This document shows positions 1-60,506 of a stretch of DNA of 60,506 nucleotides, piece after piece. This DNA comes from a virus (lineage: Duplodnaviria; Caudoviricetes). The stretch covers positions 1 to 60,506 of the IMG/VR virus record IMGVR_UViG_3300010412_000013; one strand, given 5' to 3'. A model generated the notes under the pieces. That model did not search any database. It saw nothing but the letters and a program-made list of their open reading frames with translations, and had not been told where the DNA came from. The position numbers and the translations under genes were made by a program. Position 1 is the stretch's first letter, and each line of letters starts with the position of its first letter.

Positions 1-1416
1 AAGGATTTCGACACCACCAAAAAAATCCAGAAGTTGCTTGATACCAAGGTCACCATCTTTGAGAAATACGATGGAACCAAATTGACTCTGGTACGCAATG
101 ATGCCAAATGGTCTCCAAACTATGAAGATAACTGGATTGTGGCATTTAAAGGGAACATTCTGTACCCAGAAGAATTTGGTGGAATCAAGGCAACCAACCA
201 GATTGTCAAGAGTTCTATTGGAACGAGCCAGTATGCGCTTATTCACAAACACCTGAAAAAAGTTCATTCAAAGACAAAGGACATACCGACCAATACCGAG
301 TTCTTTATTGAATACCTGATGAACAAACCCACTCTCACAAGAGACTATACCCACAAGCATGGAATGATTTTGTTGGCTTGGTCACCTACCCGATTCAGTG
401 TGACCAACGGAAAATTGAAGACCGTATCGAGCCAGTTCAATGTAAAGAACAGGGAAAAATTTGCCAAGGAGCTTGGTCTGAATGTTCCAAGGGTTCTCTA
501 TGACAAGAAGCCACTTGGCGGTTTTGTGACAGGGAGTTTCGATACACCTGAACAGAAGCTGCTTGCCATCAAGGAAAAATTGCTTGCTATAGATTCGGAA
601 TTCGGTGGCAAGACAGAAGGCGTTGTTATCCAGTTGCTTCCAAATGGTGGCATATACAAGTTCCTACAGAATGACCAACATGACGATTTGGTCAGGTCAG
701 ACAAGAAAAGCCGCTATAAGATGTCACAGGAAGAAGAGTCCAAATACTATGAGTCTATCAGGAAAATAGTTGAGCCTATGGTCGACAAGGTTGACAAGAA
801 AGACCTGAAGACATCGTTGGGTATCCTGTCTCATGAAATCTATAGCATGAAGAACCTTCCAAAGCATGACAAGAAAGAGCCAATCAATGTTCAGGATGAC
901 ATGTTCCTGACTGCCAAGACATCGCTGATAAAGCGAATGGAAGGCAACAATGGTGCATTGTTTAGTGGAAGGTTCTCGCCTCCCACAAAGGCACACATTG
1001 CCATCATCGAAGACGCATTGAAAAAATACGATACTGTCACACTAAATATCGTCAAGTCAGGAAAACTGGATGAAAAGAATCCTTTCCCTTATGACCTGCA
1101 AGAGAAGATATGGAGAAGCGTTTTCCCAAAGCTGACCATCCAGTCAACGAATACAGGAAACCTGATAACCGCACTGAAAAAGGCAGAAAACAATATCAAT
1201 GTGGTTCTCACAGGAACCGACAGGCTTAATGAGTATAAATCCCAATTGGCTGCCAATCCTGATATCAAGGTGGTTGAAATCAAGAGAACCACCGAAGACA
1301 TATCAGCAACCAAGGCAAGGAATGCCATCAAGAATAACAACAGAGCCGAGTTTGAAAAGAATATGGATAGACGCACATGGAAATTCTATGACGAACTGAA
1401 AAAATATGTAGGATGA
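1..1416 (+). CDS. Ligase-superfamily nucleotidyltransferase domain fused to C-terminal HxGH-type (cytidylyl/NMN adenylyl-transferase-like) domain; 5'-truncated
   Basis: Frame is open from base 1 (KDFDTTKKIQKLLD...). EKYDG = KxDG motif I and EGVV = motif IV of ligases. C-terminal GRFSPPTKAH, KNPF and DISATKAR match the T4-like phage cytidyltransferase family. Confidence 0.7.
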   Translation, partial: KDFDTTKKIQKLLDTKVTIFEKYDGTKLTLVRNDAKWSPNYEDNWIVAFKGNILYPEEFGGIKATNQIVKSSIGTSQYALIHKHLKKVHSKTKDIPTNTEFFIEYLMNKPTLTRDYTHKHGMILLAWSPTRFSVTNGKLKTVSSQFNVKNREKFAKELGLNVPRVLYDKKPLGGFVTGSFDTPEQKLLAIKEKLLAIDSEFGGKTEGVVIQLLPNGGIYKFLQNDQHDDLVRSDKKSRYKMSQEEESKYYESIRKIVEPMVDKVDKKDLKTSLGILSHEIYSMKNLPKHDKKEPINVQDDMFLTAKTSLIKRMEGNNGALFSGRFSPPTKAHIAIIEDALKKYDTVTLNIVKSGKLDEKNPFPYDLQEKIWRSVFPKLTIQSTNTGNLITALKKAENNINVVLTGTDRLNEYKSQLAANPDIKVVEIKRTTEDISATKARNAIKNNNRAEFEKNMDRRTWKFYDELKKYVG

Positions 1417-1419
1417 TTT

Positions 1420-2310
1420 ATGAAAAAGTTATTTGATATACAAAAAGAGTCCATGAGCCACAAGAGAGGAAAGTCGGTTGTGTTTACTTTCGGTTCATTC
1501 AACCCCATTACTCGCAGTGATGCTTTTATTATTGAGGCTGTCTTGGAAAAAGCCAAACAAGACAAGATGGATACTTTCATATTCACCGAGAGAAAGCAGG
1601 ATGCTATTGACAATCCACTATCGTTTGAGAAGAAGGTTGGTCTGATGGAACAGGCATATCCCAATGTATATGTCAACAAGAACAGGGCTATAAGAACTGT
1701 TGTTGAGTCAGTCGCATATCTCGAAAATAATAAATACCAACATATACATTTCATTGTGCCATCCGATAGTGCAAAAAACATTCCAATCATGTTGGAGAAG
1801 TTTGATATATCGTACACAATTCAAGAATTTAATGGAGACGAGGGGGATAGGGATTCCATTAGGGAAGCGGTTTTCAACAGGGATGTTACCCTATTAGAAA
1901 AACATCTTCCTTCAAGACTCAGGGAAGATGCTGACAATATCATGAAGTCTTTGACCAATGGTTACAAGATATATTTGAGTGAAAGCGAAAGAACACCACT
2001 TCTTGATATTTCCATTGCAAGGGGTGACATCGTTCAAGCCAAGAATTCTGACATTCTTGAGGTGTTGGCAATATCAGGTAATCATGTAATATGTGAATCT
2101 GTCTTGACCGGAACTATTGATACTCACAGGATATCTTCTGTTGACAAGGTTCCATTAAGGGAGAGGCTTATTCAGAAAGATGGTGAATGGGCACTGGTAT
2201 CCAAGACCACCGGAAGGGTATTGCGTAAGTATGGAAAGAACAAACCGAGCGATGATGTCGTCACACAAGATGAAAAAGAAATTCAATTTTTTAAACACAT
2301 AAACAAGTAG
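1420..2310 (+). CDS. Degenerate cytidyltransferase-like protein with C-terminal extra domains
   Basis: TFGSFNPITRSD (HxGH histidine lost) and DNPLSFEKKV resemble the same family; MKKLFD..KE leader. Confidence 0.55.
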   Translation: MKKLFDIQKESMSHKRGKSVVFTFGSFNPITRSDAFIIEAVLEKAKQDKMDTFIFTERKQDAIDNPLSFEKKVGLMEQAYPNVYVNKNRAIRTVVESVAYLENNKYQHIHFIVPSDSAKNIPIMLEKFDISYTIQEFNGDEGDRDSIREAVFNRDVTLLEKHLPSRLREDADNIMKSLTNGYKIYLSESERTPLLDISIARGDIVQAKNSDILEVLAISGNHVICESVLTGTIDTHRISSVDKVPLRERLIQKDGEWALVSKTTGRVLRKYGKNKPSDDVVTQDEKEIQFFKHINK

Positions 2311-2319
2311 GAACAAAAA

Positions 2320-2646
2320 ATGGGATGGCACGAACAAAACATAGATTCTGACTTAATTTCTTCAGTGCAAGGAATATTGGCAGAAAAAATTCAAATTGCA
2401 TTTAATGTTGTGGATACCATCAAATACATAGACGGAAATAAATATAAATCACTATCATTTAAGGATGATTCAATCGTCAGAAAATCTGGTGCTAAAATGG
2501 ATTTATCAACTCTCACAAAAGTGAACCCAACCAAGGTCGAAACTACAAAAAATGGAGAAATAGTTACATTCTCCGATGGGTCATCAATCAAATTAACAAA
2601 ATCATCATTTGGTTTTTATGAACTTGAACCAATAAGGAGCAAATAA
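2320..2646 (+). CDS. Hypothetical protein with WH-type leader (putative internal head protein)
   Basis: MGWHEQNID...ILAE N-terminus shared with ORFs at 2648, 7206 and 10434. Confidence 0.5.
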   Translation: MGWHEQNIDSDLISSVQGILAEKIQIAFNVVDTIKYIDGNKYKSLSFKDDSIVRKSGAKMDLSTLTKVNPTKVETTKNGEIVTFSDGSSIKLTKSSFGFYELEPIRSK

Positions 2647-2647
2647 A

Positions 2648-3376
2648 ATGGGATGGCATGATTTACAAATAGATAATTCGCTTATTGAAACCATAGTGAA
2701 TCTGATGGAAGCGGGTGGTTCAGGAATGTTCATGGTTCATAAGACACCACTGGACAAAGCAAAGGCAATGGCACAGAAAGTTCTTGGAGACAAGTTCGAT
2801 GAAATATTTCCAGACTTTGATAGCAGATATGAAAGTCTTGCATCATCTATCAAGAAATACTCTAAGGGCATTAAGAGAATTGATATGCCTGTCATCAATG
2901 CTGACCAGATTGCCAAATTTGATGATGACCTGAAGAAAGGAAGGGTTGACCTGTTTGCCCCATTCGCCAAAGGGAAATATGTAACACCAGACCACTTGGA
3001 TGATATCAATGCAGGTGAAGCATGGATTGAACTTGGTCTGAAAGATGGCAACAAGAACGATGATGTCGTAAAAGGAAAGTTGACAAAACTGCAAGCCGAC
3101 AAACTGAAGCCAATCCAGACAGAAATCCACTTTGATAAAATAACAGAGACCGCCAAGAAGTTTGGCAAGATGACCGATGGTTCTCCACCCACCAAGCTGA
3201 CGATTATTGTATCTGCCGACAACTATATCATCGATGGACACCACCGTTGGGGTCTTGCATTAATGACAAACCCTACCGTGAAACTACAGGCACTTGTTGT
3301 TCCATTGAAAATCGACAAGCTGCTTGAACTTACCCGTAACTATGGTGATGCCATAGGAAATGAACGTAACGCATAA
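2648..3376 (+). CDS. ParB/Srx-like domain protein with WH-type leader
   Basis: LKPIQ...IIVSADNYIIDGHHRW is the ParB-N/sulfiredoxin signature. Confidence 0.7.
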   Translation: MGWHDLQIDNSLIETIVNLMEAGGSGMFMVHKTPLDKAKAMAQKVLGDKFDEIFPDFDSRYESLASSIKKYSKGIKRIDMPVINADQIAKFDDDLKKGRVDLFAPFAKGKYVTPDHLDDINAGEAWIELGLKDGNKNDDVVKGKLTKLQADKLKPIQTEIHFDKITETAKKFGKMTDGSPPTKLTIIVSADNYIIDGHHRWGLALMTNPTVKLQALVVPLKIDKLLELTRNYGDAIGNERNA

Positions 3377-3386
3377 GAGAATAGCC

Positions 3387-3632
3387 ATGAATACACCAAG
3401 AGAATTTACACCACCAAAATTTTGTCCAGATGCTGTTGCATCAAACGCCGGTTGGTTGAACCCAAGGGATAATAGTCTAATTGTTCCCAATCGCGGATTG
3501 GCTACAAGGATGGCTGAATGGAAAGCCAGACAAAAGCAGGAAAAGGAACCTGAAGTTATAAATACCGTTGAGCAGGTTGTGGATGAACCAAAACCAAAAA
3601 GACAACCAAGAAAAACCAAAAAGAACTCTTAA
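3387..3632 (+). CDS. Small hypothetical protein
   Basis: Tightly packed ORF; P-x-F-x-P-DA...GWLNP motif recalled from T4-like small proteins; basic tail. Confidence 0.5.
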   Translation: MNTPREFTPPKFCPDAVASNAGWLNPRDNSLIVPNRGLATRMAEWKARQKQEKEPEVINTVEQVVDEPKPKRQPRKTKKNS

Positions 3633-3644
3633 GGAGAGTTGAAA

Positions 3645-3917
3645 ATGTTGCACATCACAGAATTACTGAGACTGAAATCCGGATACGAGAATGCCATTGC
3701 GAAAGGAAGAGGCAACTCAGCTATGGAAGAGAAACTGGATAAGGTTCTTGCGCTTATCGAAAAGCACGACAAGATTGTAGCCGAAAAAAAAGCCAAGAAA
3801 AATCGTGTTGCTGAAGCACCTTCTGAAGAATCCTTCGTCGTTGAATCTGCCGAAGAATCTGAAGTTGAAGCCTCGGATTCTCCAAAGCCAAAGAAGACAA
3901 GTAAGAAGAAAGACTGA
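3645..3917 (+). CDS. Hypothetical charged protein
   Basis: AAGGAG RBS upstream; stop overlaps next start (TGATG). Confidence 0.55.
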   Translation: MLHITELLRLKSGYENAIAKGRGNSAMEEKLDKVLALIEKHDKIVAEKKAKKNRVAEAPSEESFVVESAEESEVEASDSPKPKKTSKKKD

Positions 3918-4333
3918 TGATTCGTTTTGGTGAATTCAGGGAATCCTTGCTGTCTGAGGAAAACGACCCATTTATTACCCAACAGGATTTGATAAATCTT
4001 GAGAAGATGCTCGACAATTTGTATAGCAAGTTGGGTATAGATGTTGAATTCACCAAACACTTCCTTGATAGGGTCAACGACATTCGTAACGTGACCCAAA
4101 TCAGGTTGAGTGAATTATCAAACCTCTTTAAAAAAGAGTTTCTGAAATTTGGTGATGTTTTGGCTGATATTAAGGATGGGGTTGAGGCAGTTTTGTTTGA
4201 TGTATCATCCAATATTAATATACCGTTTGTAATGAAATGGAATCCACACACAAAAGAAATGGAACTTGTGGCAAAAACTGTCATGAGAAAGAAAAATTTC
4301 TTGACACAAAATAAACGCTATACAGTAAGATAA
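3917..4333 (+). CDS. Conserved phage protein, possible BECR/RelE-like RNase fold, with capsid-targeting-like leader
   Basis: MIRFGEF..LLSE leader; VEFTKHFLDRVNDxRN and terminal VAKTVMRKKNF resemble BECR-fold proteins. Confidence 0.4.
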   Translation: MIRFGEFRESLLSEENDPFITQQDLINLEKMLDNLYSKLGIDVEFTKHFLDRVNDIRNVTQIRLSELSNLFKKEFLKFGDVLADIKDGVEAVLFDVSSNINIPFVMKWNPHTKEMELVAKTVMRKKNFLTQNKRYTVR

Positions 4334-4335
4334 AT

Positions 4336-4656
4336 ATGTCAATCAACAAACAAAATTTTATAAAGGCAGCAGGGATTATCAGTGCTGTGACATCTATCTT
4401 CGGGGCAGTCTTTGTGTTTGAGGACAGGTATGCACATTCACAGGAAATGGATGTAAAATTAAAACACCAAGACGAGAAAATACAATTTTTACAAGAGCAT
4501 CTTCAGACAACACAAATAAAGATACTTGAGTATCTGAAGGCACAGGCAATAACCAGAAAGACGGTTCTGGAAATGAAAGAAGATTCCGGCAGTTTGACTT
4601 CCGATGAAAGGGTCGAATTGAGGAACTTGAGAGACACACTTAAAAACTTACAATAA
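4336..4656 (+). CDS. Membrane-anchored coiled-coil protein
   Basis: Single N-terminal hydrophobic helix (AAGIISAVTSIFGAVFVF) followed by heptad-rich region. Confidence 0.5.
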   Translation: MSINKQNFIKAAGIISAVTSIFGAVFVFEDRYAHSQEMDVKLKHQDEKIQFLQEHLQTTQIKILEYLKAQAITRKTVLEMKEDSGSLTSDERVELRNLRDTLKNLQ

Positions 4657-4670
4657 GGCTGGATACGGCA

Positions 4671-7196
4671 ATGAGCAAAAAAACATTCTTTGACTTCGAT
4701 AATAACCTGACAGAAAATTACAGGCTGAAGAACATGTTCGGTGGTCTGAACATGGGTTCTCAGGCGGTTGATGACGGAAACTCTGACCACTTCTATATTG
4801 GTTGGGCAAATGAACTGAGAAGGTTGAATGCATTTATTGGTGCAATTGCCCGTGGTCGTTATATTGACCCCGATTCTGTTATTGCCAACCTTCGCACAAA
4901 ACTGTTTGTTATGGGGATAGTATTTGACCCAGTATCCATTGGTGACCAAGAAGAAGGTCAACACTTCCTACCATTAAGGCAATATGAAGGCATCCGCAGG
5001 AATACTGAAACCGGCGATATTGAAGAAGTGAACTACCTTGATGAAGCATTCCCTAATGGTGTTTATTTGCACCTAAACTGGTATCCCGACGAAACCGGAA
5101 TGACCAAGTTGTCCGGTAAGATTATTACTGGTGAAGAGCTTGACAGGATGGCACAAGACGACGAAGAGCTTGCTGCTGCCCTTTCTGAAAGCATGATTGA
5201 AGAAGAATGTGGTTGTGATGATGATGAAGAAGAAGACGGTATGGAAGATGATATGGAAGACGGAATGGAAGATGATGATGACCTGACAGAATCCGCATTA
5301 AGTGTTTACAGAGCAATCGACAATCACCCAAAGAAGAAAATCAGCGAACTGCCAAAAGAACAACAAGCAAAGGCGGCTACACTGGTTAAACAAATGAAAG
5401 ACAACCAGAAGTCTGGCGACCCAGAAAAGACCGTTGTTGCCTATCAGAACGACAAGGGTAAGATTGGTGTATACACAATCAACAGCCAACAACTGAAGAA
5501 CATGCTTTTGAGCAAGTCTGGATTCGTGTTGACTGAAGACGTTATTAACGAATCATTCAAACTCAAGCAAAAGGTTGTTGATAAAAAGACTGGTGATACT
5601 GGTGTTATTGCTGAAGTTGGTAAAGGAAAACTGAAAGGCGTATATTTGATTGTTTGGGATAATAGCAAGAAAGGCGTATCAAGTCGAAATGAAGATGAAA
5701 TAAAAGCTGATGGCAGTATTAAAGAAGGATTGACATCATTCTCAATGTTCAATGAAGCCCAGAAAACTGGTGGCGATAAGGCTTACCAAGAATTCTTGGC
5801 TAAGAAATTGAAATCTATGGGATATGAAACCATCAAGGATATTCCCGATGATGAAAAGGATGACTTCTTCAATTCTGTTGATAAGGAATGGAAAGCCGAT
5901 GATGAAGGGGATTCAATGAATGAAGCCGTGATGTTCAAGAGCCTTGGTTCTGATGAATACGACATTATCAGCAAAGGGAAATCTGTTGGAAGAATTCGTA
6001 AAAAGACCGGCAGCTTTGAAGCCGACTATATGATTGGTAAGCAAAGGATGATTCATCACACAGGTTCAGGTTCTTCGCTGAAAACCGTAGATGATTTGAA
6101 AAAAGTCGTAACAAAGAATCTGGTCAAAAACCTGACCGAAGCTGCCGTTTCAGCAAACCCAATTTCATTCAAAGTCAAGAAAAAACTTGATAATCTTGGT
6201 AGTGTTACTAAAATTGATATCAAGGCAAATAAAGTGACCATGATTGGTTGGGATAAGCCAGAGAGCCTTTCGGTTGCTGTTGGAGTAACTCCAAAGTCAG
6301 TAGAAATTTTGACCAAGGGAACCAAGAAGATTCAACGTGCTGTCTATGCAGACGGTTCTGTTCTTGAAGTTTCTGTTGGTGCAGACCCACTGATGAGTAA
6401 AACTGTTGGTGTTGGTGTTGATGATGATTGGGTTGGAATCAAAGCCATGGCACCCATGAAAGAAGAAGTGGGTGACAAGGAAGAATACCAGAAGAAGGTT
6501 AAAAAGGCACTGAAAGATGCCGGATATGATTCCATCAAGGATATTCCTGATGATGAAAAGGATGACTTCTTCAACAAGCTGGATTCAATGCACGTTTCCG
6601 ATGATGAAGAAGCCGGAATCTCTGAAGGATTTAAACCAAGCCTTGCTTCGAGTGGAGACGAAACTGACATACTCGTCAATGGAAAGAAGATTGGAAAAAT
6701 CCACAAACTTCCTGATGGAAGATATGAAGCAGTTTACAAAATGAATGGCGTTGAATTGAAGCAACACACAGGAACCGGAGCATTGTCACTGAAGACAGTA
6801 AATGACCTGAAGAAATTTGTGATGAACAACATTCAAAAAAATATGAATGAAGAAACCGAAGGCACAGAAAGAAGCCTGATGGATTTGCTTGCAGAAGCAT
6901 CACAGGTTGAAGCGTCTGTCTGGAAAGACATTGAAAAATTGTCAAAGATGACCGACAGAAATGATAAGACCGGTGCAGCAATACATGGTGCAAAAACACT
7001 GATGAAACAGGCATCACCAGAGCAAGTAAAGGAATTGAAGCGCCTACAAGGTCGTTTTGAACACTATCATGGAATGGAAAATGGAATGAATGGTATGCAA
7101 TCAAAGGATTTCCAAGGATTGGTTACTATATTGTGGCAAAAAGCGAAAGAAGTTCTTCCAGACAAATTGGCAAAAGCATTCAAGGATGCATTCTAA
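4671..7196 (+). CDS. 841-aa modular acidic protein, putative prohead-protease-processed internal head polyprotein
   Basis: Two duplicated internal modules; many (L/I/M)xE sites at module junctions; acidic EDGMED tract. Confidence 0.5.
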   Translation: MSKKTFFDFDNNLTENYRLKNMFGGLNMGSQAVDDGNSDHFYIGWANELRRLNAFIGAIARGRYIDPDSVIANLRTKLFVMGIVFDPVSIGDQEEGQHFLPLRQYEGIRRNTETGDIEEVNYLDEAFPNGVYLHLNWYPDETGMTKLSGKIITGEELDRMAQDDEELAAALSESMIEEECGCDDDEEEDGMEDDMEDGMEDDDDLTESALSVYRAIDNHPKKKISELPKEQQAKAATLVKQMKDNQKSGDPEKTVVAYQNDKGKIGVYTINSQQLKNMLLSKSGFVLTEDVINESFKLKQKVVDKKTGDTGVIAEVGKGKLKGVYLIVWDNSKKGVSSRNEDEIKADGSIKEGLTSFSMFNEAQKTGGDKAYQEFLAKKLKSMGYETIKDIPDDEKDDFFNSVDKEWKADDEGDSMNEAVMFKSLGSDEYDIISKGKSVGRIRKKTGSFEADYMIGKQRMIHHTGSGSSLKTVDDLKKVVTKNLVKNLTEAAVSANPISFKVKKKLDNLGSVTKIDIKANKVTMIGWDKPESLSVAVGVTPKSVEILTKGTKKIQRAVYADGSVLEVSVGADPLMSKTVGVGVDDDWVGIKAMAPMKEEVGDKEEYQKKVKKALKDAGYDSIKDIPDDEKDDFFNKLDSMHVSDDEEAGISEGFKPSLASSGDETDILVNGKKIGKIHKLPDGRYEAVYKMNGVELKQHTGTGALSLKTVNDLKKFVMNNIQKNMNEETEGTERSLMDLLAEASQVEASVWKDIEKLSKMTDRNDKTGAAIHGAKTLMKQASPEQVKELKRLQGRFEHYHGMENGMNGMQSKDFQGLVTILWQKAKEVLPDKLAKAFKDAF
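5830..6574 (+). repeat. Internal direct repeat (43 bp, 1 mismatch; 5830-5872 and 6532-6574) encoding IKDIPDDEKDDFFN
   Basis: ccatcaaggatattcc(c/t)gatgatgaaaaggatgacttcttcaa seen twice, 702 bp apart. Confidence 0.9.
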
Positions 7197-7205
7197 GGAG
7201 CAAAT

Positions 7206-7643
7206 ATGTCAAATAGTTGGCACCAAAATGATATAGATAAAGACCTGCTTTCCACCATTGAAAACGTGATGGAGAGCAAGGATTCTGTATCAGCACAAAG
7301 ATACAAGGAAGACCAGTTGTCGGATTCCAAGTTCGCTCAGTTGCTCGTAGATGCTGTTAAGAAGAACATCAAGTCATTGAAAATGGATAAGACCAATATT
7401 TCAATTGACCTGAATCGCATTAAAGTATCTGAACTGAATGACTTTGTATCCGGTAAACTTGACTCAAAGAAAATAAATACATATGCCTATATGGTTGCTG
7501 ATAAAGTGACTAGGGGAGAGGGTATTAGTGACAGGCACAAGATGTTAAGGGATTCGTTGTCTACTGATATATTCACGAAACTTGTTGGAACACCAGTGAT
7601 GAATCTTGTAGTGCAGGAAGCAAAACGTAGAAATATAATTTAA
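7206..7643 (+). CDS. Hypothetical protein with WH-type leader
   Basis: AAGGAG RBS; MSNSWHQNDID...VMES. Confidence 0.55.
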   Translation: MSNSWHQNDIDKDLLSTIENVMESKDSVSAQRYKEDQLSDSKFAQLLVDAVKKNIKSLKMDKTNISIDLNRIKVSELNDFVSGKLDSKKINTYAYMVADKVTRGEGISDRHKMLRDSLSTDIFTKLVGTPVMNLVVQEAKRRNII

Positions 7644-7657
7644 CCAAAATACATACT

Positions 7658-8038
7658 ATGGAATTTGACGTGCTAACTGAACAAAACTTTACCATGTTTG
7701 CCATAAGGCACTATGACAATCCCCACTGCTATAGTGAGGATGAATTCAATGAAGACATATTCCGATTTGTTGCCTTGAAGAGGCTTCTAATCAAATATGT
7801 GAATACAGGTGAACTAAAAGAACGCCTGATATTGAATCACCTGACGATTCTTTATAATGTATTTGGCGAATCAACAACAAGGATGTTGCTCTACAAACTC
7901 CCCGAAAAGACATATCCATCATTAAAAACTTTTCTTGTGTTTATCAATAGGTTACATCAAAGCCCCACCAAACACGAAATTCCCTTACTGAATATTCCTA
8001 TTGATATAAATATAACCAAGAGATTACGAGAAATTTGA
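7658..8038 (+). CDS. Conserved T4-like phage hypothetical protein
   Basis: HYDNPxC...EFxED...GELKERLILNH..LYNVFG, recalled from cyanomyovirus core genes upstream of primase. Confidence 0.7.
   Translation: MEFDVLTEQNFTMFAIRHYDNPHCYSEDEFNEDIFRFVALKRLLIKYVNTGELKERLILNHLTILYNVFGESTTRMLLYKLPEKTYPSLKTFLVFINRLHQSPTKHEIPLLNIPIDINITKRLREI
8005..8012 (+). promoter_or_regulatory. T4-type late promoter TATAAATA
   Basis: Exact gp55 consensus, 36 nt before the ATG at 8048. Confidence 0.65.
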
Positions 8039-8047
8039 TGGTTATCC

Positions 8048-8623
8048 ATGTCAACAATTATTGATACATTCATTGCATTCAGGATACTGAAATTGCTTGC
8101 TTCCAAATGGGAGGAAACTGACGCATTCAAGTTGGGCATTATTGATGCGAAGGGAAATTTCCTGAAGAAGACAGGCGACCTCACCAATGCAGAAGAGCGC
8201 AAGGCATTTACAAAATTCCACGTTCTCGTCTTTAACCTGAAGAAGCTGATAGAAAAACTTCCATTTGGTTCTATGCGATTGGCATCCCTTGCAACCGCAT
8301 TGTATTTGTTGAAAGAGGAAGTGGGCGACACAGGAAAGGATGTTGAGTCACTCATATGGAATTTCATCAAGGATAATGGATACAAGCCAAACAATCTGCA
8401 TGAACACTTTTGCCTAGTTGAGACCATTGACAAGGGCGAGTATATCGTTATCAGGGATATCATTACCGATGATGGAGCATTGTTCAAGAAGGGCGAGAAG
8501 ATTATTGTGTCCAATCCAAAACCTATTGACAAGGTTCTTGGCAATGAAGTATTCACCGGAAAATCAAAAAAGAATAAACAGACTGTCATCTTTGTAGCAA
8601 AAGATGTGGAGAAAGTAAAATGA
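8048..8623 (+). CDS. Conserved T4-like phage hypothetical protein
   Basis: FRILKLL...W...AFKLGIIDxKG...NLKKLIEK...LYLLKE pattern typical of this T4-like cluster. Confidence 0.65.
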   Translation: MSTIIDTFIAFRILKLLASKWEETDAFKLGIIDAKGNFLKKTGDLTNAEERKAFTKFHVLVFNLKKLIEKLPFGSMRLASLATALYLLKEEVGDTGKDVESLIWNFIKDNGYKPNNLHEHFCLVETIDKGEYIVIRDIITDDGALFKKGEKIIVSNPKPIDKVLGNEVFTGKSKKNKQTVIFVAKDVEKVK

Positions 8624-8964
8624 CTATTGAACTGACATTCAAACAATTCATGAAATTGAATGAAGAACCCGTTTCCTCTGCCGCATCCAATGTCACTGGT
8701 GGTGGTGAAGTTGGTGGAACGGATACCATGGCTGCACCGACAGTTCCAATGCACATGTTTGCAAACTGTGCCGTGTTCGATGTCTGCAAAGACCGATACC
8801 ACAAATGTATACAGGGAAAGAAGCAATATGATAAATACGAGAACTATGTAGGAAACGATGAAATTGGTGAGGCTATTCGCCAATATGGTCGCAAGTATCC
8901 CAACAAAAGTATCATTGTCAGAGAAAAAGACACACACGCCATGGTGTTTCTAAGGAGAAAATAA
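8620..8964 (+). CDS. Conserved phage hypothetical protein with capsid-targeting-like leader
   Basis: LTFKQFMKLNEE leader; C-terminal IRQYGRKYP...AMVFLR. Confidence 0.55.
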   Translation: MTIELTFKQFMKLNEEPVSSAASNVTGGGEVGGTDTMAAPTVPMHMFANCAVFDVCKDRYHKCIQGKKQYDKYENYVGNDEIGEAIRQYGRKYPNKSIIVREKDTHAMVFLRRK

Positions 8965-9215
8965 TGTCAAAAGAATATACTGGACAGAATGCGGGTGCAG
9001 AATCCATGCGCGACCTGATTACCTATCTGAGAGAAGGTTGTGATACCTGTGGGGGTGAAAAGAAATGCGACAAAGACTGCACATGCGATAAATGCATGAA
9101 AGCCAAGGAACAGGTTGCTGAGGCATCCGACATAGGTGACAATGAATCCGTCGGAGACACCGAAGACGAGATTGCTGCCAAGAAAGCCGCTGCTGTCGAA
9201 AACGATGGTGTGTAA
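8964..9215 (+). CDS. Small acidic Cys-rich protein
   Basis: CDTCGGEKKCDKDCTCDKC cluster; coupled TAATG junctions on both sides. Confidence 0.5.
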   Translation: MSKEYTGQNAGAESMRDLITYLREGCDTCGGEKKCDKDCTCDKCMKAKEQVAEASDIGDNESVGDTEDEIAAKKAAAVENDGV

Positions 9216-10168
9216 TGAAGTCCTTCAAGACATACACACAAGAGAGACTTGACGAGAAAGTTTTCACTACCCGTTTCGTTGAATCTGAAATCAAGGATTT
9301 GCTTGTTCCTGCATTGGAAGGTGCAAAGAAAATGGGTAAACAACCTTTGATATATCGTGGATTCCATATCTCAAACACACACCCATTCAATTCACCTGTT
9401 GCCACAGTAACAACACTTGAAGCAAAAAAGGGAAAACTTATCGGCGCATACAAACGCTTACATGGTTTTGCTGATGGGTTTGATGAAGACGGAATTGTTG
9501 AAAAGACATTCAAGAAGCTGAAAATCAAAGACCCCGTATTTGCCACAAGAAACAAAAAGCTGGCAGAAATCTTTGGTTCATATCTTTACATTCTTATTCC
9601 TGTTGGCAACTATACGGTTTGGTATTCAAAAGAAATTGATGATGCCGTTGCAGCTATTGCCATTACCAAAAAATTTGGTGATAATCCAGACCCGAAAGAA
9701 CTTGCCTCAAAGTATGAGAGCAAGAGAAATACCACAACTGGTGTTGACAAGAAAAACGAATTGATATTCCAGTTCGATGATTCTCGTTATATGCTTTTCA
9801 ATCTACAGTCTTTGGCTTCATTCCAAATCAACAAGACGAGTGTCAAGAGCTATGCCGATGTTGTTGATATTTTAGAAAAAATTATTGCCGACCGAATCAA
9901 GCGCAAGATTGCATTTGACATGGGTCAACAAGCCTTTAATGCTTCTGGTAATGAAGAAGAAAAAATCACCCACATTCCAGATGCAGGGAAGACATCACAG
10001 GCTTTCATTTTAGACCAAGGATTACAAAAAATGATGCAGTTTGTGTTCAGAACAAAATACGGTTTTATCAGTTCGATTGGTGATGCAGATAATTTCAAGA
10101 CCCAAGCCGAAATTGACAAATACCTTAAATCAACAGAAGCTGACCTCAAGCTAATGGGGCTACTATGA
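9215..10168 (+). CDS. Putative R-S/T-E type ADP-ribosyltransferase-like virion protein
   Basis: MKSFKTY..LDE leader; LIYRG ... VFAT ... FG-x-YLYILIP ... NELIF. Confidence 0.35.
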   Translation: MKSFKTYTQERLDEKVFTTRFVESEIKDLLVPALEGAKKMGKQPLIYRGFHISNTHPFNSPVATVTTLEAKKGKLIGAYKRLHGFADGFDEDGIVEKTFKKLKIKDPVFATRNKKLAEIFGSYLYILIPVGNYTVWYSKEIDDAVAAIAITKKFGDNPDPKELASKYESKRNTTTGVDKKNELIFQFDDSRYMLFNLQSLASFQINKTSVKSYADVVDILEKIIADRIKRKIAFDMGQQAFNASGNEEEKITHIPDAGKTSQAFILDQGLQKMMQFVFRTKYGFISSIGDADNFKTQAEIDKYLKSTEADLKLMGLL

Positions 10169-10437
10169 AACAGTTCAAAGACATTAAACACGACATATCC
10201 GTTATAAAGGAAGAACTCTACAAGAAGATGTTCAATAATGTGTACAAGTCAAACATTGATGAATTTGCCAAGGCAAATGACCTAATCATCCTGAAAGACA
10301 AAAGCGCCGGAATCGAGTTATGGTATGGCGTAAAGAAAGACAATAAAAAGGAATTGATATTCACATATAGTCCAGATGATTCTGAACTGTATTCTGATTA
10401 TACCGTAATGGATTTACGAAGAGGTATAGTAAAATGA
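10165..10437 (+). CDS. Hypothetical protein with capsid-targeting-like leader
   Basis: MKQFKDI...IKEE; ATGA overlap with upstream gene. Confidence 0.5.
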   Translation: MKQFKDIKHDISVIKEELYKKMFNNVYKSNIDEFAKANDLIILKDKSAGIELWYGVKKDNKKELIFTYSPDDSELYSDYTVMDLRRGIVK

Positions 10438-10763
10438 ATAGTTGGCATGACCTGAACCTAGATGAAGAATTGATTGGCTTGGCTGATGAAATACTAATAT
10501 CAGAGGGGTTAAGTCAAATGTTAAATCTCGGTTGGAAACAAATGACACTATCTATGATAGTTGCCACAGACGACAAAAAATTTCTGAGCAATATCAAGGA
10601 TGCAATACATCAAGTCGGCATGGATTCTTTTGTTGATACTCTAAAGAAGGAACATAGAAAACTGTTCCTTGGGATTGTAAATAAACTTGAGAAAAATAAG
10701 GATTTTGTTAAGTCGGATAAGGAACTGAAAACACTGGCACATAAACTTGGGGCAAACCTGTAA
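10434..10763 (+). CDS. Hypothetical protein with WH-type leader
   Basis: MNSWHDLNLD...ILISE. Confidence 0.5.
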   Translation: MNSWHDLNLDEELIGLADEILISEGLSQMLNLGWKQMTLSMIVATDDKKFLSNIKDAIHQVGMDSFVDTLKKEHRKLFLGIVNKLEKNKDFVKSDKELKTLAHKLGANL

Positions 10764-11440
10764 TGAAAACTTTTACAGAATACACAAATACGACAACACA
10801 AAAACCAAACCTCATGGAGCGAATGAACCTGTTGACAGAAGAACAGGTTGCTGACTTGGCTGGCTTTTCAGTAAACGAGGCTGTTTCAGCAATCGTTGAA
10901 ATGTCATGGATTGTTGAACTATATGATAATGGCGTATTGGTTCCGCTATGTGAAGGCGAAGAAACCGGTCTGGTTTCTGTATTGAACTCAAAACTGTCAA
11001 AACTTGGTCTGAATATCGAGAAGTCTCATAAGGGAAGTCTTTTTGATATCGCCAAACGTGGTGGTGCTTCCATGCTGAAACTCTTGGTTGCTGCCATGAA
11101 AGGAGACAAGAAGACCATGATGGAAATAGGAAACACCCAAATCACATTCGGTCAGGTTCTTGACTTCCTGTTGAAACTGGATATGAGTTATTTCCACTTT
11201 GTCACACCATGGATTCACACCATCGATGCGGTTCTAGGATGGGAATTGTGGGCTAATCTTCAAAAGCGTGTTGGTACTGCATCCGAGAATACCCGTCAGG
11301 CTGTGGTGAAAACCTTTGCCGATGCCATCCAGTTCCTGAAAGACAAGGCAGAGCTTTTGACAGGTTCATTGAAAAATGCTGTACTGAATACCATCAATGC
11401 ACTGGATAAAACCCTGTCACCAGACTTGAAGCATATCTGA
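10763..11440 (+). CDS. Hypothetical helical protein with capsid-targeting-like leader
   Basis: MKTFTEY...LME/LTE; moderately hydrophobic amphipathic C-terminal half. Confidence 0.5.
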   Translation: MKTFTEYTNTTTQKPNLMERMNLLTEEQVADLAGFSVNEAVSAIVEMSWIVELYDNGVLVPLCEGEETGLVSVLNSKLSKLGLNIEKSHKGSLFDIAKRGGASMLKLLVAAMKGDKKTMMEIGNTQITFGQVLDFLLKLDMSYFHFVTPWIHTIDAVLGWELWANLQKRVGTASENTRQAVVKTFADAIQFLKDKAELLTGSLKNAVLNTINALDKTLSPDLKHI

Positions 11441-11455
11441 CGACATATATACAGT

Positions 11456-11959
11456 ATGTACCTGACTATCATCACAGAGATGTTTCCCTTCCTGAAATCG
11501 ACCAAGTTCTGGGTGATTCTCATTGTGACTATTCTGTTGATAGGTTCGGTCGTGTTTTTGTACAATCGCTACACCGGAATGATAGAAGAAATCTCCAATC
11601 TCAAAAATCAAAATTCCGATTTGGAAAACCAAGTGAAGGAAAGAGATGACCAGATTGCAAGATATGAGATTGACATCAAGACCTATACGACCATCATCAA
11701 GTCAACCAATGCACAGAGAGATATGCTCGATGTAGAGTCCAAGAAATTGGAAAACAAGCTGATAAAGGATGGTAGGGATATTGGCTTCATTGCTCTTAAG
11801 AAGCCTGAGTTAATGGAAAAGATTGTGAACAAGGCGGCGAAAGACAGGTTGCGTTGTTTTGAAATTGCGACGGGTGCCGAAGTGAAGCCCGATGAAAAGA
11901 ACCTGAAGAAGAGTGACAGAAATAATGTTTGTGCGTATCTGTTTGATTATACTGATTAG
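11456..11959 (+). CDS. Inner-membrane spanin (Rz / PseT.3-like)
   Basis: N-terminal TM helix, long coiled coil, C-terminal Cys pair; overlaps downstream lipoprotein gene. Confidence 0.7.
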   Translation: MYLTIITEMFPFLKSTKFWVILIVTILLIGSVVFLYNRYTGMIEEISNLKNQNSDLENQVKERDDQIARYEIDIKTYTTIIKSTNAQRDMLDVESKKLENKLIKDGRDIGFIALKKPELMEKIVNKAAKDRLRCFEIATGAEVKPDEKNLKKSDRNNVCAYLFDYTD

Positions 11960-12281
11960 TTTTGTGAGTGGTTGTTCGTGGTTGTGTGGCAAACCCATTC
12001 AGTCAAATTACGAAAAGCCCTATATCACATTCGATGAACCTAAACCACTGACGATGGAAAGAGTGAACTTTGTCATTGTGACAAAAGATAATTCACAAAA
12101 GAAATTTGCAGAAATGGAAAAAGACAGGAAAGACCCTGTTGTCTTTGGTCTGTCGGATTCTGACTATGCTGCACTGGCAAGGAACATGGAAGCCATCCAA
12201 GGTCAAATCCTGCTCTACAAGAAAGTCATACAGTCATACAAAGACTACTACAAACCTACAGAAGAATCCAAGACGGAATAA
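11925..12281 (+). CDS. Outer-membrane spanin lipoprotein (Rz1 / PseT.2-like)
   Basis: Signal peptide with lipobox VSGC; Pro-rich linker; LSxxDYxxLxxNM...YY pattern of T4-like o-spanins. Confidence 0.7.
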   Translation: MFVRICLIILISFVSGCSWLCGKPIQSNYEKPYITFDEPKPLTMERVNFVIVTKDNSQKKFAEMEKDRKDPVVFGLSDSDYAALARNMEAIQGQILLYKKVIQSYKDYYKPTEESKTE

Positions 12282-12424
12282 GGGCATTTTAAATAATTTG
12301 AAATGTCTTTAATGGAATTAAACCTATTCTTGAAACCGCTACACCGGCAAGTGTAAATCCCCCAAAAGCAAAAGTCTAGTCCAAATGGATTATATCCAAA
12401 TCACCACTTTGGACTGAAATAATT

Positions 12425-12453
12425 TTGACTTAGTGACCCAATGCTACTAGAAT
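12425..12453 (+). promoter_or_regulatory. Sigma70-type promoter TTGACT-N17-TAGAAT
   Basis: Near-consensus hexamers, exact 17-nt spacer, upstream of the primase operon. Confidence 0.65.
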
Positions 12454-12492
12454 TACAATAAACCCAACAATTGCCCCCAAGAGATAATTACC

Positions 12493-12897
12493 ATGAGTTT
12501 TCCCTATGATGTTTTAACCGTTCAAGAAGTCATTTTAAACGAGACCGAGTATCAGGAATCCTCTATCGAGAATCCTGTGAAGCCTGATATCTGGTTTTTT
12601 GTATTGGTTCGCAAGTGGCTTTTCTTTAAGAAATGGTATGCGACACCGGTAACGCGCCATGCCAATGCCGTGAGGGAACATATTGCCAATGGAGGCAAAT
12701 CTGGAGAACTGTTTCCGCCATTCTTTTCTGAGGGAAAATCTGTGGATTTGTGCAAGGGCTATTTTAACAAGCGTTTGCAGACCGAAATATTGACTGCCTG
12801 TGGTGTCTATATTTTGAGAAAGCAGGAAGATAAAACGAGAAATGTACTCGATTCCCTTATAAAGGAGTTGAGCAAATCGGAGAATAAAACCGAATGA
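12493..12897 (+). CDS. Hypothetical protein
   Basis: ORF after promoter; ATGA overlap with primase. Confidence 0.5.
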   Translation: MSFPYDVLTVQEVILNETEYQESSIENPVKPDIWFFVLVRKWLFFKKWYATPVTRHANAVREHIANGGKSGELFPPFFSEGKSVDLCKGYFNKRLQTEILTACGVYILRKQEDKTRNVLDSLIKELSKSENKTE

Positions 12898-13931
12898 GTC
12901 TATACACAGATTCATATTACATCAATCTGCTATCACCCAAGCTGAGAAATTTCAGGCGCAAGGATAAGAACACTTGGAATTTCTCATGCCCATTGTGTGG
13001 TGATAGCAAGAAAGACCTGAAGAAAGCCAGAGGTTACATCTTTCAGAAGAAAGGTGGACTTTTCTTCAAGTGCCATAATTGTCAGCAAGGTTTGAACATG
13101 GCGAACCTTATCAAGGCTGTTGACCCGATATTGTATGACCAGTACGTCATGGAAAGGTTCAAGAATGGCAATGTGAGAGATATCAGGAAGAGTGATATTG
13201 AAACTGTTGTAGACTACAAGGCACCGGTATTCAAGAAGGTTCATGAAGTCTTGCAGGGAATGCAAAGGGTCAGTTCGCTTGATTGTGACCATCCGTGTCG
13301 GGTCTATGTGGCTAAACGCAAGATACCCGAAGCCTACTGGCGTGACCTGTGGTGGTGCGAAGACTTCAAGACTATTGCCATGCGATTGTCGAACGATAAG
13401 GAACGCTACAAGAAACTGCCTGAGAACGATGCCAGACTGGTGATAACCTTCCTGAATGAATCTGGCGAGCTTATGGGAATACAGGGAAGAACGATTGACC
13501 CAAACAATGACCTTAGATATATAACCCTAAAGGTCGATGATAATGTGCCAAAGATATATGGTCTCGACAAGGTTGACAGAACCAAGCCGGTCTATGTGGT
13601 TGAGGGACCTATCGATTCGATGTTTATCCCGAACTGTGTGGCTATGGCATGTTCAGCACTGGATACTGTTTCGGAGTTTGTTCCGAAAAAACAGTGTATC
13701 TTGATTCCTGACAGGGAACCGAGAAACAGGGAAATTGTGAACCAGATAAAGGGTTTTGTTGACGACGGTTGGAAGGTTTGTCTTATGCCCGATAGCCTGA
13801 AGTCAAAAGACATCAACGACTATATACTGAAAGACGGATTGACCCAAGATGAATTATTGGAAACCATTGAACAAAATTCTTCCGTTGGTCTTAGCCTGAA
13901 ATTAAAATTTGCTGATTGGAAAAAGGTGTGA
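12894..13931 (+). CDS. gp61: DNA primase (T4 gp61)
   Basis: Zn finger CPLCGDS...KARG...FKCHNC; TOPRIM VVEGPIDSMF, DREPRN, KDIND. Confidence 0.95.
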   Translation: MSLYTDSYYINLLSPKLRNFRRKDKNTWNFSCPLCGDSKKDLKKARGYIFQKKGGLFFKCHNCQQGLNMANLIKAVDPILYDQYVMERFKNGNVRDIRKSDIETVVDYKAPVFKKVHEVLQGMQRVSSLDCDHPCRVYVAKRKIPEAYWRDLWWCEDFKTIAMRLSNDKERYKKLPENDARLVITFLNESGELMGIQGRTIDPNNDLRYITLKVDDNVPKIYGLDKVDRTKPVYVVEGPIDSMFIPNCVAMACSALDTVSEFVPKKQCILIPDREPRNREIVNQIKGFVDDGWKVCLMPDSLKSKDINDYILKDGLTQDELLETIEQNSSVGLSLKLKFADWKKV

Positions 13932-13933
13932 TT

Positions 13934-14236
13934 ATGAAAAAAGAGAATGCAAGAATCTATCGTGAGATTGAATATGCCCAAAACATTACAAGAGGTCTTG
14001 AGGGTTTCAAGGGAAACTACATGGTGTTTATTGCCTACCTGATTGTTTTTGTTCGCTGTTTCCTGTACTACACCGAAAAAACATTCCTGTTTATCATGGC
14101 ATTGTTTTTAACGCCGGTTGCGTGGCATACCTTGAAGCAGTCTAATGAGAACGATATCACAAAATATATCAACACACCGGCTGACATATTCCTCGATTTA
14201 TACAAAGAGTCCAGACAGAATGACAAAGACTTCTGA
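13934..14236 (+). CDS. Hypothetical membrane protein
   Basis: AAGGTG RBS; two hydrophobic segments. Confidence 0.5.
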   Translation: MKKENARIYREIEYAQNITRGLEGFKGNYMVFIAYLIVFVRCFLYYTEKTFLFIMALFLTPVAWHTLKQSNENDITKYINTPADIFLDLYKESRQNDKDF

Positions 14237-14552
14237 TAAGCTAAATAAGCAGTGGTGGAATGCCGATTCGCCACACATCAAATACCATGATGAAGCCAAT
14301 GAATGGATTGATGATGCCAAGGAACAGATGGATTCCATGTACACGCGCATACGCGAACTGGAATCCTTCATCCTGTTTTTTGAGTCTGCCAATTGTTCCC
14401 AGAACCGATGCATGACAGCGGTAAAGGGAAAAGAAACTCAGTGGAACCACATAATCAATCTTATAGAGAAGCATGTCGGAATACTTGAAGACGAGAGATT
14501 CATTATCCCGAAAAAGCGAAAGGATGCAGAAAAAGAAAATGAGCATCGATAA
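14220..14552 (+). CDS. Hypothetical protein
   Basis: Packed ORF in operon. Confidence 0.45.
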   Translation: MTKTSDKLNKQWWNADSPHIKYHDEANEWIDDAKEQMDSMYTRIRELESFILFFESANCSQNRCMTAVKGKETQWNHIINLIEKHVGILEDERFIIPKKRKDAEKENEHR

Positions 14553-14727
14553 TATCCACCATGACATAGACGAATATGTCATGCTATGCAAACAATTTGA
14601 AGAACCCATACAATACCATTTTATTGGAGACCGTAAGGTTCCCGATTGCTATTCAGAACATGCCAAGTCATTAATGGCTAGGCACCTGACAAAGGTGACA
14701 TCATATCATGCACAAAATGCATCTTGA
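14539..14727 (+). CDS. Hypothetical protein
   Basis: Packed ORF in operon. Confidence 0.4.
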   Translation: MSIDNIHHDIDEYVMLCKQFEEPIQYHFIGDRKVPDCYSEHAKSLMARHLTKVTSYHAQNAS

Positions 14728-14938
14728 CTTTCATATGAGAAAAGCCCTTCACATGCTTGAGCGTGAACGTCTGCCTGAGAGAAAGTTTAAATACTATCCG
14801 AAGCCATTTTACAAACAATCAATCAAGAAGAAAATCCTGAAGCGCAATCCTACCGGAAAGCAAAATCAATGGTTCCTCACAAAACCCGTATGGCGTGGCG
14901 GAAGGGAATGTGTACATAAGGTGATTCGGTTCCTCTGA
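14708..14938 (+). CDS. Small basic hypothetical protein
   Basis: Packed ORF, K/R-rich. Confidence 0.4.
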   Translation: MHKMHLDFHMRKALHMLERERLPERKFKYYPKPFYKQSIKKKILKRNPTGKQNQWFLTKPVWRGGRECVHKVIRFL

Positions 14939-14939
14939 T

Positions 14940-15128
14940 ATGTTCCAGTGCTTATGTGACTATGACCTCCTGAGAAAAGGATTGGCAGACAAGAATTGCC
15001 CAGTTTGCTATTCCGATTTTGCCGAACAGCAAAAACACTACCATCAACTTATCGAAGCGGTTAGGCAGTTTCGAGATAACCCTATTGGTGTCAACAAGGA
15101 ACGTATGTTCGAACTGGTGAAGAAATGA
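14940..15128 (+). CDS. Small Cys-motif hypothetical protein
   Basis: CxC...CPVC; packed. Confidence 0.45.
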   Translation: MFQCLCDYDLLRKGLADKNCPVCYSDFAEQQKHYHQLIEAVRQFRDNPIGVNKERMFELVKK

Positions 15129-15289
15129 GCAACAAGCAATGGCATGGCGGAAAGGGTGATGCCGTTAGACCCAAAATAATTAAAATGAAGGAAGAAGACT
15201 TGCGTTGGGAGCTGGCTTTTGGTAAAGTATCGCCCGAACGCAAGCAAGAGATTCTCGATGAACTTGAAAAGATGAAGAATAAGAAATGA
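15125..15289 (+). CDS. Small hypothetical protein (54 aa, below ORF-track cutoff)
   Basis: MSNKQWHGGKGDAVRP...WELAFGK; ATGA overlaps at both ends. Confidence 0.6.
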   Translation: MSNKQWHGGKGDAVRPKIIKMKEEDLRWELAFGKVSPERKQEILDELEKMKNKK

Positions 15290-15543
15290 TTACTCCAATG
15301 ATGATACTCAAGATGTTTGGTTTGTTTCTTGCTGGTGTTGGAACCGACTATGCATGGGCAAAATGGACACAAGCCAGTAACCAGCACAAGCCATACGTTG
15401 CTGCCAACTGGACACTGGCTATCTTCATTTTTGGTCTGATATATACCCTCACCATCGTAGACAGGCAGTGGCACCTTATCGCCAGTTACCTGTTAGGCGG
15501 ATGGATTGGAACTGTTATTGCTGTTAAGAAAAAACCGGAGTGA
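15286..15543 (+). CDS. Small 3-TM membrane protein
   Basis: Three hydrophobic helices; YLLGGWIGT. Confidence 0.6.
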   Translation: MITPMMILKMFGLFLAGVGTDYAWAKWTQASNQHKPYVAANWTLAIFIFGLIYTLTIVDRQWHLIASYLLGGWIGTVIAVKKKPE

Positions 15544-15548
15544 TGTGA

Positions 15549-16391
15549 ATGCAAGCCTATCTCAATTTGTTACATGACATTCTCGACAATGGAACCGATG
15601 TCAGTGACCGTACTGGTGTCGGAACACGATGCGTATTCGGCAGGCAGATTCGATTTGACCTGTCAAAAGGATTCCCCGCAGTCACCACCAAGAAGCTGGC
15701 ATTCAATTCAATGAAGGCTGAACTCCTGTGGTTCATTTCCGGTTCAGATAATGTCAACGACCTTCGTGCCCTACAGTATGGCGAACAGAACCGCCATAAT
15801 CTTGACAAGGTGACTGTATGGGATGCGAACTACCAGAACCAAGCCATGGATATGGGTTATCGTGATGGTGAACTTGGACCAATCTATGGCGTACAGTGGC
15901 GCAACTTCAATGGTGAAGGCTGTGACCAGTTGCAGAAAGCCATCGAAACCATCAAGACCAATCCAGACAGCCGCAGGATTATCGTTAGTGCATGGAATCC
16001 TACCGAGCTACAATTCATGACACTTCCGCCATGCCATGTTCTTTTCCAGTTCAGGGTCATTGCCGGAAAGCTGAATTGTTTTATGTATCAACGTAGTGCT
16101 GATGCTTTCTTAGGTGTTCCATTCAATATCGCATCTTATGCCTTGTTGACACACATGGTAGCCCAAGTCTGTAAATTGGACGTTGGTGAACTTGTCATAT
16201 CGTTTGGTGACCTGCATATATACCAGAATCATTTTGACCAAGTGAAAGAACAATTGAGCCGCGAACCACTTCCGGCACCCAAGATATGGCTGAATCCTGC
16301 TATCACCAACATTGATGCTTTCAATGCGGCAGACATCCAGCTTTTGGATTATGAGAGCCACGATGCAATCAAAGCGCCGATGGCAGTGTAA
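15549..16391 (+). CDS. thyA: Thymidylate synthase
   Basis: DRTGVGT, ELLWF, LGPIYGVQWR, SRR, LPPCH, YQRSAD..LGVPFN, HIYxNH, C-terminal MAV. Asn in PFN indicates dUMP specificity. Confidence 0.97.
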   Translation: MQAYLNLLHDILDNGTDVSDRTGVGTRCVFGRQIRFDLSKGFPAVTTKKLAFNSMKAELLWFISGSDNVNDLRALQYGEQNRHNLDKVTVWDANYQNQAMDMGYRDGELGPIYGVQWRNFNGEGCDQLQKAIETIKTNPDSRRIIVSAWNPTELQFMTLPPCHVLFQFRVIAGKLNCFMYQRSADAFLGVPFNIASYALLTHMVAQVCKLDVGELVISFGDLHIYQNHFDQVKEQLSREPLPAPKIWLNPAITNIDAFNAADIQLLDYESHDAIKAPMAV

Positions 16392-16433
16392 GAATAACAA
16401 CAACAATCAGACAATGTTTTAAGGAATGCAGTT

Positions 16434-18362
16434 ATGTCCAATTATTTTGCAAAAACCAGTAATCCGCAGTATTCGAATTTTATTGCCCTGAGCCGTTATG
16501 CACGATGGCTTGAAGACAAGGGGAGACGTGAGACATGGGAAGAAACGGTAGACAGGTATATCAGTTTCTTCAAGAACAAGTATAAAGATAAGTCGATTAA
16601 CGAAAGTGTTTGGAATGAATTGCGTGATGGCATCCTGAATCTGGATGTGATGCCAAGTATGCGATGCCTGATGACAGCCGGTCAAGCATTGGAACGTGAT
16701 AATGTAGCCGGTTTCAATTGCAGTTATATTGTGGTTGACCATCCAAGGGCTTTTGATGAAGCCATGTATATCCTGATGTGTGGCACTGGTTTGGGCTTCT
16801 CTGTTGAACGCCAATACATTTCCAAGCTGCCAGAAGTATCAGAAGAACTCACACCCAGCAATACCGTTATAGAAGTGCCCGATTCCAAGAAGGGATGGGC
16901 AAAGGGTTTTCGTGAACTCATTTCGTTATTATATGCAGGTCACATTCCCAAATGGGATTTATCAAAAATTCGACCAGCCGGTGCCAGACTGAAGACATTT
17001 GGTGGCAGGGCATCCGGACCAGAACCATTGAATGAACTTTTCAATTTCACTGTCAACATGTTCAGGAAAGCCAAGGGCAGAAAACTGAACTCTCTTGAAT
17101 GCCATGACCTGATGTGTAAGGTTGCCGACATCGTGGTGGTTGGTGGTGTGCGCCGTAGTGCCCTGATTAGCCTGTCGAACCTGTCTGATGACCGTATGCG
17201 TACCTGCAAGAATGGTCAGTTCTGGCTGGATGAACCCCAGCGCAGTCTTGCCAACAACTCTGCCAGCTACACCGAGAGACCAGAATTCCAGACATTCATG
17301 AAAGAGTGGGTGTCTCTGTACGAATCCAAATCAGGTGAACGAGGCATATTCAACCGCGAGGCTTCCATCAAGCAAGCCATGAAGTATGGCAGAAGGGAAC
17401 CAGCAGACTTCGGAACAAACCCATGTTCAGAAATCATCCTGAGACCAAACCAGTTTTGTAACCTGAGTGAAATTGTTGTAAGGGCAGAAGATGACCTTGA
17501 ATCATTGAAGCGCAAGGCAAGGCTGGCATCCATTCTTGGAACACTGCAATCCGGCTTGACCGACTTCTCTTACCTGCGCTCACTCTGGAAGAAGAACACC
17601 GAAGAAGAAGCATTGCTTGGTGTATCCCTGACAGGTATCATGGATAATGAAATGCTGGCTGGCAAGAAAGATACTGAACAACTGAAGGCATGGCTTGAAG
17701 AACTCAGGGCGCATGTGGTTCAGGTCAACAAGGAGTTTGCAGAAATCATTGGTGTGAACCAGTCTGTAGCAACGACCTGTGTCAAGCCAAGCGGAACTGT
17801 TAGCCAGTTGGTGGATTCCGCATCTGGTATCCATGACAGGTTTGCTGAATTCTATATCAGGCGCGTTCGTGCCGATGGCAAAGACCCATTGGCTCAAATG
17901 ATGCGTGATGCCGGATTCCCCTGTGAGCCTGACCTGATGAAGCCAAGCAACTATGTCTTCTCATTCCCGATTCGTGCGCCGAAGGGTTGCAACATTGCGG
18001 ATTCGAGAACTGCCATAGAGCAACTGGAACACTGGAAGATATATCAGGAACACTGGTGCGAACATAAACCATCGGTCACTGTCTATTACAATGACAATGA
18101 GTTTTTCGGTATCGGTCAGTGGGTCATTGATAATTGGGATGTCATATCAGGAATTTCGTTCCTGCCAAGAACAGACCATGTGTATCAACAGGCACCCTAT
18201 GAGAAAATTACCGAAGAACAATTCTTGGCACTGGAAGCATCAATGCCAACAGATGTTGACTGGTCTAAGCTGGTCGATTATGAGAAAGAAGACACTACTA
18301 CCGGAACCCAGACACTCAGTTGCAGTTCTGGAGTATGTGAAATTGTTGATTTGGCAAAATAA
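16434..18362 (+). CDS. nrdJ: Class II adenosylcobalamin-dependent ribonucleotide reductase
   Basis: PSMR, FNCS, GVRRSALI, GTNPCSE, FCNL, VKPSGT, C-terminal CSSGVC; no adjacent nrdB. Confidence 0.9.
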   Translation: MSNYFAKTSNPQYSNFIALSRYARWLEDKGRRETWEETVDRYISFFKNKYKDKSINESVWNELRDGILNLDVMPSMRCLMTAGQALERDNVAGFNCSYIVVDHPRAFDEAMYILMCGTGLGFSVERQYISKLPEVSEELTPSNTVIEVPDSKKGWAKGFRELISLLYAGHIPKWDLSKIRPAGARLKTFGGRASGPEPLNELFNFTVNMFRKAKGRKLNSLECHDLMCKVADIVVVGGVRRSALISLSNLSDDRMRTCKNGQFWLDEPQRSLANNSASYTERPEFQTFMKEWVSLYESKSGERGIFNREASIKQAMKYGRREPADFGTNPCSEIILRPNQFCNLSEIVVRAEDDLESLKRKARLASILGTLQSGLTDFSYLRSLWKKNTEEEALLGVSLTGIMDNEMLAGKKDTEQLKAWLEELRAHVVQVNKEFAEIIGVNQSVATTCVKPSGTVSQLVDSASGIHDRFAEFYIRRVRADGKDPLAQMMRDAGFPCEPDLMKPSNYVFSFPIRAPKGCNIADSRTAIEQLEHWKIYQEHWCEHKPSVTVYYNDNEFFGIGQWVIDNWDVISGISFLPRTDHVYQQAPYEKITEEQFLALEASMPTDVDWSKLVDYEKEDTTTGTQTLSCSSGVCEIVDLAK

Positions 18363-18373
18363 GGAAAACTGAC

Positions 18374-18550
18374 ATGACAACCACAATAATAAAAACGAAA
18401 CAGACATGTCGCGAATGTCATGAGACCTATATACTGGCATGGTATGAAGGAGAGACAGAACCATTGTGTTGCCCCTTCTGTGCCGCAGCCATTGTTGATA
18501 TAGGTGATGACACTGATGACCAAGACCAAGAAGGTTATTGCGGGGATTGA
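18374..18550 (+). CDS. Small Zn-ribbon protein (58 aa, below cutoff)
   Basis: MTTTIIKTKQTCREC...CPFC followed by acidic tail; AAGGA RBS. Confidence 0.6.
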   Translation: MTTTIIKTKQTCRECHETYILAWYEGETEPLCCPFCAAAIVDIGDDTDDQDQEGYCGD

Positions 18551-19076
18551 TTATTCAATCACTGGACCAGCCGTAACTGTATGCGATTCGGATGACGAAT
18601 CGTTTCTCTCATGCAAGCACTTCTACCTGACAGACACCCTGAAATACTCTGAACAGTTTTTGGGTTGTGTGTCGGGTAGTTTGTTTCCTGCCTACAAGAC
18701 CGAAGAAGAAAGGTTCGACAGCATTTCTGCATGGGCAATGAAAATCTGTGAAGACCATGGGGTCGAAGAAGTCTGGATAGAAGGCTATTCGATGGGAAGC
18801 AAGGGAAAGGTTTTCAATCTTGCTGAGAACTGCGGATTACTCAAACACAAAATCTGGAAGTCCAGGATACCATTCCATGTAGTTCCACCGACCACCGTCA
18901 AGAAGTTCGCAACTGGCAAGGGCAACTCAGACAAGCAAGCCATGCACGATGCCTTTGTCAAAGAGACTGGTGTCAACCTGCACCAAGAAATAACTCCACT
19001 AAAGAAAGACGTTAGCTCACCTGTTTCGGATGTGGTCGATTCCTATTTCATCATGCGATACGGAAGGTCTAAATGA
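18516..19076 (+). CDS. RuvC-like Holliday junction resolvase
   Basis: IAGIDYS..GPA, IEGYSMGS, PPTTVKKFATGKGN, DxxDS. Confidence 0.85.
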   Translation: MTKTKKVIAGIDYSITGPAVTVCDSDDESFLSCKHFYLTDTLKYSEQFLGCVSGSLFPAYKTEEERFDSISAWAMKICEDHGVEEVWIEGYSMGSKGKVFNLAENCGLLKHKIWKSRIPFHVVPPTTVKKFATGKGNSDKQAMHDAFVKETGVNLHQEITPLKKDVSSPVSDVVDSYFIMRYGRSK

Positions 19077-19089
19077 GAATGATTCTCAT
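19073..19089. promoter_or_regulatory. Fur-box-like palindrome ATGAGAAT-G-ATTCTCAT
   Basis: Perfect 8-1-8 inverted repeat close to the 7-1-7 TGATAATnATTATCA Fur consensus. Confidence 0.5.
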
Positions 19090-19152
19090 ATAAGCATATC
19101 AATTTTCCTGATACATCTGAAATTCTATATCAAAAACTTTCATATCAATTTT

Positions 19153-19181
19153 CTGGCAATATCCCATAGTCCAACTATACT
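19153..19181 (+). promoter_or_regulatory. Early-type promoter CTGGCA-N17-TATACT
   Basis: Member of a recurring motif family; A-tract upstream; GAGG RBS downstream. Confidence 0.55.
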
Positions 19182-19214
19182 ATGAGTATAAGAATTTGAT
19201 TTGAGGATTTGATT

Positions 19215-19811
19215 ATGAGCAAGACCCCCCTGAATATGGAACAAGTCGGTATCTACGTTGCCAATATCCAGAAATGGCTGGATGAAGCCATTGAAAGCGA
19301 TTATGAACAAGGCTTGTCGTGGTATGCTGATGCCCGTGCCTTTGCTGCCAAGAAAGCCATCCAGTACGGTATAAAGCCCATTCAGGTGGCTACACTTATT
19401 TCAATTCTGTCGCCCCAAAAGAAATGGGAACAGAACCTTGAAGAAGTGTCGGCATTCCTTGAAGAATTCTACAATGGCGTGAAACCTGCCAAGTCGTATT
19501 TTGCCAGCCAGAAATCACTTGATGAATGTACAGCAGCTTTGCGTGATGGCTGGGTGATTCCTGCCCATAGGTCAAAGACCTTTGCCTTTGCAGACAACAT
19601 TGCCAATGAGAACAGTTCTCATGTGACCGTAGACCGCCATGCAATCAAGGTTGCCAATGACGACCTGACTGCCAAGGAAATATCCATCACTGCCAAGCGG
19701 TATCGCGAAGCCGAAGCCGCCTACAACATCGTGGCGCTGGAAGAAAACCTGAAACCATACCAGATACAGGCAATTACTTGGGTTGCCTATAAACGTGTTG
19801 TGGGGCGTTAA
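19215..19811 (+). CDS. HhH-GPD DNA glycosylase-like phage protein
   Basis: WY..A, SILSPQ..WxxN, KTxxF, VTVDRHA, QxQAITW. Confidence 0.55.
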   Translation: MSKTPLNMEQVGIYVANIQKWLDEAIESDYEQGLSWYADARAFAAKKAIQYGIKPIQVATLISILSPQKKWEQNLEEVSAFLEEFYNGVKPAKSYFASQKSLDECTAALRDGWVIPAHRSKTFAFADNIANENSSHVTVDRHAIKVANDDLTAKEISITAKRYREAEAAYNIVALEENLKPYQIQAITWVAYKRVVGR

Positions 19812-19962
19812 GGAGCCATGTCTATGAACCAGTCAAATGCTGTTCCACACAATGTTCCACAGCCAGTTCCGATGGTCAAAAACAAGGGAAGCAAGCTGAA
19901 GGATTTGTTATAATGAATCCGGTTTTTATGAAAAACCAATCTAAAAAAAGTGTGGTTCCTGA

Positions 19963-20011
19963 CTGGCGAAAGCCTGTATCTGGACTATACTGATATTGTG
20001 AATGAATGATA
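19963..20011 (+). promoter_or_regulatory. Early-type promoter CTGGCG-N17-TATACT with downstream GTGAATGAATGATA
   Basis: 19983-20011 is 26/29 identical to 53018-53046. Confidence 0.65.
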
Positions 20012-20033
20012 ACCTGTATTGAGGATTTTGATT

Positions 20034-20306
20034 ATGTCGTATAAAAAACTGGTTCTTGATGTTCTTTCCATTGCCAATGATGTAGACTTGGCTAAAAGCT
20101 ATGTTTCCATTATCGAAGATGCACCGGCTATTGATGCCAAGCGTCTGCACGATGCCCTCCTGAATCTTGGCTTCAAGAATGACAAGGCACATAGTACCTG
20201 TTCGGTCGCCCTGTATGAAGCCAATCTGGTCAAGGGCAACAAGCGAGTGAATATCGTTGCTGCCTCGTTTGCTGGTAGCTACATTGATGTGACTGTTACA
20301 ATCTAA
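20034..20306 (+). CDS. Hypothetical early protein
   Basis: GAGG RBS directly after promoter. Confidence 0.55.
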   Translation: MSYKKLVLDVLSIANDVDLAKSYVSIIEDAPAIDAKRLHDALLNLGFKNDKAHSTCSVALYEANLVKGNKRVNIVAASFAGSYIDVTVTI

Positions 20307-20317
20307 GGGGAATCGTT

Positions 20318-20689
20318 ATGAGCCTTTTTAACCAGAAAGATAAATTCATTCTTGAACAGGCGGTCTATCGTGCCGCCGATGTTCATGTGCCCGAATACAA
20401 TGGTGGTCAGTGGCTATGGCATGAAGACTTTGGCTGGTGGGAACCTGTTTTCGATGGCAAGGTCAAGGTCGAAGGTCTGAACAATTACTACTCAGGCGAA
20501 ATGGATGCCAAGACACTTGGTCTGGCATTGTCTACCCTGTTGCAGAACCACCTGTCATGGAAGTATGCCGAAGAAGGTGGCTTTGATGAAAGCCAGCGTT
20601 GGAGCGAACACTTCTATTCATTGCGTAATCACGCGATGGAAGTTCTGAATGATGACCAGTTGTCAGAATACTTTGCGTTTCTTGATTGA
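20318..20689 (+). CDS. ArdB/KlcA-family antirestriction protein
   Basis: EYNGGQW, NYYSGEMDA..LGLA, FYxLRxHA, terminal LD match the ArdB/KlcA pattern. Confidence 0.7.
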   Translation: MSLFNQKDKFILEQAVYRAADVHVPEYNGGQWLWHEDFGWWEPVFDGKVKVEGLNNYYSGEMDAKTLGLALSTLLQNHLSWKYAEEGGFDESQRWSEHFYSLRNHAMEVLNDDQLSEYFAFLD

Positions 20690-20700
20690 GGATTTTTGTT

Positions 20701-21003
20701 ATGACTATTGCCGTTAATGCCGTTAATGCCGATAAACTTGCCGTTAAGACCAAAGAGCTTGCCGATACTATCGCCGAGTTGAATCGTTTGTCTGCGGCAA
20801 TGGCAAGGAGTGCGCTTCTTTTGAAGATTGTTCCCGATGCATTCTCAAAAGGAAGCTGCAATCTTCGCTGGGTTCGTTTGAGTGGTGGCAATTCCGCTGA
20901 CAGGAAACTGGTCAGGGGATATATTATCTACGGTGACGGAACAGAAAGGCAGCTTGACCAGAAAGAGTTTGACCTTCTTGTTTTGAATGGGTTTTCAGAT
21001 TAA
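20701..21003 (+). CDS. Hypothetical early protein
   Basis: GAGG RBS; starts with gccgttaat tandem repeat. Confidence 0.5.
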   Translation: MTIAVNAVNADKLAVKTKELADTIAELNRLSAAMARSALLLKIVPDAFSKGSCNLRWVRLSGGNSADRKLVRGYIIYGDGTERQLDQKEFDLLVLNGFSD

Positions 21004-21020
21004 TAATAGGTGTTAATATA

Positions 21021-21203
21021 ATGACCAATGAAAAAACATTACCATATGACTTTGATTTGTGGCATGATATCAAGACCGAAGAAAGGCTACATGAAGAAAT
21101 ACATTATGCATGTAATAAGGTTCGAAGCCTTTTTGAGTTGTGTGAATACTATGGCATAAAATTTGATGACCATGGGATAGTCGTCAATCCTGTGGATGAA
21201 TGA
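21021..21203 (+). CDS. Hypothetical protein
   Basis: AGGTG RBS. Confidence 0.45.
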   Translation: MTNEKTLPYDFDLWHDIKTEERLHEEIHYACNKVRSLFELCEYYGIKFDDHGIVVNPVDE

Positions 21204-21630
21204 AATGTTGAATATTGTATCATGTAATGCCGATAGCAATTGCCTGAAGATTTATAAAGAGTATTCTATTGTCAGAGCAGTGAATGTGATTAGACTTTTT
21301 GTCACCGATAGAGCCGATGCCCCCGCTGGACATACCCTATTGATTGAACCCGAAGGAGTGAAAAATGTTCTTGGATTTTTGACCGGCGAAGAAAAAGAGC
21401 TTTATATGAATTTCGGCAAAAACCGTCTTGTGTCATTGACAAAAATTCCAAAGACCAAGCTGGTGTTCCGGTTTAACTTTGTGAATGAAGCCTACAGATT
21501 CGAATTGGGCGCTGGTCTGGTGAACAGTTTCTATGACATGTTGAAGTCATACAAGCCGAAAAATGACTTTCTTGAACATAATCCAGAAGATGCATATAAT
21601 GAAATTGAACGTGAGATGTTTAATCAATGA
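21196..21630 (+). CDS. Hypothetical protein
   Basis: Packed ORF. Confidence 0.5.
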   Translation: MNEMLNIVSCNADSNCLKIYKEYSIVRAVNVIRLFVTDRADAPAGHTLLIEPEGVKNVLGFLTGEEKELYMNFGKNRLVSLTKIPKTKLVFRFNFVNEAYRFELGAGLVNSFYDMLKSYKPKNDFLEHNPEDAYNEIEREMFNQ

Positions 21631-21980
21631 GCCACATCACATTAAAGAGTTGCTTGTTTCCTGAAGACATTGCGCTTGAGGTTAATGAAATTTTTGGTAC
21701 AATGATATTTCGCTGGATGAATTCCGGTAATTATAGCCCAGAATTCCGGATTCATTCTGAGCAGGTAAAAGACATTCGGAAATGGTTTACAAAGAAAGAT
21801 AATACATTCTACAAGATTACAATCGGTGAGAGCTGGATACAATTTAAGAAACAGGCTAACACCACATTGTATGTTTCTTATGGTTCTAATAAAAACCCCA
21901 CCTATGGCGTGACCATGCTAAAACCCCAGACCCAAGAATTCTATGATTTTTTTTGTGTGGTATGTGGGGGCAACCAATGA
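21627..21980 (+). CDS. Hypothetical protein
   Basis: ATGA overlap. Confidence 0.5.
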   Translation: MSHITLKSCLFPEDIALEVNEIFGTMIFRWMNSGNYSPEFRIHSEQVKDIRKWFTKKDNTFYKITIGESWIQFKKQANTTLYVSYGSNKNPTYGVTMLKPQTQEFYDFFCVVCGGNQ

Positions 21981-22247
21981 GCATTAGACTACGGAGAGGC
22001 GATGATGCCTAGTGTACAATTACAAAAGATGACACCAACAAGTTGTATCGTCTGCTGAATGAATTTATTGGAAACAACTAAATATGTTTCCTAAAGTAAC
22101 TCTCTATGGGAGTAATGGAAAATGATTGGGCAAGTTGTGGGGAGCTTCGTGCTTTTCCTGATTTTTGGTGGTCTGGCTACCAGCATCGCATTGCTGGCTG
22201 TTGTAGCGAACCGAGCCATCAAGGAAAAGAAAGACGAATAAACATTG

Positions 22248-22278
22248 GACTGGTAAGTTACCAGTCATTTGCTATAAT
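22248..22278 (+). promoter_or_regulatory. Promoter (extended -10 TGcTATAAT) overlapped by perfect palindrome GACTGGTAA-G-TTACCAGTC
   Basis: 9-1-9 inverted repeat at 22248-22266; TATAAT at 22273-22278. Confidence 0.6.
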
Positions 22279-22306
22279 GTAATCATGTAGAAAAGGTGAA
22301 ATTATT

Positions 22307-22660
22307 ATGAGCATGACTTTCTGTAATGTACACCAGTGGAAGACCAACCTTGCTGCCGTGCTTGAAGCATCCGGCGAGACCGTCAAACTCGAATGCCCAA
22401 GATGTGCCGGTGAGGGTGTTGAAGAATGTTCAGAATGTGAAAATGAACATGATTGCAAAATGTGTGAGGGTTCCGGTGAAATTGAATATGACAGTGATGA
22501 ATTGATGGCAATCACCAATTCCGGCTATATCAATGACCTTTATTGCAAAGCCATGCTGGATGACATCAAGCGTTTCTGTGAATATGTCAATAAGCCAGAA
22601 CTCGAAAAACAACTGGTATCAGACTTCTTTGGACAACTTGGTAGACTGACCGCCAACTGA
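22307..22660 (+). CDS. DnaJ-type zinc-finger domain protein
   Basis: CPRCAGEG, CSEC, CKMCEGSG. Confidence 0.6.
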   Translation: MSMTFCNVHQWKTNLAAVLEASGETVKLECPRCAGEGVEECSECENEHDCKMCEGSGEIEYDSDELMAITNSGYINDLYCKAMLDDIKRFCEYVNKPELEKQLVSDFFGQLGRLTAN

Positions 22661-22667
22661 GTGATAT

Positions 22668-22857
22668 TGTCATGCCTTTGAAAAGCGTGAACCGAACACA
22701 AAGCCTGCAAGCTGAGGTGTGACGGACTCTATAGAAATGTGGTGATTTGGCACCAACCAAAATCGTTGCAGAGTTTTTTGACTGTAGCCAGATAAACCGC
22801 AATTTTCAAAGCACAGGATATACAAATAGACCTGTGGCGCTTTTCAAAGGCATGGCA
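22668..22857 (+). ncRNA. Candidate structured ncRNA (~190 nt)
   Basis: Perfect 17-bp terminal inverted repeat (22671-22687 / 22838-22854), extendable with G-U pairs; several internal hairpins; intergenic. Confidence 0.55.
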
Positions 22858-22889
22858 CGATTGGTAACGCTTTAATATGGGTGATTTTT

Positions 22890-23096
22890 ATGGCACAGCG
22901 AAAAAAATTCTATAGTGTTTCATACGATGGCATGTATATGGGTGGCATAGCCATAGTGGTTGCCACAAGCCCAGACGAAGCCATCGAATTGGTCAGGAAT
23001 CATCCACAAACAGTCAATTTTGATAGCAAACAAGTTCCGCCTTATGTTACAGAAATAAAAGGTCCTGTTCTTTATAACGATACTGGTGATTATTGA
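22890..23096 (+). CDS. Hypothetical protein
   Basis: GGTGA RBS; IVVATSPDEAIEL motif common in small phage proteins. Confidence 0.5.
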   Translation: MAQRKKFYSVSYDGMYMGGIAIVVATSPDEAIELVRNHPQTVNFDSKQVPPYVTEIKGPVLYNDTGDY

Positions 23097-23246
23097 AAAT
23101 GAATACTCTATCCGGCACCTTGTTGATTGTGTTTGGCTGTATATCATACATCATGACACCCGTCATGTTTGCCAATCTTCCAGCCATATTGGGAAGCCTT
23201 TATGTGGTTGGGCTTGGTGTTCATGTGATGGATGGGGTATAAAAAA

Positions 23247-23909
23247 ATGAACAAACCAATCATCCTTGCTGACATTGACGGTTGTCTTTTGCAGTGGTTG
23301 TCAAAGATGCCGGAATTCCTGATGAAGAAAGGCATCGACCCGACAAAGGCTCGTGAATGTTTTGCCAGTGGCGAATACCTGACAGCCGCACAGATTCTTG
23401 GACTTCCGTCTGACCAAGCCATGGAACTTGTCAGGGAGTATAACTCGTCTGTCTATATGCGACACCTGACACCCTTCAAGGATAGTCTGGCTGTTGTCAA
23501 CCTTCTCAAAGAAGAATTCGACTTTGTGGCAGTCACTGCCATGGGAACCCATCCGCTGGGTGCCGAGTATCGAATGGAAAACCTGCACTTCTGGTATCCC
23601 AATGCATTCAAGGGAATCCATGTGGTTGACCTTGGCGAATCCAAGTACGACATCCTGAAAGAGTACCACAAGACCTTCTTCATTGATGACACGCCGAAGC
23701 ACATCAAGGAAGCCAAGGATGCCGGTCACATTGCTATCAGGATTGTTCGTGACAGCCGACCTGACATAACGAACTCTGTAAGGTTTGATTCCTTCCATGA
23801 GATTGGCTCGTTTATTGAAATGCACAAACACATGTCAAAGCCTCAGCAATTGGTTTTGCCGCCTTATTTGAAAATGTTTGAACCGTTGGGGGAAAGTCAA
23901 CTTGGCTAA
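23247..23909 (+). CDS. HAD-family 5'-nucleotidase-like protein (T4 gp30.2-like)
   Basis: ILADIDG motif I, VTA motif II, SK, FIDD motif IV. Confidence 0.8.
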   Translation: MNKPIILADIDGCLLQWLSKMPEFLMKKGIDPTKARECFASGEYLTAAQILGLPSDQAMELVREYNSSVYMRHLTPFKDSLAVVNLLKEEFDFVAVTAMGTHPLGAEYRMENLHFWYPNAFKGIHVVDLGESKYDILKEYHKTFFIDDTPKHIKEAKDAGHIAIRIVRDSRPDITNSVRFDSFHEIGSFIEMHKHMSKPQQLVLPPYLKMFEPLGESQLG

Positions 23910-24138
23910 AGTACAATTGGTGGTTTATGAAACCCGCAAGGTCGTTGTTGATGTTGAACTGGATTGCTATCCAGAAGACAAGAGATGCCTGAAAGACATC
24001 ATCGAAATTGAGACCGAGGCATTTGAACAGAATGTTGATTACATGGACAACCTGACCGAAATGGCGGCGGAAAAGGGCTATGCCTATACCCACACATTCG
24101 AGGTTCTGTCTGCGTCAATTATTGAGGAAAATGAATAA
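23878..24138 (+). CDS. Acidic hypothetical protein (start uncertain)
   Basis: Packed ORF; TAATG junction with next gene. Confidence 0.4.
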   Translation: MNRWGKVNLAKVQLVVYETRKVVVDVELDCYPEDKRCLKDIIEIETEAFEQNVDYMDNLTEMAAEKGYAYTHTFEVLSASIIEENE

Positions 24139-24353
24139 TGGATAATCTGATACCAGTAACAATGGTGCATAATGGTGTGGTGCATTGCTCCCCGTCATGT
24201 CGGTATCTGTGTGTAAATCCCACACGGTCAACCAAAGCCTATTGTCGCGTCACTGGTGGAGAACTGGACTACTATGACTGGTTCATTGCCCGATGCCAAT
24301 ATGATTCCGACCAATACAACACGGTTCCCCTATCCATAGGAGAGAAAAAATGA
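24138..24353 (+). CDS. Small Cys-rich hypothetical protein
   Basis: GAGG RBS; several Cys. Confidence 0.45.
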   Translation: MDNLIPVTMVHNGVVHCSPSCRYLCVNPTRSTKAYCRVTGGELDYYDWFIARCQYDSDQYNTVPLSIGEKK

Positions 24354-24583
24354 CACTTGAATTTGAAAGGGTAAGATGGTTCACGTCTGGATATGCAATT
24401 TCACCAACGACTGGTGTGGTTCTTGTTCGTGAACAGGAAACCCGTTTGCTGAAGGGATATACCGGCGCTGTTAGTGGAAGGGATGAACACGAAGACATCG
24501 AACAATTGATTCGCTGGGGTGCCCGTGCGCCCGAAGGCATGTTGCGTGGATTGTTCCCTGACGTTGAAGGAAAATACGCATGA
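24350..24583 (+). CDS. Hypothetical protein
   Basis: AGGAG RBS; KGYxG...GxDExxDxxxxxxWGA. Confidence 0.55.
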   Translation: MTLEFERVRWFTSGYAISPTTGVVLVREQETRLLKGYTGAVSGRDEHEDIEQLIRWGARAPEGMLRGLFPDVEGKYA

Positions 24584-25263
24584 TTATCAGCGAACAGATA
24601 GCCTTTGCCGAAAGGTGTTACAATAAGCTGAGGGTTCTCGACCCGAATGTCTTTCTGGCTGGTGGTGCGCCATTCAATTGGTATCATGGAAAGGATGCCA
24701 AGGATTTGGACTTCTGGCTGACATCACCGGCTAACACTTGGGATGAGTTTGAGCATTGCCTGAAGATGCTGGGCTTTGGTGACATCAAGTCTTTGACCAG
24801 CACCAATTCTGCCTATAGTGCATTTCAGGCATCGCGGGGAATCCAGTTCATTGCCGACTGCTGTGTCGTGAATCCAGTTTTGGAGAAATTTGAAAATCTT
24901 GTTGATGCTGATATTGACAATATCAGGGTTCAGGTCATTTGCTTCTACAAGCCATACGACAGAAGCAATGCCATGCAGGGATTCGATTGTGATGTCTGCC
25001 GAATCAAGTATGACTTTGCCAAGAAAGACTACATCATGACCAGTGATGTGTTTACTGCCATGGCATCGAAGGTCTGTACATTCAAGAGAAAGAGTGATTT
25101 GGAAACAGACCACGGCAAGAGGGTTCAGGCTAAACTGTTGGGTCTGGATGACCGCTGGACTTTCCATTACGAAATAGATGATGGCGACAAGGAGAACAAA
25201 GCCCAACTACTCACTGAAATCTTCAGCGCATTGGACTTGCCAAAAACACTCGACATGATATAA
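24580..25263 (+). CDS. Pol-beta-superfamily nucleotidyltransferase (poly(A) polymerase/CCA-head-like)
   Basis: FLAGGA...KDLDFW (GG + DxD), VQVI, FDCDVC. Confidence 0.65.
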   Translation: MIISEQIAFAERCYNKLRVLDPNVFLAGGAPFNWYHGKDAKDLDFWLTSPANTWDEFEHCLKMLGFGDIKSLTSTNSAYSAFQASRGIQFIADCCVVNPVLEKFENLVDADIDNIRVQVICFYKPYDRSNAMQGFDCDVCRIKYDFAKKDYIMTSDVFTAMASKVCTFKRKSDLETDHGKRVQAKLLGLDDRWTFHYEIDDGDKENKAQLLTEIFSALDLPKTLDMI

Positions 25264-25292
25264 AATAACCGAAACCAAACCGGAGAACCAAA

Positions 25293-25697
25293 ATGGGTAA
25301 CCCACAACCACTTCCAAAAAACATGTTCCGTAAGCCGCGCACCGACAGGCATTATGCCCTGTATGATGTCAAGACACAGATTCAGTCTCTGAAAGAGCAA
25401 TTCCTGTTCTATGCCATCTTTAACCGCAGTCAGTTCAATGATGACACCTATATCAAGGCGATTCATTCCCTGTGTAACCGAGTGGCGAAGTTCTACAAGG
25501 TCAAGTATCGCCCATCGGTTCTTGGCAAGCCGACAGCCGATGATGTCAATGCCCTGATTGCAGAACTGAATGACAAACTGGGTCTGAGCCAAGAGCCAAT
25601 CGACAAGGAAGACGCCCATGTTTCCGAGCTTGCCAACCAGCTTGCCGAGGTTTCTGAACAAACGGAATCCGAAGAAGTTCAGGAGAAATTGCAATGA
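25293..25697 (+). CDS. Hypothetical protein
   Basis: GGAG RBS; acidic C-terminus. Confidence 0.55.
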   Translation: MGNPQPLPKNMFRKPRTDRHYALYDVKTQIQSLKEQFLFYAIFNRSQFNDDTYIKAIHSLCNRVAKFYKVKYRPSVLGKPTADDVNALIAELNDKLGLSQEPIDKEDAHVSELANQLAEVSEQTESEEVQEKLQ

Positions 25698-26011
25698 GCC
25701 GGAAAATCGACATAAATGACTTGTCGGAATTCATTGACCCTGCCGTGACGCAGGGTATGGATTCTACAGAGTTCCTGAGACATCTCATTCTGGATACGCT
25801 CCATGACAATGTTTGTCAGGTGACATTCACCAAAGAAGATGGAACCGAACGTATCATGTTATGCAGTCTACTGGAAGACAAGATACCCGAAGACAAGGTT
25901 CCAAAGGGAATCCAGAAAATTGCCAATCTTGAAGTTATCAGGGCATTTGACCTCGAAAAGAATGGCTGGCGAAGTTTCAGGGTAGATTCGGTCAAAACTG
26001 TCGAGTTCTGA
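25694..26011 (+). CDS. WYL_2/SH3-fold protein (T4 gp61.1-like)
   Basis: VTFTKxDGTERxMxC...FDLEKNGWRSFRVDSV. Confidence 0.8.
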   Translation: MSRKIDINDLSEFIDPAVTQGMDSTEFLRHLILDTLHDNVCQVTFTKEDGTERIMLCSLLEDKIPEDKVPKGIQKIANLEVIRAFDLEKNGWRSFRVDSVKTVEF

Positions 26012-26023
26012 CACAAAAAAGAT

Positions 26024-26054
26024 GCCGGATTCCTGCAATGGGCATCCGGCTTTT
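26024..26054 (+). terminator. Rho-independent terminator
   Basis: GCCGGAT...ATCCGGC stem followed by TTTT. Confidence 0.7.
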
Positions 26055-26055
26055 G

Positions 26056-26063
26056 CATAAATA
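26056..26063 (+). promoter_or_regulatory. Late promoter CATAAATA
   Basis: Immediately after terminator and before AGGAGG RBS of 26091. Confidence 0.6.
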
Positions 26064-26090
26064 CCCATAACACCCCAAAAGGAGGTAGTT

Positions 26091-26420
26091 ATGGAACCGA
26101 AATCAAACATCATCGTTTTTCCTACCACCCATGTCAATACAGGAAGTGTTGTTGCACCACCGGACTTCAGACAAAGACAAGTCACCGAATTCATTGCCAT
26201 GTTCCTTCAGGAATTCAACAATGAATTGATTACCAACATTGCCCTTAACGGTTTTGATGTTGACCATCCCTCCTATGTCACCAATATGGCAGTCATCACC
26301 CGATTGATTGAGGTCATGCTATATCAATGCAGTGATGTTCCACATGCACTTGATGATGTTCTCAATGCCATTGTTTCTGCATTTGATAAAAAGGGTGAAG
26401 AAGACAGCGACGATAAATAA
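26091..26420 (+). CDS. Conserved hypothetical protein
   Basis: Strong RBS; NIIVFP N-terminal motif; usual position before FmdB/phoH in T4-like phages. Confidence 0.55.
   Translation: MEPKSNIIVFPTTHVNTGSVVAPPDFRQRQVTEFIAMFLQEFNNELITNIALNGFDVDHPSYVTNMAVITRLIEVMLYQCSDVPHALDDVLNAIVSAFDKKGEEDSDDK
26412..26419 (+). promoter_or_regulatory. Late promoter GATAAATA
   Basis: NATAAATA 23 nt before the FmdB-like start. Confidence 0.45.
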
Positions 26421-26441
26421 TCAAAACATTATGGAGTAATT

Positions 26442-26705
26442 ATGCCAACCTACGAATATCAATGTGATAAGTGCCAGACTTATTTCACTGCATTACTGAA
26501 ACTTTCGGAAAGAACCAAGCCGACAGAAGAACCTTGTGAGGAATGTGGAACCGAGCATTCGGTCAAGCAGGTCATCACCTGTGTTCCGCCATGGATTGAC
26601 CCAGTTCGTTTGGGTAGAGCCAAAGCACCAAGCGACTTTAGGCAAGTGTTAAAAGGAATGAAGAATTTTTACAAAGGTTCAACCATCAAAGAGGATATCA
26701 ATTAA
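26442..26705 (+). CDS. FmdB-family zinc-ribbon protein
   Basis: MPTYEYQCDKC...CEECG. Confidence 0.85.
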   Translation: MPTYEYQCDKCQTYFTALLKLSERTKPTEEPCEECGTEHSVKQVITCVPPWIDPVRLGRAKAPSDFRQVLKGMKNFYKGSTIKEDIN

Positions 26706-26708
26706 TCC

Positions 26709-27386
26709 ATGTCCAGAAAAAAAAGCGCACCGTTAAAAGAACATTACAAAAAAGTTCAACCAATAACAAAAAATCAGGAGGCGGCTTTTACATCATACAA
26801 AGAGGGTTATAATCTGGTTCTGTCTGGATATGCCGGAACCGGAAAAACCTATATCGCCATGGCAATGGCATTTGAGGCACTGTTCGATAACAGTTCGATA
26901 GACAATATTATCATTGTCAGGAGTGCCGTACCAACACAAGACTTGGGTCACCTCCCTGGGACTTTCGAAGAAAAGATTGCACCCTATGAAGAACCCTATG
27001 AATCAATCTGTTCGGATTTGTTCAAGGTCAAGGGTGTATATGACCACATGAAGGAGCTTGGCTATATCACCTTCATGCCAGTCTCGTTTATTCGTGGTCT
27101 CACCTTTGACAACTCAATCATTGTGGTAGACGAGTTTCAAAATTGCAATTTTCACGCTTTGGATTCCGTTATTACCCGTGTCGGCAACAATTCGCGCATC
27201 ATCTTCTCTGGGGATTCAACCCAATCCGACCTGAAAAAGACCAACGAAAAACATGATGTCATTGATTTTACTAACATTCTTGATACGATGCCTCAATTCA
27301 GGCACATCCAGTTTGGAGAAAATGACATCGTGCGTAGCGAATTGGTGAAAGACTATATAATAAGGAAACATAAAGCCGGAAAATAG
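26709..27386 (+). CDS. phoH: PhoH-family ATPase
   Basis: GYAGTGKT, LGHLPG, RGLTF, VDEFQN, ITRVG, GDxxQSD, DIVRS. Confidence 0.95.
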   Translation: MSRKKSAPLKEHYKKVQPITKNQEAAFTSYKEGYNLVLSGYAGTGKTYIAMAMAFEALFDNSSIDNIIIVRSAVPTQDLGHLPGTFEEKIAPYEEPYESICSDLFKVKGVYDHMKELGYITFMPVSFIRGLTFDNSIIVVDEFQNCNFHALDSVITRVGNNSRIIFSGDSTQSDLKKTNEKHDVIDFTNILDTMPQFRHIQFGENDIVRSELVKDYIIRKHKAGK

Positions 27387-27388
27387 CC

Positions 27389-28372
27389 ATGCAAGAGTTC
27401 AACGACTTCAATCTATTACAAGAGGGGATTTCGCCCCTCTTGTTCCATATTACGAGCATAAAAAGCCTCTACGAAATGCTGAGTGGAGACAGGCTTTTCT
27501 TGCGCCCGTTGCTGAGGTCAATGGCAGACACTGTGGCTGACCCGTCAGGAATCTCGTCTACCGGAAAGGGTAAGGTTGAAAAGCTGTTCTTCCTGTCTAC
27601 TGCAAGAACCATGCATAGCCAGTACATCGACAGTTCATTCGACCGCTCCCGTGCCCATGTGGTTCTGGAACTGGATGGCAGGCTTCTGTCTACCCGTTAT
27701 TCCGGCAATCCCCTGGACTATTGGGGAAAAGACTTCCGCAACATGCTCAGTGGCAAGTATGAACAGGAAGACAGGATTTACCATACAGAACCCTATATCC
27801 CAAATGCCACAAAGTATATCAAGGCAATTCATATCCACATGCCCCAGACATACATTGACAAGCAGCTAAAAGAAAACGATAACATGAAGAAATTCATATC
27901 GGGTTCATTGCTTGTCGCCAAGAGAAAGGGCGTACCTGTACACTTCTACAATGACAAGGCAACCTTCTTTTCGAGAAGGAATCCGGTCAACTTTGACGTG
28001 TCGGCACTGAAAAGAACCGTTGAACCCTTCTCAAGTTCGATATACCGAGAAGACAGGAATAACACAGTTCTTGTGGCGAGGGGTCTTGCCCGATTCATGA
28101 CCGAGGTCGAGGATGTCAAGACCATGGACAAGGTTCTGGATGAACCCACAAAGAAATGGCTCAGGAACAACATGTTCAAGACAAGGGGGGATTTGGGTCA
28201 AACCGTACAAATCCTGTTCAACGACTTGTCGGATGTCTCAATTTCTACTGACGCCAGCCGAGATGCTGCAAAGCAGTTGGCAAAGGTCATGAGTAAGTAT
28301 CACATGAGAAGCCCTTCTGATTTTGGGGAACTTATCATTAACAAATACATTAAACTAACCAGAGGCATATAA
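27389..28372 (+). CDS. Putative ADP-ribosyltransferase-like virion protein
   Basis: MQEFNDF.LLQE leader; LFHIT...FLSTAR...VVLELDG...YEQEDRI (H, S-T, ExE motifs). Confidence 0.45.
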   Translation: MQEFNDFNLLQEGISPLLFHITSIKSLYEMLSGDRLFLRPLLRSMADTVADPSGISSTGKGKVEKLFFLSTARTMHSQYIDSSFDRSRAHVVLELDGRLLSTRYSGNPLDYWGKDFRNMLSGKYEQEDRIYHTEPYIPNATKYIKAIHIHMPQTYIDKQLKENDNMKKFISGSLLVAKRKGVPVHFYNDKATFFSRRNPVNFDVSALKRTVEPFSSSIYREDRNNTVLVARGLARFMTEVEDVKTMDKVLDEPTKKWLRNNMFKTRGDLGQTVQILFNDLSDVSISTDASRDAAKQLAKVMSKYHMRSPSDFGELIINKYIKLTRGI

Positions 28373-28373
28373 T

Positions 28374-28889
28374 ATGAAATATGAACCTAATGCATTGGTA
28401 CACGCACTGGCACCTAACTTCAAGATGTTTGAAATCGCCAAATCTTCAACCGCCACCCGTTATGGAATAGAGAATACCCCATCACCGGAAGTGGTAGACA
28501 ATGCCATAGAGCTGGCTGTAAACTGTCTTCAACCCATTCGCAAACAGTTTGGCGCGGTTCATGTGGAATCGTGGTATCGTTGCGAAGAACTGGAAAAAAT
28601 CATTGCCAAGTCAGGTTTTGAATCGTGGTGCAAGAAGAATGGTCGAAATGTGACCGACCCCAAGTCATGGGATGATTATTTTGCGGTCAAGTCTCACCCG
28701 AAAGGTGAGGCGGCTGACATTGAAGTGGGTGGATTGTCCAATGATGTTCTGTTCGAATGGTGCAAGAAGAACCTGAAATATGACCAATTGATTCGCGAAT
28801 TCCCGAAAGCTGGTGACCCTATGTCCGGCTGGGTTCATATTTCCTACCGCAAGGGCAACAACAGGCAAATGGCTTTCACGATTGGATAA
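28374..28889 (+). CDS. Peptidase M15A-type Zn peptidase (probable endolysin)
   Basis: SxTA.R.GI.N.P, LQPIR, SWYR, SH..GEAADI, WVHISY. Confidence 0.85.
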   Translation: MKYEPNALVHALAPNFKMFEIAKSSTATRYGIENTPSPEVVDNAIELAVNCLQPIRKQFGAVHVESWYRCEELEKIIAKSGFESWCKKNGRNVTDPKSWDDYFAVKSHPKGEAADIEVGGLSNDVLFEWCKKNLKYDQLIREFPKAGDPMSGWVHISYRKGNNRQMAFTIG

Positions 28890-28892
28890 ATA
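28885..28892 (+). promoter_or_regulatory. Late promoter GATAAATA
   Basis: Heads the coupled 28919-34395 run of leader-bearing genes. Confidence 0.55.
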
Positions 28893-28918
28893 CAGGATAG
28901 CCAAACGGAATATAAGCC

Positions 28919-29296
28919 ATGCAAACACTAACAGAAGGGTTCAGCGTACAAGACGTTCTGGACAGACTTGAAATCATGAAGGATGTTCTTCCTATCGTCA
29001 GGAAAGAAGTTCTTTTATCATTCGACAACACGGCTGATAAGGTCTCCGCCTCCAACATAAACACAGTCTTTGATGCACTGGAAAGGTTCACGGGTCAATT
29101 GGAAAAGGGTGTCAAAGGCAAGAAAGCCCTTGATGACAAAGACAAGAAAGCCATCAAGAACTATGTATTCATCTACAATGATGTCGGCAATAAGGTCAAT
29201 TCACTTCTGAATGCAAAGAAAGCCAAACGTAGCCACAACCTGAAAGTAGGGTTCGACATGATGAATCATGCTGTCAGGGTTATATCACAGGCTTGA
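28919..29296 (+). CDS. Hypothetical protein with short LTE leader
   Basis: MQTLTEG N-terminus. Confidence 0.5.
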   Translation: MQTLTEGFSVQDVLDRLEIMKDVLPIVRKEVLLSFDNTADKVSASNINTVFDALERFTGQLEKGVKGKKALDDKDKKAIKNYVFIYNDVGNKVNSLLNAKKAKRSHNLKVGFDMMNHAVRVISQA

Positions 29297-29299
29297 ATC

Positions 29300-30058
29300 A
29301 TGCAATCATTTATCCAACACACACAACTCGATGAAGCCCTTTCAAAGGTCACTTATGAGCAATATACCGCCATCATGGAAGGAAGGCTTGATGAAGGCAT
29401 TATTGATTTTGCCGTTGGTCTGAAGAAAGACATAGCCAAGGTGTTTGCTGAATTTAAGGATGAAATCCAGAAACTGATTCAGGAATTTGGTGATGAAGCC
29501 AAGGATATTGCCAAGGGATTTGCCACCAAGAAGATGTTCTACATTTTCAGGGCATTCAAGTTCAGTGTGAAAGCCATGACAGCTATCTTGGTGAAGGTTG
29601 CCGGTCTGTGGAGAGAAAGCCTTGGTGCCATATTCGAGGAAATGGCAAAGAGTGGTATCATGAAAAAAATACAAAGTGGTGCCATGAAGATTGACGAGGT
29701 TCTTGCCAAGTACCCCATCCTGAAAAAAATAAGTGGTCCACTGGTTGCCGGTCTACTGATTTATATCTGGCTGAACATGTCATTTATTGGCGACCCGCAA
29801 TATGACCTTGACTTCATGTCTGTGTTCGGTGCGCTTGGTGGAAATTTTTCACTGGCTGACCTGTTCACTGGAAAATCCGGATTGATGTTGATTACATTGT
29901 TTAGTACAGGCGGATTTATATCTGCACCATGGTTGGGCAATACTGCTGCAAATATTGTGTTGGCATTGATGTATACCGCACTTACTGCCTACAAGAAAAA
30001 TCATCCGGTGGCTGTAAGGCTACGCAACAAACTGAAAATGGTGAGGGTGAGAGCATGA
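29300..30058 (+). CDS. Leader-bearing protein with hydrophobic multi-helix C-terminus
   Basis: MQSFIQH..LDE leader; about three hydrophobic Gly-rich helices at the C-terminus. Confidence 0.55.
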   Translation: MQSFIQHTQLDEALSKVTYEQYTAIMEGRLDEGIIDFAVGLKKDIAKVFAEFKDEIQKLIQEFGDEAKDIAKGFATKKMFYIFRAFKFSVKAMTAILVKVAGLWRESLGAIFEEMAKSGIMKKIQSGAMKIDEVLAKYPILKKISGPLVAGLLIYIWLNMSFIGDPQYDLDFMSVFGALGGNFSLADLFTGKSGLMLITLFSTGGFISAPWLGNTAANIVLALMYTALTAYKKNHPVAVRLRNKLKMVRVRA

Positions 30059-31116
30059 AAAATTTTTCTGATATGTCAAAGGTCATTACCGAAAAGCGTT
30101 CACATTCTGATGTGAACCAGAGAACGTCTTTGTCGCATGAGTTTATGAAGGTCATCGATAACAACAATATCTATATTCACTTTTCAAACAAGAACATTAT
30201 TGGTGTTACAGCTAACCCTGATTACAATACACCTGCCGGTGTCTATGCATGGCAGTTGAATTCCTACAAGAAGGAAATAAAAGACAGGATTGCCGATAGT
30301 GTACATGATGCAAATAAAACGCTACAAAGAATTGATTCTGGTGAGTATGTTATCGATTCCCTTCCTGCAAAAATAGCATTCGAAAACACCAAACGAACTG
30401 CTGCCGGTCATGACATCTCGGTAAACATCGTGTTCCCTTACAGAGGCGATGCCAAATTTGTTCACATACTGGAAGCCAAGTCTGGTCTGAGGTGGTTTAG
30501 GTTAGGAAGTTCAGAGAGACTTTCTAGGCAGGAATTCTATAAAAACATGGAGATTCTTGAAACCTTCATACTGAATAATCCAACATATTCAAGCCTGTTC
30601 ACTGTGGGTGACATGTCAGACTTTGTGGATTTTCTTGAATCGTCCGAAAATGAACTAGACCACTACAATAACTTCTTTGCAAAAACTTATTACAATATGA
30701 GTATGGTCAGGAAAGAGGTTGACCGTGGCGCAGATGAAGCCAAGAGATGGTATTTGAGGCTGAATTATTTTGGTGCATTTGCTACATACAATCCATTTTC
30801 AAACAGAAGCATATTACTCTACTCACTGATTAATAGAATGAACAATTTTCTTCCTGAAGGCAGACAGGCTAACATGAAGAATGTGATTTTCAGGGAGATG
30901 GGTTATGATGCCATCCGTGATGATGGTTCAGGCGTTATATTCAATTGGGATGAACGCCATCAAGTTGTGTTCCTACACTCAGGCGCGTACAAGGTAAAAA
31001 CCATGCTTCCCAATACCGACATTTCAAGAAGCGAGAGGCATGAGTTATTTGGAAGGGGCAAGTCGAGACCAAAAGGCGAAAAGGGTTCTGGTGTAGGAGT
31101 AATTAATAAACCATGA
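30055..31116 (+). CDS. Paralog 1 of 4: ART-like putative virion protein
   Basis: Start reassigned to ATGA overlap (MKNFSD..ITEKR); YIHFS, TPxGVYxWQL, GYDAIRDDG, ExxQVVFL. Confidence 0.6.
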   Translation: MKNFSDMSKVITEKRSHSDVNQRTSLSHEFMKVIDNNNIYIHFSNKNIIGVTANPDYNTPAGVYAWQLNSYKKEIKDRIADSVHDANKTLQRIDSGEYVIDSLPAKIAFENTKRTAAGHDISVNIVFPYRGDAKFVHILEAKSGLRWFRLGSSERLSRQEFYKNMEILETFILNNPTYSSLFTVGDMSDFVDFLESSENELDHYNNFFAKTYYNMSMVRKEVDRGADEAKRWYLRLNYFGAFATYNPFSNRSILLYSLINRMNNFLPEGRQANMKNVIFREMGYDAIRDDGSGVIFNWDERHQVVFLHSGAYKVKTMLPNTDISRSERHELFGRGKSRPKGEKGSGVGVINKP

Positions 31117-32204
31117 AAAAATTTTCCGAAGTATCAAAAGAACTGAATGAGAAACGTGCCCATGCCGACATGAATCCCAAGGAAAGTGTTGTCAAGTATT
31201 TGCTGGACAATCTGAATAACAACAACGTTTACATTCACTTCTCGAATATCGAAAAGGTAGGAATCAATCCAAACACAAAATGGGCAACACCCATTGGTGT
31301 CTATGGATGGCAGTTGAACTACTACAAGAAAAAACTCATTCAGAATGTCGAAGACGTTAAAAATATTGCTGTCGATTTTTTCAAGGAATATAAACTGACA
31401 CCCAATTCAACACAGGCTGAGGTTGAAGCAAAGGGAATAGACTGGAAGAACTTTGTCTCTGCCGTGGGAATGTTGAATGGCACTTCTGGGGTTAAACTGG
31501 CTCGCGTATTTCCCTTCATGACTGAAGCAAAGTATATGCACGTTATCGAAGCCAAGTCAGGTCTCAAGTGGTTAAGGATTGGTGATTCAAGAACCAGTGA
31601 TAAGGAAGTTATGGATGGAGTGAAGATATTGGAAATGTTCATCCTTAAAGAAAGTGACAAGACAGTAGAAAACATGACTGGTCATAAGCTGGATGGCAGT
31701 TCAAACTATATGCGACTATTCAGGGAATCTGACTTTCCCGCACTCAAAAAGTGGTTCGGCTTATCTGAAGAAAAAATCAAAACAACTCTTGAAAGGCTAC
31801 AGAATAATCCGAATCCAGCCGAAATGAAGCCTTGGCTTGCCAGAGCCATAATCACTGATGTGATGGCACTACATACAACGAAAGATGGAAATGCCAAGTT
31901 CCTGTTTCAGTTGGTCAATGACATTTCAATGAATTTGGTAAAATCTCGCTTGCAGGCAGGCATCATGAAAACGACCATATACAGGGCTATGGGTTACGAT
32001 GCTATCCGCGATGATGGTACTGGTACATTCTATAGCATGAATGAGCCTGCCCAAGTGGTATTCCTGCACCCGAATGCCTACACGGTCAGGAAGACACTAA
32101 ATAATGATTCGGTTGAGAGAGAAAAGCGTAAAGCCCTTTTCGGTTTCGATTCCCAGACAAAAGCAGATTCATTTAAAAAAGCAAAATTCGAAAGCAGTTG
32201 GTAA
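31113..32204 (+). CDS. Paralog 2 of 4: ART-like putative virion protein
   Basis: MKKFSE..LNEKRAH; same conserved blocks. Confidence 0.6.
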   Translation: MKKFSEVSKELNEKRAHADMNPKESVVKYLLDNLNNNNVYIHFSNIEKVGINPNTKWATPIGVYGWQLNYYKKKLIQNVEDVKNIAVDFFKEYKLTPNSTQAEVEAKGIDWKNFVSAVGMLNGTSGVKLARVFPFMTEAKYMHVIEAKSGLKWLRIGDSRTSDKEVMDGVKILEMFILKESDKTVENMTGHKLDGSSNYMRLFRESDFPALKKWFGLSEEKIKTTLERLQNNPNPAEMKPWLARAIITDVMALHTTKDGNAKFLFQLVNDISMNLVKSRLQAGIMKTTIYRAMGYDAIRDDGTGTFYSMNEPAQVVFLHPNAYTVRKTLNNDSVEREKRKALFGFDSQTKADSFKKAKFESSW

Positions 32205-32207
32205 GTA

Positions 32208-33236
32208 ATGAAAAAGTTTTCAGAACTCACAAAGGTATTATCAGAGAAACGTGCCCATGCCGACATGAATGAAAAGGAATGGGTTGCCAAATATCTGATG
32301 GATAACATCAACAACAATAACCTGTACCTTCACTTCTCGAACATCAACAAGGTCGGCATCAAGCCAAGAAACGAATGGGATACGCCTCAAGGTGTCTATG
32401 GATGGCAGTTGAATGCATACAAGAAAACCATCAAGAAAATAGTCAGTGACGTGTCTGCTGATGCAAAGCAGACTATGGGTCAAAAAACCTACTTTGATAC
32501 CATGAATGACAAGGAGAAATACCTAACAACACAAAGAGCCAAGGGCGATGGAAGCGGAGTTTTTCTTACTGGTGTATTTCCATTCAGGGATGATTCCACC
32601 TACCTTCATGTGATTGAAGCCAAGTCTGGTCTCAGGTGGCTGAAACTTCATGGTGGAAACCACACACTTGATGACTTTCTGGACATCCTGAATGCCATCG
32701 AGATATATTGGTCACATAACGCAGACACTATGGGTTACATGAGAAGGGAAATGAATGCAGACAGAACTCCTGTTTATAAATTCACCCAAGAACAAATTTC
32801 CATGATGAAAAGGTACTACCAGCTTGACGACAGCGAAATACAGAAGGTCATTGAAAAGTTATATGACGAATACAAGACAAACAAACAAAGCCAGCTTTCT
32901 ACTATATGGTATTTCAGAAAAGAGTATATAATGTATTACATCTATAGCTATATGAATCGAGGTAATGCTTTTTCTGTTGGTGCTTATATGCTACTCAAAA
33001 TTGTTTGCAAAAAGCTATCAAGAAATGACGCACAGGTTGCCATTTCGATGAATGCCATCCTACGCGCCGCCGGTTTTGATGCGGTTCGTGATGATGGTGA
33101 AGGAATCCTGTTCAATGATGACGAGAGTAATCAGGTTGTGTTCCTACACGCAGGCGCGTACACGGTCAAGAAAACTTTGCTCAATACGTCACTGCCCCGT
33201 AGCACCAGAGCCAAAGTGTTTGGTAAGGGAGCATAA
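32208..33236 (+). CDS. Paralog 3 of 4: ART-like putative virion protein
   Basis: MKKFSE..LSEKRAH; same conserved blocks. Confidence 0.6.
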   Translation: MKKFSELTKVLSEKRAHADMNEKEWVAKYLMDNINNNNLYLHFSNINKVGIKPRNEWDTPQGVYGWQLNAYKKTIKKIVSDVSADAKQTMGQKTYFDTMNDKEKYLTTQRAKGDGSGVFLTGVFPFRDDSTYLHVIEAKSGLRWLKLHGGNHTLDDFLDILNAIEIYWSHNADTMGYMRREMNADRTPVYKFTQEQISMMKRYYQLDDSEIQKVIEKLYDEYKTNKQSQLSTIWYFRKEYIMYYIYSYMNRGNAFSVGAYMLLKIVCKKLSRNDAQVAISMNAILRAAGFDAVRDDGEGILFNDDESNQVVFLHAGAYTVKKTLLNTSLPRSTRAKVFGKGA

Positions 33237-33237
33237 T

Positions 33238-34395
33238 ATGCAATTCAAAGAATTCCCCAACCTTATGGAAAAACGCGCACACAGTGAACTCAATCCAAAA
33301 GATTGGGTGGCAAAGAATATCATGGATGTCATTGACAACAACAATATCTATATCCATTTTGGAAACATTGAAAAAGTTGGTATTGACCCAGTAACACAAT
33401 GGGAAACTCCAAATGGTGTCTATGCATGGCAGTTGAACGCATACAAGAAAAAGATAAAGGAAAGGGTTGCGGATTATAAGAATGCTGCCATAAAAACTCT
33501 TGGTGGATATGGTTTAAGTGAAAAATCCACTACTGCCGAAATTATGGCAGTATTGAAACAGGTTCCTGAAAACAATAGGGTTCTTGTTAATGCGCTGAAT
33601 ACTATCAGGGGGGATGGTACGGGTGTTAGTATAATGAACATCTTTCCATTCAGGGATGATTCCAAATATGTGCATATACTCGAAGCCAAGTCCGGCTTGA
33701 AGTGGCTGAAACTGTATAAGGGAAATGCTTCGATGGCTGACCTTAAACATGCCTGCGAAACACTTGAAATGTATCTGTTGAATTCAAACAAAGACATTTC
33801 CAAGGTAATTTCGTTTGACGTGTTTTCAGTTCTATCTGACGATAAAGAGGTTTTTGGCAAGAAGGTTTCATTTGACCAAAATGAAATGTCTTGGGTAAAA
33901 ATGATTTATGGTATTGATAATAAACATATCAAGGCAGTATTGAACACAATTGATAAAGGAAATGATTCAAAACTTGAGAGACTGTGGTATGTCAGGAAGC
34001 TGGTTGTCAATGTTGCCGAATATGTTGGTTATGACAGAAGCAATATCAATAAGGTGATTTACCATATTGTTGAAAGGGTTGCGCGTAGACTTGATACCAA
34101 TGACGCAAAGAGAGCCGCGATTAAAACGGTTCTGTTCAGAGCTATGGGATATGATGCCATCCGTGATGATGGTGGAGGCATTCTTTATAATTCTGGTGAA
34201 CCATCACAGGTCGTGTTCCTAACACCCAATTCATATATCGTCAAGAAGACGATGAACAATGATTCGTTGTCTAGGCTGAAACGTCAGGAGTGGTTCGGCT
34301 ATGATAGCCAGACCGGACAAGATTCTACCCAGAAGTTTGAGAACTCCCATGTGACGACAGCAAAGCTGGGTAAACCAGTGAAGGCATTCCAGTAA
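33238..34395 (+). CDS. Paralog 4 of 4: ART-like putative virion protein
   Basis: Start reassigned (GGGAG RBS; MQFKEF..LMEKRAH); same conserved blocks. Confidence 0.6.
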   Translation: MQFKEFPNLMEKRAHSELNPKDWVAKNIMDVIDNNNIYIHFGNIEKVGIDPVTQWETPNGVYAWQLNAYKKKIKERVADYKNAAIKTLGGYGLSEKSTTAEIMAVLKQVPENNRVLVNALNTIRGDGTGVSIMNIFPFRDDSKYVHILEAKSGLKWLKLYKGNASMADLKHACETLEMYLLNSNKDISKVISFDVFSVLSDDKEVFGKKVSFDQNEMSWVKMIYGIDNKHIKAVLNTIDKGNDSKLERLWYVRKLVVNVAEYVGYDRSNINKVIYHIVERVARRLDTNDAKRAAIKTVLFRAMGYDAIRDDGGGILYNSGEPSQVVFLTPNSYIVKKTMNNDSLSRLKRQEWFGYDSQTGQDSTQKFENSHVTTAKLGKPVKAFQ

Positions 34396-34423
34396 AGATT
34401 AACAAAATTTAATGTTTGTTTGG

Positions 34424-34452
34424 GTGGATAAAACAGGTATATAGGCTATAAT
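34424..34452 (+). promoter_or_regulatory. Early-type promoter GTGGAT-N17-TATAAT
   Basis: Same geometry as other family members; ATTGTGA downstream as at 19995. Confidence 0.55.
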
Positions 34453-34487
34453 ATCATTGTGAGTTGTCTTTTTAGTGAGTTTGAAAA

Positions 34488-35024
34488 ATGAGTAAAATCC
34501 TGATTATCGCTCTCCATGGCAAGAATAGCCATCCCAACAAGTCTGCCACCATCAAGGCTATTCGAGAACGATTCTCAAATGAGAACGAGTTTCGTATTCT
34601 TGCCCCTGCCTATGACTCCACAAAGCGTTTTGGGGAGCTTGTCGAATACTTTGACCTGTTGCTGCCCCGACTGAATAAAATCGCTGAAAAGCACGAAATT
34701 GTGGCTGTGGTGGGCACTTCCTTGGGTGGTTTCTGGGCACGTTACATTGCGTCTAAAATCACTGGTGCCGGTTGGATTGGTCTGAACCCCAGTATGTTAT
34801 TCTATGGTATTGGTGTGATTGGTTGTGGTTTTGGTGAAAACCCTAATACTCCCAAAAGACTGATTATTGCCGGTGATGATGATGTAGTCGACCCCAATGT
34901 GGCTGTCGACATGTTCCGTGGTGATGCCCACATAACCGTGATTGATGGCGGTCACCGTTTCACCGAGAATCTTGGCACCGTCTTGGCTCTTGTCGAGAAA
35001 TCAATATATACCCTTCACGATTAA
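34488..35024 (+). CDS. YqiA/UPF0227-like alpha/beta hydrolase
   Basis: LHG, GTSLGG nucleophile elbow, LNP, DDVV, GGHRF. Confidence 0.85.
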   Translation: MSKILIIALHGKNSHPNKSATIKAIRERFSNENEFRILAPAYDSTKRFGELVEYFDLLLPRLNKIAEKHEIVAVVGTSLGGFWARYIASKITGAGWIGLNPSMLFYGIGVIGCGFGENPNTPKRLIIAGDDDVVDPNVAVDMFRGDAHITVIDGGHRFTENLGTVLALVEKSIYTLHD

Positions 35025-35352
35025 CCGAGAGACTTTATTATGCCCGAAGTGAGAGTAGGCTACTGCAAAAAACATTACTTGGTCTTTAACAAGGATAACA
35101 AGAAATTCCATTTGGTTCATGAAGATGGTTCAAATAAGATTGAGCTGAAATCACATGATATGTTTCATGCCAGACAAGAAATGAACAAAATCCTGTTACC
35201 AATAACTAACTGATAGGTAATTTATTATGAAGACAAGTGATTATGATGATGTTATCAAAAACAAGCCAAGATATTCCGCCATATTCAAGGTAAGCAAGGT
35301 TCCTAATTGGGCAGCTAACCATTACTTACAAAACAATGAATGAGGTGACAAA

Positions 35353-35631
35353 ATGCCTAAAGTGAAATTTTATGTTCTGCAAGACACAAAATCCGGTTCA
35401 TTTTTTGGGCGCACTGTACCGTCAGAAAAAATCAGGCGCTATGCAAAAGACCTTTCTGATGAACCGGAGTTTTTCCATTCGGTCAAAAGCGCAAAGCAGT
35501 GTGCCAGAATAAACGAAAAGACATCATACCATCCAAATGGATACTGCAATGGTTTTGACCCCTATACGCCTGACTTCAAGGTCATGGAAATCGAAGCCGA
35601 CTTGTCTTCCTCACTGAAATATATTCCATAA
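35353..35631 (+). CDS. Hypothetical protein
   Basis: GAGGTG RBS. Confidence 0.5.
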   Translation: MPKVKFYVLQDTKSGSFFGRTVPSEKIRRYAKDLSDEPEFFHSVKSAKQCARINEKTSYHPNGYCNGFDPYTPDFKVMEIEADLSSSLKYIP

Positions 35632-35633
35632 CC

Positions 35634-35641
35634 AATAAATA
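35634..35641 (+). promoter_or_regulatory. Late promoter AATAAATA
   Basis: Directly upstream of a lone leader-bearing gene. Confidence 0.55.
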
Positions 35642-35673
35642 CCGGAAAGCCTAACGCAATCCGGTATTCTCAC

Positions 35674-36258
35674 ATGAAGCAATTCAAAGAACTCAGGCAG
35701 GAAGCCGACCAACACAAGAACCTGACAGAATCCTTCAAGAACCTGTTCGACAAGGATTCCGAAGAACGCAAGAAATATGCTGGCGAAGTCTGGAACATCC
35801 TGCAAACATCCTACGCCAAGATAGGTGGCATCAAGGGAAACGGTTTCAGGTCGATTGATGACATGATAGCCAGCATACCCTTCTGGAAGCTATCCATCCG
35901 CAATGGCATCGTGACAGCCGTGGCAATGTACAAAGACACCAATGGAAGGAAGCGTGTCGCCATAGGAACCAATGGAACCCCGCAGGGCAAGTCTGATATA
36001 GCCAATATCCTAGTGGCTGATATGCGTCAATACAGAGCCTATGCCGAAGTATCCGATGCATCCCTGAAGTTCATCAAGAAGCAGTTTTCTGAACAGGAAA
36101 TGGCAAAGTATTTCGTGCCAGTCGAGGTTGTCCAGAAGAAGGTTTTCCCTTATGAAGAAATCCGACCAGTTGACAAATTCAGCTACATGAGAAACATTGG
36201 TGGCGAATGGAAAGAGAAGGTCATGATTGGCAATGTCAATGCCCCAAGAATCCAGTAA
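35674..36258 (+). CDS. Conserved T4-like protein with capsid-targeting-like leader (possible GNAT-like fold)
   Basis: MKQFKEL...LTE; VWxILQxSYxxIGG, WKL, MYKD..GRK, EVS. Confidence 0.55.
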   Translation: MKQFKELRQEADQHKNLTESFKNLFDKDSEERKKYAGEVWNILQTSYAKIGGIKGNGFRSIDDMIASIPFWKLSIRNGIVTAVAMYKDTNGRKRVAIGTNGTPQGKSDIANILVADMRQYRAYAEVSDASLKFIKKQFSEQEMAKYFVPVEVVQKKVFPYEEIRPVDKFSYMRNIGGEWKEKVMIGNVNAPRIQ

Positions 36259-36268
36259 CACTTTGGAC

Positions 36269-36297
36269 TGGATTTTTTGATTGCTGATGGCTATACT
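36269..36297 (+). promoter_or_regulatory. Early/middle-type promoter TGGATT-N17-TATACT
   Basis: Intergenic, upstream of exonuclease. Confidence 0.45.
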
Positions 36298-36380
36298 CTC
36301 GGTGTAGCCTTTTGAAATATAACTTCAAGTCTTCTTTAAGACTTTATAGAATATGAATAACTATTGTTGGTGAATTGTTT

Positions 36381-37082
36381 ATGTCTTCATTCCAGAACCT
36401 GAAATCGAAAAAATTCCATCATGACGACAGTTTTGTCTTTGAGTCATTGGATAAAACCACTGACGAAGATGGAACCCGCTTCTATTGTACACCAACAGGC
36501 GAAAAATATGTCTCAATGACAACTGCACTGAAGTGGATGTCAGAGAAAGGTATCCGCGACTGGAAGAAAAAGGTCGGCGAGGAAGAAGCCAAGAAGGTTT
36601 CTGAACATGCGACCTACAAGGGCAATGGTCTCCACATGATGTGCGAGAACTACCTGAATAATGAATCAATTCGTAATCATACCGAAAGGTTCATTCCACA
36701 TAAGTTTGCCTTTACCCAAATCAAGCCATTGTTGAACCGAATAGACAATGTGATTGCCATCGAAAAGCCTCTCTATTCCCACAAGTACAAGTTGGCAGGT
36801 CAGGTTGACTGTATTGCAGAATTTGATGGTGTTCTGTCTGTTATTGACTTCAAGTCTACCGGAAAGCCAAAGAAGAAAGAATGGATTACATCCTACTTCA
36901 TCCAAGAGACTGGCTATGCCAAGATGTTCGAAGAAATGTTTTCTATAGAGATTCCCCAGATTGTGACCATCATGGCAAATATCAATGACCACAAGCCGCA
37001 ACTGTTTATTGAGCCTCGTGCCGAGTGGGATGAAGCATTCGATGTGGCTATCGACCATTACTACACAAAGGTACATAAGTAA
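36381..37082 (+). CDS. PD-(D/E)XK exonuclease (T4-like exonuclease A)
   Basis: RFYxTPxG, SxTT, GxxxH, AGxVDCIAEFDG..VIDFKS, YFIQ...YA.MFEE. Confidence 0.85.
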   Translation: MSSFQNLKSKKFHHDDSFVFESLDKTTDEDGTRFYCTPTGEKYVSMTTALKWMSEKGIRDWKKKVGEEEAKKVSEHATYKGNGLHMMCENYLNNESIRNHTERFIPHKFAFTQIKPLLNRIDNVIAIEKPLYSHKYKLAGQVDCIAEFDGVLSVIDFKSTGKPKKKEWITSYFIQETGYAKMFEEMFSIEIPQIVTIMANINDHKPQLFIEPRAEWDEAFDVAIDHYYTKVHK

Positions 37083-37312
37083 TGGATTGGATTAATATTC
37101 TCATTGTTGTTTTTGGTTTGCCTGCTATCTGGATGGCAAACTTTCCCGAAGGTCACGGATTAAAGAGGTGGGCACCAGTCTTTGGTTTGGCTGGTCAACC
37201 TTTCTGGTTCTATGTGACATTCGTTGGTTCACAATGGGGAGCCTTTGCCATGACTGTGATATATACCACTGCATGGGCATATGGATTTTATAATCACTGG
37301 ATTAAGGGGTGA
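37082..37312 (+). CDS. Small 3-TM membrane protein (PnuC-like fragment)
   Basis: GLAGQPFW...QWG...Y..W..G. Confidence 0.6.
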   Translation: MDWINILIVVFGLPAIWMANFPEGHGLKRWAPVFGLAGQPFWFYVTFVGSQWGAFAMTVIYTTAWAYGFYNHWIKG

Positions 37313-37658
37313 ATAATGGGAACCAATTATTATGCGAGAGAGTTATGACAGATGAAATTATAAAGGCGATGTTTAGCAAACCAAAACAGCCGCCAGTTTT
37401 TGAAGTTGGGCAGACTGTAAGAGTGGTCTCAAGAATTGATGTGAACATGCCTGAAGAATTGAATTACTGGCTAAATGCTAAGTGCAAAGTATTGAGCATT
37501 GTTCCTCGTGGGTTTGGTTGCCGTGAATGGTGCTATGAGTTGCTGCACGAAAACGGCAGGCGGTGCGAGTTCAAGATTGAAGAATTAGATTTGCGATATA
37601 GAAAGCGTAAGTTCGCATAACACTGGATTAAGGGGTGAATAATGGGAACCAATTATTA
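37295..37658 (+). repeat. Perfect 38-bp direct repeat (37295-37332 and 37621-37658) flanking a 288-bp insert
   Basis: cactggattaaggggtgaataatgggaaccaattatta occurs twice. Confidence 0.95.
37345..37620 (+). CDS. SH3/KOW-like small protein carried on the repeat-flanked insert
   Basis: FEVGQTVRV...EELDL; stop abuts second repeat copy. Confidence 0.5.
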   Translation: MTDEIIKAMFSKPKQPPVFEVGQTVRVVSRIDVNMPEELNYWLNAKCKVLSIVPRGFGCREWCYELLHENGRRCEFKIEELDLRYRKRKFA

Positions 37659-37986
37659 CTTTCATGAACAACCAGACTGCGAATGTTGCGGAAGACCCTT
37701 CGAGGAAATCCATATCGGCAAGAGTTCGGGCGGCTGGTGCTTTTCGCTGCATGTCATACCAGAAATGGGAATCAACACATTGGCAGATTGGGAAAAACTC
37801 TGGACTAAAGAAGGCTCGTATATCAAAGACGAATATGGTCGTATTATTTCCATAGAAAACATGCGAGAAATCATAACCGAAAGGCGATGGCGCGGGGAAT
37901 TTCCCCAAAGGCACCAGATTGATGGAATACATTGCATCGGTCATGGTGATGGAACATGGGATTATGTTTTGGGGGAGTTTTCCTAA
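37642..37986 (+). CDS. Conserved phage hypothetical protein
   Basis: MGTNYY...CxCC...HIGKSSxGWxF...DEYG...EFS. Confidence 0.65.
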   Translation: MGTNYYFHEQPDCECCGRPFEEIHIGKSSGGWCFSLHVIPEMGINTLADWEKLWTKEGSYIKDEYGRIISIENMREIITERRWRGEFPQRHQIDGIHCIGHGDGTWDYVLGEFS

Positions 37987-37988
37987 TC

Positions 37989-38225
37989 ATGTATCAACCA
38001 AGCGAATCCCTTTTCAAGAAGGTCATGCAGTTCACTTCCGAAGTCAGGAAACTTGACCCATCCTGTGTGGTGAAGGTTCACCAGACCGATGTGGACTGCG
38101 TTATATCCTGCTATTCGCTAAAGTATAACCAGTCAACTCAGTATGCTGTGTGGGATGTTTATCATGCCGGAAAAGCTACCGGAAAACATGAAGGTGCCAC
38201 AATAGGCAAGTTTAGAATTAATTGA
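37989..38225 (+). CDS. Hypothetical protein
   Basis: Packed ORF. Confidence 0.4.
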   Translation: MYQPSESLFKKVMQFTSEVRKLDPSCVVKVHQTDVDCVISCYSLKYNQSTQYAVWDVYHAGKATGKHEGATIGKFRIN

Positions 38226-38232
38226 GGTCATT

Positions 38233-38493
38233 ATGCCACAAAAAGTGTTATGTGAAATTCGCAGATGTCGATGGGTCGGAGAATGGCATCAAATGTTGAC
38301 CGCACCAAATCCGTTTGATGAAGGTGACATTCTGTATGCCTGCCCAAACTGTAAGGAGATTGGTAGTGTCGTTGTGTGTTGTGATGAACCAGACTGCAAC
38401 CAGCCAGCCAATTGTGGAACGCCAACAAAAGTAGATGGTCAGGCAGTATACAGAAATACTTGCAGCAAACACAGACCAAAGGATAAAACATGA
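38233..38493 (+). CDS. Cys-rich Zn-binding hypothetical protein
   Basis: GAGG RBS; CxxxxC, CPNC, CxxxxC, CxxH. Confidence 0.55.
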   Translation: MPQKVLCEIRRCRWVGEWHQMLTAPNPFDEGDILYACPNCKEIGSVVVCCDEPDCNQPANCGTPTKVDGQAVYRNTCSKHRPKDKT

Positions 38494-38756
38494 TTATTGA
38501 AATATACAGGGTTGGAATGTTAGGAATAGCCAGAGACGAATTAATCCGCGTCTATGACGAATATCCTGTTGCTGCATTACATGTTGGTGACCAAATGATT
38601 GTGTGGGATGGATATGAAAATACCTACATTGGCACAATCGAATCCAAAATACATGACCTGACAAAAAACAAGGTCAAGATATATCTGCGCGGTATGTCGA
38701 AATACACTCCACCAAAAGGTGAATATGATGACGAAGAAGATTCCGGTTGGTACTGA
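38490..38756 (+). CDS. Hypothetical protein
   Basis: ATGA overlap. Confidence 0.45.
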   Translation: MIIEIYRVGMLGIARDELIRVYDEYPVAALHVGDQMIVWDGYENTYIGTIESKIHDLTKNKVKIYLRGMSKYTPPKGEYDDEEDSGWY

Positions 38757-39039
38757 TATAAAGACCCCACAGAACTTGGTTGATGCTATCTGGCTGGATG
38801 CCGAAGGGCTTTTCGTGAACCTGAATGTGGTCGATGGCAAATTGACAGATTCTGCCCAGATACATATTGAAAGGATATTTGAGGCACTGGATGAATTTGC
38901 AATTAACAATGGCTTAAACCGACCTATCCCTTTTGGAACCAGTGATAAACGAGGCGGTTGTTTTATGCCAAGAAAATACTTTGGGGTTGAATACAATGAC
39001 AGACACAAAAAAACCTACCTTTCCGAAGCTGCTGAATAA
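38725..39039 (+). CDS. Hypothetical protein
   Basis: AGGTG RBS. Confidence 0.45.
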   Translation: MMTKKIPVGTDIKTPQNLVDAIWLDAEGLFVNLNVVDGKLTDSAQIHIERIFEALDEFAINNGLNRPIPFGTSDKRGGCFMPRKYFGVEYNDRHKKTYLSEAAE

Positions 39040-39227
39040 GCTAACAGGTAACTATTGGGATGGCAAGACTTTTGATGACGCCATCATAAAAGACCTGATA
39101 TTTCCTAACTCATTGTCTAGGAACAGGCATTTCGATTCTATCTGGCATCCTGTCATAATGGACTACATTTCATTTGACAATCGTGTCTGGCATCCTGTAG
39201 AATAAACGAAAATCAGAGGGCTAATGT

Positions 39228-39623
39228 ATGGCAAAGGTTATCATTGCTGGTGGTCGTGACTTCAATAGCATGAAAGTTCTTGAAGCCACAATGAAATATG
39301 TGATGGCACCTGATGGTGAAAATATTCAGGTTGATGAAGTCATTACTGGTTGTGCCGTTGGTGCCGATACGCTTGGCATGAAATGGGCAGAAGCCAATGG
39401 AATACCTGTGACCAAGATGCCAGCCTCTTGGAAGGAACATGGCAAGAAAGCTGGTATCATGAGAAACCTGCAAATGGCTCATGAGGGCGATGTTCTTGTC
39501 GCTTTCTGGGATACAAAATCGAAGGGAACTGGTCACATGATAAGCATTGCCCAGAAGAAGGGATTGAAGGTTATTGTGAGACAATACAACCTGCCGGAAA
39601 AGGCAAGGTGCATGGGTGTTTGA
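39228..39623 (+). CDS. SLOG-superfamily (YspA/DUF2493-like) protein
   Basis: IIAGGRDF, GCAxGAD, AGxxRNxQM, AFWDxxSKGT. Confidence 0.85.
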   Translation: MAKVIIAGGRDFNSMKVLEATMKYVMAPDGENIQVDEVITGCAVGADTLGMKWAEANGIPVTKMPASWKEHGKKAGIMRNLQMAHEGDVLVAFWDTKSKGTGHMISIAQKKGLKVIVRQYNLPEKARCMGV

Positions 39624-40741
39624 TGTACAAGCCATATTTCATGAAGGATGTGCATGACGCATCCGCACAAAACAAATTCACTGTCATATCGACATTCGCT
39701 GGTGGGGGAGGTTCCTCTACCGGCTATCGTCTTGCTGGCGGAAAACTGCTGTGTGTGAATGAATTTGTGCCAGAAGCCATTGCCACCTATCATGCCAACT
39801 ATCCAGACACACCAATACTGTCAGGCGATTTTAGGGAACTGAAAGCCGAAGACTTCCTGAATGCTGCTGGCATATCAGTAGGTGAGCTTGACATCCTTGA
39901 CGGTTCGCCTCCCTGCATGGCATTCACAGAGAACAATGGTGGAGGCTACAAGCAATGGGGAAAAGACAAGAACTACAGTGATGTGACACTGACCAATGCC
40001 GAAGACCTTTTCTTTGACTTCCTTGCCATGGCAGACCAACTGAAACCGAAGGTTATCATTGCCGAGAATGTCAGGGGCATAGGCAAGAGCCAACACAAGC
40101 ATTACTTCAACCGTATCCTGAACACCATGTCAGACATCGGCTATGTGCCGACAGCCAAGATGCTGGATGCATCTTACTTTGGTGTTCCACAATCAAGGCT
40201 GAGGTATTTCTTTGTCGGTATTCGAAAAGACATCGCTGCCGAGAAAGGCATCAACCGAATGAACATTGCCAAGAGGGTCTACCCGAAAGAGAATGACACC
40301 CAGACTGTTGTTGGTGATGCGATTCGAGACCTGATGACAGACCCGCAGAATATCCTTGATGGTGAATACCTTGAATCCAAGATGAAAACCATGTCGAAGT
40401 ATGAGTGGGTCAAGCAATTCAAGGGTGACAAGGTTGACAGACCAATAAAGATGTCTGAGATACACCCGAAAGGAAGTTTCTGGAACACAACAAGACTGTT
40501 ATGGAACTATCCTTGCTGGACAATCACCCAGACAGGATTGACCGAAGGATTGCAGACACATCTTCATCCAGAATATGACCGTGGCATTACCTTGATGGAA
40601 TCCAAGCGAATTATGAGCCTGCCTGATGACTATATCCTGACAGGCAAGCTGAACCAGCAATATGAAAGGGTTGGCAGGATGGTTGCCCCACTGCAAATGA
40701 AAGCCTTGGCTGAAAACATTTATGAGAAGGTGTTGAAATGA
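39623..40741 (+). CDS. C5-cytosine DNA methyltransferase family (possibly carboxymethyltransferase)
   Basis: FAGGGG motif I, GSPPC motif IV, ENV motif VI, QSRxR motif VIII; motif X reads GRMV instead of GNxV. Confidence 0.9.
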   Translation: MYKPYFMKDVHDASAQNKFTVISTFAGGGGSSTGYRLAGGKLLCVNEFVPEAIATYHANYPDTPILSGDFRELKAEDFLNAAGISVGELDILDGSPPCMAFTENNGGGYKQWGKDKNYSDVTLTNAEDLFFDFLAMADQLKPKVIIAENVRGIGKSQHKHYFNRILNTMSDIGYVPTAKMLDASYFGVPQSRLRYFFVGIRKDIAAEKGINRMNIAKRVYPKENDTQTVVGDAIRDLMTDPQNILDGEYLESKMKTMSKYEWVKQFKGDKVDRPIKMSEIHPKGSFWNTTRLLWNYPCWTITQTGLTEGLQTHLHPEYDRGITLMESKRIMSLPDDYILTGKLNQQYERVGRMVAPLQMKALAENIYEKVLK

Positions 40742-41451
40742 GATTTACTTTTGCCAATGAACCCGAAGGATTCGATGTACATATCAACAATTCGATTCGA
40801 GGCTATAGCGAACTCTGGACAGATGTTGTAAAGATGTCTGACTATTTCGTCTCTGAGGAATCGTTAATAATTGACATCGGATGTTCGACAGGCAAGATGC
40901 TGGTTGCCATGGCTGAAAGGGCACATGACAAAAATCTTGACCCAGTACATTGTTTGGGATTTGAGGTTGAAGAAGACTTCAGGCAACCGCTTGCAGATAA
41001 TTTCCTGAATTCGACAATCAATACTTCTGATGCGGTAACACTTGGGGTGAAGATGGAAGATATTGCCAATTTTGATTTTAGCAAATTGCCCTATGGCATA
41101 TCCTATGCCACTTCCATATTTACCTTGCAGTTCATCCAGAAGGAAAAACGCCAGAAGATTATCAGAGAAATCTACAATAACATGAAAGTCGGTGGTGCCT
41201 TTGTCTTTGCTGAAAAGGTCTATTCACCTAACGCCCAATTGCAGGATGTGATGACCTTCATGCATTATGACCATAAGTCAAAGAACTTTTCTGCTGAAGA
41301 AATACTAAATAAGGAAAGAACCCTGAGAAATATGCTGAGACCCAACACCCGTGAAGAATTGGAAGACATGATTGGAAAGGCAGGTTTCACATCGGTTCAA
41401 CCATTCTGGCAGAACTATAATTTTGTCGGGTATATCTGCATAAAGACCTGA
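40738..41451 (+). CDS. cmoA: CmoA-like carboxy-SAM synthase / class I SAM-dependent enzyme
   Basis: FDxHIxxSIRGY, DIGCSTG, FTLQF, AEK, FWQNYNF parallel CmoA blocks. Confidence 0.75.
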   Translation: MRFTFANEPEGFDVHINNSIRGYSELWTDVVKMSDYFVSEESLIIDIGCSTGKMLVAMAERAHDKNLDPVHCLGFEVEEDFRQPLADNFLNSTINTSDAVTLGVKMEDIANFDFSKLPYGISYATSIFTLQFIQKEKRQKIIREIYNNMKVGGAFVFAEKVYSPNAQLQDVMTFMHYDHKSKNFSAEEILNKERTLRNMLRPNTREELEDMIGKAGFTSVQPFWQNYNFVGYICIKT

Positions 41452-41466
41452 CAAGGGAAAAAACCA

Positions 41467-42420
41467 ATGAAAACAGTATTGTCAATAGATGGCGGTGGAA
41501 TAAAAGGAATAATCGCTGCATTGGCATTGGAAGAAATTGAGAGGCAAATAGGAAAGCCCATTTCAGACTGCTTCGACCTTATATGTGGAGTAAGCACAGG
41601 CGGAATCATTGCCTCAATACTGACCATACCTGATGACGACGGAAGACCAAAATATAAAGCCAGTGATGTCGTCAAGTTTTACAGGGAAGAGGGAAGGAGA
41701 ATATTCAGGAAGCGTTCGAAAATCCCGTTCTACTATCTGTTCAAATCAAAATATCGCCATTCGAGACTGAAGGATGCAATCCGTTCAAGGATAGGTGACC
41801 TTCCATTCAATCACCTGACAAACAGGGTCATGATACCCTGCTATGACCTGATAGAGAGAAGACCCTATTTCTTCAAGAACTGGTATCCTGATATTATTAA
41901 TGTGGCTACATACCAAGTAGCGACAGCCACTTCAAGTGCCCCAACCTACTTTGACCCACAGATATGCAACATGGGAAATGGTTCCACTAGGAAACTTCTT
42001 GTTGATGGTTCTGTTGCTGTCAATAACCCAACCGCCTGCGCGTATGCGGAAGCCAAGCGTCTCTGGGGCAATGAAGAGATTTTTGTGGTGTCAATAGGAA
42101 CCGGTGACGTGACAGACCCTATCGAGAATCAGAAGAGGTGGGGATTCCTTAATTGGTATCCAGAAGTCATTGAGGTTCTTGTTGATGCCCCAACCAATAC
42201 AGTAGACTATCAATTGAGGAACATGATACCAAGACACTATGTCAGGTTCCAGAACAAGATAAACTACTCTTCCGAAAAACTGGATGATGTGTCATTCAGG
42301 AACATAAGAAGGCTATTGACTGAAGGGAAGTCCTTTGTGGAATCGGATTACCACAAATACACTTTCACCATCACTGCACTAAAAAAACGATTGAAGGAAA
42401 AGACTGATGAAAAGGTTTAG
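41467..42420 (+). CDS. Patatin-like phospholipase
   Basis: LSIDGGG, GVSTG, SAPTYF, DGS..NNP, SIGTG. Confidence 0.9.
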   Translation: MKTVLSIDGGGIKGIIAALALEEIERQIGKPISDCFDLICGVSTGGIIASILTIPDDDGRPKYKASDVVKFYREEGRRIFRKRSKIPFYYLFKSKYRHSRLKDAIRSRIGDLPFNHLTNRVMIPCYDLIERRPYFFKNWYPDIINVATYQVATATSSAPTYFDPQICNMGNGSTRKLLVDGSVAVNNPTACAYAEAKRLWGNEEIFVVSIGTGDVTDPIENQKRWGFLNWYPEVIEVLVDAPTNTVDYQLRNMIPRHYVRFQNKINYSSEKLDDVSFRNIRRLLTEGKSFVESDYHKYTFTITALKKRLKEKTDEKV

Positions 42421-42622
42421 TCTATTGATTGTTATGTGTTGCTCCCTGACTGGCTGTGGAATATTTCCGGAAGAAGCCAGTGGAGAAGTTCATGATGTCT
42501 GTATCGTTGGATATAAATACAGGGTAAATATCTATCCCAACATGAAGGTCATATCATCGGCAAGACCCATCGTGGATAGTTATGGTAACATGATAACCTG
42601 CGTTACCAACTGGACTGATTAA
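42407..42622 (+). CDS. Small lipoprotein
   Basis: Lipobox LTGC. Confidence 0.6.
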   Translation: MKRFSLLIVMCCSLTGCGIFPEEASGEVHDVCIVGYKYRVNIYPNMKVISSARPIVDSYGNMITCVTNWTD

Positions 42623-42975
42623 TGGTTGACAATGACATGGAATTCAGTAGAATAGTCAGAAACCTAATCAAAAATAACATGAGAGACCATATTATGTTTT
42701 CTGTGGTAGAACCCATAAGCGACCATGCTCAAATGACGAAAAATATCATTCTTGAAAAATTCCCAAGCCAACAACAGTTCTCGTTGATGATAGAGGATAT
42801 GGCTAAGGAACTCAACCAAACCTATGTAGACACAATAGTCTACTATTGTGAGAAGAATGAAATCGACATTGAATCCGTATCAAAACTTATCAATCCCACG
42901 CTCAAAGACAAGATTCAGATTGAATATGAAAATCTGAACATGCTCCCCAAGAAACCCAAACTGAAAAAACACTGA
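42622..42975 (+). CDS. gp33: Late transcription co-activator gp33 (alternative start 42694)
   Basis: FSxxIE...YxDxIxxYCExNxIxxE...LKxKIxxE..NLN.L; synteny 33-59-32. Confidence 0.85.
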   Translation: MVDNDMEFSRIVRNLIKNNMRDHIMFSVVEPISDHAQMTKNIILEKFPSQQQFSLMIEDMAKELNQTYVDTIVYYCEKNEIDIESVSKLINPTLKDKIQIEYENLNMLPKKPKLKKH

Positions 42976-42979
42976 CATC

Positions 42980-43624
42980 ATGTTTTTAAATGAGTCCGAA
43001 GGCTTCGAAGCCTATAAGACATACCTTGCCATAAAGCAACACTTTACCAAAGAATCTTATGACTTCTTCAAGTACGATGGTAAGGTCAGGGCGAAGAAAG
43101 ATACCTTCAAGAAGCGCAATGACAAGTATTTTTTTTCCAAGCTGAACAGGAACTATTCGGGCGATGACCTGATATGGTTTCTCGTTGCAAACTTTATTAC
43201 TGGTCAGGATGTGTGGATTGGTAATCTGGTAAACCAACCAGAGTACCATTCAAATTACATCAAGACCAAGCGAACGATTGAAAGCCTCGAATACACTTTC
43301 GGGAAAGACTTGCAGACACTGGTAGACCTATGTGATAACCAATTGGACTTCAACAGGATGTTCAAGGTGGTTGACAACAAGCATCCTGCTATAGTGAAAT
43401 TCGTGCTTCAGAACAAGATACAGATTGAAACCTTTATCCTTATGGATTGTGTTATAGGCTGTATCGACAGAATTGATGCTGTTTTGGATGAACCATATAT
43501 ATGGGGTAATCTGAAAAAGCGATGCAGAAAGTATAAACCCTTTCTGATTGATGATGAAGATATTCCTAAATTCGGGAAAATCATGAAAGACGTTGTTATG
43601 CAGATTGCGAATACAACTACCTAA
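42980..43624 (+). CDS. gp59: Helicase loader gp59
   Basis: YLAIKxHF...YDFFKYxGK...FxKRNDKYFFxKL, ANF, IETF. Confidence 0.9.
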   Translation: MFLNESEGFEAYKTYLAIKQHFTKESYDFFKYDGKVRAKKDTFKKRNDKYFFSKLNRNYSGDDLIWFLVANFITGQDVWIGNLVNQPEYHSNYIKTKRTIESLEYTFGKDLQTLVDLCDNQLDFNRMFKVVDNKHPAIVKFVLQNKIQIETFILMDCVIGCIDRIDAVLDEPYIWGNLKKRCRKYKPFLIDDEDIPKFGKIMKDVVMQIANTTT

Positions 43625-43662
43625 AACAAGCTATACAACAAACTATACAACCGGAGAAAACT

Positions 43663-44583
43663 ATGAGTAACTCATTCAAAGACTTCAAGAAAAACCGCAC
43701 CAAGAATGCCGAGGCAGTAAAAAGCGCGATGACCGAATCTGATTCGAAAGATGAAAGGTTCTGGAAGGCGACAGTCGATAAGGCAGGTAACGGTTTTGCA
43801 GTCATTCGATTCCTTCCTGCACCAGAGGGCGAAACAATGCCATTTGTTCACCTGTGGAACCATGGATTCAAGGGACCAAGCGGCAAATGGTATATCGAGA
43901 ATTCCCTGTCATCACTTGGCAAAAATATTGCTGACCCAGTGTCAGAAGCAAACTCTGCCCTGTGGAACCAGAACAAGGATGAAAATTGCCCAGACAAGAA
44001 AGTTGCTCGCGAAAGGAAGCGTAACCTGAACTACTACGCCAACATCTTGGTTGTTAAAGACCCTGCTTGCCCAGACAACGAAGGCAAGGTATTCCTGTAT
44101 CGTTTCGGTAAGAAAATCTACGAAAAGGTTCAGGCAAAACTCAAACCTGAGTATGAAGGCGAATCGAGCGTAACGGTTTATGATTTCTGGGAAGGTGCAA
44201 ACTTCAAGCTGAAAATCAAGCAGAAGGGTGGTTTCTGGAACTATGACGATTCCGAGTTTGAACCAGTATCAGCATTGATGGATGGTGACGATGAAAAACT
44301 GGAAGCACTCTGGAAAACGGAACATAGCCTTGAGGCAATCACTGCGCCAGAAAACTTCAAGACCTATGCCGAATTGAAGAAACGCTTTATTGAGACTGTT
44401 GGTCTTGATGACAAGGCGGTTCGTTTGATGGGATGGGCTGATGCGGGTGAAGCTGCTCCTGCCAAGTCTGAGAAGACTGCACAGGCAAAGGCAATCCCAA
44501 CTGCTGAGGAAGATGATATTCCATTTGATGTTGACGACGAAGATATGGATTATTTCAGCAAGGCTGCTGGCGAATCTGCTTGA
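43663..44583 (+). CDS. gp32: Single-stranded DNA-binding protein gp32
   Basis: DERFWK..DKAGNGFAVIRFLP, WYIENS, GKVFLY.FGKKI, GANFKLK, acidic tail. Confidence 0.97.
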   Translation: MSNSFKDFKKNRTKNAEAVKSAMTESDSKDERFWKATVDKAGNGFAVIRFLPAPEGETMPFVHLWNHGFKGPSGKWYIENSLSSLGKNIADPVSEANSALWNQNKDENCPDKKVARERKRNLNYYANILVVKDPACPDNEGKVFLYRFGKKIYEKVQAKLKPEYEGESSVTVYDFWEGANFKLKIKQKGGFWNYDDSEFEPVSALMDGDDEKLEALWKTEHSLEAITAPENFKTYAELKKRFIETVGLDDKAVRLMGWADAGEAAPAKSEKTAQAKAIPTAEEDDIPFDVDDEDMDYFSKAAGESA

Positions 44584-44593
44584 GGTTTGGCAG

Positions 44594-44625
44594 AAAAAAG
44601 AAAGGGGCTTAATGCCCCTTTTTTT
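44594..44625. terminator. Bidirectional Rho-independent terminator
   Basis: AAAGGGGC-ttaat-GCCCCTTT with A and T runs, between convergent genes. Confidence 0.85.
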
Positions 44626-46549
44626 ATTTTCCTGCATTTCTTCCATTTGTTCTTAGCGGAGAATAATCATTGGTTCCTGCATTATTATTGTTTTGTTGTA
44701 CCGTATTTCCACCTATGATAATCGGTGCCATGAATGGCATTTGTTTTTTCTTTTCTTCTTCATCCTTGAGTTTTTGTAGGAGTGCATCAAAAACTTCGGA
44801 TTGTTTTTTCTCCATCGGTGTTGGAGGAAGCGTTTTAATTGTCGTTGAGCCTCCCATTTGCACACCACTAAACTGACCAAAGTTTGGAACAACGCCCATT
44901 TTCGGTAAGTCAATTCCTAACCAATCGCTAAATTCCCCAATCTTTTCATCTAGCCATCCAAAAATAGATTCGAACATATTTCCAAGACTGTCGAACAGGA
45001 AGCCAATAACATTACCAAAGAAATTCCATGCATCTTCCATAAATGTTCCCTTGTCCATACTTACGAACATTTCACCAATACCTTCCACTATGCTCTTCCA
45101 TGAACTTTTTAGCATGTTCAAGAAAGGTTCTGTGAATTCTGTTTCCGACAGGAAACTTCCTAATTCATCGGCACCAAAGAACGAAAGTATCTTGCCTATA
45201 ATAAATGTTGGTAGGTCGACGAAGGCTTCCATGACCAATCCTATTGTTGATATGGCGAATTTTGCTGCACCACCAATCAAGGTAGTGACAGCAAAAGCCA
45301 ATCCCTGTCTCAATTTTGATGCTATTGAATCGCCACTAAATTCCTTCATCCAGTCTGAATTCAGGTTTTCCCATGCCGCACTTAGATAACTTAGTGGACC
45401 AATTAATTTCTGGAACACCTTTCCAACAAAACCAAACAGTTTCATTATGGGTTTTATAAATCTCGATTCACCAAGACCCTTAACCCAATGCTCCAACCTA
45501 TAAAAAGTATAAACAATTTCATCGAAAATTTTTTTTGCCATATTTACAAGATTGGGCAATTTCATCTTAAACATTTCTTTAAAAATGCTGCCCCAGAATT
45601 TACCGAATGCCGATAGTTCACTTCCAAAATTTTTCATAGAATTTATTGCATTTCCAATGCTTGAAGCTATTCCATTTATTTTATCGGCAACCGCACGAAC
45701 CGGTTTGATATTGGATAATATTTTTCCAAATTCAGTAAACACATTTTTTGCTTTCATGTGTTTCATTTCATGTATCAGGTGACCAAGTTCTCCCCAGAAT
45801 GTTCTGAAATACAATTTCATTTCATACATGGAATCCGGAACATGAAATGCTGCAATAAGCGCACCCACTGCTGTACTGAGAGCAAGCAAATTTCCAGAGA
45901 GAGCCAACAACCCACCTAACATTTTTGTAAAACCGACTTTTACAACAAAACCAGCTATTTCCGCCATATCTGCCAACCAACCAAGACCCATTGCGTCTAA
46001 AAGTTTATCTGTTTTGGTTGCTGCCCCATGACCCTTCTCGCCGCGCTTCTCCCTTAATGCTTCAAGTTCAGCATCTTTTGTTGACTTGAAATCCTTAAGA
46101 AAAGAAAGCATCCCATGAACCATGGGTTTTGTGGCGAGCGTAATACTCGGACCAATTATTTCCCATCCCTTCTTTATACTTTCTGTAGACTCTGACAGTA
46201 AAGTTTGGATTGTGGCAAGAACTGGGTTATATGAAACAAATTTTCCAATGATTCCTTTTGAAAAGAATTCCCCAACTTTAGTAACTGCCTTGGATATTTG
46301 GTCTCCCTGAGCTTTAAGGGCTTTATGCATTTCATCCCAATAACGCTGTTCGGCAGTTCTCGTATCTTCCGGCTTATTCATTTTTGTTAGAACCGAGATA
46401 GCATCCGTCATGGCTGACATTGATGCTGTCAACTGTTCAATGAGTTTTTCTCCAATTTCTGCCTTGGCTTTTTCCGCAGCGGCATCCTTTACACCCCTGG
46501 ACTTTGCTACGCTGTCACTGACATTGGTTGTTGGTGGTAGAGTTGGCAT
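44624..46549 (-). CDS. Baseplate hub / tail-length determinant (gp29-like tape measure)
   Basis: 641-aa amphipathic helical protein with periodic W/F/G; position downstream of gp26/gp51-like genes. Confidence 0.6.
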   Translation of the reverse strand: MPTLPPTTNVSDSVAKSRGVKDAAAEKAKAEIGEKLIEQLTASMSAMTDAISVLTKMNKPEDTRTAEQRYWDEMHKALKAQGDQISKAVTKVGEFFSKGIIGKFVSYNPVLATIQTLLSESTESIKKGWEIIGPSITLATKPMVHGMLSFLKDFKSTKDAELEALREKRGEKGHGAATKTDKLLDAMGLGWLADMAEIAGFVVKVGFTKMLGGLLALSGNLLALSTAVGALIAAFHVPDSMYEMKLYFRTFWGELGHLIHEMKHMKAKNVFTEFGKILSNIKPVRAVADKINGIASSIGNAINSMKNFGSELSAFGKFWGSIFKEMFKMKLPNLVNMAKKIFDEIVYTFYRLEHWVKGLGESRFIKPIMKLFGFVGKVFQKLIGPLSYLSAAWENLNSDWMKEFSGDSIASKLRQGLAFAVTTLIGGAAKFAISTIGLVMEAFVDLPTFIIGKILSFFGADELGSFLSETEFTEPFLNMLKSSWKSIVEGIGEMFVSMDKGTFMEDAWNFFGNVIGFLFDSLGNMFESIFGWLDEKIGEFSDWLGIDLPKMGVVPNFGQFSGVQMGGSTTIKTLPPTPMEKKQSEVFDALLQKLKDEEEKKKQMPFMAPIIIGGNTVQQNNNNAGTNDYSPLRTNGRNAGK

Positions 46550-46552
46550 ATA

Positions 46553-46948
46553 TTATTCTTCTTTTGACTCGTCTTCTTTTATTTTTGTTTTACGTTGATG
46601 TCTCTTGTCATTGAACCTGATATTGTCTCCAAACTTCATAAGTGCGGCTGTCATACCGGCAATGGGTGTCAGTAGGGCACCGATGATTGCAGCAACATCT
46701 ACACCAGAGTATTTATCGGGAGGGGCAAGTGCCAGACCAAAACACCAAGAAACGCAATAGATTGTCAGGGCAATAGCAACACCAACAGCAATCCTTTCAT
46801 AGAGGTCACCTTCATCTGTAATCTCAAACAGGTTTTTCAGGAAGGGTCTAATTACAGACCACAAAAAATCAAAACCGGCATTGATGAAGACCGAAGCCAC
46901 ATTTAATGCCGACTTAAATTTTTCAAGTTTGGTTTTTTCTTGATTCAT
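46553..46948 (-). CDS. Two-TM membrane protein (holin-like candidate)
   Basis: Two hydrophobic helices and a charged C-terminal tail. Confidence 0.45.
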   Translation of the reverse strand: MNQEKTKLEKFKSALNVASVFINAGFDFLWSVIRPFLKNLFEITDEGDLYERIAVGVAIALTIYCVSWCFGLALAPPDKYSGVDVAAIIGALLTPIAGMTAALMKFGDNIRFNDKRHQRKTKIKEDESKEE

Positions 46949-47078
46949 AGTATTCCTTCTCCTTCAATAACTTGTCTTCTAACAAGCTAATGATTACTTC
47001 TCTTTCCCAAGGAATCATATCATCAAGTTCGGTCTGTCTGTAGTAATTTCCGGATACGACGAAAAAATCCATTTTCAT
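46923..47078 (-). CDS. gp51-like baseplate hub assembly peptide (may be the -1 frameshift extension of the upstream ORF)
   Basis: ELDDMIPWERExxxxLL signature; frame open upstream through a T8 run at 47113-47120. Confidence 0.7.
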   Translation of the reverse strand: MKMDFFVVSGNYYRQTELDDMIPWEREVIISLLEDKLLKEKEYYESRKNQT

Positions 47079-47107
47079 CCTGTTCGCCAGATTATCATGA
47101 CAAAGGC

Positions 47108-47848
47108 TTAGGAAAAAAAATCCCCGATACCCGAAAACTCTTGCACATGTACCTTTCCACATTTTGGGCAAGTGAATTGTGTTTTATGTTCAAGTTTTGG
47201 AAGGTTCTTTACATAATCCGCGAACTGCTCTATGACTGTTGCGGGAAGCGAATCAATCCAATCTCGTTGTTCATTTGCCGGAACGTCAGAAAATTTCGTG
47301 ACTTCCGAATCTTTTGTTTTTTCATAAACATAATCTATACATTTACGCAGCAATTCAAACAATGCATTTGATGTAGAATCCTCAAGATGCTCCTGAATGG
47401 ATGAAAGTGTGTTGATATCAGGAACACGCAGTTTCAGGAAAATATTTCCGTCTACCGATATCTCCTTCTTCAGGTTTTCAATATTGGTAACCCTTGCATC
47501 CAACAGGTTGATTGAATACTCAATCTTCTGGTTACATGTTTGTCCATCACCAATGTCATTATTGCAGGTCAATGAAAATTCAGAAATCTCACCGACAGAT
47601 TTTGCTCTCAGGTTCAGGAAGAACCATTCCAAATCGACGCTGCTTAATTCATCTGTCTTGAGGTCTCCATTGGTACAGCTTTCAATGATAGACGACATGG
47701 CATTAAAGATTTGTCGGTCTTCTTTCGACTCCATTGCCATCAAAAGGATTTTTTCTTCCCTTGATACAAATGGTCTGAACTTTACTTTTTTTCCTGTCGA
47801 CGGTATTGTGCATTCATATGTCGGCAGGCTTATCTTTGGTAATGACAT
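47108..47848 (-). CDS. gp26-like baseplate hub assembly chaperone
   Basis: MSLPKI..PTY...IPSTGKKVKFRPF...EEKILL, LRAKSVGE, CPKCG, terminal FF. Confidence 0.85.
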   Translation of the reverse strand: MSLPKISLPTYECTIPSTGKKVKFRPFVSREEKILLMAMESKEDRQIFNAMSSIIESCTNGDLKTDELSSVDLEWFFLNLRAKSVGEISEFSLTCNNDIGDGQTCNQKIEYSINLLDARVTNIENLKKEISVDGNIFLKLRVPDINTLSSIQEHLEDSTSNALFELLRKCIDYVYEKTKDSEVTKFSDVPANEQRDWIDSLPATVIEQFADYVKNLPKLEHKTQFTCPKCGKVHVQEFSGIGDFFS

Positions 47849-47880
47849 GGTATAATCTCCATAGTATTAAATGATTAATT

Positions 47881-48921
47881 TTATTTCAGGAAACTGAGAA
47901 TCGAATTGATTCCATTTCCTATGTGCAGCTTGTTTGCTGCATCAAGCACATTCGAATCACCTAGCTGCTCAATATCATCTTTCAATGATTTGAAATACTT
48001 GGCACCATCTGTGATGCTGCTTCCATTGTTATAGTATTTATTCACGGTCTTCTGTATTCGGTCAAGTATGTTTCCCGACTCCCCATCCGCATTCTTGTCA
48101 ACATTTTGTTCCATGAGTTTTAATTCGGCATCCAGTCGTGTCTTCTGAATGGCAAGCCTGTTCTCTGATGCTTGGTCTGCCGTAACTGTTTCTTCTTCCG
48201 GAGACTTGAAAGTCTCTAAAGGAAACTCTGCCTCTTCTGCATTGAAGTCCTCAACAATCCACCAAGCATATTTGAATGATGCGTTGAATTTTGCAAGTTC
48301 CCCAGAATCGTGGTTAAGCGCAATTGCTGACGAGTTTGATGGGAATGCCCCAATCAAACGAACCGCATAAACGGTTTCCAATTGCCTGTTCAGCATCTTG
48401 ATAACAATATCCCTTTTATAGTTTATGGGATAGTTGGAATTTCCTGTATTGATACTAACTGCCGTTGCCTGCCAAGCGTCGATTACCTTCTTCTCAAACA
48501 TGTCGGCACCACAACGAAACTGCATTTGCACCAAATCTGAACCATAGTCGTGGGCAAATGGAACAACAAAGTTGCCAATCCTTGGGTCTATTGTTGGTAG
48601 CAACCTGTTCGGCAAGTCTACTGACTCGACATTCATAATAAGCCTTTGTGACATTTCCTTGACACCGGCTGTTTTTAGTTGTGTTCTGACTTCTTGTGAA
48701 AAGTTTGGAACTTCAAATTCAATCTGGAAACGGCATAATTGCGCGTAACCATTGGTTTTCATATTCGAAACAAATTGCTCAAACAGTTTTGTTTTTTGGC
48801 GATAGACTTCATTCTCCAAGAAATTGCCATTGGTCTGCGAAGCAATAAATTCCGCTTCGGTCAAAGGTGCTTCATTTGGGTCGTAGAGAATTTCTTCTTG
48901 TGGATTTGTTGTGTCTGCCAT
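47881..48921 (-). CDS. gp54/gp19-like tail-tube initiator
   Basis: VESVDLP, W..., Y..DI.I..L......Y...L.GAFP...AI.L, F...F.Y.W tube-fold pattern; synteny after gp2. Confidence 0.7.
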   Translation of the reverse strand: MADTTNPQEEILYDPNEAPLTEAEFIASQTNGNFLENEVYRQKTKLFEQFVSNMKTNGYAQLCRFQIEFEVPNFSQEVRTQLKTAGVKEMSQRLIMNVESVDLPNRLLPTIDPRIGNFVVPFAHDYGSDLVQMQFRCGADMFEKKVIDAWQATAVSINTGNSNYPINYKRDIVIKMLNRQLETVYAVRLIGAFPSNSSAIALNHDSGELAKFNASFKYAWWIVEDFNAEEAEFPLETFKSPEEETVTADQASENRLAIQKTRLDAELKLMEQNVDKNADGESGNILDRIQKTVNKYYNNGSSITDGAKYFKSLKDDIEQLGDSNVLDAANKLHIGNGINSILSFLK

Positions 48922-48933
48922 CTTTCGTACCTG

Positions 48934-49530
48934 TTATTTTGTCATGCTTCTTGACTTGTTCCATACACTGCGCTTGTGTTCCTTGACAAAACGCTCGGTA
49001 GGAAGAAACAGGGTGATTTCCCATTCATTAGATGGAACCCTGACCATATTGCTTTTTATATGAGTCCAAAGATAACGCTTCACCACTGGTTTTATTAATT
49101 TTTTTCCGGAGAAGGATTTCAATTTTCTCCATGTGATTTCAAGCCTTGTTCTACTGTCATAATTGCTATCTGTTCTCATTTTCAAAATCAGGGCATATAA
49201 TATTGCCCTTTGCATTGGTGACAGATAGTGCAGGTTAATAGCCAGAAAACCCTTGGCATCCCAGTCTATGATGAACACCATCGGAAACACATCATAGTAC
49301 GGAAGTGTTTTCTTGTGCTTGGGGTCATAGACGAACATGAACATCTCGCCTGCTTTTTTTGGTTTTATCCTATAGTTGATATAGTCATTCTCAATCAATC
49401 TGGCAATGCGTAATCCTCGCTTTTCATTTATTTTACGCATGTTGGTTCGAAGCCATTCCCTTGACGCTGCGGTCTGGCTTGGAATCCCGTTGCTCAATAG
49501 GGCTTGTTTGACTGTATCTACGAATCTCAT
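48934..49530 (-). CDS. gp2: DNA end-protector protein gp2
   Basis: YDPKHKKTLPYYDxFP, INLHYL, KRYL, FLPTERF. Confidence 0.92.
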   Translation of the reverse strand: MRFVDTVKQALLSNGIPSQTAASREWLRTNMRKINEKRGLRIARLIENDYINYRIKPKKAGEMFMFVYDPKHKKTLPYYDVFPMVFIIDWDAKGFLAINLHYLSPMQRAILYALILKMRTDSNYDSRTRLEITWRKLKSFSGKKLIKPVVKRYLWTHIKSNMVRVPSNEWEITLFLPTERFVKEHKRSVWNKSRSMTK

Positions 49531-49535
49531 GATGG

Positions 49536-49543
49536 TATTTATT
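49536..49543 (-). promoter_or_regulatory. Late promoter AATAAATA
   Basis: tatttatt on + strand, ending 6 nt before the gp2 ATG. Confidence 0.55.
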
Positions 49544-49547
49544 GAAC

Positions 49548-50027
49548 CTAGCCGAGTTCATCTTCAGTGAATATCAGGAAACCCATGTTCTTTTTTATGC
49601 AGTAGGCTTCGGCTGCTGTCCACTTGGCTTGATTGACTTCATAGGTCAGGCATTCATTCAGGTATTTTTGAGTGACCTTGCTTTTCTTCTTTGGTGGCTT
49701 GGTCTGGGCTTTTGGCTTGACTTCTATCAGGAATTCCTTGGTTCCTGTTGTGGTTTTTACCTTTATCCAGAAGTCGACAAAATATCGATGGTACTGCCCA
49801 TCCTTTGGTGATATATAAGGTATGATGCATTCTTCTGATGACCATTCAAGTACACTAGGGTTCTTGTCACAATAAATCATGAACTTGAGTTCCCATGAAC
49901 TGCGATAGACGATGTTTTTCCAGTCTCCCCTATACTTCATAGGGTTTCTTATGGGATACCTTCCCTTATAGGTTCCTCTGTATCCCCTGTTGAACCTTGT
50001 CTTTTTTTTCTCTTGTTCAGTAATCAT
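49548..50027 (-). CDS. gp4: Head completion nuclease gp4
   Basis: YKG.Y...NP.KY.GD...I.YRSSWE, WSSEE, HRYFVDF, IEVKP, NQAKW.AA, TEDEL; start reassigned to 50027. Confidence 0.92.
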   Translation of the reverse strand: MITEQEKKKTRFNRGYRGTYKGRYPIRNPMKYRGDWKNIVYRSSWELKFMIYCDKNPSVLEWSSEECIIPYISPKDGQYHRYFVDFWIKVKTTTGTKEFLIEVKPKAQTKPPKKKSKVTQKYLNECLTYEVNQAKWTAAEAYCIKKNMGFLIFTEDELG

Positions 50028-50028
50028 A

Positions 50029-50061
50029 CATAAATAGTTTTGTGTTTTAACGATATTTAGG
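50029..50061. promoter_or_regulatory. Face-to-face late promoters: CATAAATA (+, 50029-50036) and CCTAAATA (-, 50054-50061)
   Basis: Both lie in the 44-nt gap between divergent gp4 and gp48. Confidence 0.5.
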
Positions 50062-50071
50062 TACAACTGCC

Positions 50072-51070
50072 ATGGCAGACAATAAAACCAAAACCCAGAA
50101 ATTGGTTGATAAGGCAAAATCAAATCCCTATCAGAAATACCGCACATTGATATATCCTAACGAACTTGGACAACCAACCGAGGGGCATACCAATTATATG
50201 CTCTTTAATATAAATTCTACAGTTTACCAGTCATCCGGAACATCCGATGCCAAGGATTTAGGCGGAAGTGTTGGTATCGTTACACAGTCCCCAACCGGAA
50301 GAAACCTGAACTATAACGTAAGTAATTTGGGGAAAATTAAAAAACCCATACCAAGAACCAATGTTTCCATTGCCCTTCCGATGACAGAAACCAGTGTCGG
50401 CGCAACCTATGATGCTTCATGGTCAAGTATAGATTTGGGTGTTGCGGGTGGAATGAAGGTAATGGGAACAAGTGTTACCGATGCTGCCAAAGAAATGGCT
50501 GAAGAAATTCAAAAAGGTTCTACATTTGCCGCAGAATTTGAAACAGCAAAAGCTGGAATTTCATCCAATGTTAGCCTTGGTCAGGTGGGTATTGCTGCGA
50601 TGCAGGCAGTTATGGGAGAACAAATAACACAGGCATTCAAACTTATACCAGACAGACAGGCAGAAAATGCCAGACAGGAAGTAATATTCAAGTCTGTATC
50701 AAACAGGACATTTTCGTTTAAACATACACTGGTTGCAAAATCACCACAAGAAGCAGAAACAATCCAAGCCATCATAGATACATTCAAATACGCAATGATG
50801 CCAAGCCTGCTTGGTGGTCAGAATGGTTATTTCGGATACCCTGATGAATTTGACATCACTTTCTGGCAAGTAGATGGCAATGGCAATGTAAGGGAAAACG
50901 ACTACATCCACAAGATATCAACCTGTGCATGTACGAAGGTCGATGTTGATTATGGTGGTGTAGGTCGTTATGCTGTCTATTATGATGGAAGACCTGTCGC
51001 CATCACATTGAACCTGTCATTCACAGAGCTTGAATTCCTGACAAAAGAACGAATCGAGGAAGGCTTCTAA
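50072..51070 (+). CDS. gp48: Baseplate tail-tube cap gp48
   Basis: L.YP, F....RTFSF...L..KS.QEA..I..II..FK..M.P, YPDEF, L.F.E.E.LT...I..GF. Confidence 0.85.
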   Translation: MADNKTKTQKLVDKAKSNPYQKYRTLIYPNELGQPTEGHTNYMLFNINSTVYQSSGTSDAKDLGGSVGIVTQSPTGRNLNYNVSNLGKIKKPIPRTNVSIALPMTETSVGATYDASWSSIDLGVAGGMKVMGTSVTDAAKEMAEEIQKGSTFAAEFETAKAGISSNVSLGQVGIAAMQAVMGEQITQAFKLIPDRQAENARQEVIFKSVSNRTFSFKHTLVAKSPQEAETIQAIIDTFKYAMMPSLLGGQNGYFGYPDEFDITFWQVDGNGNVRENDYIHKISTCACTKVDVDYGGVGRYAVYYDGRPVAITLNLSFTELEFLTKERIEEGF

Positions 51071-51072
51071 TC

Positions 51073-51570
51073 ATGTCGAAATATTTTGAACGAATTGGTG
51101 TTATTGAATATGATGTCTTGCTAAACCATAAGCCAAGAATCATCAAGAACATCATGCAAAAAATCGGGATACATGACAAGATAAAAAACACTAGGGAAGT
51201 TTTTATTGACTATCAGGTCGATGAAGGAGAAACGCCGGAAATCCTGTCACATAAAATATATGGGGATGTCAATTACCACTGGGTCATATTGTTGATGAAT
51301 GATATAGTCAATCCATATTATGATTGGGTAATGACCGAAGATGAAGTCAGGAAGCTGACAAAAAAGAGATATGAATCCGGATATGATGGTTTACATCACT
51401 ATGTCAATGACGATGGTCTTGTTGTCGATGAATGGAATATTGAAGCAATACCAGTAACCAATCTGGAATATGAGATATCAGAGAACGAGAAGAAAAGAAC
51501 CATTAAGATTCTTGACCCCGTATATCTGACGGTTGTTGAAAGCGAAATAAGGAAACTGTTCAGGTCATGA
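51073..51570 (+). CDS. gp53: Baseplate wedge subunit gp53
   Basis: GETPE.LS..IYG...YHWVILLMNDI.NPY.DW, HHY, EYE..ENE.KR.I. Confidence 0.9.
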   Translation: MSKYFERIGVIEYDVLLNHKPRIIKNIMQKIGIHDKIKNTREVFIDYQVDEGETPEILSHKIYGDVNYHWVILLMNDIVNPYYDWVMTEDEVRKLTKKRYESGYDGLHHYVNDDGLVVDEWNIEAIPVTNLEYEISENEKKRTIKILDPVYLTVVESEIRKLFRS

Positions 51571-52913
51571 CAGATACAAAAAACCCAACAGGTCTATACC
51601 AGTATGAATTGGTGACTCTGAATATTATCAGTCATTCGGGGAAACGTATCAATATACTATCGATGTTCAGTGGCATTCTTATTGAAGAGGATTTGTTTTC
51701 GGCTGGTATGCATGGCGCGATATCCATCAATGATGCTACTGGATTGGCTGATACACTTCCGATTATAGGTCAGGAAAAACTGGAAATTGCATGGAAGACA
51801 AAGGGAGAAGATATTGAACCCATCGAATTGACATTTGATGTTATCAGTATTGTCGGGAGAACAAAACTAAAGAAGAGAATGGAAAACTACACATTGGAAT
51901 TCATTTCGCCCGAAGTGAATGTGAACGCAAAAACAAGGGTTAGCAAATCCTATTCCGGAACCGCATCGGATATTGTCTCGGAGATTTTCATAAAAGACCT
52001 GAAGTCCAAGAAGAGACTTACGGTTGAACCGGCAAAACACTTTCAGCGTTTTGTTTCTCCCCACATGAGACCTATGCAAGTCATTGATAATATTTCAATG
52101 GGTGCTGTGTCTGCCGCTGTTGGAACTTCCAAGAAAATGGGAGCAACCTATTTGTGGTATGAAACTACTCGTGGTTTCTGTTTCCAGACTCTTGAGCATT
52201 TGTTCACACTGGATTCTGTCAAGACTTTCAGCATGACACCAAGTTCAGTCGTCAGGGATGAAAATGGTCTAAGGAATATTGATTTTGAATCAAGGGAAAT
52301 CAAATCGTTTTCTGTTGTACAGTCATTCGATACACTCAACAAAACAAAAGAGGGTATGTACGCAAATACAACAATCATGCATGACCCAATCAATAAAACG
52401 ATTGAGGAATATGACTACAATTATATCAGGGATTATGAAAATCATTCGCACCTTGAGGGCAATATAAAATCAAGTATCATTTCTTCTGGTTCGGGAAATT
52501 CTGTGAAGAGTACCGGTGGCTTCATGTGTTCTCCCTATGTTGATGAATATGGAATGACTATCAGCGACTATACAAAAAGTGTTATAATCCTGCACCCGAA
52601 GGCAACCCGTCTGTGGGATGATGTCGACAGTGACCATTCGGAAGAATGGAAACCAAAGAGACGACCGCACATGGAGCAATTAAACAGTTTCGAGGTCGAG
52701 ATATCAATCATTGGTGATTCGGAAATACAGGTCGGTGATGTCGTCGAACTTTTGATACCCACAAGCGATGTTGTCGAGGGTCAAGCCAATATTTATTCTG
52801 GGATAATGTCCGGAAGGTATCTGGTGACAGCAATCACCCATTCATTAGGTCTGACTGACTATAGCCAGAAGCTGATTTTGAACAAGGAATCACTGGTGGT
52901 TCCCATAACCTGA
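51567..52913 (+). CDS. Baseplate hub protein (gp27-like)
   Basis: I.EDLFS..M.G...I.D, LPIIGQE, GD....GD.V, SGRYLVTAI.H; follows gp53. Confidence 0.7.
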   Translation: MTDTKNPTGLYQYELVTLNIISHSGKRINILSMFSGILIEEDLFSAGMHGAISINDATGLADTLPIIGQEKLEIAWKTKGEDIEPIELTFDVISIVGRTKLKKRMENYTLEFISPEVNVNAKTRVSKSYSGTASDIVSEIFIKDLKSKKRLTVEPAKHFQRFVSPHMRPMQVIDNISMGAVSAAVGTSKKMGATYLWYETTRGFCFQTLEHLFTLDSVKTFSMTPSSVVRDENGLRNIDFESREIKSFSVVQSFDTLNKTKEGMYANTTIMHDPINKTIEEYDYNYIRDYENHSHLEGNIKSSIISSGSGNSVKSTGGFMCSPYVDEYGMTISDYTKSVIILHPKATRLWDDVDSDHSEEWKPKRRPHMEQLNSFEVEISIIGDSEIQVGDVVELLIPTSDVVEGQANIYSGIMSGRYLVTAITHSLGLTDYSQKLILNKESLVVPIT

Positions 52914-52941
52914 ACTACTGTATAGCCTTACAGTAGTTTTT
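52913..52941 (+). terminator. Rho-independent terminator
   Basis: AACTACTGTA-tagcct-TACAGTAGTT followed by T run. Confidence 0.75.
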
Positions 52942-52997
52942 GGTTATAATAATCTCGATTCTTATTCGAAACTATTCTAAAAATAATCACCCATTTT

Positions 52998-53046
52998 CTT
53001 GCGATATGGCATGGTTCGACTATAATTATATCGTGAATGAATGATA
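52998..53046 (+). promoter_or_regulatory. Early-type promoter CTTGCG-N17-TATAAT with GTGAATGAATGATA
   Basis: Near-duplicate of the -10/leader block at 19983-20011. Confidence 0.65.
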
Positions 53047-53067
53047 TTGATTATGGAGACTGAGAAT

Positions 53068-53865
53068 ATGTCTGATTTAAAAATTCCTTTCGGCAAGTAC
53101 CGTGGTCATAAATTGGCTCATGTAGCCATTTCTGACCCATCGTATGTCACCTATCTGGCTGGCATAGCCGACCCAAGACCCAATGGCGTTGCCGTTGTGG
53201 AAGCTGCCAAGGCTCTGGTTGCCTCTGGTCAAGTGGTTGTTCAACCCAGCTTCGATGGCGTTGCCCCCAGCAACCCAGCCGATGTTGTTCTGGCTTTCGG
53301 CAAGTACCGTAACTATCGTCTGGGTGAGCTTGCTGCCCGTGACCCGTCTTATATCGTGTACCTGTCGAACATGACCGATGCCAAGGGCGCGAATTCTGCC
53401 TTGGCTATCGCTGCCAGCAAGAAGCTGGTGGCTGAGAAAGCCATTCCTGAGCTGGTGGACTATCTGGCTGACAGGGAAGAAACCAACAAGTTTTCTTCCA
53501 TCATCAAGCAGAACTCTGACTATCAAGGTCAGGTGGGCGACCGCTTCGAGCGCGAAGTCAAGGTTGTCTTTGTTCGTCACATGGGCTATGCTTCCTATGG
53601 CTACCATGGTCATCATGGTGCTGCCAAGTATCTTGTGGTTGCTGTTGACAAGCAAGGCAACAAGTACAACACCTTCACGTCTTCTGAATGGGTTCAGGAA
53701 GATGGTGTCGAGGTGGGCGACATCCTGAAGATTACCGGAACCGTGACCCGTCACGAAGAAGAAAAATACGGTGCCCTTGCCGGTGCCAAGACCACTGTCC
53801 TGAACCGTGTCAAGGCAGTGTTTATCAAGAAAGTAAATGTTGAACAAGAAGCTGAAGTGGCTTAG
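53068..53865 (+). CDS. Two FGKY (DUF3820/exonuclease X C-terminal-like) repeats plus OB-fold-like domain
   Basis: PFGKYRG...DPSYV.YL twice; C-terminal G.VG.R...GD.L.I.GTV..H...T.LNR. Confidence 0.6.
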   Translation: MSDLKIPFGKYRGHKLAHVAISDPSYVTYLAGIADPRPNGVAVVEAAKALVASGQVVVQPSFDGVAPSNPADVVLAFGKYRNYRLGELAARDPSYIVYLSNMTDAKGANSALAIAASKKLVAEKAIPELVDYLADREETNKFSSIIKQNSDYQGQVGDRFEREVKVVFVRHMGYASYGYHGHHGAAKYLVVAVDKQGNKYNTFTSSEWVQEDGVEVGDILKITGTVTRHEEEKYGALAGAKTTVLNRVKAVFIKKVNVEQEAEVA

Positions 53866-53875
53866 GAGAATCGTT

Positions 53876-54025
53876 ATGAATACCTATGAAGTTACCTACA
53901 AGACCAGCGAATTCACTTTTCGGATTCGCAATATCGTTGCCAATAACACTGGCGTTTCGTTGGCATTGTCGCTGAAAGCCTATGGCATTTCCGCTTCACA
54001 AATCGTTTCAATCAAAGAGGTTTGA
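53876..54025 (+). CDS. Small hypothetical protein
   Basis: AGGAG RBS. Confidence 0.5.
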   Translation: MNTYEVTYKTSEFTFRIRNIVANNTGVSLALSLKAYGISASQIVSIKEV

Positions 54026-54026
54026 T

Positions 54027-54305
54027 ATGAGCATTCGCCTGTTCAACCCCACTGGTCGCAAGACCGAGGCAAGGGTTCTCGAACTGCAAGGGAACCGTTA
54101 TTACTTCTCCTATGAAACCTGCATAGGTTTCGAGGGATACTCTTACGCCTCTGGCGATAAGAAGCTGCACAAGGTTCGCCTTGCCAATATCTGGGGTCAG
54201 ACAACCGGCAAGCATATCCGTGAGCTGGGGATTGATGGCTTCCAAGTAATGCCAGACCCAAACTTCCAAGAAGTCCTGAAAACAGCATGTATAGGTGATA
54301 TATGA
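54027..54305 (+). CDS. Hypothetical early protein
   Basis: GAGG RBS; FSYET.I...W..TTGKH motif common in phage early genes. Confidence 0.55.
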   Translation: MSIRLFNPTGRKTEARVLELQGNRYYFSYETCIGFEGYSYASGDKKLHKVRLANIWGQTTGKHIRELGIDGFQVMPDPNFQEVLKTACIGDI

Positions 54306-54595
54306 GCGTAGCACAAGAACTTGAAAAGCAATTGCAGGAACAGTATGTGGCTGGTATTGGTTCCAATCTGGTCGGATACATAATGGACTATGAAGGTGGT
54401 GACCTTGCCGTGGAAGATGTGGTAAAATTGTTCGCATATCTGGTTCAGACCGGCAAGGCATGGTCTCTACAGGGTCACTATGGTCGAACCGCACAATCCC
54501 TTATTGAGCAGGGCTTGCTGCAAGAAAATGGCTATGTCAATTTTGATGCGCTGGAAATCCTGATGATGGATGCCGGTGCGGGAGAAGAAGAATGA
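54302..54595 (+). CDS. Conserved phage early protein
   Basis: YE.G.L...F..L..TG.AW.LQG.YGR.A..LIE.G. Confidence 0.6.
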   Translation: MSVAQELEKQLQEQYVAGIGSNLVGYIMDYEGGDLAVEDVVKLFAYLVQTGKAWSLQGHYGRTAQSLIEQGLLQENGYVNFDALEILMMDAGAGEEE

Positions 54596-55206
54596 GTACA
54601 AAGATTTATGGCGGGTTTGTAATTCGCAATATGTCTTGGTCAGACTTGTGCAAAAAGTGTATGGAAATCAGTGATGCCATTGAAGTTGCCACAAGACCGA
54701 CCGTTGAAGAATTGATTGACAGGCTCTTTGTTAAGCGCGATGATGGTACACCGAACCTTAGCCAATCAACACTGGCTGACAAAGATGGTAAGGTTTTGTC
54801 TGTGTTTGACATCCATCAAATAATCTATGATGCCGACAAGAATGATTCCTACAATGCATTCCTGAATGAAGACTTGTCGGCAGTGTTTTACCCAGACCCA
54901 GACGGTTCTAATGACATCTATGGTTGTGTTTTTGGTAATGGAACACCAAAGAAAATCTTTTTTGAATTGTCTGGTGCAGAAGAATATGCCTACTGGAACA
55001 ATACTGATGAACCCGAAGGGATGACTGAAGAAGAATGGGATGCAAGAAAGAACAAGTGGGAAAAACTTGTTCCAAAAAACAAGTTCAGTGAATCCGGCTT
55101 CTGTTTTGAATTTGCAAAAAATAATGAGTTGTTCTTTGCTATCAGCATGGCGATTAACGATGAAAATGGCAACAAACGAAAAGGGGAAAAAACCAATGAG
55201 CTTTAA
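54592..55206 (+). CDS. Conserved phage hypothetical protein
   Basis: MSTKIY.G...YAYWNNTD.PE.....EW..R...W. Confidence 0.6.
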   Translation: MSTKIYGGFVIRNMSWSDLCKKCMEISDAIEVATRPTVEELIDRLFVKRDDGTPNLSQSTLADKDGKVLSVFDIHQIIYDADKNDSYNAFLNEDLSAVFYPDPDGSNDIYGCVFGNGTPKKIFFELSGAEEYAYWNNTDEPEGMTEEEWDARKNKWEKLVPKNKFSESGFCFEFAKNNELFFAISMAINDENGNKRKGEKTNEL

Positions 55207-55585
55207 CATTTTCATTCCTTCTGTCGGAATGAAGTTCGTTGTATTGGAAGATGCCAAGGTAGAGCTTCCCAATACCTATGAGGGAATTGGTTATGCCGAC
55301 AACGTAGGTCTCATAAAAGACAATCAAGTCACCCAATGGTATAAGGATTACAATCAATATCTGAATAAAAACCATGTGCCAAGATTGCCTGAAGCCGAGG
55401 TGTTTCTTCCAAAGGGAACCGTATTCAGTCTTAACAAGATTTATGTCAGGAATGATGGATGGAACCATGACTATGTGACAATCAAGGTTTACGATAACCC
55501 GAATTTCAAAAGGGTCATACCAGTCAGTCTTGGCGAATTATCAAAAATTGATGTGGATTTTTTGGGGGATGAAAATGAGCAATAA
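55196..55585 (+). CDS. Hypothetical protein
   Basis: FIP..G...LPKGT......IYVR. Confidence 0.5.
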   Translation: MSFNIFIPSVGMKFVVLEDAKVELPNTYEGIGYADNVGLIKDNQVTQWYKDYNQYLNKNHVPRLPEAEVFLPKGTVFSLNKIYVRNDGWNHDYVTIKVYDNPNFKRVIPVSLGELSKIDVDFLGDENEQ

Positions 55586-55784
55586 TCAAAACTTGTGGTG
55601 GGGTTACCTGCATATCAATGGCAGTGTTCAGGTCAAGCGTTACTTTGACGAGCGTGACCTTGATGATGCTTATGAGAGTGATTTTGTGGATTTGGTCATT
55701 CATCCATTTCCAGCCGATGGTCGAACCGATGCAATAGCAAAGGTGCATCAAAAAATTGAATCTGGTCAAGTTATTAGTCGCTGA
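55575..55784 (+). CDS. Small conserved hypothetical protein
   Basis: WWGYLH.NGS.Q.KRYF...A.ES.FV.....PF.A. Confidence 0.55.
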   Translation: MSNNQNLWWGYLHINGSVQVKRYFDERDLDDAYESDFVDLVIHPFPADGRTDAIAKVHQKIESGQVISR

Positions 55785-55795
55785 GGAAATGTGTT

Positions 55796-56290
55796 ATGGA
55801 ACCTGATGGTGTTGTTATTGATGAAGTGAATGAGCGCGAAGAAGCCTACAAGAAACTTCTGGAATTCATGACCTTTGCCAGTTCTGAACATTTCAGGGCT
55901 GTGGCTATGGAAACTGCCAAGTCGAATCCGACATTCTTCATAAAGGCACTTGAGAAGAATGGATATTCTTTTGATGATGCCGTTATTAAAAATAAGGCAC
56001 CGTTATCTGATAGCAAAAATCCTGTCAATTTATTCCATCCAGAATATGGCACTGTGGCAATTATGTTGAAAGATATTTTACCGATTGCCTATCATATTAA
56101 AGAAACAAAAAAGGTTAATGCAATCAAGGCTTTCAGGGAAGTTACGGGTTTTGGTCTGAAGCAAGCCAAGACCTATTGTGATTCTTTTGAAGACTGGCTT
56201 GTTAATGTTGGGCTTTACCATATCAAGAATAGTAATCAAGAATTGATTCATGAAATTCAAAAACTTTCATTTACCATAAATCTGAGGTAA
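55796..56290 (+). CDS. Protein with ribosomal L7/L12 C-terminal-like domain
   Basis: KKVNAIKAFREVTGFGLKQAK. Confidence 0.65.
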   Translation: MEPDGVVIDEVNEREEAYKKLLEFMTFASSEHFRAVAMETAKSNPTFFIKALEKNGYSFDDAVIKNKAPLSDSKNPVNLFHPEYGTVAIMLKDILPIAYHIKETKKVNAIKAFREVTGFGLKQAKTYCDSFEDWLVNVGLYHIKNSNQELIHEIQKLSFTINLR

Positions 56291-56292
56291 TT

Positions 56293-56574
56293 ATGGACAC
56301 TATTAAGAAGTTGATTATCGCAGTGATTTTGATTATACTGTTTGTGTTTTTGTCTGGATGTGATGGTGTGGTGACCCCACAATCTTATGCAGTGGCATTC
56401 CAATTGTGCCAGCCGAATGATGGTGTCAAGTATATCGAAAACAACTTATGGGACGGAACCAAAGTCACATGCAACAACTATGCATATTTCGACAATACCG
56501 CTTTCGGCATTGAATATCGGAAGATGAACCAAGAGAACATTAACGAAAATTATAGTTCGGAGAAATCAAAATGA
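56293..56574 (+). CDS. Lipoprotein
   Basis: Lipobox LSGC. Confidence 0.6.
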   Translation: MDTIKKLIIAVILIILFVFLSGCDGVVTPQSYAVAFQLCQPNDGVKYIENNLWDGTKVTCNNYAYFDNTAFGIEYRKMNQENINENYSSEKSK

Positions 56575-56756
56575 AGAAACTGTTAGCTTCCCTTGCCATT
56601 GTGTTGTCTCTGTCTGGTTGCGGCTGGTATGAGCGTCAGGTTGCTTCCCTTACAGGAACATCCGAAGTATGTTATGGTGGTGTTGCCTATATACAATTCA
56701 CGTCTGGCACGACAGTCAAGTATAATCCCGATGGAACCATTGCGACCTGCCAATGA
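56571..56756 (+). CDS. Lipoprotein
   Basis: Lipobox LSGC; C..GV.Y.......Y..DG....C. Confidence 0.65.
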   Translation: MKKLLASLAIVLSLSGCGWYERQVASLTGTSEVCYGGVAYIQFTSGTTVKYNPDGTIATCQ

Positions 56757-57289
56757 ACATTTTTTACACATCAATAATTGCGTCTGAGTGTGCCATGAAC
56801 CATTGTAAGGTTCATCGCAACAAGATGATTGTTGAGTATGCCCAACTTCTGTCTTCGGCACATCATATGCTTGATGGAAAGAATGCTATAAGTGGCATCT
56901 ATAGACTTACCCACAAGAATCATCCTTGTGCTATATGGGTCAGGAAGACCAGAAGCAATTATATGTGGCTATATGATTTGCTCGATGAACTTCTTGACCA
57001 GTATCATCGAGACACAGGCAAGGTTCATAAAACATCCTCTGTGTTTGGGAGACTCGAAAGGTTCCCGTCAAACATACCCGATGGCAATTTTACTGAACCC
57101 CCAGAATGTATGCCGGATGAATTCAAGTCTGAGACGACATCAATTTCTTACAAGAAATATCTGAACTATAAGTATCTCGACTGGACTACCAGACCGAAGC
57201 CAATCAAGGTCGAGTTTTTTGGCAAGACACCAAATTGGGTTTCTGGCTATCAGTCCAATCTTGGCAAACGAGTTGTCAGAAAAGACTAA
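56753..57289 (+). CDS. Pyrimidine-dimer glycosylase (DenV)-related family protein
   Basis: MNIFY, H..KMIVEYAQLLS, THKNHPCAIWVR....NY.W, PP.CMPD. Confidence 0.7.
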   Translation: MNIFYTSIIASECAMNHCKVHRNKMIVEYAQLLSSAHHMLDGKNAISGIYRLTHKNHPCAIWVRKTRSNYMWLYDLLDELLDQYHRDTGKVHKTSSVFGRLERFPSNIPDGNFTEPPECMPDEFKSETTSISYKKYLNYKYLDWTTRPKPIKVEFFGKTPNWVSGYQSNLGKRVVRKD

Positions 57290-57334
57290 CCCTGTTAAAC
57301 TGCTCATAAATCAATCAAAAAACCTTTGGAGAAA

Positions 57335-57700
57335 ATGATGGCTATTATCTATCTTCTTGCTTGTATCGGTGCTGTGGCTATTGTGGCACTACCTTTCATA
57401 CTTTCAATGATTTCTGACATGAAATCTGTTATAGATTGTTATGAAGGCGGTGATGACGACTCCCTGTTAATGTTCGAGGAAAGTCAGGAGGAATTCCAGA
57501 ATTGTCTGAATGACTATGCTGCCGATGTTATCGAGAATGCCGTGACGGAAGCCAAGGTTCGCAAAGGTGTCACACACGACAAACTTCTTGAAGTGGCTAA
57601 TCGCCATCGTTCAGGTGAACTGGTTATTGTGATGAATACCGACAGCCTTTTTGATGGTCTCCAAATGCCCGTCGAAGCCGAGCCGGAGAAGGTAGAGTGA
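57335..57700 (+). CDS. Membrane-anchored acidic hypothetical protein
   Basis: GGAG RBS; N-terminal TM helix. Confidence 0.5.
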   Translation: MMAIIYLLACIGAVAIVALPFILSMISDMKSVIDCYEGGDDDSLLMFEESQEEFQNCLNDYAADVIENAVTEAKVRKGVTHDKLLEVANRHRSGELVIVMNTDSLFDGLQMPVEAEPEKVE

Positions 57701-58251
57701 TGAATCTGGCAAGGGTCATTGTGGTTGTTCTAGCCATAATGACATTCTCTGTCAGTGCCGGTGAAGTGCCAAGGCGAGTGGTGATAATCGACCAAGAACC
57801 ACAGACCGTTCTGGATATCAGGAATGCTTGGGTCGAAGCCATACTGACCGGTGTATATTCTGTAGACAAGAAACAGGCAAGGGAACTTGCACCAGTCATA
57901 ACCAATGCGGCATTTGAAAATGAGGTTCCGGTAGAAATACTGACAAGCCTGATTCACATCGAATCGTCTTTCAAGCCGGATGCAAAATCCAACAAGGGTG
58001 CCATTGGCTATGCCCAAGTGATGCCGCGATATTGGGATGGTGTTACTCCCTATAACATTCGCGACAAGTATGAAAACATCTATGCCGGTGCGTTCATACT
58101 GAGGCGATATTTCGAGAAGACTGGTTCATGGAGAAAGGCAATCGAAGCCTATAACATCGGCATAACCAATCACAGGAACAGAAGTTTTCTGGATAGTGCT
58201 TCACTATACCTGAGCAGAATTAAAAACAGTATCAAAAAACTTATTGACTGA
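57697..58251 (+). CDS. Secreted lytic transglycosylase (SLT domain)
   Basis: Signal peptide; IESSF, GAIGYAQVM, ENI..G...L, AYN.G. Confidence 0.85.
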   Translation: MMNLARVIVVVLAIMTFSVSAGEVPRRVVIIDQEPQTVLDIRNAWVEAILTGVYSVDKKQARELAPVITNAAFENEVPVEILTSLIHIESSFKPDAKSNKGAIGYAQVMPRYWDGVTPYNIRDKYENIYAGAFILRRYFEKTGSWRKAIEAYNIGITNHRNRSFLDSASLYLSRIKNSIKKLID

Positions 58252-58261
58252 GGTCTTGATT

Positions 58262-58666
58262 ATGAAAAATACCAATGAAGTTATGTTTGTCACCAGATAT
58301 ACACTCATTACAAATCCGTTTCGATATCTCAAGTTGCTGATGATTAATTTATTGCAGTTCATTTACTCGCCGATAGAGGCAGTTCAACTAATGATTAATT
58401 TGTCTAGGATGGAAACGATTGTAAAATCTTCGGACAAGATTAATGCCATTAATCGGTTTTGGATATCGATGTATTTTGGCATAACGTGTTTTGTTTCTTT
58501 CTTTGCTGTCTTGATGACAAGGTTCATAGATTTGGCTCTGTGTTTCGCATTCATCGACAAAAACCGTTCTGCCTATTTTGAGGAAACCGGAAAGAAACTG
58601 ACAAAGGATGAAATCAGGGAATACTCCAAACTTCTGAATGAAGAAGCCAAAGATATTTGGAAATAG
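58262..58666 (+). CDS. Hypothetical membrane protein
   Basis: GAGG RBS; hydrophobic segments. Confidence 0.5.
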   Translation: MKNTNEVMFVTRYTLITNPFRYLKLLMINLLQFIYSPIEAVQLMINLSRMETIVKSSDKINAINRFWISMYFGITCFVSFFAVLMTRFIDLALCFAFIDKNRSAYFEETGKKLTKDEIREYSKLLNEEAKDIWK

Positions 58667-58712
58667 TAATCATTCTTATTTGTAATGTCATTTGTTATGT
58701 TCCGGTGAAAAC

Positions 58713-59225
58713 ATGCCAAAAAGTCTCAAAGAGAGGGTGCGCCAAAAGCCACCCAAAAACCCCACAAAGCGTTTAACTATCGAACTGGTGCCACAGACTA
58801 GCTGGTTCAATAACGTGCGTTCTATCGTTACCCAAGAGGAATGGAACCATATCCGCAAGTTCATTTACCAACGTGCCGGATATGTTTGTGAAATCTGTGG
58901 TGGCAGGGGTTCAAAGCATCCTGTCGAGTGCCATGAGGTCTGGAAGTTCGAGGAAAGACCTGATAATGATTCTCATTTACAAACGCTGGTTGACCTGATT
59001 GCCCTTTGCCCAGCTTGCCACCAAGTCAAGCATATCGGTCTGAGCCTCCACAGGGGTCTGGGAGAGCAGGCAACCCGCCACCTGATGTATGTCAATGGCA
59101 TGACCGAAGACGAGGCTTATGCCTACATACAGGAGGCATTCAGGATTTGGGAAGAACGGTCCAATCACCAATGGGAAGTTGATATCTCTCGTCTGGGTGC
59201 TATACTAAAATCAGAGGGATTGTAA
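58713..59225 (+). CDS. HNH endonuclease family protein
   Basis: IELVP..W..NVR, CEICG, ECHE.W, LCPACH..KH.G. Confidence 0.85.
   Translation: MPKSLKERVRQKPPKNPTKRLTIELVPQTSWFNNVRSIVTQEEWNHIRKFIYQRAGYVCEICGGRGSKHPVECHEVWKFEERPDNDSHLQTLVDLIALCPACHQVKHIGLSLHRGLGEQATRHLMYVNGMTEDEAYAYIQEAFRIWEERSNHQWEVDISRLGAILKSEGL
59178..59206 (+). promoter_or_regulatory. Early-type promoter GTTGAT-N17-TATACT (extended -10 TGc)
   Basis: Within the HNH gene 3' end, 40 nt before the next ATG. Confidence 0.4.
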
Positions 59226-59246
59226 ATTCCAAACAGCGAGGCAGAC

Positions 59247-59507
59247 ATGAAAAAAATAGTCAATTACTTTACCCGAAAGTCTGATGTATCGGAGGCATTC
59301 GTCATATACCAGAAGGCAGCAAACGTGATACATGGTGTTTATAAGTTTGACCAGACCTATTCTGCTGCATCCTATGCAAATCTGGCTTGCCGAAAAATCA
59401 GGAACCTGAAAATCACAAAAAGTCTATCGGATGAATTGTGTTGTGCAATCTCTGACCTGATAGAAGAAAAACTGGATGAAATTGAACTGGAATCCGAAAA
59501 GAACTGA
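59247..59507 (+). CDS. Hypothetical protein
   Basis: GAGG RBS. Confidence 0.5.
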   Translation: MKKIVNYFTRKSDVSEAFVIYQKAANVIHGVYKFDQTYSAASYANLACRKIRNLKITKSLSDELCCAISDLIEEKLDEIELESEKN

Positions 59508-59518
59508 GAGAATTTGTT

Positions 59519-60307
59519 ATGTTTTTGCGTATACTGAGTGACATCCATCTTGAATCAAAGATGATGGAAATCCAACCAGAGATTGATGACTGCTACACGA
59601 CACTGGTGTTAGCTGGTGACATCATGCCAATCAAATGCCACCCGCGTTGGTCGCACATACGCGACCGCCTGCGCGAATTCATGACAACCGTTACCAAGCA
59701 ATTCAAGGAAGTCATTGTGGTTCTGGGAAACCATGACTATTACCACAACGAATTCCATGCTGCCAAGAAAGCGTGGAAAGACTTGGCGAATGAGTTAGGA
59801 TTCACCGTTCTGGATAGGGAAACCTTGATTCGTGATGACGTGGCAATCATTGGTGCAACACTCTGGACAGACTACAATGGTGCTGACCCATTCCTGATGC
59901 TGAATGCCAAGAACTACATGTATGACTATACGGTAATCAATGTTGATGGCAAAGGGATGACATCACAGTTCATTTATGACCATCACATGGCAGACAAGAA
60001 TTTCATCTTCTCTGAAATCTACAAGCACAAGGATGAAGGCAGGAAGGTTGTGGTGGTGACACACCATGCGCCATCATGGAAAAGTGTGACTGCCCGTTTC
60101 GTTGGTGATGGTGGCAATGGCTACTTTGTCAACCAGCTTGATGAAGACATTCTGGATGCCAAGCCTGACGTGTGGATACATGGTCATGTGCATTCCCAGC
60201 ATGACTATGCCATTGGCGATTGCCGCGTCTTGTGTAATTCCAGAGGCTATGCGGGTCACTACGAAGAAGTGGGCGAATTCAAAGAGCGTTTGATTATTGA
60301 GGTGTGA
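59519..60307 (+). CDS. Calcineurin-like metallophosphoesterase
   Basis: SDIH, AGD, GNHD, THHAP, HGHVH. Confidence 0.92.
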   Translation: MFLRILSDIHLESKMMEIQPEIDDCYTTLVLAGDIMPIKCHPRWSHIRDRLREFMTTVTKQFKEVIVVLGNHDYYHNEFHAAKKAWKDLANELGFTVLDRETLIRDDVAIIGATLWTDYNGADPFLMLNAKNYMYDYTVINVDGKGMTSQFIYDHHMADKNFIFSEIYKHKDEGRKVVVVTHHAPSWKSVTARFVGDGGNGYFVNQLDEDILDAKPDVWIHGHVHSQHDYAIGDCRVLCNSRGYAGHYEEVGEFKERLIIEV

Positions 60308-60308
60308 T

Positions 60309-60494
60309 ATGTGCTATCGTTGTTCATGGGGATGTAAATCCTTCGACCCAAATTGTGATGCTTGTGAGGCACAAAGGGAAAATGATAATCCCTATAGTTC
60401 GTCTTCTTCCAGAAAGACCGATAACCAATCATCAACAAACCATGGATGGTATGTTGGAGATAATGATGACACCGAAGATGACAACCCATATTAA
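60309..60494 (+). CDS. Small Cys-rich hypothetical protein
   Basis: GAGGTG RBS; CxxC...C...CxxC; Ser/Asp-rich tail. Confidence 0.45.
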   Translation: MCYRCSWGCKSFDPNCDACEAQRENDNPYSSSSSRKTDNQSSTNHGWYVGDNDDTEDDNPY

Positions 60495-60506
60495 ATGGAT
60501 TGATTA

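Follow-up and report, generated by a model that had tools for sequence, protein, structure and literature searches.

A perfect 17-bp inverted repeat closes a non-coding intercistronic element in a T4-like marine phage: a candidate RNase III-type processing domain

Excerpts from the literature on RNase III describe the idealised substrate of the E. coli enzyme as a 22-bp helix, i.e., two helical turns, and attribute five RNase III signals to the early mRNA of phage T7 (PMC3867540), while the stems that flank the 16S and 23S rRNA are reported to be cut in the same way (PMC6582327). In a review on post-transcriptional control in phage T4 (PMC3014915), as listed in the literature search, the term 'RNase III' has 0 occurrences, and within the scope of these sources RNase III processing is a T7 paradigm and not an established theme in the T4-like group. 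In T4-type phages, two other sources (PMC2839356, PMC4122927) describe promoter-early stem-loops (PeSLs), which are short multi-copy direct repeats composed of an early promoter and a local hairpin, and modular shuffling is known to occur at such small promoter/stem-loop cassettes. Putative viral invertons have been proposed as well (PMC13501310). In the following, an inverted repeat located between two small genes of an uncultured phage is described and compared with these systems, as well as with miniature mobile elements and with structured RNAs that are closed by a long terminal stem.

The element was found in an IMG/VR virus record (60,506 bases, estimated completeness 27%), which was analysed over its whole length and is hereafter called the window. 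The phage is uncultured and marine and, judging from its genes, a distant T4-like myovirus. The 85 ORFs of the window were searched against Pfam (24 of these also against PHROGs), and matches were obtained for gp32, the gp59 helicase loader, a gp33-type late-transcription coactivator, baseplate proteins (T4_baseplate, gp53), PhoH, thymidylate synthase and a class II ribonucleotide reductase. The phage tail protein is ~25% identical to its counterparts in cyanophages and in Vibrio, Pelagibacter and Methylophilales phages, relatives of the primase are only 41% identical and lie on contigs of 7–8 kb, and the sequencing runs containing the stretch are labelled as marine sediment metagenome, no RNA run being among the 6 that were found.

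The two arms of the element (22668–22687 and 22838–22857) are 20 nt long, 95% complementary and separated by 150 nt. Both the sequence and the repeat search agree with the perfect 17-bp stem (22671–22687 with 22838–22854) that had been proposed in an earlier reading of the sequence alone (hereafter the original prediction), and its extension by G-U pairs on both sides was also recovered: on the + strand, the RNA helix comprises 21 contiguous pairs (22668–22688 with 22837–22857; mean pair probability 0.97), 19 of them Watson-Crick and 2 G-U (22670-22855 and 22688-22837), and 3 more pairs are predicted beyond a 2x2 internal loop. A window-wide scan for inverted repeats (12-nt seed) found only the element and one 15-nt pair at lengths of at least 14 nt within 600 nt. 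The longest perfect inverted repeat in the window measures 17 nt; when the window was shuffled 100 times, the longest one averaged 12.5 nt and never exceeded 15 nt, and the repeat is beyond chance. A 9-mer core of the arm occurs three times in the 60.5-kb window, each time inside the element, and its third copy could serve as an alternative pairing partner or as a third binding site. The element is single-copy in the 60.5-kb record (~27% of the genome), where no solo arm was detected at up to 3 mismatches either. The features of the locus are collected in Table 1.

Table 1. Positions of the features at and around the inverted repeat, numbered from the first base of the window; hairpins are predicted
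Feature	Position	Strand	Description
Hairpin and extended -10	22248..22279	+	Likely start of the read-through transcript; consensus match only
Upstream gene	22307..22660	+	117 aa; two DnaJ-type CxxCxGxG zinc-finger repeats
Shared 81-nt patch	22604..22684	+	~88% identity with contigs from runs of two other studies
Left arm (5' strand of closing helix P1)	22668..22688	+	Perfect core 22671-22687; pairs with 22837-22857
Hairpin P2 (predicted)	22692..22725	+	Three helices of 3, 4 and 3 bp; pair probabilities 0.90-0.99
Hairpin P3 (predicted)	22734..22807	+	Long, interrupted; helices of 4, 6, 7, 2, 5 and 2 bp; two G-U
Third copy of arm 9-mer core	22803..22811	+	Direct to right arm; complementary to 22676-22684 (left arm)
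Hairpin P4 (predicted)	22812..22836	+	cacagg/cctgtg with 3-bp extension; 6-bp helix probability 1.0
Right arm (3' strand of closing helix P1)	22837..22857	+	Perfect core 22838-22854
Downstream gene	22890..23096	+	68 aa; start 33 nt after the helix; GGGTGA before start

A 206-nt stretch containing the element has a predicted folding energy of -75.9 kcal/mol on the + strand (z = -6.6, 200 dinucleotide shuffles) and of -63.8 kcal/mol on the - strand (z = -4.2). When the window was scanned with 2413 overlapping 200-nt windows, corrected for G+C, that of the element was the most stable on the + strand (z about -4.4), while 8–9 of the 2413 were more extreme than it on the - strand. In the predicted + strand fold the arms close a four-way junction carrying three hairpins (P2 to P4), and the core helices of P3 (22738–22751 with 22787–22801) have predicted pair probabilities of 0.97–0.98. 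Among the interior hairpins listed in the original prediction, cacagg/cctgtg is part of the minimum-energy fold, but tggtg/cacca, ttgcag/ctgtag and gcct/aggt are local alternatives that are replaced in it. Folded alone, the interior (22688–22837) gives z = -2.7 on the + strand (2 of 300 shuffles were as stable) and z = -1.1 on the - strand, and 6 of 90 randomly chosen native 150-nt windows reach a z of -2.68 or lower. Similarly, the advantage of the + over the - strand amounts to 11.8 kcal/mol and is equalled or exceeded in 294 of the 2413 windows. As the interior z and the strand asymmetry both shrink on calibration, what stands out is the repeat itself. At the DNA level such a perfect repeat is symmetrical, and on its own it is no indication of RNA. 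The G-U extension had been taken as favouring RNA structure over DNA, an argument that we do not retain, since it involves only two pairs, which may just as well have arisen by two transitions in a DNA repeat that was once perfect; by our estimate, such a pair of transitions would give two G-U pairs about one time in ten. In duplex DNA, cruciform extrusion is unlikely with a 150-bp spacer, and any role at the DNA level would therefore depend on recognition of the arms by a protein.

The element is non-coding, as originally described. Under a codon-position Markov model, for which 27 long ORFs of the window served as the training set, each of its six frames has a negative coding score (-5 to -10 per 100 nt), compared to +3 to +5 in frame for the flanking genes. 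The ORFs of 42, 51 and 71 aa lying inside the element had no PHROG match at E up to 1, and a hidden small gene was rejected on both counts. No tRNA or tmRNA was predicted at the element. The Rfam check suggested together with the original prediction agrees with its statement that no known family could be recognised: no Rfam 15 family reached its gathering score anywhere in the window, and the best E-values in a local search of 22550–22950 were 1.8–9 (RMST_2, mir-24, snoU85), far below threshold. A cobalamin or other riboswitch was rejected, as no Rfam match was found and a 21-bp P1 would be too stable to switch. Retron msr-msd, 6S and Y RNAs are similar to the element in being RNAs of 100–200 nt with a long stem closing their ends. 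A retron, however, needs an adjacent reverse transcriptase, whereas the neighbours of the element encode a 117-aa zinc-finger and a 68-aa protein, and since none of the 85 ORFs matched the RVT family, the idea of a retron ncRNA is left without support. The other comparison made at the outset, with a 6S-like mimic, is not supported either: the element has no Rfam match to 6S, Y RNA or YrlA, and 6S RNA is a rod with a central bubble, while the element is predicted to fold into a four-way junction.

The repeat lies in a 229-nt intergenic gap (22661–22889) flanked by two + strand genes, within a block of small co-directional genes, all neighbouring genes having the + strand orientation. The helix begins 8 nt after the stop codon of the upstream gene, whose 117-aa product has weak zf-AtTam37 and Anti-TRAP Pfam matches below the cut-off; only the protein itself was found among 5.8 billion proteins, and no match was obtained in viral contigs or metagenome contigs, nor by tblastn in GenBank phages. 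Just before this gene stands a sigma-70-type promoter match with an extended -10 (TGnTATAAT; TGCTATAAT, 22270–22278), directly preceded by a hairpin (22248–22266, GACTGGTAA-G-TTACCAGTC), an arrangement reminiscent of PeSL cassettes in T4-type phages. No convincing promoter was detected from the right arm to the next start codon. Inside the element there is no promoter of at least 10 of 12 matching positions, and the + strand candidate TATAGA (22730–22735) was rejected, as it lacks the final T and has no -35; the - strand of the segment carries a sigma-70-like match of 9/12 (TTGAAA-17-TACAGT). The terminator scan returned nothing on the + strand at the element. From the co-directional genes, the promoter upstream and the lack of one after the right arm we infer that the element would be transcribed within a polycistronic message, in line with its original assignment to an early transcription unit, and as the 68-aa gene has no plausible promoter of its own after the element, read-through seems to be needed.

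The 68-aa protein unexpectedly connects a marine T4-like phage with T5-like phages of enterobacteria, with hypothetical proteins of 45–49% identity in 228 T5-like (Demerecviridae) phage records; the homologue in Yersinia phage phiR2-01 lies in the tRNA region, with a gap of only 60 nt before it. A 225-aa protein farther downstream had no match in viral or metagenome contigs. The same small early gene block also contains a gene for an ArdA-type antirestriction protein (20318–20689; PF03230, E = 3.3e-6; phrog_10132). A short motif, (C)TTTGGAC(T), is present at 12405–12416, 22241–22252 and 36259–36270, i.e., upstream of -10-like boxes in three intergenic regions (spacing 22, 23 and 33 nt), as well as at 22625–22634, and it may be part of the early promoter or cassette signature of this phage.

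Phage, viral, prokaryote and metagenome collections were searched for homologues. No match to 22300–23100 was obtained with blastn in 50,697 phage records, the exact 17-mer of the arm is absent from 2.9 million viral contigs, the arm-pair pattern is absent from the same contigs and from 185,579 prokaryote genomes, and the stem pattern of P3 has no exact match in the 2.9 million viral contigs. A covariance model of the element, searched against the window plus 4 loci, recovered only the element and its reverse complement. A 20-mer of the interior matched one Chitinophagales MAG, which was discarded as a chance match, given that the flanks are unrelated and ~1 such match is expected. In the likely source run, a contig of 1194 nt is identical to 22149–23342. 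Contigs from the other studies' runs share the 81-nt patch listed in Table 1, with 9–10 differences in 81 nt, which covers the last 19 codons of the 117-aa gene and most of the left arm, leaving out the innermost 3 nt of its perfect core; past 22684 both contigs are unrelated to the window, for at least 67 nt in one and 321 nt in the other. The 3' end of the 117-aa gene and the left arm thus stay linked in the relatives, the arm travelling with the upstream gene, and the element sits at a mosaic junction. At the other side, variant contigs in three runs join the 225-aa gene at 23245 to different upstream sequence. Given the break at 22684 and these alternative joins, 22685–23244, which comprises the interior, the right arm and two small genes (68 aa and 47 aa), behaves as one exchangeable module. 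Among the assembled contigs of three other runs none covers 22685–23244, no second assembled contig matches the interior at 80% identity or more, and no strand-changing joint is listed in these assemblies, which drop minor variants. Short patches upstream (22095–22169, 22193–22233 and 22210–22299) recur in unrelated contexts as well, the last of them in short contigs of other runs with divergence on both sides. Such fine-scale mosaicism, with patches of 40–90 nt common to otherwise different contigs, is the more solid by-product of the analysis, and as far as the contigs allow a comparison it resembles the shuffling in hyperplastic regions of T4-type phages.

The explanation that we prefer, though only tentatively, is that the element represents an intercistronic RNA domain of the + strand, closed by a helix in which an RNase III-type enzyme cuts. 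An early polycistronic transcript, begun at the sigma-70-type promoter near 22270, would cover first the 117-aa gene, then the element and finally the 68-aa gene, and if the RNA folds in the cell as it does in the prediction, the arms would close the 21-bp helix around the four-way junction with its three hairpins. This helix could then be a substrate for the double-strand-specific RNase III of the host, and a staggered cut in it would uncouple the upstream from the downstream message, give the latter a processed 5' end and free a branched RNA of ~150–170 nt, closed by the inner part of the stem, by an excision as in rRNA precursors and akin to the cutting of T7 early mRNA. RNase III sites are characterised by a regular helix of ~20–22 bp, and the element offers 21 contiguous pairs. 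It shares with the RNase III stems of T7 early mRNA and of rRNA a helix of about two turns between functional units of what would be a polycistronic transcript, and with the 16S and 23S rRNA stems it has in common that the two strands are far apart (by 150 nt here) and enclose structured RNA. It differs from the T7 sites, which are local hairpins with internal loops, in being a predicted long-range stem, and it belongs to a T4-like phage. The original proposal of a multi-branch RNA released by RNase III therefore stands as far as the length of the helix and the predicted branched fold are concerned, but the strand-specific part of its support turned out weak upon calibration. The lack of homologues in any of the collections searched, together with these weak strand-specific hints, speaks against RNase III processing, as does, in the contigs compared, the end of the relatives' similarity inside the left arm, with the interior left unmatched at 80% identity or more. 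The association of RNase III processing with T7 and not with T4, as far as the sources cited above go, weighs on the same side.

An RNA reading of the element is plausible on the modelled fold, and if it is true, the locus would be a case in which a T4-like marine phage has a small branched RNA excised from an early message in the manner of rRNA. Its interpretation as a novel ncRNA is likewise possible from the model. We consider it very improbable, though, that it represents a new family of phage ncRNA, in which a four-way-junction RNA of ~170 nt would be excised from the early message and act in trans, for instance as a decoy; its target would be, for example, a host RNA-binding or defence protein, and the RNA might cooperate with the DnaJ-type zinc-finger protein whose gene lies immediately upstream. 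The element was also compared with the PeSLs, with which it shares a location in a T4-like block of small orphan genes where relatives differ, and a PeSL-like hairpin with promoter is located 400 nt upstream of it (22248–22279). The element itself was rejected as a PeSL, as it is 190 nt long and single-copy, with inverted arms and no convincing promoter.

The mosaic junction also lends itself to a reading without any function, which we regard as only slightly less likely than RNase III processing, namely that recombination or template switching left the repeat behind as a by-product. In T4-type phages, small genes are shuffled where short stretches of sequence are common to both partners, and the 3' flank of the upstream gene may have been brought in, or templated, as an inverted copy together with the insertion of the module carrying the 68-aa and 47-aa genes. 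The relatives' break so close to the inner edge of the perfect arm, the alternative joins at 23245 that make 22685–23244 exchangeable and the nearby patches that recur elsewhere are all what such a history would leave, modular shuffling is documented in T4-type phages (PMC2839356, PMC4122927), and no strand-specific RNA signal stays significant after calibration. Homologous exchange, however, acts on direct repeats, which makes a perfect 17-nt inverted copy with a wobble extension an unusual outcome, the third copy of the arm 9-mer inside the element suggests a repeated motif and not a single accident, and the whole stretch is the most stable + strand fold in the window. A further reading is a structure that acts as RNA but independently of RNase III, by protecting the upstream message from 3' exonucleases or by attenuating or insulating the read-through into the downstream genes. 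We consider this unlikely, although it draws on the same structural evidence (z = -6.6, the 21-pair helix), the helix begins as close as 8 nt past the upstream stop codon, and the sequence right after P4, GCGCTTTTC, is a tail that weakly resembles a terminator. No U-run follows the closing helix and the terminator scan is empty here on the + strand, the 68-aa gene without its own promoter after the element seems to need read-through, and no homologue was found in the collections searched.

A DNA element recognised by a protein, either an inverton (a promoter segment flipped by a recombinase) or a MITE-like non-autonomous element, is improbable as well. Perfect inverted repeats of ~20 bp around a segment of 150–200 bp just upstream of a gene are the geometry of invertons, to which the 17–20 bp arms and the ~150 bp between them conform; after inversion the - strand match TTGAAA-17-TACAGT would face the downstream genes, the three copies of the 9-mer could be protein-binding sites, and in the relatives the same arm could be followed by another interior. 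Invertons also need a site-specific recombinase nearby, but the only promoter match inside the element is a weak one, and no invertase or other recombinase, transposase or reverse transcriptase was found in the window among the 85 ORFs compared with Pfam and the 24 compared with PHROGs, the record being a fragment of ~27% of the genome. With MITEs and ultra-small phage mobile elements, the locus shares terminal inverted repeats around a short non-coding interior. In contrast to these, it has a single copy in the window, belongs to no family in the collections searched and shows no target-site duplication: neither the flanks of the 20-nt arms (...GAGTGATAT and CGATTGGTAA) nor those of the 17-nt arms (...ATATTGT and GCACGAT) form an abutting direct repeat. 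The original prediction had named multiple copies with target-site duplications as what would speak for a MITE, and neither was observed. Solo arms with up to 3 mismatches are likewise absent from the window and the arm pair from the 2.9 million viral contigs and 185,579 prokaryote genomes, and the homology of the relatives runs from the gene straight into the arm, unlike at an empty site, the left arm being continuous with the conserved flank.

Several other features of the window were recorded. A 460-aa protein (34–1416) combines weak RNA-ligase and cytidylyltransferase-like matches, and a 164-aa protein (55796–56290) matches the C-terminal domain of ribosomal protein L7/L12 over a short stretch (E = 2.4e-6). 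A 199-aa protein with a TnsA-like endonuclease N-terminal domain (E = 6.6e-22) is encoded on the - strand at 49551–50147, at the edge of the baseplate/tail block, where its gene overlaps the start of a divergent ORF at 50072; the protein possibly represents a mobile endonuclease of the free-standing type. At 52914–52945 there is a clean hairpin of the intrinsic-terminator type (ACTACTGTA...TACAGTAGT, then TTTTT), with two CTATAAT-type boxes after it, and the surrounding 52876–53075 is the second most stable + strand window in the fold scan. Other very stable 200-nt windows lie at 3926–4125 (+), 12876–13125 (both strands) and 35476–35750 (-), with z from -2.66 to -3.42 in the G+C-corrected scan.

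Follow-up and report, generated by a model that had tools for sequence, protein, structure and literature searches.

A two-gene CmoX–CmoA module in an uncultured, deep-branching T4-like phage, with 5-carboxymethylcytosine as its probable end product

Introduction

The closest described system is the CmoA/CmoX/CmoY set of Synechococcus phage S-B43 (Yang et al., Nat Commun 2025, PMC12783734; structure 8YF3). [quoted passage not shown] The cytosine-C5 DNA carboxymethyltransferase SpCmoX has GC as its target motif. Its Cx-SAM-binding and catalytic residues are given as F25, E47, F48, D69, SPPC with C98, and R350. R350 contacts the carboxylate of Cx-SAM: the wild-type enzyme takes Cx-SAM only, and the R350N variant accepts neither cofactor. 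The third component, CmoY, is an ATP-dependent amide ligase that acts on 5-carboxymethylcytosine and resembles Asn synthetase. The virion DNA of S-B43 is reported to contain 5-glycylcarboxymethylcytosine (5gcxmC) and none of the free 5-carboxymethylcytosine (5cxmC).

Other enzymes share parts of this chemistry. Engineered M.MpeI N374K, as cited in PMC12783734, is a C5 methyltransferase (MTase) that uses Cx-SAM and has a basic residue in place of the motif X Asn. M.MedI of Mycoplasmopsis edwardii occurs naturally and is reported to carboxymethylate cytosine in DNA; it is a bacterial, CG-specific MTase (PMC12015181). In Escherichia coli, CmoA belongs to the tRNA cmo5U pathway, where CmoB is the acceptor enzyme. 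The reported SAM contacts of CmoA are Y39, D62, G64, S66, D89, D117, N132 and F137 (PMC3663124).

Here we analyse a stretch of phage DNA of 60,506 nucleotides (the window, which is the whole of one uncultured virus record in IMG/VR). An initial annotation had proposed that a C5 MTase and a CmoA-like enzyme together write 5cxmC into the DNA of this phage. It had also mentioned a similar natural pair reported in a cyanophage. This is correct, and the phage is S-B43 (PMC12783734).

Results

Gene order and coupling

The two genes lie in a short block on one strand (Table 1). Judged by the alignment with SpCmoX, the CmoX gene starts at ATG 39623 rather than at GTG 39608. This start shares one base with the stop codon of the preceding DUF2493 gene (TGATG, 39621–39625). 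The ATGA overlap with CmoA that the initial annotation had seen is present: the CmoA start codon occupies 40738–40740 and the CmoX stop codon 40739–40741. CmoX and CmoA are translationally coupled. Both open reading frames are full length and free of frameshifts. After the promoter match in front of the block, the next one of equal quality lies at 42626–42653, and there is no strong terminator-like site on the plus strand between the two.

Table 1. Features of the CmoX–CmoA block (positions in the window).
Feature	Position	Strand	Evidence and remarks
Sigma-70-like promoter match	39174..39203	+	TTGACA, 18 nt, TAGAAT; 11/12; consensus match only; 25 nt ahead of the DUF2493 gene, which opens the block
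DUF2493 / YAcAr SLOG-family protein, 131 aa	39228..39623	+	PF10686 E 4.6e-13; phrog_289
CmoX, cytosine-C5 DNA carboxymethyltransferase homologue, 372 aa	39623..40741	+	PF00145 E 1e-51; 8YF3 E 2.8e-98
CmoA, carboxy-S-adenosyl-L-methionine synthase homologue, 237 aa	40738..41451	+	TIGR00740 E 6.6e-28; 4GEK E 4.4e-18
Patatin-like phospholipase, CBASS CapV effector-like, 317 aa	41467..42420	+	PF01734 8.7e-21

The arrangement recurs in related loci. We kept 80 relatives of the MTase from IMG/VR, and CmoA is found in 76 of these loci. In all 76 the order is the same as here, with CmoA downstream of the MTase, and in 75 of them CmoA lies within 60 nt of CmoX. All 80 relatives carry the motif X Arg described below. 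Because the Arg is universal and CmoA nearly so, the pairing of an Arg-type MTase with CmoA is not due to chance.

Two further genes share the putative transcription unit. The DUF2493/SLOG gene is probably outside the modification chemistry. As a new tailoring enzyme replacing CmoY it is an unlikely candidate: the family is found in 1165 phage records of many unrelated hosts, has no solved relative and adjoins CmoX in none of the 80 related loci. The patatin-like gene starts 15 nt after CmoA. Its protein scores 189.4 bits on NF041079 (cut-off 200) and matches the PADLOC phospholipase effector PDLC00758 (2.5e-64). Such a gene is found in none of the 80 related CmoX loci, and we regard it as a neighbour outside the modification system. 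A CBASS partner was sought for it as well; among the 16 proteins scanned, PADLOC matched nothing besides the lipase itself.

The Arg-type methyltransferase homologue

The MTase homologue aligns with crystallised SpCmoX over residues 3–371 of its 372, at 50% identity. It contains motifs I (FAGGGG), IV (GSPPC, with C98), VI (ENV), VIII (QSRLR) and X (GRMV, with R352). All the SpCmoX residues listed above have their equivalents, namely F25, E47, F48, D69, S95-P96-P97-C98 and R352. The E of ENV and the R of RxR, which contact the cytosine in SpCmoX, are kept too. Motif X reads ERVGRMVAP, and its first seven residues are identical in SpCmoX. R352 stands at the canonical Asn position (HhaI N304, SpCmoX R350), so the replacement of Asn by Arg in the initial annotation is confirmed. 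The cofactor, catalytic and cytosine-contact residues, motif X Arg included, are invariant in all 80 IMG/VR relatives.

Among the phage MTase homologues that we compared, the motif X Arg occurs together with a CmoA gene in the loci of S-B43, S-CRM01, PaBG and TurkishDelight. Two control MTases lack the Arg: that of Aphanizomenon phage CL131 has GNCV, with Asn, and that of Melnitz has Leu at this position. No CmoA is annotated in either control locus, and neither genus is among those named in our CmoA tblastn tally. The engineered M.MpeI N374K carries Lys and derives from a bacterial enzyme with CG specificity; in contrast, the window encodes a natural Arg enzyme that would have its own supply of Cx-SAM.

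The enzyme is not equally conserved throughout. Its N-terminal catalytic core (residues 1–204) is 54–64% identical to that of relatives. The target-recognition domain (approximately residues 205–318) is only 19–32% identical to those of 82 relatives, which among themselves share at least 35% in every pair. When compared to SpCmoX, 27 of 101 positions in this domain are identical. Because the domain is such an outlier, neither GC specificity nor even efficient DNA binding can be assumed, and this CmoX may modify a motif other than the GC known from S-B43. We considered GGCC as a target and rejected it. M.HaeIII is the best structure match outside CmoX, yet the two align only in the catalytic core and in motifs IX–X, leaving the recognition domain outside, and GGCC is absent from the contig.

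The carboxy-SAM synthase homologue

The partner is CmoA-like, as the initial annotation had it: its best family match is TIGR00740 and its best solved-structure match is E. coli CmoA (4GEK). The best match among isolates is the CmoA of S-B43, with 44.9% identity over 99% of the length (tblastn, E 3e-55); in our alignment, identity to SpCmoA is 46%. The TIGR00740 score of 98 bits is below the NCBI cut-off of 193.3. However, the active SpCmoA (115.6 bits) and the proteins of S-CRM01 (119.1) and PaBG (130.5) also miss this cut-off. Hence, the cut-off is tuned to bacterial CmoA.

The AlphaFold model of the protein has a pLDDT of 92.1 and a pTM of 0.90. Its top six Foldseek matches are all CmoA chains (4GEK, 4IWN and 1IM8; TM 0.82–0.87). 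The next fold matches, the SAM enzymes CysG and BelI, score slightly lower. Since they rank so close behind, the fold alone is no proof of Cx-SAM synthesis.

Most of the SAM contacts of the E. coli enzyme are kept, as Y23, D46, G48, S50, D108 and F132. E. coli D89 is replaced by E76. E. coli N132 corresponds to I127 in the window, and to L or I in SpCmoA and S-CRM01.

One position deserves attention. In the E. coli enzyme Arg199 forms a salt bridge to the Cx-SAM carboxylate. The window reads KER where E. coli has K198-R199, an oddity that the initial annotation had noted. The reading itself is accurate: K192-E193-R194...R197 aligns with K198-R199...E203, so that E193 falls in the Arg199 column and an Arg, R197, follows four residues on. 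The concern that it raises is lifted because active SpCmoA carries Glu in the same column. At the two columns of E. coli R199 and E203, SpCmoA, S-CRM01 and all 120 of 120 metagenomic proteins, among which the window's own is counted, read E/R, and the proteins of E. coli, Erwinia, Alcaligenes and PaBG read R/E. In the alignment, KER is thus a clade-wide charge swap, from R199/E203 to E/R, and R197 may take over the role of Arg199. The main text of PMC12783734 does not mention this rearrangement.

The E. coli enzyme is similar in fold (4GEK, 4IWN) and in most SAM contacts (PMC3663124), but differs in sequence (26% identity) and in the placement of this Arg, which comes one helical turn later in the window. 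The two pathways also differ in the acceptor enzyme, which in the window is a DNA C5 MTase homologue instead of CmoB.

The amide ligase

No amide ligase had been visible to the initial annotation, and our searches of the window agree. The SpCmoY query finds no CmoY homologue in the 60.5-kb record. With five CmoY-type queries (S-B43, PaBG, TurkishDelight, Erwinia and Staphylococcus phage), the best E in the window is 0.06. PF00733 has no match in the window and is positive in all 14 control genomes. The record that these searches cover amounts to about 27% of the genome (CheckV).

The position of the ligase in relatives is informative. In all 29 related loci that have one, the ligase gene immediately precedes CmoX in the same orientation, with a gap of at most 554 nt. 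In the window this slot is held by the DUF2493 protein. The slot carries no ligase, and therefore 5cxmC is probably the end product of the module.

Alternatively, 5cxmC could be an intermediate that is converted to an amide, for example 5gcxmC, by a ligase elsewhere in the genome or by an unrecognised enzyme of the window. This is the situation in S-B43, whose virion DNA carries the amide. Because the record is incomplete, the rest of the genome could indeed encode a ligase or a different tailoring enzyme, and the window itself has large open reading frames without family assignment (4671–7196, 27389–28372, 29929–31116, 31113–32204 and 33052–34395). However, both the negative ligase searches and the occupied slot argue against an intermediate. 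Furthermore, CmoX–CmoA pairs without a ligase are common: 45 of the 72 related loci with at least 1 kb upstream are of this kind, there is no ligase in the 12.7-kb locus of S-CRM01, and PMC12783734 counts 2,251 ligases against 5,615 candidate CmoX sequences. We consider further conversion to an amide rather unlikely and favour 5cxmC as the final mark.

Phage background and restriction sites

The phage is far from all isolates. Its gp32 is about 51–55% and a tail protein about 25–27% identical to any of them. A single-protein pattern scan of IMG/VR reveals no close relatives, and a 10-kb megablast query has no match among phage isolates. By sequence identity the module is a deep branch, as all its relatives stay at or below about 52%.

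GATC and GGCC do not occur in the contig. AAGCTT and CTGCAG are absent like GGCC, and many 6-bp palindromes are avoided. In the k-mer statistics GATC, GGCC, CCWGG and CCSGG are avoided, and GCGC, CCGG, CGCG and TCGA occur at the expected frequency. As a pointer to the CmoX target these frequencies are suggestive at most. If every GC were already protected, the strong avoidance of sites that contain GC (GGCC, AAGCTT and CTGCAG, all zero) would be unexpected. An ArdA-like antirestriction domain is encoded at 20318–20689. We count the absence of GATC and GGCC, together with this domain, as a sign of restriction pressure, which supports a modification module.

Discussion

We conclude, with good confidence, that the window carries a two-gene CmoX–CmoA DNA modification module of an uncultured, deep-branching T4-like phage, with 5cxmC as the probable end product. 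The initial proposal, a Cx-SAM synthase that feeds an Arg-type C5 carboxymethyltransferase, gains support, since full-length homologues of both S-B43 enzymes are present and the key residues are kept.

From these residues we infer the following mechanism. CmoA would convert SAM and host prephenate to carboxy-SAM. CmoX would then follow the usual C5-MTase mechanism, in which Cys98 attacks C6 and the ENV and RxR motifs hold the flipped cytosine. Arg352 would hold the carboxylate of the cofactor, and a carboxymethyl instead of a methyl group would be transferred onto C5. Phage DNA with 5cxmC would block restriction enzymes. The module probably stops at this point.

Could the MTase be an ordinary SAM-dependent m5C enzyme? 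The CmoA-like protein would then act separately, either feeding the host CmoB for tRNA cmo5U or draining SAM against SAM-dependent host defences. The CmoA homologue is under the NCBIfam cut-off and has no Arg199 at the aligned column, and SAM depletion is discussed in PMC12783734 as a potential secondary role. However, the E/R pattern equals that of active SpCmoA, and Arg352 sits at the position of R350 in SpCmoX, whose wild type is reported to refuse SAM (PMC12783734). Moreover, the two genes are translationally coupled and their pairing recurs in nearly all related loci. The 60.5-kb record contains neither a CmoB homologue nor tRNA genes, and we set a tRNA-modification role for this CmoA aside. 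An ordinary m5C enzyme is thus very unlikely.

A further reading, in which intact genes form a decaying or inactive module and the phage depends on ArdA and on the avoidance of sites instead, is scarcely credible: the avoided sites and the highly diverged target-recognition domain would fit, but both reading frames are full length, every catalytic and cofactor residue is kept, the core is conserved, and the genes have coupled start and stop codons and a promoter-like site upstream.

Preferring an active carboxymethylation module, we can place it among the described ones. This kind of system is already published for S-B43, and the window carries a new, divergent example. Both phages have a CmoA-type Cx-SAM synthase with the E/R pattern and an Arg-type C5 MTase homologue with the same key motifs. 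They differ in gene order, which is A-Y-X with CmoY in S-B43 and X-A with no ligase in the record here, and the window phage belongs to another, much more distant T4-like lineage. Synechococcus phage S-CRM01 is similar in having a ligase-less two-gene module with a GRMV MTase and an E/R-type CmoA. In contrast to the window, its order is A-X, and its proteins are 47% (CmoX) and 45% (CmoA) identical to ours. S-CRM01 is a freshwater cyanophage, and the GATC and GGCC counts in its locus are ordinary. Its pair is annotated as methyltransferases, and the phage's pair goes unnamed in the main text of PMC12783734.

A more specific picture is tentative, and we hold it with less than even confidence. 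Unamidated 5cxmC may be the final mark at a motif other than GC, layered on near-total restriction-site avoidance. At the same time, the phage-type CmoA clade may bind the carboxylate through an Arg moved by one helical turn, perhaps connected with the turnover of the phage enzyme, which is reported to be ten-fold higher.

As the system is already established, the locus extends its known range and brings no new principle. Still, a ligase-less pair that is about 50% diverged from the characterised one is well suited to the question of whether 5cxmC occurs unamidated as a terminal virion mark. The CmoA adds evidence that, in the phage clade, Arg is not required at position 199. The divergent target-recognition domain of CmoX may offer a new specificity for carboxymethyl DNA labelling, an application that the authors of PMC12783734 call for. 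Finally, with DNA modification, an ArdA-like protein and the complete avoidance of GATC and GGCC side by side, the phage would be a useful case for studying stacked anti-restriction strategies.

The CmoX-CmoA pair and the published system

The window carries a gene pair that very probably writes 5-carboxymethylcytosine (5cxmC). Such a system has been published for Synechococcus phage S-B43 (Yang et al., Nat Commun 2025, December 2025; PMC12783734). As described there, the phage CmoA makes carboxy-SAM (Cx-SAM) from SAM and prephenate. CmoX, a C5-methyltransferase homologue, puts the carboxymethyl group on cytosine C5 at GC motifs, and glycine is then added by CmoY, an Asn-synthetase-like ligase. 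In the 1.9 Å structure of the S-B43 enzyme SpCmoX (8YF3), the carboxymethyl group is contacted by R350, which stands in place of HhaI N304. Wild-type CmoX uses only Cx-SAM and R350N uses neither cofactor. E. coli CmoA has a kcat of 0.23 per s, and SpCmoA, the S-B43 Cx-SAM synthase, one of 2.33 per s. The paper also gives 5,615 CmoX, 4,257 CmoA and 2,251 ligase candidates in phage sequence collections. We found no further relevant literature on 'CmoX'.

Judged by its sequence, the window pair is a divergent, ligase-less addition to this already published system. The initial annotation proposed that the pair writes carboxymethylcytosine, and homology and residue conservation to the S-B43 system support this. 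Both enzyme activities are predicted on these grounds. The details hold as first described: the CmoA ORF begins within the CmoX stop codon (ATGA), motif X of the methyltransferase (MTase) reads GRMV with R352 at the Asn position, and the partner is CmoA-like. Its nearest solved structures are those of E. coli and Haemophilus CmoA.

The two genes lie in a run of five (table), in which every junction is overlapping or tightly spaced. No strong terminator-like site was found between the two promoter-like matches. The patatin-like protein is close to CBASS CapV effectors (NF041079, 189 bits with a cut-off of 200; PADLOC phospholipase effector, 2.5e-64), and no cyclase was found among 16 proteins scanned. 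Its homologues among phage isolates are confined to Wolbachia phage WO records and two huge uncultured phages.

Features of the CmoX-CmoA region and the ArdA-like gene
Feature	Position	Strand	Remarks
ArdA-type antirestriction domain (ArdA-like)	20318-20689	+	PF03230, E 3.3e-06; second anti-restriction device on the contig
Sigma-70-like promoter match (11/12)	39174-39203		upstream of the SLOG-CmoX-CmoA-patatin-71-aa ORF run; consensus match only
DUF2493/YAcAr SLOG-family protein	39228-39623	+	translationally coupled to CmoX (TGATG)
CmoX homologue	39623-40741	+	372 aa; C5 cytosine DNA methyltransferase homologue, PF00145, E 1e-51
CmoA homologue	40738-41451	+	237 aa; best family TIGR00740, E 6.6e-28
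Patatin-like phospholipase	41467-42420	+	15 nt downstream of CmoA
71-aa ORF	42407-42622		lipoprotein-like N-terminus; overlaps the end of the patatin gene
Second promoter-like match	42626		consensus match only

CmoX and its recognition domain

The window MTase matches 8YF3 over residues 3-371 (E 2.8e-98). The next structures, HaeIII and HhaI, match at E 1e-21 or worse and over the catalytic core only. Identity is 50% to SpCmoX and 47% to the S-CRM01 homologue, and no IMG/VR relative exceeds 52% among the matches listed. In alignments the window enzyme keeps F25, E47, F48, D69, S95-P96-P97-C98, ENV (148-150), R192/R194 and G351-R352-M353-V354. A pattern scan of IMG/VR confirmed at least 504 relatives; in the 80 kept for comparison these cofactor and catalytic residues are invariant (80/80).

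Two control MTases have another residue in motif X, GNCV in Aphanizomenon phage CL131 and GLMV in Methylophilales phage Melnitz, and their fetched loci have no annotated CmoA. The MTases of PaBG (GRSV) and TurkishDelight (GRAV) are accompanied by CmoA-like and Asn-synthase or amidotransferase genes. The CmoX-like MTase with Leu in motif X (GLMV), at 2866-4083 of the fetched Melnitz-3 locus, is 37% identical to the window enzyme. Moraxella phage Mcat8, a 40-kb temperate-type phage, encodes an MTase (2941-4011 of its locus) with 41% identity and the Arg form, GRMV. No Mcat8 protein appeared among the matches listed of the CmoA homologue search. By analogy with SpCmoX in E. coli, this MTase could draw Cx-SAM from the host CmoA.

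Conservation is uneven along the window CmoX. Its N-terminal catalytic core (residues 1-204) is 54-64% identical to 82 relatives. Residues 205-318, the recognition domain, reach only 19-32% (median 25%), while all pairs among the 82 relatives are at least 35% identical over this stretch (median 54%). The target-recognition domain thus appears as an outlier, and because of this it should not be assumed that the window enzyme shares the GC specificity of SpCmoX.

CmoA and the Arg199 column

Among isolates, the window CmoA is best matched by its counterparts in S-B43, S-B05 and RB11-B (44.9% identity, E 3e-55). Apart from the window's own protein, BLASTP against 5.8 billion clustered proteins returned no CmoA relative above 51% identity. 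By these comparisons the window CmoA and CmoX form a singleton branch. The window CmoA scores 98 bits, below the NCBIfam cut-off of 193.3 (E. coli CmoA, 455). The active SpCmoA fails too (115.6), so the phage clade simply lies outside the reach of this cut-off. The AlphaFold model (pLDDT 92.1) has CmoA structures as its best fold matches (TM 0.82-0.87).

Byrne et al. (PMC3663124) list the E. coli CmoA residues that contact the SAM derivative and point to Arg199 as the one that binds its carboxylate. Y39, D62, G64, S66, D117 and F137 are conserved in the window protein; D89 is replaced by Glu and N132 by Ile. As first noted, K192-E193-R194 (KER) falls at the E. coli K198-R199 column. Hence the Arg199 column holds Glu (E193), and the column of E. 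coli E203 holds Arg (R197). R194 is not the conserved basic residue, because its position is variable and most often Val.

The 199/203 columns fall cleanly into two states: R/E in the proteins of E. coli, Erwinia phage, Alcaligenes phage and PaBG, and E/R in SpCmoA, S-CRM01, the window and each of the 119 other metagenomic relatives retrieved. Staphylococcus phage F1 CmoA has Q/R. Between a phage-type clade and bacterial-type phage CmoAs, the two charges appear to have been swapped across one helical turn. In the model residues 186-197 form a single helix, so that residues 193 and 197 point to the same side. We infer that the carboxylate is bound by R197 instead. The main text of PMC12783734 contains neither 'Arg-199' nor 'R199'. 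As the E/R form includes the fast SpCmoA, Glu in the Arg199 column is no argument against activity.

A pair probably without amide ligase

The initial annotation saw no amide ligase in the window, and the searches agree: neither SpCmoY, the S-B43 ligase, nor Pfam Asn_synthase (positive in 14/14 control genomes) has a match there, and five diverse CmoY-type queries reach E 0.06 at best. A ligase match occurs in 29 of 80 related loci, always immediately 5' of CmoX and in the same orientation (28 loci within 93 nt, one at 554 nt). In the window this slot holds the DUF2493/SLOG protein, whose family is a generic phage gene (1165 phage records) that adjoins CmoX in 0/80 related loci; the protein has no solved relative. 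Ligase-less loci are common (45 of 72 with at least 1 kb of upstream sequence), and the 12.7-kb S-CRM01 locus has no ligase. Empty searches, the occupied slot and the ligase-less relatives together make a ligase-less pair with 5cxmC as its end product most likely. The record is linear and covers about 27% of the genome (CheckV estimate), and a distant ligase could lie in the remainder.

The phage and its restriction sites

The window spans a whole IMG/VR virus record (60,506 bases) and comes from a T4-like myovirus. It encodes a gp59 helicase loader, gp32, a late-transcription coactivator, baseplate and tail-tube proteins, primase, thymidylate synthase, a class II-like ribonucleotide reductase and PhoH. 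The phage has no close isolate: megablast with 10 kb of the window gave zero matches. Its gp32 is 51-55% identical to those of Stenotrophomonas phage DLP6 and cyanophages, and a tail protein reaches just 25-27% to anything. Large plus-strand ORFs (395, 363, 447 and 841 aa; 29929-34395 and 4671-7196) have no Pfam or PHROG match even at lax thresholds. Two adjacent plus-strand genes (34-1416 and 1420-2310) match the PHROG cytidyltransferase families phrog_3041 and phrog_395, with no Pfam match at E 1e-4. They possibly serve nucleotide-sugar or other nucleotidyl chemistry, and we saw no tie to cytosine modification.

Several restriction sites are depleted. Under a second-order Markov model about 223 GATC and 179 GGCC are expected (274 ± 15 and 129 ± 11 in shuffles), and neither occurs. 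CCSGG (CCCGG/CCGGG) is absent versus 30 expected, and CCWGG (CCAGG/CCTGG) occurs 4 times versus 128. AAGCTT and CTGCAG are missing, as are 35 of the 64 six-base palindromes in total. GCGC, CCGG, CGCG and TCGA have the expected frequency. The avoidance is specific to this phage, as the S-B43 locus (58 GATC in 12.7 kb) and the S-CRM01 locus do not have it.

Since GC-containing sites are among those avoided, the modification would not be the sole, or not a complete, protection. The site avoidance points to a host with many type II restriction systems. Evidently the phage faces strong restriction pressure, in keeping with an anti-restriction role of the modification.
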